DNA of 63,804 nt, filler included, from Octopus bimaculoides (Eukaryota): assembly GCF_001194135.2 (NCBI RefSeq). It is 5 parts of 4 records of this genome, joined end to end, with 100 filler letters (N's around TTAATTAATTAA, not from the genome) between each part and the next. Parts side by side here need not be neighbours in the genome. Positions count along the whole stretch, not along the records: positions 1 to 21,223 come from NC_068984.1; positions 21,324 to 28,449 come from NC_068984.1; positions 28,550 to 49,891 come from NC_068981.1; positions 49,992 to 58,838 come from NW_026401271.1; positions 58,939 to 63,804 come from NC_068988.1. One strand, written 5' to 3'. Below, one piece after another: positions 1 to 63,804 of the stretch. Each line of letters begins with the position of its first letter. Within the stretch, counting starts at the first letter, position 1. The notes under the pieces were generated by a model. It made no database searches and was not told the DNA's origin. It saw nothing but the letters and a program-made list of their open reading frames with translations. The position numbers and the translations under genes were made by a program.

Positions 1-55
<55 letters not shown>
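1..55. repeat. (AT)n microsatellite
   Basis: Perfect AT run at the window start, followed by a CA-rich tract. Confidence 0.95.
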
Positions 56-56
<1 letters not shown>

Positions 57-679
57 GCACACACACAGACACACACTCATGCACACACAGAGACACACAT
101 AGATAAATATTCATGCACTTATGTAATCATAACTTACCTACAGGCATTTTACACGATCGCAGCTCTGAGGTAAATATTAAAAATATATTTCTAACTCTGT
201 TAATATTCTCATGACAAGAGACATTGGAAAATTTCCTTCAAAAGTTTTCTCCAAATGCAAACACAACAAGCTTCTTGTATCTGTTTGAAACAGATGACAT
301 TTATATGTACTACTTCGAAGATCGGCTGTTAAACAGATGTCAAACTTCATCCCACATTCTCGAAGAAGTACCGTTATGGTTCTCTACATTAAGTTCTTTG
401 CATTGATTGTAAATTCAGATTTGTCCCCCTTGTTTATCCAATGGTGTGAAATAGCTGGCAGCGAAAGAGACAACCTGAAAATTTAATTTGAAAATGGATT
501 AGTGAAACTAAACAAGACTTTCTTAAAATGCATTCAACTTCTGCATTATTGTTGTTACTTGAAATTAGAACATTCTTAATCAGAAACCAATTTTGTCTTC
601 ATGGGAAGAATACAACCTATTAAACAAGACAACTTAAATTAATCTAAATATACGATCATATGGACAGATATTATTAGTT

Positions 680-1012
680 CATCTGTCGTTGTTAACTACG
701 ACTAACGATATCTCATTGAAGAAGAGTGGACATGGTGCGTCCGACTGTGGTCGATTAGTATGTTGTGTGTTTGGAAGGCTCTGACGCAGGTCAAGCACTG
801 GTAGTCTGCTAGGACTGAAGGCTGGTTGTCTACTAGGACTCTTGATTTGCGCAATTCGCGTTATCTTTGTGCCCCTGCGATCCTGCTCTGTTCGTAGGAG
901 GAGACACCTCTGTTGCTGTAGCGTCGCCAGGCAGGGCGATCTTCCACTTACGTTTCCCAAGCGTTGAGGTTGATCTCAGAGTTGTTCAGTGAGGTTTTGA
1001 GTATATCCTTTC
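680..1012 (-). mobile_element. Degenerate 3' end of RTE-clade LINE (ORF C-terminus with zinc-finger remnant plus 3' UTR)
   Basis: Minus-strand translation KDILKTSLNNSEINLNAWET*VEDRPAWRRYSNRGVSSYEQSRIAGAQR*RELRKSR...YQCLTCVRAFQT resembles the RTE/BovB-type C-terminus; in-frame stops present. Confidence 0.8.
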
Positions 1013-2259
1013 ATGTACATACCTACACGCATAAACTGACAACTTAATTCTAACTATATATGCCTATATACCTATGGAAGTGAACATGTATGATTTTTTT
1101 TCCTCTTTATAAACAAATCATTTTTACACGCTCACACACAACTTCGTAAAAATTAATAGAAAATGAGTGAGATAAGAAGATGCACCAGAGAAGAGAGTTA
1201 GGGTTGGCTGAAGCAGAGAGAAATATCTATTAAATAATTGATAAATTCATTACAGTTATTCTTTGAAAAAATAAATCTAGAAACGTAACCGCTTGTTTCA
1301 CCTACCAGGATGCTTATGTAACTTTACTATAATACAATGAAGCAATTTAGCCGACCCCTGTATTGGTGTTTTCACAGGGTCAGATAATTTCTGTCAGAAA
1401 GGAGGTCTTTTACTCTTCTTCCCACACTATAACTGCCAAAGTTCCTCTGTAAGTGTTTGTTTGGTTTTGCTTCAACACAATATAAACCTGTTGTGATATC
1501 TATTTTGCAACCTCGTTGGCTATTTTGTTTCACTTGCTTGGCTAATGCGCTTCGAAATATCATTAAAAGCCATTATTTTCCATCTTTAGTTGTTTATTTA
1601 AACAGGAACTTTATTCTATATAAATCCAGTAGAGTTAGCGTATATGAAAGCCGATTGTTCTAAACACTTTGAGTTTTCTTGGTCTCTGTTTTATGTCACT
1701 GATTTTTCAGTCCAGCTGACGTAATATTGCATGTCATTTTAATTAATCAATATTTCCAAAAGTAAATACCAAAGATAAAATAGAGACGATTTAGTAGACT
1801 AAATCCAAAGTATTCTTAATGTTGGTCATAAAGCAAAACAACACACTTTGTTTACTTGTGGAGGAAGTTTACTGCTTCGTAAACCTATTACTGTGGTGCT
1901 TTTATAACTTCAGAAAGAATTGATAGAATAAGAAACTTGAAATTGATTTTGTTTTTTCATGTTCAGGTTCAGAAGAGTTCAAGTGTGGTGAAAATCAATC
2001 CCAAAATCAAGCTAAATCTAACAACCAATGTTTCATTCTCGGCTGAGCCAGTTCATTCGTTTCTGCGACATTTTCCCAAGATTAAAAGCCCGGATCCGGA
2101 TTGTTTCCATCAAGATGACTTGTATGATACTAGCCATACTTGAGATAAATTGTTTACTCGAGATGCAACCACGCAATTATATTTTCATGTTTCATTTCAT
2201 TTTTATGTTACTTTATTAACATGACGTGGAAAATTATCATCGAGCTATGATTAACTCGT

Positions 2260-2480
2260 GGAGGCGCGTGGCTTAGTGGTTAGAGTGTTGCACTCCTGAT
2301 CGTAAGATTGTAGTTTCGATTCCTGGACCGGGCTACGGACTTCATTTCACTTTGCTCCAGTTCACTCAGCAGGCGAAAAAGTGAGTGATCCTGCCACGGT
2401 CTGGCGTCCCGTCCAGAGGGGATTTATGCACCACGGAAATGGAGAAAGCGCTCCGGTGAGTTTATATGACTCGGAAAAGT
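2260..2480 (+). mobile_element. tRNA-derived SINE (head H; body with TTGCTCCAGT box and V-like CTGGCGTCCCGTCCAG segment)
   Basis: A-box GTGGCTTAGTGG and B-box GTTTCGATTCC in a tRNA-like head. Body partly shared with the SINE at 30450. Confidence 0.75.
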
Positions 2481-4892
2481 TCTGTATCTGTATGAATATC
2501 TCCTGCTAAAACTGCAGTAATTTTAGAGATTTTCCCCAGCCAAGTCAATTTCCCTATCATAAAATATTAGGTCATGGTGGGAGAGTCATTTACCTCTAAA
2601 CGTTAAAGTTAGTGCCAAGAGAAATTCCTGCCTTGAATCTCCCAACAATCAGTGCTTCTGCTATTTGAAGTGAGGCACTATAATTACACACACAGAAATA
2701 CCTACATGTTACTATCCAAGAGTTTTTTCAACCCGTTATTCGCATGCTCTTAATTATAGCTGTGTGTGATGCGTTTCGAGATTCATTGTTCCAGAAAATT
2801 TATACACTGCTCGTAGCCTAGATCAATGCTAGATTTCGATTTTGCTTACGAATCCTCAAATGTAGGCGTCAAGATACGATCCATCGAATCTTTACTGACC
2901 AGTCAGAAATGCAACGATTCTATTATCTGCGCCTCCTACGTTTCAATGCGTCGAACGTAAATATATTTAATTATATCACTCGTCTTTTGCCTATGGAGTA
3001 CTCAAGGTATATATAGTAACGATCACGTATGAATACAATTAGTTTCATTGCTTTCGTTCGCAAATCTTTTAGCCAGAATTGAATTTTGGTTGCCATATCA
3101 GTCTATTATACGGAAAGTTTATATTCAAAGCTTCACCATATTATAAGAAACCATGGATTTATCAATCACAATTTCTTACATGTCTCAGTATGCTAATAAG
3201 CTATCTGCACTTTTTGCAGTGCGTAATCTGAACTGAGAACCAAGATATTCTCCCATTAAAAAATTTAATGATGTAGCTATTAATTCTGTAAGAGAGGTAT
3301 TTACTTTTTTTCCTTCAATTTAATCGCCAGGTTACTAGTATTCGATGCGACTAGTCTTAGTCTGTAGGGATAAATTTAAATCTTGCAAAAATTACATTAA
3401 AATCTAGTTGCCTTGGTATTTAACAATTCCTTATTTATTTTGTCAGTAAACTGATAACGCAACTCGAAACATTTTAACTTACTGCTAAACATTTATTGAG
3501 CACTCGTTGTATTCCTTTAAAATGGTCTCGACCACTTCCACTTCCGTAGTGTTCATCACAGTTACGATAACATTCTACATGTGGTGATGCAATTCTTCTG
3601 AATTGCAGCCTGAAATCGATACAGTTTAAAAATTCTAACTTTCGAAATAACAGCCCGACATCTAGCACGGCAAAGAGAACGAACACTTTTCGTTCGCTTT
3701 TGCTTTAGTGATGGATTCTTTACTTTACAAACGCAGCCTTCATGTTTTGCATTGAAGAAATGGTCAAGGATCTTCTCTAATCACATTGTTTAGATTGCTA
3801 GCTATCTCACACCTCTGATATATTTCTCTCTATAACTAGCATTTCATAAATAACCATGAATTTTGACCTTAGCGCTTTCTTTAAAGCAGCCCAACACCAC
3901 TTGTTGTTCGTCAAACACCAACTGCTGTTTAACTACATCCCTTAACTGGTTTCTGGAGTTTTTTCACACCGGGAAGGAGGTAGTATTCACCGTTTAGTCG
4001 GGCTTCTATGAAAAAACCCTATCTAAATCAACCACGTTGATCACAACTTTGAAGCCTCTGTTGCCGACCGTTTTTAATTGTGGATACCATATACAATTTA
4101 TGTCCGCTGATCGTATGAAAACTTTATTCAGTAAGATCTATTTAAGCCACTGTAGTTGCACCATGTCCACACTAGCATATTTTGGAAAATCCAAGCAGTA
4201 TTTTAAATAAAATTATCTGGGCATGTTCTCGACGCCTTTTTGCACCCCATGTATTATGACTTAATCCGTACAATATGATTGTACATCTAATATATCAGAT
4301 TATCCCATAATTAATGTCGTTGTTTTGTAATAGGCTTTGAAGAAATAAAAAAAAGCAAATAAGGTACCAATTTAATCAACTCTATATTTCCCATCTGAAC
4401 CAATAATATTCTTCCAAAACTGTAAAAGGTTTTTTCTTATACCGTTCCTATAGAAATCAGTTGACTTAGGAGAGAAAAACTCTTGAAAGTCCGTTTCAAG
4501 TGCCTCTAAGGAATTGTATTCTTTTCCATCATTAAAACTTTGCAAGCTTCGGAATAAATGATAATCCGAAGAAACAAGATCAAGAGAATACAGATGTGGA
4601 AGCCTTCTCCAACCTCGCTCCTCAATCTTGGCATCTGTGAATCTTGCATTAAGAGGTCTGGTATAGACATGATGGACAATCACACCATTTCGATTGACGA
4701 GAGAGCATCTTCTTTCTGTTTTTCATTCAGTTTGTCTAGTTTTGGTGCAAGGTTTCAAAGTGTATCACACCAAACGTGTCCCACTAAACGTTGAACAAAA
4801 TTTTCCGTGGATGAATATCTTGTTTTGAATGCGGTCTTGATTGTTCTCCTGGTTGAAGCCATTGATGTCGTGGTTTAACAATTTTATAGTGT

Positions 4893-5123
4893 TATTTCTT
4901 TACTACCCACAAGGGGCTACACACAGGGAGGACAAATAAGGACAGACAAACGGATTAAGTCGATTATATCGACCCCAGTGCGTAACTGGTACCTATTTAA
5001 TCGACCCCGAAAGGATGAAAGGCAAAGTCGACCTCAGCGAAATTTGAACTCAGAACGTAGCAGCAGAGGAAATACCGCTAAGCATTTCGCCCGGCATGCT
5101 AACGTTTCTGCCAGCTCGCCGCC
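4893..5123 (-). mobile_element. tRNA-derived SINE family A (GGCGAGCTGGCAGAAACGTTAGC head; CCTTTCATCCTTTCGGGGTCGAT core), tail type 1
   Basis: Complete copy flanked by a 7-bp TSD ATAGTGT (4886-4892 and 5124-5130), inserted into the mariner ORF. Confidence 0.9.
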
Positions 5124-5708
5124 ATAGTGTATCCACCTTATAGTGTATCCACCCTTCATCACCGGTCACTAGCCTGCTAAAAAATTGGAGGAGTTTTTTT
5201 CTCTCACGTGAATAAAGAGCAATGCTGATATTGACACGTTATTTTCAATTGTTACCACTCAGTTCACGTGGAACTCATTTGGCAAGTTTAGACACGATTT
5301 CAAGTACTTGTAAATTGCGATAGATAGGTGATGACGACGAATTAACCTTTTCTGCTAACTCTTCAACAGTTGCATATTGATTTTTCCAGTAGCTGTATTT
5401 AACACATCATTATCAAAAGAGATAGGGCACCCAGAGCAGCGGTCCTCCTCCAAGCTAAAGTCGCCTTGTTTACATTTATGGAATCATCGTTGGCGCTTGC
5501 GAACATTTCTTGCACATTTTTACAGCATTTGTTGCATTGTTGCCTTTTGTATACTCGTAAAGCATGACGTCTCTAAGGTGTTCTTCTGTGACCTCCGAGG
5601 GGCTATTAAAGCAACAAGTTATTATTTGTGTGTCTGAATCTATCTATCTGAAGGTAGAATCTATCTAACTGATGCTTTTCTTGTTCAATGCTATTTATAT
5701 ACCTATGG

Positions 5709-6112
5709 TGGAGGCGCAATGGCCCAGTGGTTAGGGCAGCGGACTCGCGGTCGTTGGATTGCGGTTTCGATTCCCAGACCGGTCGTTGTGAGTGTTTATT
5801 GAGCGAAAACACCTAAAGCTCCACGAGGCTCCGGCAGGGGTGGTGGTGGCGAATCCTGCTGTACTCTTCCACCACAAATTTCTCTCACTCTTTCTCCCTG
5901 TTTCTGTAGTACCTGTATTTCAAAGGGTCAGCCTTGTCACAGTCTGTATCACGCTGAATCTCCCCTCGATAACTACGTTAAGGGGTACACGTGTCTGCGG
6001 AGTGCTCAGCCACTTGCACGTTAATTTCACGAGCAGGCTGTTCCGTTGATCGGATCAATTGGAACCCTGGACGTCGTAAGCGACGGAGTGCCAACCAAAA
6101 AAAAAAAAAAAA
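5709..6112 (+). mobile_element. tRNA-derived SINE family O (possibly octopus OR-type), full length with A-rich tail
   Basis: GGAGGCGCAATGGCCCAGTGGTTAGGGCAGCGGACTC head with B-box GTTTCGATTCC. Near-identical copies at 34690 and 62300, plus a 5' fragment at 29784. Confidence 0.9.
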
Positions 6113-6332
6113 AATACACTTATGAAAAGATCTTGTTTAAACGTGTTTGAGTATGTTTCAACAGGTACGGCCTGAAAAGCGACAAGACTTGTGGGATAAT
6201 CTGAAATACTTGTAATCCCTTACTGGTGATAAAGAGTAGGCCCTTCCCGGCAAATTTTTAGTCATCTGATTTGTTTTATACCTTATAAATATAGAATTTG
6301 ATATATAGGTTTATAATCAGCCATAACCTCAC

Positions 6333-6613
6333 CTCTGGTAATTTCCTGTTATTGCTGCTACTGCTGTTTTTGTTGTTGTTGCAGTTATTTCTGATAATGA
6401 AATGACACTGCATTCTTGTTCTAACTTTTCAAAGAAAATTATTGTTTTGTTTTGTTCGACTGGGTGTTTAGTTTTGTTGATTTTTATTGACAACTCTTTT
6501 AAGAATCTAAACTGATACCTGTCTGTGCTATTTTCTCTTTTTGTGATTCCTCTACTCAAGGGAATCATTAGTTTTAGACTTTGTACATTAAAATACATCG
6601 TAGTCATATATTC
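6333..6613 (-). CDS. Candidate internal coding exon of unknown gene (weak)
   Basis: Acceptor GTATTTTATCAG|G and donor AG|GTGAGG bound a 281-nt stretch open in one frame (EYMTTMYFNVQSLKL...AAITGNYQR), with three N-X-S/T sequons. No recognisable family. Confidence 0.25.
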
Positions 6614-7074
6614 CTGATAAAATACGGATTCTTGTCAAGGAATAATAATATTCAGTGCAGAGAAATGGAAGAGAGAGAAAGGGGACAGATAGAGAGAAAA
6701 AGAAAGAAAGAGAGAGGGAGAGGAGAGAGAAAGAGAGAGGAAGAAAAAGAAAGAAAAAACGTAAGAGAGAAAGGAAGAGAGAATGAGAAGAAAAAGGACA
6801 GCACGACGGAGAGAAGAGAAAATTGGTGCAAAATATGTCGCTTTTGTGCGTACCAAGTGAAACTGACAGAAGTTTTGAAACCATGGCTACAAAAGCTAGT
6901 AGAGTGATAGTTTAGCCTACTGCCGTCAATGCTATTATGTCATCATATATCGTAGGGTTTGATAAGACAATTTGTGGGAAAAACTCTAAACCATAATAGT
7001 AAGAGGAAAAACAGTGTAAGTAAACATAAACATCAAAAACGTTCAAAGCAATAGAAACATTGAGCAAATTGTTT

Positions 7075-7242
7075 GTCGGCATGGGCTGCATGGTAAAGCA
7101 GTTCATTTCGCAACCAGGTGGTTTCGGGTTCGGCACCATTGCGCGTTACCCTGGGCGAGTATCTTCTATTTAGTACCAGGCTGACCAATGCCTCATGAGT
7201 TAATTTGATAGACAGAAACTGTGTGGAAGCTCATTTTGTACG
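7075..7242 (+). mobile_element. Diverged SINE family B head
   Basis: Diverged match to the GGCGCAGGAGTGGCTGTGTGGTAAG...CTTGGGCAAGTGTCTTCTACTATAG copies at 9653, 9982 and 52018. Confidence 0.7.
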
Positions 7243-7524
7243 CTCACAAACACTCGCACAAACACATATGCATTACATCTCTTCTTAATATAAATCTGAG
7301 TGATGTTTCTCTGTCCGTTACGTATCTATGTTCGTTAACTCTTCCTAGACCGTTGGTGCAAAAATAATGAAACTCAAATCGCGATTTGAAATCAGAACGT
7401 AAAGAGTCAGAAGTAATACTGCAAATCGTTTTTTTCCGGATGCTGTTAGGATTCTTCCACACTGTTGGTAAAACTACAGAAGGGCCTATCTTTTGTCAAT
7501 GCTACCAATCAATAGAACGCATGT

Positions 7525-7561
<37 letters not shown>

Positions 7562-7877
7562 AACAAAAAAAAACATTCGTGACATTAGCCCGCGAATATC
7601 CAATTGGCAGAGTAATTTGAATTTCCGACGAAATAGTTTACCGTATTAATCCCATTTTTTTTCCGTTCGAGACAGCACTTAAGTACTTTCAGGTATACAC
7701 CTTGCAGTATGCTATTTGAAGCTCGTTCACAGTATTCGGGCACGTGATTTCAACAGAAGTATGGAGGTGTATGCTGCAGGATTTACTGCAGGATTTCCTT
7801 TGTGTTCGTATAGCAAAGTAGAAATGGGAAACAAGGTAAAAAAAATAGAACTGGAATACTGGAGGCAGTGTAATATG

Positions 7878-8020
7878 CTTTATTAATAAAGCAGCAAAGA
7901 CATCACAAAAAGTGTTACTCAGAGTTTCACGTTACTGTTCGTCGGACGGAAGCCAAAACTGTCCGACGAACGGAAACGAGTAACAGATTTTGTGATGTTT
8001 TTGCAGCTTTATTAATAAAG
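7878..8020. repeat. 143-nt foldback (long inverted repeat) containing a hammerhead-like core
   Basis: Arms CTTTATTAATAAAGCAGCAAAGACATCACAAAA...GTTCGTCGGACGG and CTGTCCGACGAAC...TTTTGTGATGTTTTTGCAGCTTTATTAATAAAG around a 9-nt loop. Related copy at 37992-38056. Confidence 0.85.
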
Positions 8021-8446
8021 TATATATNNNNNNNNNNNNNNNNNNNNNNNNNNNNNNNNNNNNNNNNNNNNNNNNNNNNNNNNNNNNNNNNNNNNNNNNN
8101 NNNNNNNNNNNNNNNNNNNNNNNNNNNNNNNNNNNNNNNNNNNNNNNNNNNNNNNNNNNNNNNNNNNNNNNNNNNNNNNNNNNNNNNNNNNNNNNNNNNN
8201 NNNNNNNNNNNNNNNNNNNNNNNNNNNNNNNNNNNNNNNNNNNNNNNNNNNNNNNNNNNNNNNNNNNNNNNNNNNNNNNNNNNNNNNNNNNNNNNNNNNN
8301 NNNNNNNNNNNNNNNNNNNNNNNNNNNNNNNNNNNNNNNNNNNNNNNNNNNNNNNNNNNNNNNNNNNNNNNNNNNNNNNNNNNNNNNNNNNNNNNNNNNN
8401 NNNNNNNNNNNNNNNNNNNNNNNNNNNTATATATGGACACACAGAC

Positions 8447-8517
<71 letters not shown>

Positions 8518-8518
8518 C
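8447..8518. repeat. (GATA)n microsatellite
   Basis: Perfect tetranucleotide run next to an assembly gap. Confidence 0.95.
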
Positions 8519-9052
8519 ACTCTCTCTCTCTCACACACTTATAATTTGTTGAAGTACTTGTTGATGCTGGTATTACTACTATTGGACTTCCTCATCAATA
8601 TTATCATCCCCATCATCATACATCCACCAGCGTCCCTTCAATTCTATCATCATCATCATTATAGTTTTCATTATCATCATCTTTATTACTCCCACCCGTG
8701 ATCATAGTTGTCACCGTTGTTTTTGTCGGATATGCTTAATATGTGTTATTGCATTTGTTCAACGTTTTGCAGATATTCTTATGAATGAATTATTTAATTT
8801 TTGCAGATAAATAAATGATAGAACAGAAATAAGAATTGGAAATAAAGAAGTTGTGAAATAACAATAGGAGAGAAATAGGAGAAGAAACGCATGAAAACAG
8901 ACGATGAATGAAGAAACAAAAGCGGATTTATTGAATATCTCATGTTTTACGGAAATAGTTGAAAGAAAGGAATTAGCTGTAGAGATATTTGCACGAAAAA
9001 AGCTGCTGGAGGCCAGAAGCCCACCAAGTGAGATGTCTTTTGATGGACAATT

Positions 9053-9053
9053 C

Positions 9054-9112
<59 letters not shown>

Positions 9113-9197
9113 CAACAACAGCGACAACTGCTTTCTAGCCAGCAAGAGATACACAACAATACAACAGAAATAATAACAATAATAATAATAATAGTAA

Positions 9198-9265
<68 letters not shown>
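9053..9265. repeat. Compound (AAT)n/(AAC)n/(AGT)n trinucleotide microsatellite
   Basis: Read directly; explains the poly-N/T/Y/L ORFs here. Confidence 0.95.
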
Positions 9266-9319
9266 ATCTGAGGACTGTGGATCGAAACAAGTTTCAAGAA
9301 AAAAAAACATCATCAGCAA

Positions 9320-9600
9320 TAAATAGTGTTACTGATAAGATTTCATGGGAATACATTAAAGATAGCAACACATTGTTATTCGGAGGTGTTAATGTAATTT
9401 CGGAATTGTTGGAGAAAGGAAAAAGAGAAAAAAAGAAGAACTAGCAGATACTCTGGTAGAGAATGTGGGTACTGATGAAGATGGGAGACTTTTCGAAGAT
9501 TAGACCGATGGTAGCTAAGAAAATTGAAGAATGGTAGAGGAGATGAAATTTATCAGGTAAGTAAAAAAACAGATAAAGGTGAGTGGAATGGAGACAATGG
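9320..9600 (+). mobile_element. Degenerate R4/Dong-like (RLE-type) non-LTR retrotransposon, N-terminal region
   Basis: WEYIKDSNTLLFGGVNVISELLEKGKREKKKN*QILW*RM resembles the pre-RT region of R4/Dong-like elements. The RT fragment at 10790 is on the same strand. Confidence 0.45.
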
Positions 9601-9652
9601 TCGAAATATGATAAAGCAGAGATAAAGAGAAAAGTAAGGAATACGATGAAAT

Positions 9653-9815
9653 TGCACAGACGTGGCTGTGTAGTAAGAAGCTTGCTTCCTAACCACATGG
9701 TTCAGGGTTCAGTCCCATTGCATGGCACCTTGGGCAAGTGTCTTCTACTATAGCCTCGGACTGACGAAAGCCTTGTGAGTAGATTTTGTAGACAGAAAAT
9801 GAAAAAGTCCATCGT
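9653..9815 (+). mobile_element. SINE family B head (tRNA-like plus CORE-like CTTGGGCAAGTGTC)
   Basis: Close match to the copies at 9982 and 52018. Confidence 0.85.
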
Positions 9816-9981
9816 ATATATATATAAATATATAGATATATATTGTTTCAAATTGTTTGAAAAACCTACACGACTAGGTGAAAAGCGCTTCATTTAATAT
9901 GTGACATTAATAAAAATCTGTAAATGTACAAACATCCAGGTTTCTGAGTACCTTAATTAAAATTTTATATATATATATATA

Positions 9982-10485
9982 GGCGCAGGAATGGCTACGT
10001 GGTAAGTAGCTTGCTTACCAACCACATGGTTGTCTTCTACTATAACCTCGAGCCGACTAAAAACTTGTGAGTGGATTTGGTAGACGGAAACTGAGAGAAT
10101 CCCGTCATATAAGACCCGGCAAGCCAAGTAAGAGCGTTGCNNNNNNNNNNNNNNNNNNNNNNNNNNNNNNNNNNNNNNNNNNNNNNNNNNNNNNNNNNNN
10201 NNNNNNNNNNNNNNNNNNNNNNNNNNNNNNNNNNNNNNNNNNNNNNNNNNNNNNNNNNNNNNNNNNNNNNNNNNNNNNNNNNNNNNNNNNNNNNCGAGCG
10301 TGGCCGTTTTCGTGCGGGTGACACGTAAAAGCACCCACTACACTCTCTGAGTGGTTGGCGTTAGGAAGGGCATCCAGCTGTAGAAACTCTGCCAAATCAG
10401 ACTGGAGCCTGGTGTTGCCATCCGGTTTCACCAGTCCTCAGTCAAATCGTCCAACCCATGCTAGCATGGAAAGCGGACGTTAAAC

Positions 10486-10521
<36 letters not shown>

Positions 10522-10750
10522 ATATATATATGTATGTATGTGTGTGTGTGTCTATGTGTCTGTGCTTGTCCCCACACCATCGCCTGACAACCGATGCTGG
10601 TGTGTTTACGTCCCCGTCAATTAGCGGTTCGTCAAAGAAAACCGATATAATAAGTACTAGGCTTACAAAGAATAAGTCCTGGGGTCAATTTGTTCGACTA
10701 AAGGCGGTGCTCCAGTATGACCGCAATCAAATGAATGAAACACACAAAAG
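9982..10750 (+). mobile_element. SINE family B (head 9982-10110, microsatellite, tail 10555-10750) interrupted by a family G element
   Basis: Head with an internal deletion; tail TGACAACCGATGCTGGTGTGTTTACGTCCCCG...AAGGCGGTGCTCCAG...ATGAATGAAAC. Confidence 0.8.
10111..10521 (+). mobile_element. Family G non-autonomous retroelement with (GAT)n tail (probably RTE-mobilised)
   Basis: GGCGTTAGGAAGGGCATCCAGCTGTAGAAA motif and CCCATGCTAGCATGGAAAGCGGACGTTAAAC(GAT)n 3' end. Other copies at 50354 and 56841 on the minus strand. Spans an N-gap. Confidence 0.8.
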
Positions 10751-10789
10751 AATAAATATATACATTGATAAAACGTAGTAAATGTACTG

Positions 10790-11215
10790 GAATAGATTTA
10801 CGTATAAGAAATATATAAATATCTGGCAATACTGGAAAGCGGCAAAAATCAAAAGTACAGAAAGGAAGCAAACTATCAATAAAGTATATTTTTACTGGAT
10901 GTAGACAACTCTGAAAAGCAAAGCGAATGCAAGGAAACAGCATAGAAACAATCAATTTGAAGGTAAGATTAGTGCTTAAACATAGCACAGGATTTATTGA
11001 TTGGAGAAAGGAAGAGCTAAAGGATATCGTCAGAAAAACGTCGGTGCATCACACAATGCACAGGAGCATGCATCCCAATCGGATGTGAGGTGGATATAAT
11101 GGAAGGAGGAAGAGAGTTAATGAGTGCGGAAGAGTTAGTAGAACAAGGAAAGATAATTCTAGGTTCCTATTTTGAAGAAAAAGAACACTCCTTAAGATGG
11201 TAGTTCGCGAAGGTC
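10790..11215 (+). mobile_element. Degenerate R4/Dong-like non-LTR retrotransposon, RT C-terminal/thumb region
   Basis: EIYKYLAILES...KHSTGFIDWRKEELKDIVRKTSVHHTMHRSMHP...EGGRELMSAEELVE matches the YKYLG...YSAGII.W...EL..LDRKTR..LHP...GGRGL pattern; frameshifted. Confidence 0.8.
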
Positions 11216-11314
11216 TGTTTACAGAATGTGTAGAACACAGAACAGGAAAGAAGAAAATCTGGGGAATTGGAAATCAATATTTGACGGACGGTCGTTTCAC
11301 TCAAGCAGTTTATT

Positions 11315-50485: not shown

Positions 50486-50822
50486 CACCTCTTTAATTAC
50501 AGGTGAGGTGGCAAAGAATTCTGCCGGTTTGTTCACTTGCCTGTGTCCCAGAGGTGTAGCAAACACACTTTGGAACTGTTCATTCAGTATTTCATTTATC
50601 CTCATTGAGTTTCCTGTGAAAGAGCCATCCTTTTGGAAGAGGGGCACTGTCTTATAGCATACTGAGGCTGTTCCTTTGAAAAAGTTAAAGAAAGCTTTCG
50701 GGTCCAACTTGATATTTTCTATAGCCCACACTTCCTTATTAGCTCTCCCTTTTTCATGAGACTGATGCAGACTTTTCTCAGTCTCCAACAATGCTCTCTC
50801 CAGGTGGGACTTTTCACTAATT
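50486..50822 (-). mobile_element. CR1-type LINE ORF2 fragment (EN-RT linker)
   Basis: EKSLHQSHEKGRANKEVWAIENIKLDPKAFFNF...PLFQKDGSFTGNSMRINEILNEQFQSVFATP matches the IK.NPK.F.Y...IGPL...DG......A.ILN.QF.SVFT pattern. Confidence 0.85.
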
Positions 50823-51011
50823 TTAACCCTTTTGTTACCCTATTTCTGTTGAGATGTTCTGTGTTTCTTTCAATTAATTTTAAATATAACAAAGAATTTA
50901 GTAAAATAACTTCATTATCATTAAGCTAATGTTAGGAACATAAATTGTGACTAAGACATTCATACTAAAGAGCTAGGGTGGTTTCAGCCAGGCTGGTATC
51001 GAAAGGGTTAA
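50823..51011. mobile_element. piggyBac-type MITE, copy 1 (TTAA...TTAA)
   Basis: TTAA-CCCTTTTGTTACC ... GGTATCGAAAGGG-TTAA; TIR 11/13. Confidence 0.88.
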
Positions 51012-51155
51012 ATACACCTCTACATTTGGGCAGATGGACATTAGAAGCAGTTGGAAGGGTGTGGATTGAACGAAATTGAGGCTATTATTTCTAGCATATA
51101 GACAGACCACATTGAGGTCTCCTTCTCTCATGTCTTCTGCTGGTTATTTTTCTTC

Positions 51156-51386
51156 TTAACCCTTTTCTTACCATATTTCTTTTGAGATGCTCTGTGTTTC
51201 TTTCAATTAATTTTAAATATAACAAAGAATTTAGTAAAACAACTTCGTTATCATTAAGCTAATGTTAGGAACATAAATTGTGACTAAGGTTTGGAGGAAG
51301 ATTTTAATTCAAAACTTATGAAAACAAGACATTTGTACTACAGAGCCAGAGGTGGTTTCAGCCGGGTTGGTATCAGAAAGGGTTAA
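51156..51386. mobile_element. piggyBac-type MITE, copy 2
   Basis: TTAA-CCCTTTTCTTACC ... GGTATCAGAAAGGG-TTAA; interior nearly identical to copy 1 but about 40 bp longer. Confidence 0.88.
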
Positions 51387-51985
51387 GGGTTTTGATTCAG
51401 GTGGCTCACAATATTTGTCCGTCGTCTCATATATAATATGTATAATAGAATCATTATATAATGTGTTTTTCAACTGGATGTAAACATGTTAAATACCAAC
51501 AGAAATTAACCTACATTTTATCGAACAATGTAGAAAAAGAGACATAGCCATTTTTTCAAAGACACCTTGTTCACACAACGAATCTCTGAAAATACACTTC
51601 TTGCTTGACTGCTGTGTGGACATTTTATACATACATATATACATACATACATACAGACAGACAGACAGACAGACAGGCAGCTAACACCTCTTATGTCCCT
51701 CTATGTCCCTGCCTTAAAGCTTTCACTTTATACATACCAACTCAATTTGATTCGTCCAAAGTTGAAAGACAACTGTTGTTATATTCCTGTCAATTGTATT
51801 TGTAACTAGCAGAAATATCCAGCATTGCCTGGATTAAAGAAAATAATGAAATTCGAAAATGCCTTTTAGATCTATAACAGGAGTTACACGACAGTTATTT
51901 TGTGATCTTTGCTACCCTGGTATCTATTAACCAATCTATTTTGTCCGAGTTAATTATTAGCTTAGAGAAAATAAATACATATAAT

Positions 51986-52017
<32 letters not shown>

Positions 52018-52019
<2 letters not shown>

Positions 52020-52165
52020 CGCAGGAGTGGCTGTGTGTTAAGTAGCTTGCTTACCAACCACATGGTTCCAGGTTCAGTCCCACTGTGTGGCATCTTGGGC
52101 AAGTGTCTTCTACTATAGCCTTGGGCCGACCAAAGCCTTGTGAGTGGATTTGGTAGACGGAAACT
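52018..52165 (+). mobile_element. SINE family B head (runs into a gap)
   Basis: GGCGCAGGAGTGGCTGTGTGTTAAGTAGCTTGCTTACCAACCACATGG. Confidence 0.9.
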
Positions 52166-52437
52166 NNNNNNNNNNNNNNNNNNNNNNNNNNNNNNNNNNN
52201 NNNNNNNNNNNNNNNNNNNNNNNNNNNNNNNNNNNNNNNNNNNNNNNNNNNNNNNNNNNNNNNNNNNNNNNNNNNNNNNNNNNNNNNNNNNNNNNNNNNN
52301 NNNNNNNNNNNNNNNNNNNNNNNNNNNNNNNNNNNNNNNNNNNNNNNNNNNNNNNNNNNNNNNNNNNNNNNNNNNNNNNNNNNNNNNNNNNNNNNNNNNN
52401 NNNNNNNNNNNNNNNNNNNNNNNNNNNNNNNNNNNNN

Positions 52438-52830
52438 AGAAAGGATCACAAAAGTACAGCTCCCAAAATTACTGCAGAGCTTAATGACCACCTCGAGAAC
52501 CCAGTTTCCAAAAAAACTATTTGCCGGGAGCTGCATTCAGAATGACCACTACTTTCAAAAGCAAACATTGCAAAGCATTTAGAGTGGAGTAAAAATTGAC
52601 AGAATTAATCCCAAGAGCATTGGAAGAATGTTATTTTGTCAGACGAGTTGTCCTTTACTTTATTTCCAGCCACCAGCGGAGTATACATGTGGAGACTGTG
52701 CAAAGAAGCCTTCTTCCAACTGTTAAACATGGAGGAGGATCTGTGATGATCTGGGGAAGCGGGGTTGTATCCTGGAAATCCGCTGGCCCAATGGTTTCCC
52801 TTCATGGTATAATTAAGTCAAGACTATGTA
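52438..52830 (+). mobile_element. Tc1 transposase fragment
   Basis: RKDHKSTAPKITAELNDHLENPVSKKTICRELH...HWKNVILSDELSFTLF...PTVKHGGGSVMIWG. Confidence 0.9.
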
Positions 52831-53810
52831 AGCATGTGTGCATGTGCATGTATGTGTGTGGGTGCATGCATGCATGCATGTGTGTATGCATGCGTGCATG
52901 AGTACGCGCACGTGTGTGTGTGTTTGTGCGTGCACATGCACATGTGCATGCGTGTGTGTGTGTGTGCAGGCGCGTGTGTTTGCGCACACGCATGTCTGTT
53001 TTTCTGTTTCTGTGTTGGCCACACATCACTTGACAACTGAAGCTAGGCCATTGGCATCTTAGCAACATGGCATCTTAGCAACATGGCAAAAAAGAAAAAA
53101 AAAAANNNNNNNNNNNNNNNNNNNNNNNNNNNNNNNNNNNNNNNNNNNNNNNNNNNNNNNNNNNNNNNNNNNNNNNNNNNNNNNNNNNNNNNNNNNNNNN
53201 NNNNNNNNNNNNNNNNNNNNNNNNNNNNNNNNNNNNNNNNNNNNNNNNNNNNNNNNNNNNNNNNNNNNNNNNNNNNNNNNNNNNNNNNNNNNNNNNNNNN
53301 NNNNNNNNNNNNNNNNNNNNNNNNNNNNNNNNNNNNNNNNNNNNNNNNNNNNNNNNNNNNNNNNNNNNNNNNNNNNNNNNNNNNNNNNNNNNNNNNNNNN
53401 NNNNNNNNNNNNNNNNNNNNNNNNNNNNNNNNNNNNNNNNNNNNNNNNNNNNNNNNNNNNNNNNNNNNNNNNNNNNNNNNNNNNNNNNNNNNNNNNNNNN
53501 NNNNNNNNNNNNNNNNNNNNNNNNNNNNNNNNNNNNNNNNNNNNNNNNNNNNNNNNNNNNNNNNNNNNNNNNNNNNNNNNNNNNNNNNNNNNNNNNNNNN
53601 NNNNNNNNNNNNNNNNNNNNNNNNNNNNNNNNNNNNNNNNNNNNNNNNNNNNNNNNNNNNNNNNNNNNNNNNNNNNNNNNNNNNNNNNNNNNNNNNNNNN
53701 NNNNNNNNNNNNNNNNNNNNNNNNNNNNNNNNNNNNNNNNNNNNNNNNNNNNNNNNNNNNNNNNNNNNNNNNNNNNNNNNNNNNNNNNNNNNNNNNNNNN
53801 NNNNNNNNNN

Positions 53811-54327
53811 TATCTATCTATCTTTATCACTCTGTCTATCTATCTATCTATCTATCTTTATCACTCTGTCTATCTATCTATCTATCTATCTTTATCACTC
53901 TGTCTATCTATCTATCTATCTATCTATCTTTATCACTCTGTCTATCTATCTATCTATCTATCTTTATCACTCTGTCTATCTCTCTCTCTCTATCTTTATC
54001 TCTCTCTCTCTCTATCTATCTTTATCACTCTGTCTCTCTCTCTCTCTCTCTCTTTCTCTCTATCTATCTATCTTTCTATTTTTATCACTCTGTCTTTCTC
54101 TCTTTCTCTCTCTCTCTCTCTATCTATCTTTCTATTTTTATCACTCTGTCTTTCTCTCTCTCTCTCTCTATCTTTCTATCTTTATCACTCTCTCTCTCTC
54201 TATCTACCTATCTTTCTATCTTTATCACTCTGTCTCTCTCTATCTACCTATCTTTCTATCTTTATCACTCTGTCTTTATCTTTCTCTCTCTTTCTCTCTC
54301 CCTCTCTCTATCTTTCTATTTTTATCA

Positions 54328-54371
<44 letters not shown>

Positions 54372-54452
54372 TTCTCTCTCTCTCTCTCTATCTATCTTTC
54401 CATTTTTATCACTCTGTCTTTCTCTCTCTCTCTCTATCTTTCTATTTTTATC

Positions 54453-54529
<77 letters not shown>

Positions 54530-54560
54530 TTCTATCTTTATCACTCTGTCTTTATCTCTC
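53811..54560. repeat. Compound minisatellite: 15 copies of TTTATCACTC(TG) separated by (TCTA)n or (TC)n spacers
   Basis: 15 motif occurrences counted; strong pyrimidine strand bias continues to about 55080. Confidence 0.9.
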
Positions 54561-55825
54561 TCTCTCTCTCTCACTCTCTCTCTCTATCTCTAGTTGTCTC
54601 TCTATCTGTCACTCACTCTATCTTTCTCATTATATGTCATTCCTTACTTGTTTCTTCCTCTCTTCCGTCAATGCTTGCTCTCTCTCTCCCCCTCTCTATC
54701 TCTCTTCATTTATCTATATCTGACAGACTTTCTATTTCACCTCATAAGTCACAGTACAAGTCACTCTCCCTTTCTCTCTCATTCTGTCTTTCTCTTTGTC
54801 TTTCTTTTACTCTCTATCGTTGTCCCTCTCTATCTGTCACTCTTTTTCTCTTTATATATCATTCCTTCCTTGCTTCTTCCTCTCATTCTCTTCTCCTTCC
54901 TCTCTTTCGTCAATGCTTGTTCTCTCCCTCTACCTCTCTTTTTCCCCTCTTTCGATCTATCAATCTCTGACACACTTTCTATTTCACTCCATAAATCATT
55001 CCTTAAGTTTCTCTCTCTCTCTCATTCTTTCTTTCTCTATCTTTCTCTCTCTCTCTCTCTCTTTCATTCTTTCTCTATTTCTCCGTCGCTGGAGAAATCT
55101 TAATCAATAACAATTAACTAACATCGATTATTACTTTTTTAATACAAAACTTTATCCTATCTAACAGCTGTTTCTGCTTCCAATGTCCTATGGTATTGCC
55201 TTTGAAAACTCTGATTACTTCTAAACGTTATGGCACTATCACTCCCTCTTTTTTTTTTAGACCTATTGGCTTATACCGTTATGGTAAATTATTTATTTTA
55301 CTTTTTTTATTATTCATACACTCTGTTACCCCTAAAGATAGATTAACCCACCAATTAATATTTCCAGTTTAGTCATTTACTTAACGTCCTGAAGCGTTAC
55401 ACTGCAAAATGTTATGAATTAAATATATTAAACCTTCATTTTCCTTCTCGAGGTTCTTCCTCTATTCTTTTCCTTATGTATTTCTCTTCACTCTATTGAA
55501 GCTCCATTTATTACAAAATATGACAAATATTATTCTCAGAATTTTCAATGGCAACACTGTAGAACATTGGAAGTAGAAACGGCTGTTGGATAGCATAAAG
55601 TTTTGTATTAAAAAATAATAACCGATGTTAGCCAATTGTTGTTGATCAAGATTTCTCCATTTTCTGCTTAATTTAAATTATATATATATATTTATATAAA
55701 GGGCATTATTATAGAAAAAAATAATAACGCCACACAGTAGACTTCTCAAAATAACCACATTTAGTACCTATGCAAGGAAAAAACAACCAACAGAAGATGA
55801 CCAACTTTCTTTTAAAATAGACTTA

Positions 55826-55887
55826 ATTGCGTATCGACCGATTTCGCGATTACTAGAATGAGTCTAGACTTCGTTCATCAGCACAAT
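55826..55887 (-). ncRNA. Type I hammerhead ribozyme motif with extended stem II
   Basis: Minus strand ATTGTG-CTGATGA-ACGAAGTCTAGACTCATTCTAGTAATCGC-GAA-ATCGGTCGAT-A-CGCAAT: 6-bp stem I, stem II CGA/TCG plus CTAGA/TCTAG, stem III ATCG/CGAT, predicted AUA cleavage between 55832 and 55831. Confidence 0.72.
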
Positions 55888-56184
55888 ATTGTCCCAAAAA
55901 TATATATAAATAAACAGAATTCTCACCTCACCAAAAACGAACACACTACGTATCCGACAGAATAAAGGGAATGAAGTTTATCTGTATATATCTTCATCAA
56001 AGAAGCAGGAAATACTACCGGGTTGTTATAAACAAATAATTATATTCTTGGGAATAGAAATTTCCCTAATGAATTNNNNNNNNNNATATATATATATATA
56101 TATATAAACAATATATGAGTATATTCATATACATGTACATGTATGTACATACCTTCATCTACATGTACATATAGATACATAACT

Positions 56185-56420
56185 GGGTACATGACGTGGC
56201 AAGAGAACATGGACAAAAAGATAAACAAGGTACAACAAACAAGCAAGCCACATAGAAACATCTCCTTCATCAGCTGCCACCATTAAAACACCGGCGTTTC
56301 GAAGAATTAAGGCAGTACGCATCGTTGAAATGGTTCTTCCCACGAACACAAATTAAATCATTTTCGTGGAGGGTAGTGGCGGACGGAAAACAAGACAGGA
56401 AAACGAAACGGTACATATGT
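56185..56420. repeat. Dispersed repeat (Penelope terminal-repeat-like) with GAAA and CTGATGA boxes on the minus strand
   Basis: CCTTCATCAGCTGCCACC...CCGGCGTTTCGAAG; layout like the neighbouring 56470-56710 repeat. Confidence 0.5.
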
Positions 56421-56469
56421 ATATGTACATACTTTCATGTATATGTATATACATATGCATATATGTAAG

Positions 56470-56710
56470 CACAGGATGTCACAAAACATAAACAACAAAA
56501 AATACGAAGTACGAGGACAAGGAATAAGGGTTTTTTTTTGCAAGCAATGAAAGAATCAAATGGAAAACAAAACAAGCAACACAACGAACGACCCTTCATC
56601 AGTTGTCGGCTGTTTTTCTAGTCTGTATTTCAAGCAGTTCGCGACAATACTACGCCTTCAATAAAACAGTTGCTCCCGCAAAGCAAATTAAAATAAAAAT
56701 TTGCGATCTT
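56470..56710 (-). repeat. Dispersed repeat, second copy of the 46720-46975 family
   Basis: Reverse-complement alignment by eye over about 240 bp. Confidence 0.75.
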
Positions 56711-56840
56711 GCGGAGGGTTAAGATTTCTGGCAAAAACAGGACAGTGAAAAGAGACAGGAAGGGCTGCTAAGCCTGAATGAGGTTGTGGTGGCGAACGCG
56801 AAGAAACAAGTCTGGAAAGGAGACAGAGAAAAATGATATA

Positions 56841-56985
56841 TCATCATCATCGTTTAAGTCCGTTTTCCATGCTAGCATGGGTTGGACGATTTGACTGAGG
56901 ACTGGTGAAACCAGATGGCTACACCAGGCTCCAATCTGATTTGGCAGAGTTTCTACAGCTGGATGCCCTTCCTAACGCCAACCAC
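56841..56985 (-). mobile_element. Family G 3' fragment
   Basis: (CAT)nCGTTTAAGTCCG...CCATGCTAGCATGGG...GGATGCCCTTCCTAACGCC. Confidence 0.88.
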
Positions 56986-57031
56986 CATATATAGGAGTGG
57001 CTGTGTGGTAGATAGACAGTCAGACAAACAG

Positions 57032-57065
<34 letters not shown>

Positions 57066-57104
57066 NNNNNNNNNNGACAGTAAGATAAACAGATAGACAG
57101 AGAG

Positions 57105-57240
57105 ATAGTGGAGGGCGGAAGTCTTGCCCAGAGACCGATAAAATAAGTACCAGGTTTTTAAAAAAAATGTAAATATTGGCGTTGATTTGGTTCAAGGCGG
57201 TGCCCCAGCATAGACGCAGTCTAATGATTGAAGGAAGTGG
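57105..57240 (+). mobile_element. Diverged family B tail fragment
   Basis: GAGACCGATAAAATAAGTACCAGG...AAGGCGGTGCCCCAGCAT...GCAGTCTAATGA. Confidence 0.65.
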
Positions 57241-57442
57241 AACATGTTATAATATATATATACTTTTAGAAGGAGATAAATATATATATATATATATGTA
57301 CACTTATAAACACGCACACACAATAACGGTGAAGACAAATCGAAATCTATGGCTTCGTTTCCACTTCTTCACTATGTTGCTTGCCCTAAATAGCTTCCTT
57401 TATGATAAACCATAAGTGTCAAACAAGCACAAGATAACGGGA

Positions 57443-57480
<38 letters not shown>

Positions 57481-57981
57481 TATGTTTATGTACGTGTTTG
57501 TACGTGTATGTAAGTCTATATAAACCCTTTATTTATCTTTTTGTACCATTGATAAGCAAAAAAATTATCGGAACAAATTTGGTATGTAAATAAATGTTAC
57601 AAACTCGAAAGATGACTACACATCTTTAGATTCAATGTACGTAGACACTATATACATACATATTTGTATATATATATACATATACACTCCTTGTTTTTTT
57701 ATATTTCTCTTTATTTTTCTTTTGTATAATATNNNNNNNNNNNNNNNNNNNNNNNNNNNNNNNNNNNNNNNNNNNNNNNNNNNNNNNNNNNNNNNNNNNN
57801 NNNNNNNNNNNNNNNNNNNNNNNNNNNNNNNNNNNNNNNNNNNNNNNNNNNNNNNNNNNNNTATATATATATATATATATATATGGATGGATAGGTAGAT
57901 ACAGATCTCTAGGTAGCTAGCTTGATAGATAGATAGATAGTTAGATAGGTAGATAGATAGATAGATAGATAAGATAGCTAG

Positions 57982-58018
<37 letters not shown>

Positions 58019-59799
58019 AAGGGGGAGAGGGAGAGGGTTAGCACCAATTAATTCCAAACTTTACCAACTTCCACCATGAAACCTACACAGTTTTTTGCTG
58101 ACGTAAGCAGCGAGTTGCAGCGAATCACTGGAGTGAAGTCTTGCACTCAGACAAACGGAGTCTTGGCACCGAGGAGGATGTTAAAACGAGGACGAAGGGA
58201 AAAAATAAATGAAAAGAGGTATGTAACGAATGCGATGCACCACAGGTATAATTGGGGGAATATTTTGTGGTGGAGATATAAGAACCAGGTGCCTTAACCT
58301 GTTGCTCTATATTTACTGAAGTTTCACGAAGTAATAGTAGCTACGATGCCCTCAAATTTCCATCTCTTCTCATCTTTCTTTCTTCTCGCTTCCTCTCTTG
58401 CACTCAGAAAATTAGTTTTGTTCCCGCAGTTTGAACACACACACACACATACACCATAAAATATCCTGCACAGTCGTATGTGCACCCACTTTACGCGCAC
58501 GTGTGTTGCTCTGTCGTGTTGATGTACTGGACATTTTTGACCTAGGGTTAAGCAACAAGAGTCGTGTGTGGTGTGAATATATGAATGTGTATACATGTGT
58601 GTGGATGTATAAATGTGTATATATATATATGTATGTGTGTGAGTATTTGAATGTATGTGTCGGGCGATCACACACCCTGTCAGTATATATATGTATACAA
58701 TTAGAAGCTTTCACTACAGCATGAGAGCATTTTAGCTCATATTTCTAGCAATCTAGGTGTTCTAAAGAGCCTTAGTCACATTTAGTAACAATTATAGTTT
58801 TCCTTTGACTCAACATATTGCGCATGGCTGTCTCTCTCNNNNNNNNNNNNNNNNNNNNNNNNNNNNNNNNNNNNNNNNNNNNTTAATTAATTAANNNNNN
58901 NNNNNNNNNNNNNNNNNNNNNNNNNNNNNNNNNNNNNNTGATATAATATAATATAATATAATATAATATAATATAATATAAACGCAGAAAGAAAGAGAGA
59001 TTAATTGGGAAACGTTTGACAGTCGCTTCCAAGATTCGGCTTGCTTGCAGTCGTCAGTCTGAACTCAACTGCAATCATTGAGTAATCTTTACGTTGAACA
59101 TTAAATTGTATTTTTTATATAACGAGATAAAATCAAATATGAATATATACCAACAAATGTGTGTGTGCGCGCGTGCGTTTGTGTGTATGTATGTGTATTG
59201 TATAATATGCATAATTAGATATGCATACGTGTCAATGGATGAACGTATAGCAAATAGAGAGAACTCTGTACCTCGTAACTTGTACACAAACGTGCTACTT
59301 AAGTTTCATGGCACGGCAGTTATTTGGACGCAAATGGAGTGTAAAGTTGCTCACATTCCAGTTTATCAGGCAAAACATAAACCCCAATAAAGGTCATATA
59401 TATGTATGTATGAATGAATGTATGTATGTATGTATATATATATTGGTGCTTATATATGTGTATGCATGCGTATGAATGTATATTTATGTCTGCGGTGTGT
59501 GCAGGCTTTTTCGGGATACGTTAGTCTTTTATGTAAGAGAAAAACTAGATCTGAGAGCTAAAAACAAATTCTCGGCAAGTAGCAAAACAAAATAGATACT
59601 ATATAGTTGTATTGCTTACACGTATGTCATGTCGTATCGTGTTGGCTGCACGTATAACAGGTGGAAAATTGAAAGAAAAAAAGGGCGGGTTACCCCCTGT
59701 TGGCACCTAAATATATACATACATGAATGTGTGTATCTATCTATCTATCTATTTATCCATCTATCTATCTCTCTGTCTCTCTCTCTACTTATATATATA

Positions 59800-60500
59800 T
59801 ATGAGCTTTGAGCTCATCTGAACAATATTAGCCGTATGAATCGACGCATTGTCGTCTTACAAGGTTGTGATACCATCTGGGAACAATGTTGGTTGTACCA
59901 TAGAACGGACATAATCAGCCTAGATGCTCTGATAATCCTTGGCGTTGACACTGCCATGTAGAGCAACTAAAGAACCAAGAGAATTCTGTGATAAGGCTGG
60001 CCAAGTTATCACAGAATCGCCTCCATGTTTCACGGTAGGCACCAAACAATCAGGGTTGAAGATTTCTTTGAGCCATCTCTAAACAAAAACTCAAAAGTGA
60101 GAAAACAAGGTGAATGATGGTTCATCAGAGAAGATTGTTTTGTTGATCCAGCGACCATTTCTGATAGTCAAGACGTAATTTTCCCGTTGATCAGTGTTGA
60201 TAGGAGACAGTAGAGACTTAATAACTGCAGCCTTCCTATAGTATCCTGCATTGTGGATCCCACAACGAACGGCTTTTGTTGACATAGGGTTGGCAGTTTT
60301 TCTATGGTAGTTCGATGGTCTTTAGAGACAATACGTTTCCTTATTCTGCGATACTTCTCTGCAGGCTACACCTTCCGTCAAGAGTTATGCTTGCCATAGC
60401 TGTCTGTTTTTACCTTCAGTGTTAGAGATTGAAGCTCCAGTCATCCGCGCTCCAACAATTTATCCTCTTTCGAAATCAGATTGGTCGTAAATTTTGACTT
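59800..60500 (-). mobile_element. Degenerate Tc1 transposase
   Basis: RIVSKDHRTT...STKAVRCGIHNAGYYRKAAVIKSLLSPIN...IFSDEPSFTLF...NPDCLVPTVKHGGDSVITW...LVALHGSVNAKDY...*DDNASIHTANIVQ. Confidence 0.9.
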
Positions 60501-60819
60501 ATTCAAATATATATCTGCAAAGAATGAAAAAACAATCAGTGCGCTATATCATGAGGTACAAGGCATACATTATGCAGATGAATACATATATATACAGACT
60601 AGAACAGTTTTGGATTTGCCATTTTGCACACACAAAAAATAATCAAATAAAAAATGGTGCCTCTATTATTTTGTTCAACCTCTCTCTCTCTCCCTCTCTC
60701 TACATATATATATATATATATATATTCATACATACATACATACATATACATATATATGTATATACATACATGTATATATATGTGTGTATGTATATAATTC
60801 TTATAAAAGAATGTTGTTG

Positions 60820-60861
60820 ACAGTGACTTCGAAGTTTCGACCAGCTAACTCGTCGGACTAT
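60820..60861 (-). ncRNA. Minimal type I hammerhead-like motif with U4C variant core
   Basis: Minus strand ATAGT-CCGACGA-GTTAGCTGGTC-GAA-ACTTCGAAGT-C-ACTGT: 5-bp stem I, perfect palindromic stem III, GUC site between 60825 and 60824. Stem II is weak beyond the G10.1-C11.1 pair. Confidence 0.6.
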
Positions 60862-61016
60862 GTTTTATTGTAACTTAACATAAAAGACAAACTCTAATAT
60901 ATATGTGTGTGTGTAATGTATGTATGCGCGTGCGTATACGAACGCGCTTATATGTATAAGCGTGTATGTGAGTGTGTGTGTTTATGTGCGCACACACACA
61001 CACACACACACACGTG

Positions 61017-61056
<40 letters not shown>

Positions 61057-61161
61057 TAATGATAATTATGTTATTAATGCTTCATAAAAACTTGATCAAT
61101 TTGAAACAGCTTGCAATCTATCATTCATCAATGTGAATGCGTGTGCATATACGTTTGTGTA

Positions 61162-61216
<55 letters not shown>

Positions 61217-61257
61217 TTTTATATGTATGTATATAGATATATATATATTTATGTATG

Positions 61258-61289
<32 letters not shown>

Positions 61290-63804: not shown

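Follow-up and report, generated by a model that had tools for sequence, protein, structure and literature searches.

Worn type I hammerhead motifs scattered through a stretch of the Octopus bimaculoides genome, two of them belonging to abundant repeat families with C at core position 4

The stretch of Octopus bimaculoides DNA analysed in this study (63,804 nucleotides in five joined parts, referred to as the window) contains five hammerhead-like loci (L1 to L5) and traces of Penelope-like elements (PLEs). The following features were assigned:

7822..7873, minus strand: tail on arm A of L1 only, likewise on one arm of a sister copy (repeat comparison, depth gradient)
7903..7950, minus strand: L1 arm A, hammerhead relic with C3 at 7945 and C at core position 4 (C4) (core and stem search, family majority letters)
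7953..8022, plus strand: L1 arm B, a second copy in inverted orientation that has a C4 core and C3 at 7963 (inverted-repeat comparison)
14862..14909, minus strand: L2 arm A, decayed, with a U4 box, 4-bp stem II and non-palindromic stem III (core and stem search)
14911..14942, plus strand: L2 arm B, inverted partner with a C4 box (repeat comparison, E 1.3e-4)
20957..21000, plus strand: L3 relic with U4 core, 6-bp stem I and 8-nt palindromic stem III (core and stem search)
26880..28180, plus strand: decayed, 5'-truncated PLE with the end of the reverse transcriptase (RT), thumb and GIY-YIG region (protein similarity, E 3e-21)
33106..33750, minus strand: possible second PLE remnant, very decayed (WFNPPYS motif; E 0.1 to 0.41)
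37985..38112, no strand assigned: head-to-head sister copy of the L1 family; both arms begin 3' of the core, and a single arm bears the tail
55826..55887, minus strand: L4 relic with U4 core, 6-bp stem I and 10-nt near-palindrome (core and stem search)
59016..59062, minus strand: probably a sixth relic, an older one related to L5, absent from the initial annotation (E 0.22; best of 563 tiles)
60797..60861, minus strand: L5 relic and 3' end with C4 core and 10-nt palindrome (core and stem search, local Rfam scan, family consensus)

All five loci with the core order (L1 at 7911-7950) and the four palindromic stem III strings quoted in the initial annotation were found at the positions and with the letters given there. 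Its assignment of the motifs to type I with palindromic stem III applies to four of the five loci (L1, L3, L4 and L5), while the stem III of L2 is not palindromic. The core CUGANGA, GAAA and UH is present in L2, L3 and L4; L1 and L5, as well as both of their families, are C4 variants. A main descriptor, comprising the core order and a stem III of at least four Watson-Crick pairs without loop minimum, matched L1, L3, L4 and L5, compared to a mean of 0.30 to 0.36 matches in dinucleotide shuffles of the window, and a count of four was reached by none of 300 shuffles at each of two block sizes; the motif density is thus above that of shuffled sequence, with descriptor thresholds that were set once the loci had been seen. 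A relaxed descriptor that allowed one mismatch and demanded a stem I of at least four pairs matched L3, L4 and L5 only. In a strict palindrome scan, one of the seven palindromes listed carried a box (L1), and L2 was below the threshold.

A chance origin of some of the loci from AT-rich repeat DNA, with L2 and possibly L3 or L4 in question, is very unlikely. The core order by itself is common (14 matches versus 7.3 in shuffles, a weak excess equalled by 5 and 8 of 300 shuffles), L2 has no stem III, and all eight motif matches in viral contigs had a stem I of 0 to 1 bp and were rejected as chance. Against this, L3 and L4 both combine a 6-bp stem I with a four-pair palindrome, and a descriptor with stem I of at least four and stem III of at least three pairs gave three matches versus 0.03 to 0.04 expected per shuffled window (none of 300 shuffles). 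Moreover, the L2 box is found on both arms of its inverted repeat.

Instead of intact ribozymes, the copies represent decayed relics. Stem I comprises six pairs in L3 and L4, five in L5 and two each in L2 and arm A of L1. Stem II is reduced to 2 bp in L1 and to 1 bp in L5, where 4 nt are deleted relative to the family; it is broken at the base in L3 and long in L4, with an A-C mismatch at the base. None of the five loci matched when at least three pairs, counted from the core, were demanded for all three stems, and no copy has three intact stems. The stem III strings of L1, L3, L4 and L5 form no hairpin alone, with a computed self-duplex at -7.9 to -12.5 kcal/mol, and the hammerhead fold was absent from free folding of single copies. 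Rfam searches did not recover the set: no hammerhead is among the 150 of 224 matches listed for the whole window, where microsatellite miRNA noise appears, and in five local scans L5 alone was matched (RAGATH-1-hammerhead, 22 bits, E 0.055; gathering score 56.3), so that none of the five loci reached an Rfam hammerhead gathering score.

L1 and L5 do not lie in unique islands. Instead, they are copies of two separate, very abundant repeat families, with depths thousands of times single-copy under two and three species labels, respectively. The L1 sequence aligned to 2194 contigs of organism A and 2086 of organism E, with a summed depth, which is not a copy number, of 380,074 at the core compared to 41.9 in the unique flank. 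For L5, 1603 (organism A), 1526 (organism E) and 1106 (organism B) contigs were aligned, and the summed depth, likewise not a copy number, was 188,436 versus 51.9 for comparison. In both families examined, the broken stems are paired again in the majority sequence, which retains the core but has C where U is usual at position 4; the expectation of family consensuses with a conserved core and paired stems holds for L1 and L5, position 4 excepted.

Arm A of L1 contains a 9-nt stem III palindrome with an unpaired centre, and its predicted cut lies after 7916. In arm B, the 5' strand of stem I is intact, 10 nt are deleted and the end lies at (TA)n. Among the variant rows listed, the family majority differs from L1 at 7912 (97%), 7934 (92%) and 7936 (83%). 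With these letters and the loose end of 157 and 135 contigs at 7947, stem I reaches 8 bp and stem II 3 bp, the latter capped by a GNRA loop; the base of stem II is A-U rather than G-C, so that G10.1-C11.1 is absent. In the loose-end consensus of L5, a locus that ends at (TA)n as well, an extra U, the G10.1-C11.1 pair and a stem II rich in G and C are regained; agreement in the loose-end consensus rows is low (0.50 to 0.67). Position 4 is U in one of three DNA rows at L1. At L5, it is C in nine of ten core-spanning DNA rows and U in the sole RNA row, and rows with A in place of G5 indicate that C4-G5 is an ancestral CpG.

The dispersed hammerhead repertoire as such is of a known kind (PMC4209133, PMC8557442), and since thousands of PLE-linked minimal hammerheads have been reported in animal genomes, it is to be expected. 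The new part is narrow, namely two abundant families with C4 in which the remaining core and all stems are kept. In the literature searched, C4 was otherwise found only in a viroid, as a rare variant of weakened activity, and PLE descriptors exclude it; a family-wide C4 hammerhead core was not found in these searches, and Lunse et al. 2017 or Arkhipova et al. 2017 may show C4 variants. The natural U4C variant of a viroid hammerhead, as cited in Perreault et al. 2011 (PMC3088659), is the identical core change, but is described there as rare and of reduced activity, whereas C4 is the majority state of both families here.

It may be, though we lean slightly against it, that two PLE families were amplified to thousands of copies in the lineage of this animal with a working C4 core, that C4 is selected and functional in dimer-type ribozymes, and that a large share of the hammerheads in animals has escaped surveys based on CUGANGA. 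If C4 cuts, ribozymes have been undercounted, and the core tolerates more variation in dimers. Somewhat less likely is that the C4 families have kept the fold and lost cutting, the fold serving the PLE protein as a signal for recognition or pausing. U4C considerably lowers hammerhead activity in vitro, the L1 family is devoid of G10.1-C11.1, copies extend across the cut site, and Naiad PLEs spread without canonical ribozymes, all of which is consistent with a loss of cutting. Three cDNA runs, a weak test, showed no pile-up of RNA ends at the predicted cut sites of L1 and L5; cDNA libraries may lose linear or circular ribozyme RNA. On the other hand, both families keep every other core letter and all three stems, U4C still supports viroid infection, and PLE hammerheads are slow in any case. 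If C4 does not cut, a hammerhead fold without cutting is compatible with the spread of PLEs, a point relevant to the role of the ribozyme in these elements.

With regard to their origin, four of the five loci are probably worn type I hammerheads that likely derive, through heavily truncated insertions at (TA)n, from the 3' ends of Penelope elements resembling the Hydra clade, with L1 and L5 belonging to abundant C4 families. Inverted 5'-truncated copies with one-sided tails, which are described traits of PLEs, are seen at L1 and its sister copy. An inverted arm is also present at L2 (32 nt, 72% alike), a head-to-head duplication as at L1, and was not found within the window at L3, L4 and L5. 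Repeats of the (TA)n type adjoin L1 arm B, the sister copy, L3 (about 170 nt further on), L5 and the 27-kb PLE remnant, in a window that is microsatellite-rich. Ten of 15 L1 joints listed (of 32) are arm-to-arm skips with differing breakpoints. The four joints from arm A to arm B that are labelled as opposite strand were read as continuous copies rather than inversions.

The Hydra-clade hammerheads (Craig et al. 2021, PMC8557442, File S2), which include Hydra-1_oBim of O. bimaculoides and Hydra-2_aMil, are likewise type I, with a 4-bp palindromic stem III with a 1-2 nt centre, a short stem II, a position near the 3' end and (TA)n targets. The stem I and stem III frame of Hydra-2_aMil is that of L1, and a CTCTAC motif occurs, when compared by eye, in the L1 and L5 tails as well as after its ribozyme. 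In contrast to the C4 families, U4 is present in all 26 rows listed and is demanded by the descriptor used there, and the motif listed for Hydra-1_oBim is, by eye, unlike any of the five loci. The minimal hammerheads of PLE pseudo-LTRs (pLTRs), in the relevant sections of Cervera and de la Pena 2014 (PMC4209133), are similar in that a genome holds numerous variable families, whose motifs are mostly single, dispersed and associated with truncated PLEs; further common features are opposite-strand pairs, a palindromic stem III with a dimer model, and an extra base before G10.1-C11.1 as in the L5 family. The palindromes are longer here (8-10 nt), and the core variant given in those sections is U3-A8, not C4.

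Head-to-head copies, varied breakpoints, the one-sided tail, (TA)n ends and the Hydra-like stem III frame argue for 5'-truncated 3' ends of PLEs and not for tandem retrozymes. Non-LTR retrozymes (Cervera and de la Pena 2020, PMC7229834; Li et al. 2026, 10.64898/2026.07.22.740005) are also type I, non-coding and thought to be derived from PLE pLTRs, but are defined by tandem units of 170-400 nt and abundant circular RNA, neither of which was seen here. The tandem arrays that the initial annotation suggested looking for were not found, as none of 134 tandem-repeat rows of the window covers a motif. Dedicated non-autonomous short elements, either SINE-like or solo monomers of retrozymes, with the ribozyme at the start, their own transcription and borrowed PLE proteins, are an unlikely source. 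Similarity does fade just 5' of stem I, where the loose ends of L1 and L5 turn heterogeneous, vertebrate solo retrozyme monomers have been reported, and, unlike in the Hydra clade, no link between a motif and a PLE ORF was found, either within the window or among the contigs listed. However, the window is without a tandem hammerhead unit, and the varied breakpoints and the sister copy starting 3' of the core are as truncation predicts. Moreover, just 138-553 reads per 11-13 million were aligned per RNA run (about 6% of each run read), mostly less than 90% alike and on both strands. Overall, the structure favours truncated ends of autonomous PLEs over such elements. The two share part of their mechanism.

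For truncated PLE ends, the RNA would have been copied from its 3' end by the PLE reverse transcriptase/GIY-YIG protein, and after some 60-130 nt copying presumably came to a stop or switched to an inversion, leaving stubs of ribozyme plus tail. By analogy with the known model, the source elements may have carried a tandem ribozyme pair joined via the palindromic stem III, with slow dimer cutting. Since core sequence is retained in the stubs both before and after the cut site, the templates had likely not been cut there or had been re-joined. The present copies are for the most part eroded, largely at CpG sites.

Of the two PLE remnants claimed initially, the one on the plus strand at 26.9-28.1 kb stands as an RT/nuclease remnant; it matches P0002, which shows RWK, DKT and CxCx5C, and begins directly after (TA)13. 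Three pieces of it gave no Pfam family, and no hammerhead was seen between it and the N gap at 28450. The minus-strand remnant at 33.5 kb was detected weakly. The L1 motif had no matches in metagenome contigs. Weak candidates in two PLE protein scans of viral contigs numbered none of 19 and one of one, and two of 44 were candidates in metagenomes, both short contigs covering the RT part only. The probable sixth relic at 59016..59062 reached a similarity score to L5 of 48, compared to 38 for the next of the 563 tiles.

The five motifs first reported from the window are real but ordinary in kind: they are probably decayed Penelope-type hammerhead ends. All five loci (L1 to L5) and the four stem-III strings quoted for them are present, and three related features accompany them.

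Hammerhead loci and related features (positions along the whole stretch)
7911-7950 (-): L1
14869-14905 (-): L2
20957-21000 (+): L3
55826-55887 (-): L4
60820-60861 (-): L5
37985-38112: sister copy of L1, laid out as L1 except that both arms begin 3' of the core
59016-59062 (-): probably a sixth hammerhead-like relic, older, related to L5; it carries a U4 box (U at core position 4) and ends ~40 nt before a TATTA repeat
26880-28180: decayed Penelope-like element (PLE) with reverse transcriptase (RT) end, thumb and nuclease region, directly after (TA)13 (E 3e-21)

A descriptor combining the hammerhead core order with a stem III of at least 4 Watson-Crick pairs, its thresholds chosen with the loci already known, matched L1, L3, L4 and L5 and nothing else in the window. 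The comparison with dinucleotide shuffles proposed in the initial annotation came out in favour of the motifs: the shuffles contained 0.30 (200-nt blocks) or 0.36 (1000-nt blocks) matches on average, and none of 300 reached four at either block size. Without the stem criterion, the core order was barely above chance (14 in the window vs 7.3 in shuffles). The copies at L1 to L5 are relics. None has three stems of at least 3 pairs, a palindromic stem III is absent at L2, and the sole hammerhead match in five local Rfam scans was L5, below threshold.

L1 makes up one of the two arms in a head-to-head duplication whose centre lies immediately 5' of the core; core position 4 is C (C4; usual letter U) in both arms, A (-) and B (+). 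One arm stops at (TA)n, while the other extends into a 50-nt tail. L2 lies inside an inverted duplication as well (arms 32 nt, 72%); the box is U4 in one of its arms and C4 in the second. No such inverted arm was found within the window at L3, L4 or L5. Three further palindromes (14685-14746, 15509-15569 and 30417-30498; arms 28-39 nt) carry no hammerhead box.

Family data were obtained from public contigs and reads aligned to two of the five loci, L1 and L5. To L1, 2194 contigs of organism A and 2086 of organism E were aligned. Summed contig depth peaked at 380,074 over the core vs 41.9 in the unique flank. Their ratio, near 9,000, points to copies in the thousands, though it does not give their number. 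With the majority letters of 7912, 7934 and 7936 and a loose end at 7947, stem I is restored to 8 bp and stem II to 3 bp, the latter with A-U at its base and a GNRA loop. No variant was found at C4 of arm A among the rows listed; of 11 further rows, two are G>A in X1. In arm B, C4 amounts to at least 85%, because each of the three C>T positions in X1 falls elsewhere. DNA loose-end rows over the core have C4 in two of three cases and U4 in one. Ten of the 15 joints listed among L1 contigs are arm-to-arm skips with differing breakpoints. Beside L1, at 7690-7760, lies a distinct repeat whose depth is moderate (about 1,000).

L5 recruited 1603 (organism A), 1526 (organism E) and 1106 (organism B) contigs, with a summed depth of 188,436 vs 51.9. 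In the window copy, 4 nt of stem II are missing; the loose-end rows bring back an extra U, the G10.1-C11.1 pair and a stem II rich in GC. Among rows spanning the core, C4 occurs in 9/10 DNA rows and U4 in the single RNA row, at low agreement (0.50-0.53). CpG decay is evident in this family, with A at position 5 in some rows and paired C>T / G>A at other CpG sites, from which we infer that C4 is ancestral and U4 its decay product. A C4 core throughout two abundant families is a modest new variant of the predicted ribozyme.

Stem I of the two families (7911-7952 and 60820-60861) differs by a swapped T-A / A-T pair beside the same GT preceding the C4 core, a likeness that suggests common descent. 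Each family has at its end a near-palindrome containing AATAAA, and TACTCTAC comes a few bases after that hexamer (7822-7890; loose ends beyond 60797). The published Hydra-2_Amil ribozyme is likewise trailed by CTCTAC, and this common ending is possibly a shared 3'-end signal. RNA reads aligned numbered 553, 499 and 138 of 11-13 million, most of them <90% alike and on both strands. RNA ends did not pile up at the predicted cut sites of L1 or L5 in the ~6% of each run covered, and small RNA without a cap may escape libraries of this type.

Element layout and known PLE biology point to a mechanism in which an RT/GIY-YIG protein would nick (TA)n and then copy RNA from its 3' end; early stopping or inversion of copying would often yield ribozyme-plus-tail stubs, single or head to head. 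Earlier work on PLEs describes both one-sided tails and inverted copies truncated at the 5' end. PLE remnants had been reported near 26886 and 33500; the former stands, while the 33.5-kb one reached only E 0.1-0.4. No hammerhead motif is attached to either in the window. The stubs may stem either from short non-autonomous elements or from autonomous PLEs. On their own the stem-III strings do not fold into hairpins, and their computed self-duplexes (-7.9 to -12.5 kcal/mol) would fit the dimer model of source elements in tandem. A transcript across L1 would form a single long hairpin (-71.6 kcal/mol) in which the predicted ribozyme is hidden.

Minimal hammerheads linked to truncated PLEs have been described in their thousands, dispersed and variable (Cervera and de la Pena 2014, PMC4209133). 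The Hydra-clade hammerheads listed by Craig et al. 2021 (PMC8557442), one octopus family among them, have (TA)n targets and a palindromic stem III of 4 bp. In that list, Hydra-2_aMil shares the stem I and stem III frame of L1, as compared by eye. All 26 Hydra-clade rows have U4, which the descriptor used for that list demanded. Retrozymes are defined by tandem units (PMC7229834; bioRxiv 10.64898/2026.07.22.740005); the retrozyme-like arrays looked for were not found, as 0/134 tandem-repeat rows of the window lie over a motif. A viroid variant U4C, cited in Perreault et al. 2011 (PMC3088659), has considerably lower activity in vitro, with infection still possible. No PLE family with C4 was found in the literature searched on C4 cores and cephalopod hammerheads, a scope outside which Lunse 2017 and Arkhipova 2017 fall.

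No host gene was recognised in the window. Fragments at 4372-4722, 20454-20834, 52450-52900, 59800-60470, 8895-9500, 43946-44287 and 50378-50839 presumably resemble mariner/Tc1 transposases and LINE proteins; Pfam gave 0/4 matches at cut-off for four of these. SINE-like repeat copies, which we take to resemble octopus SINEs, lie at 4957-5127, 19370-19835 and 33984-34330.
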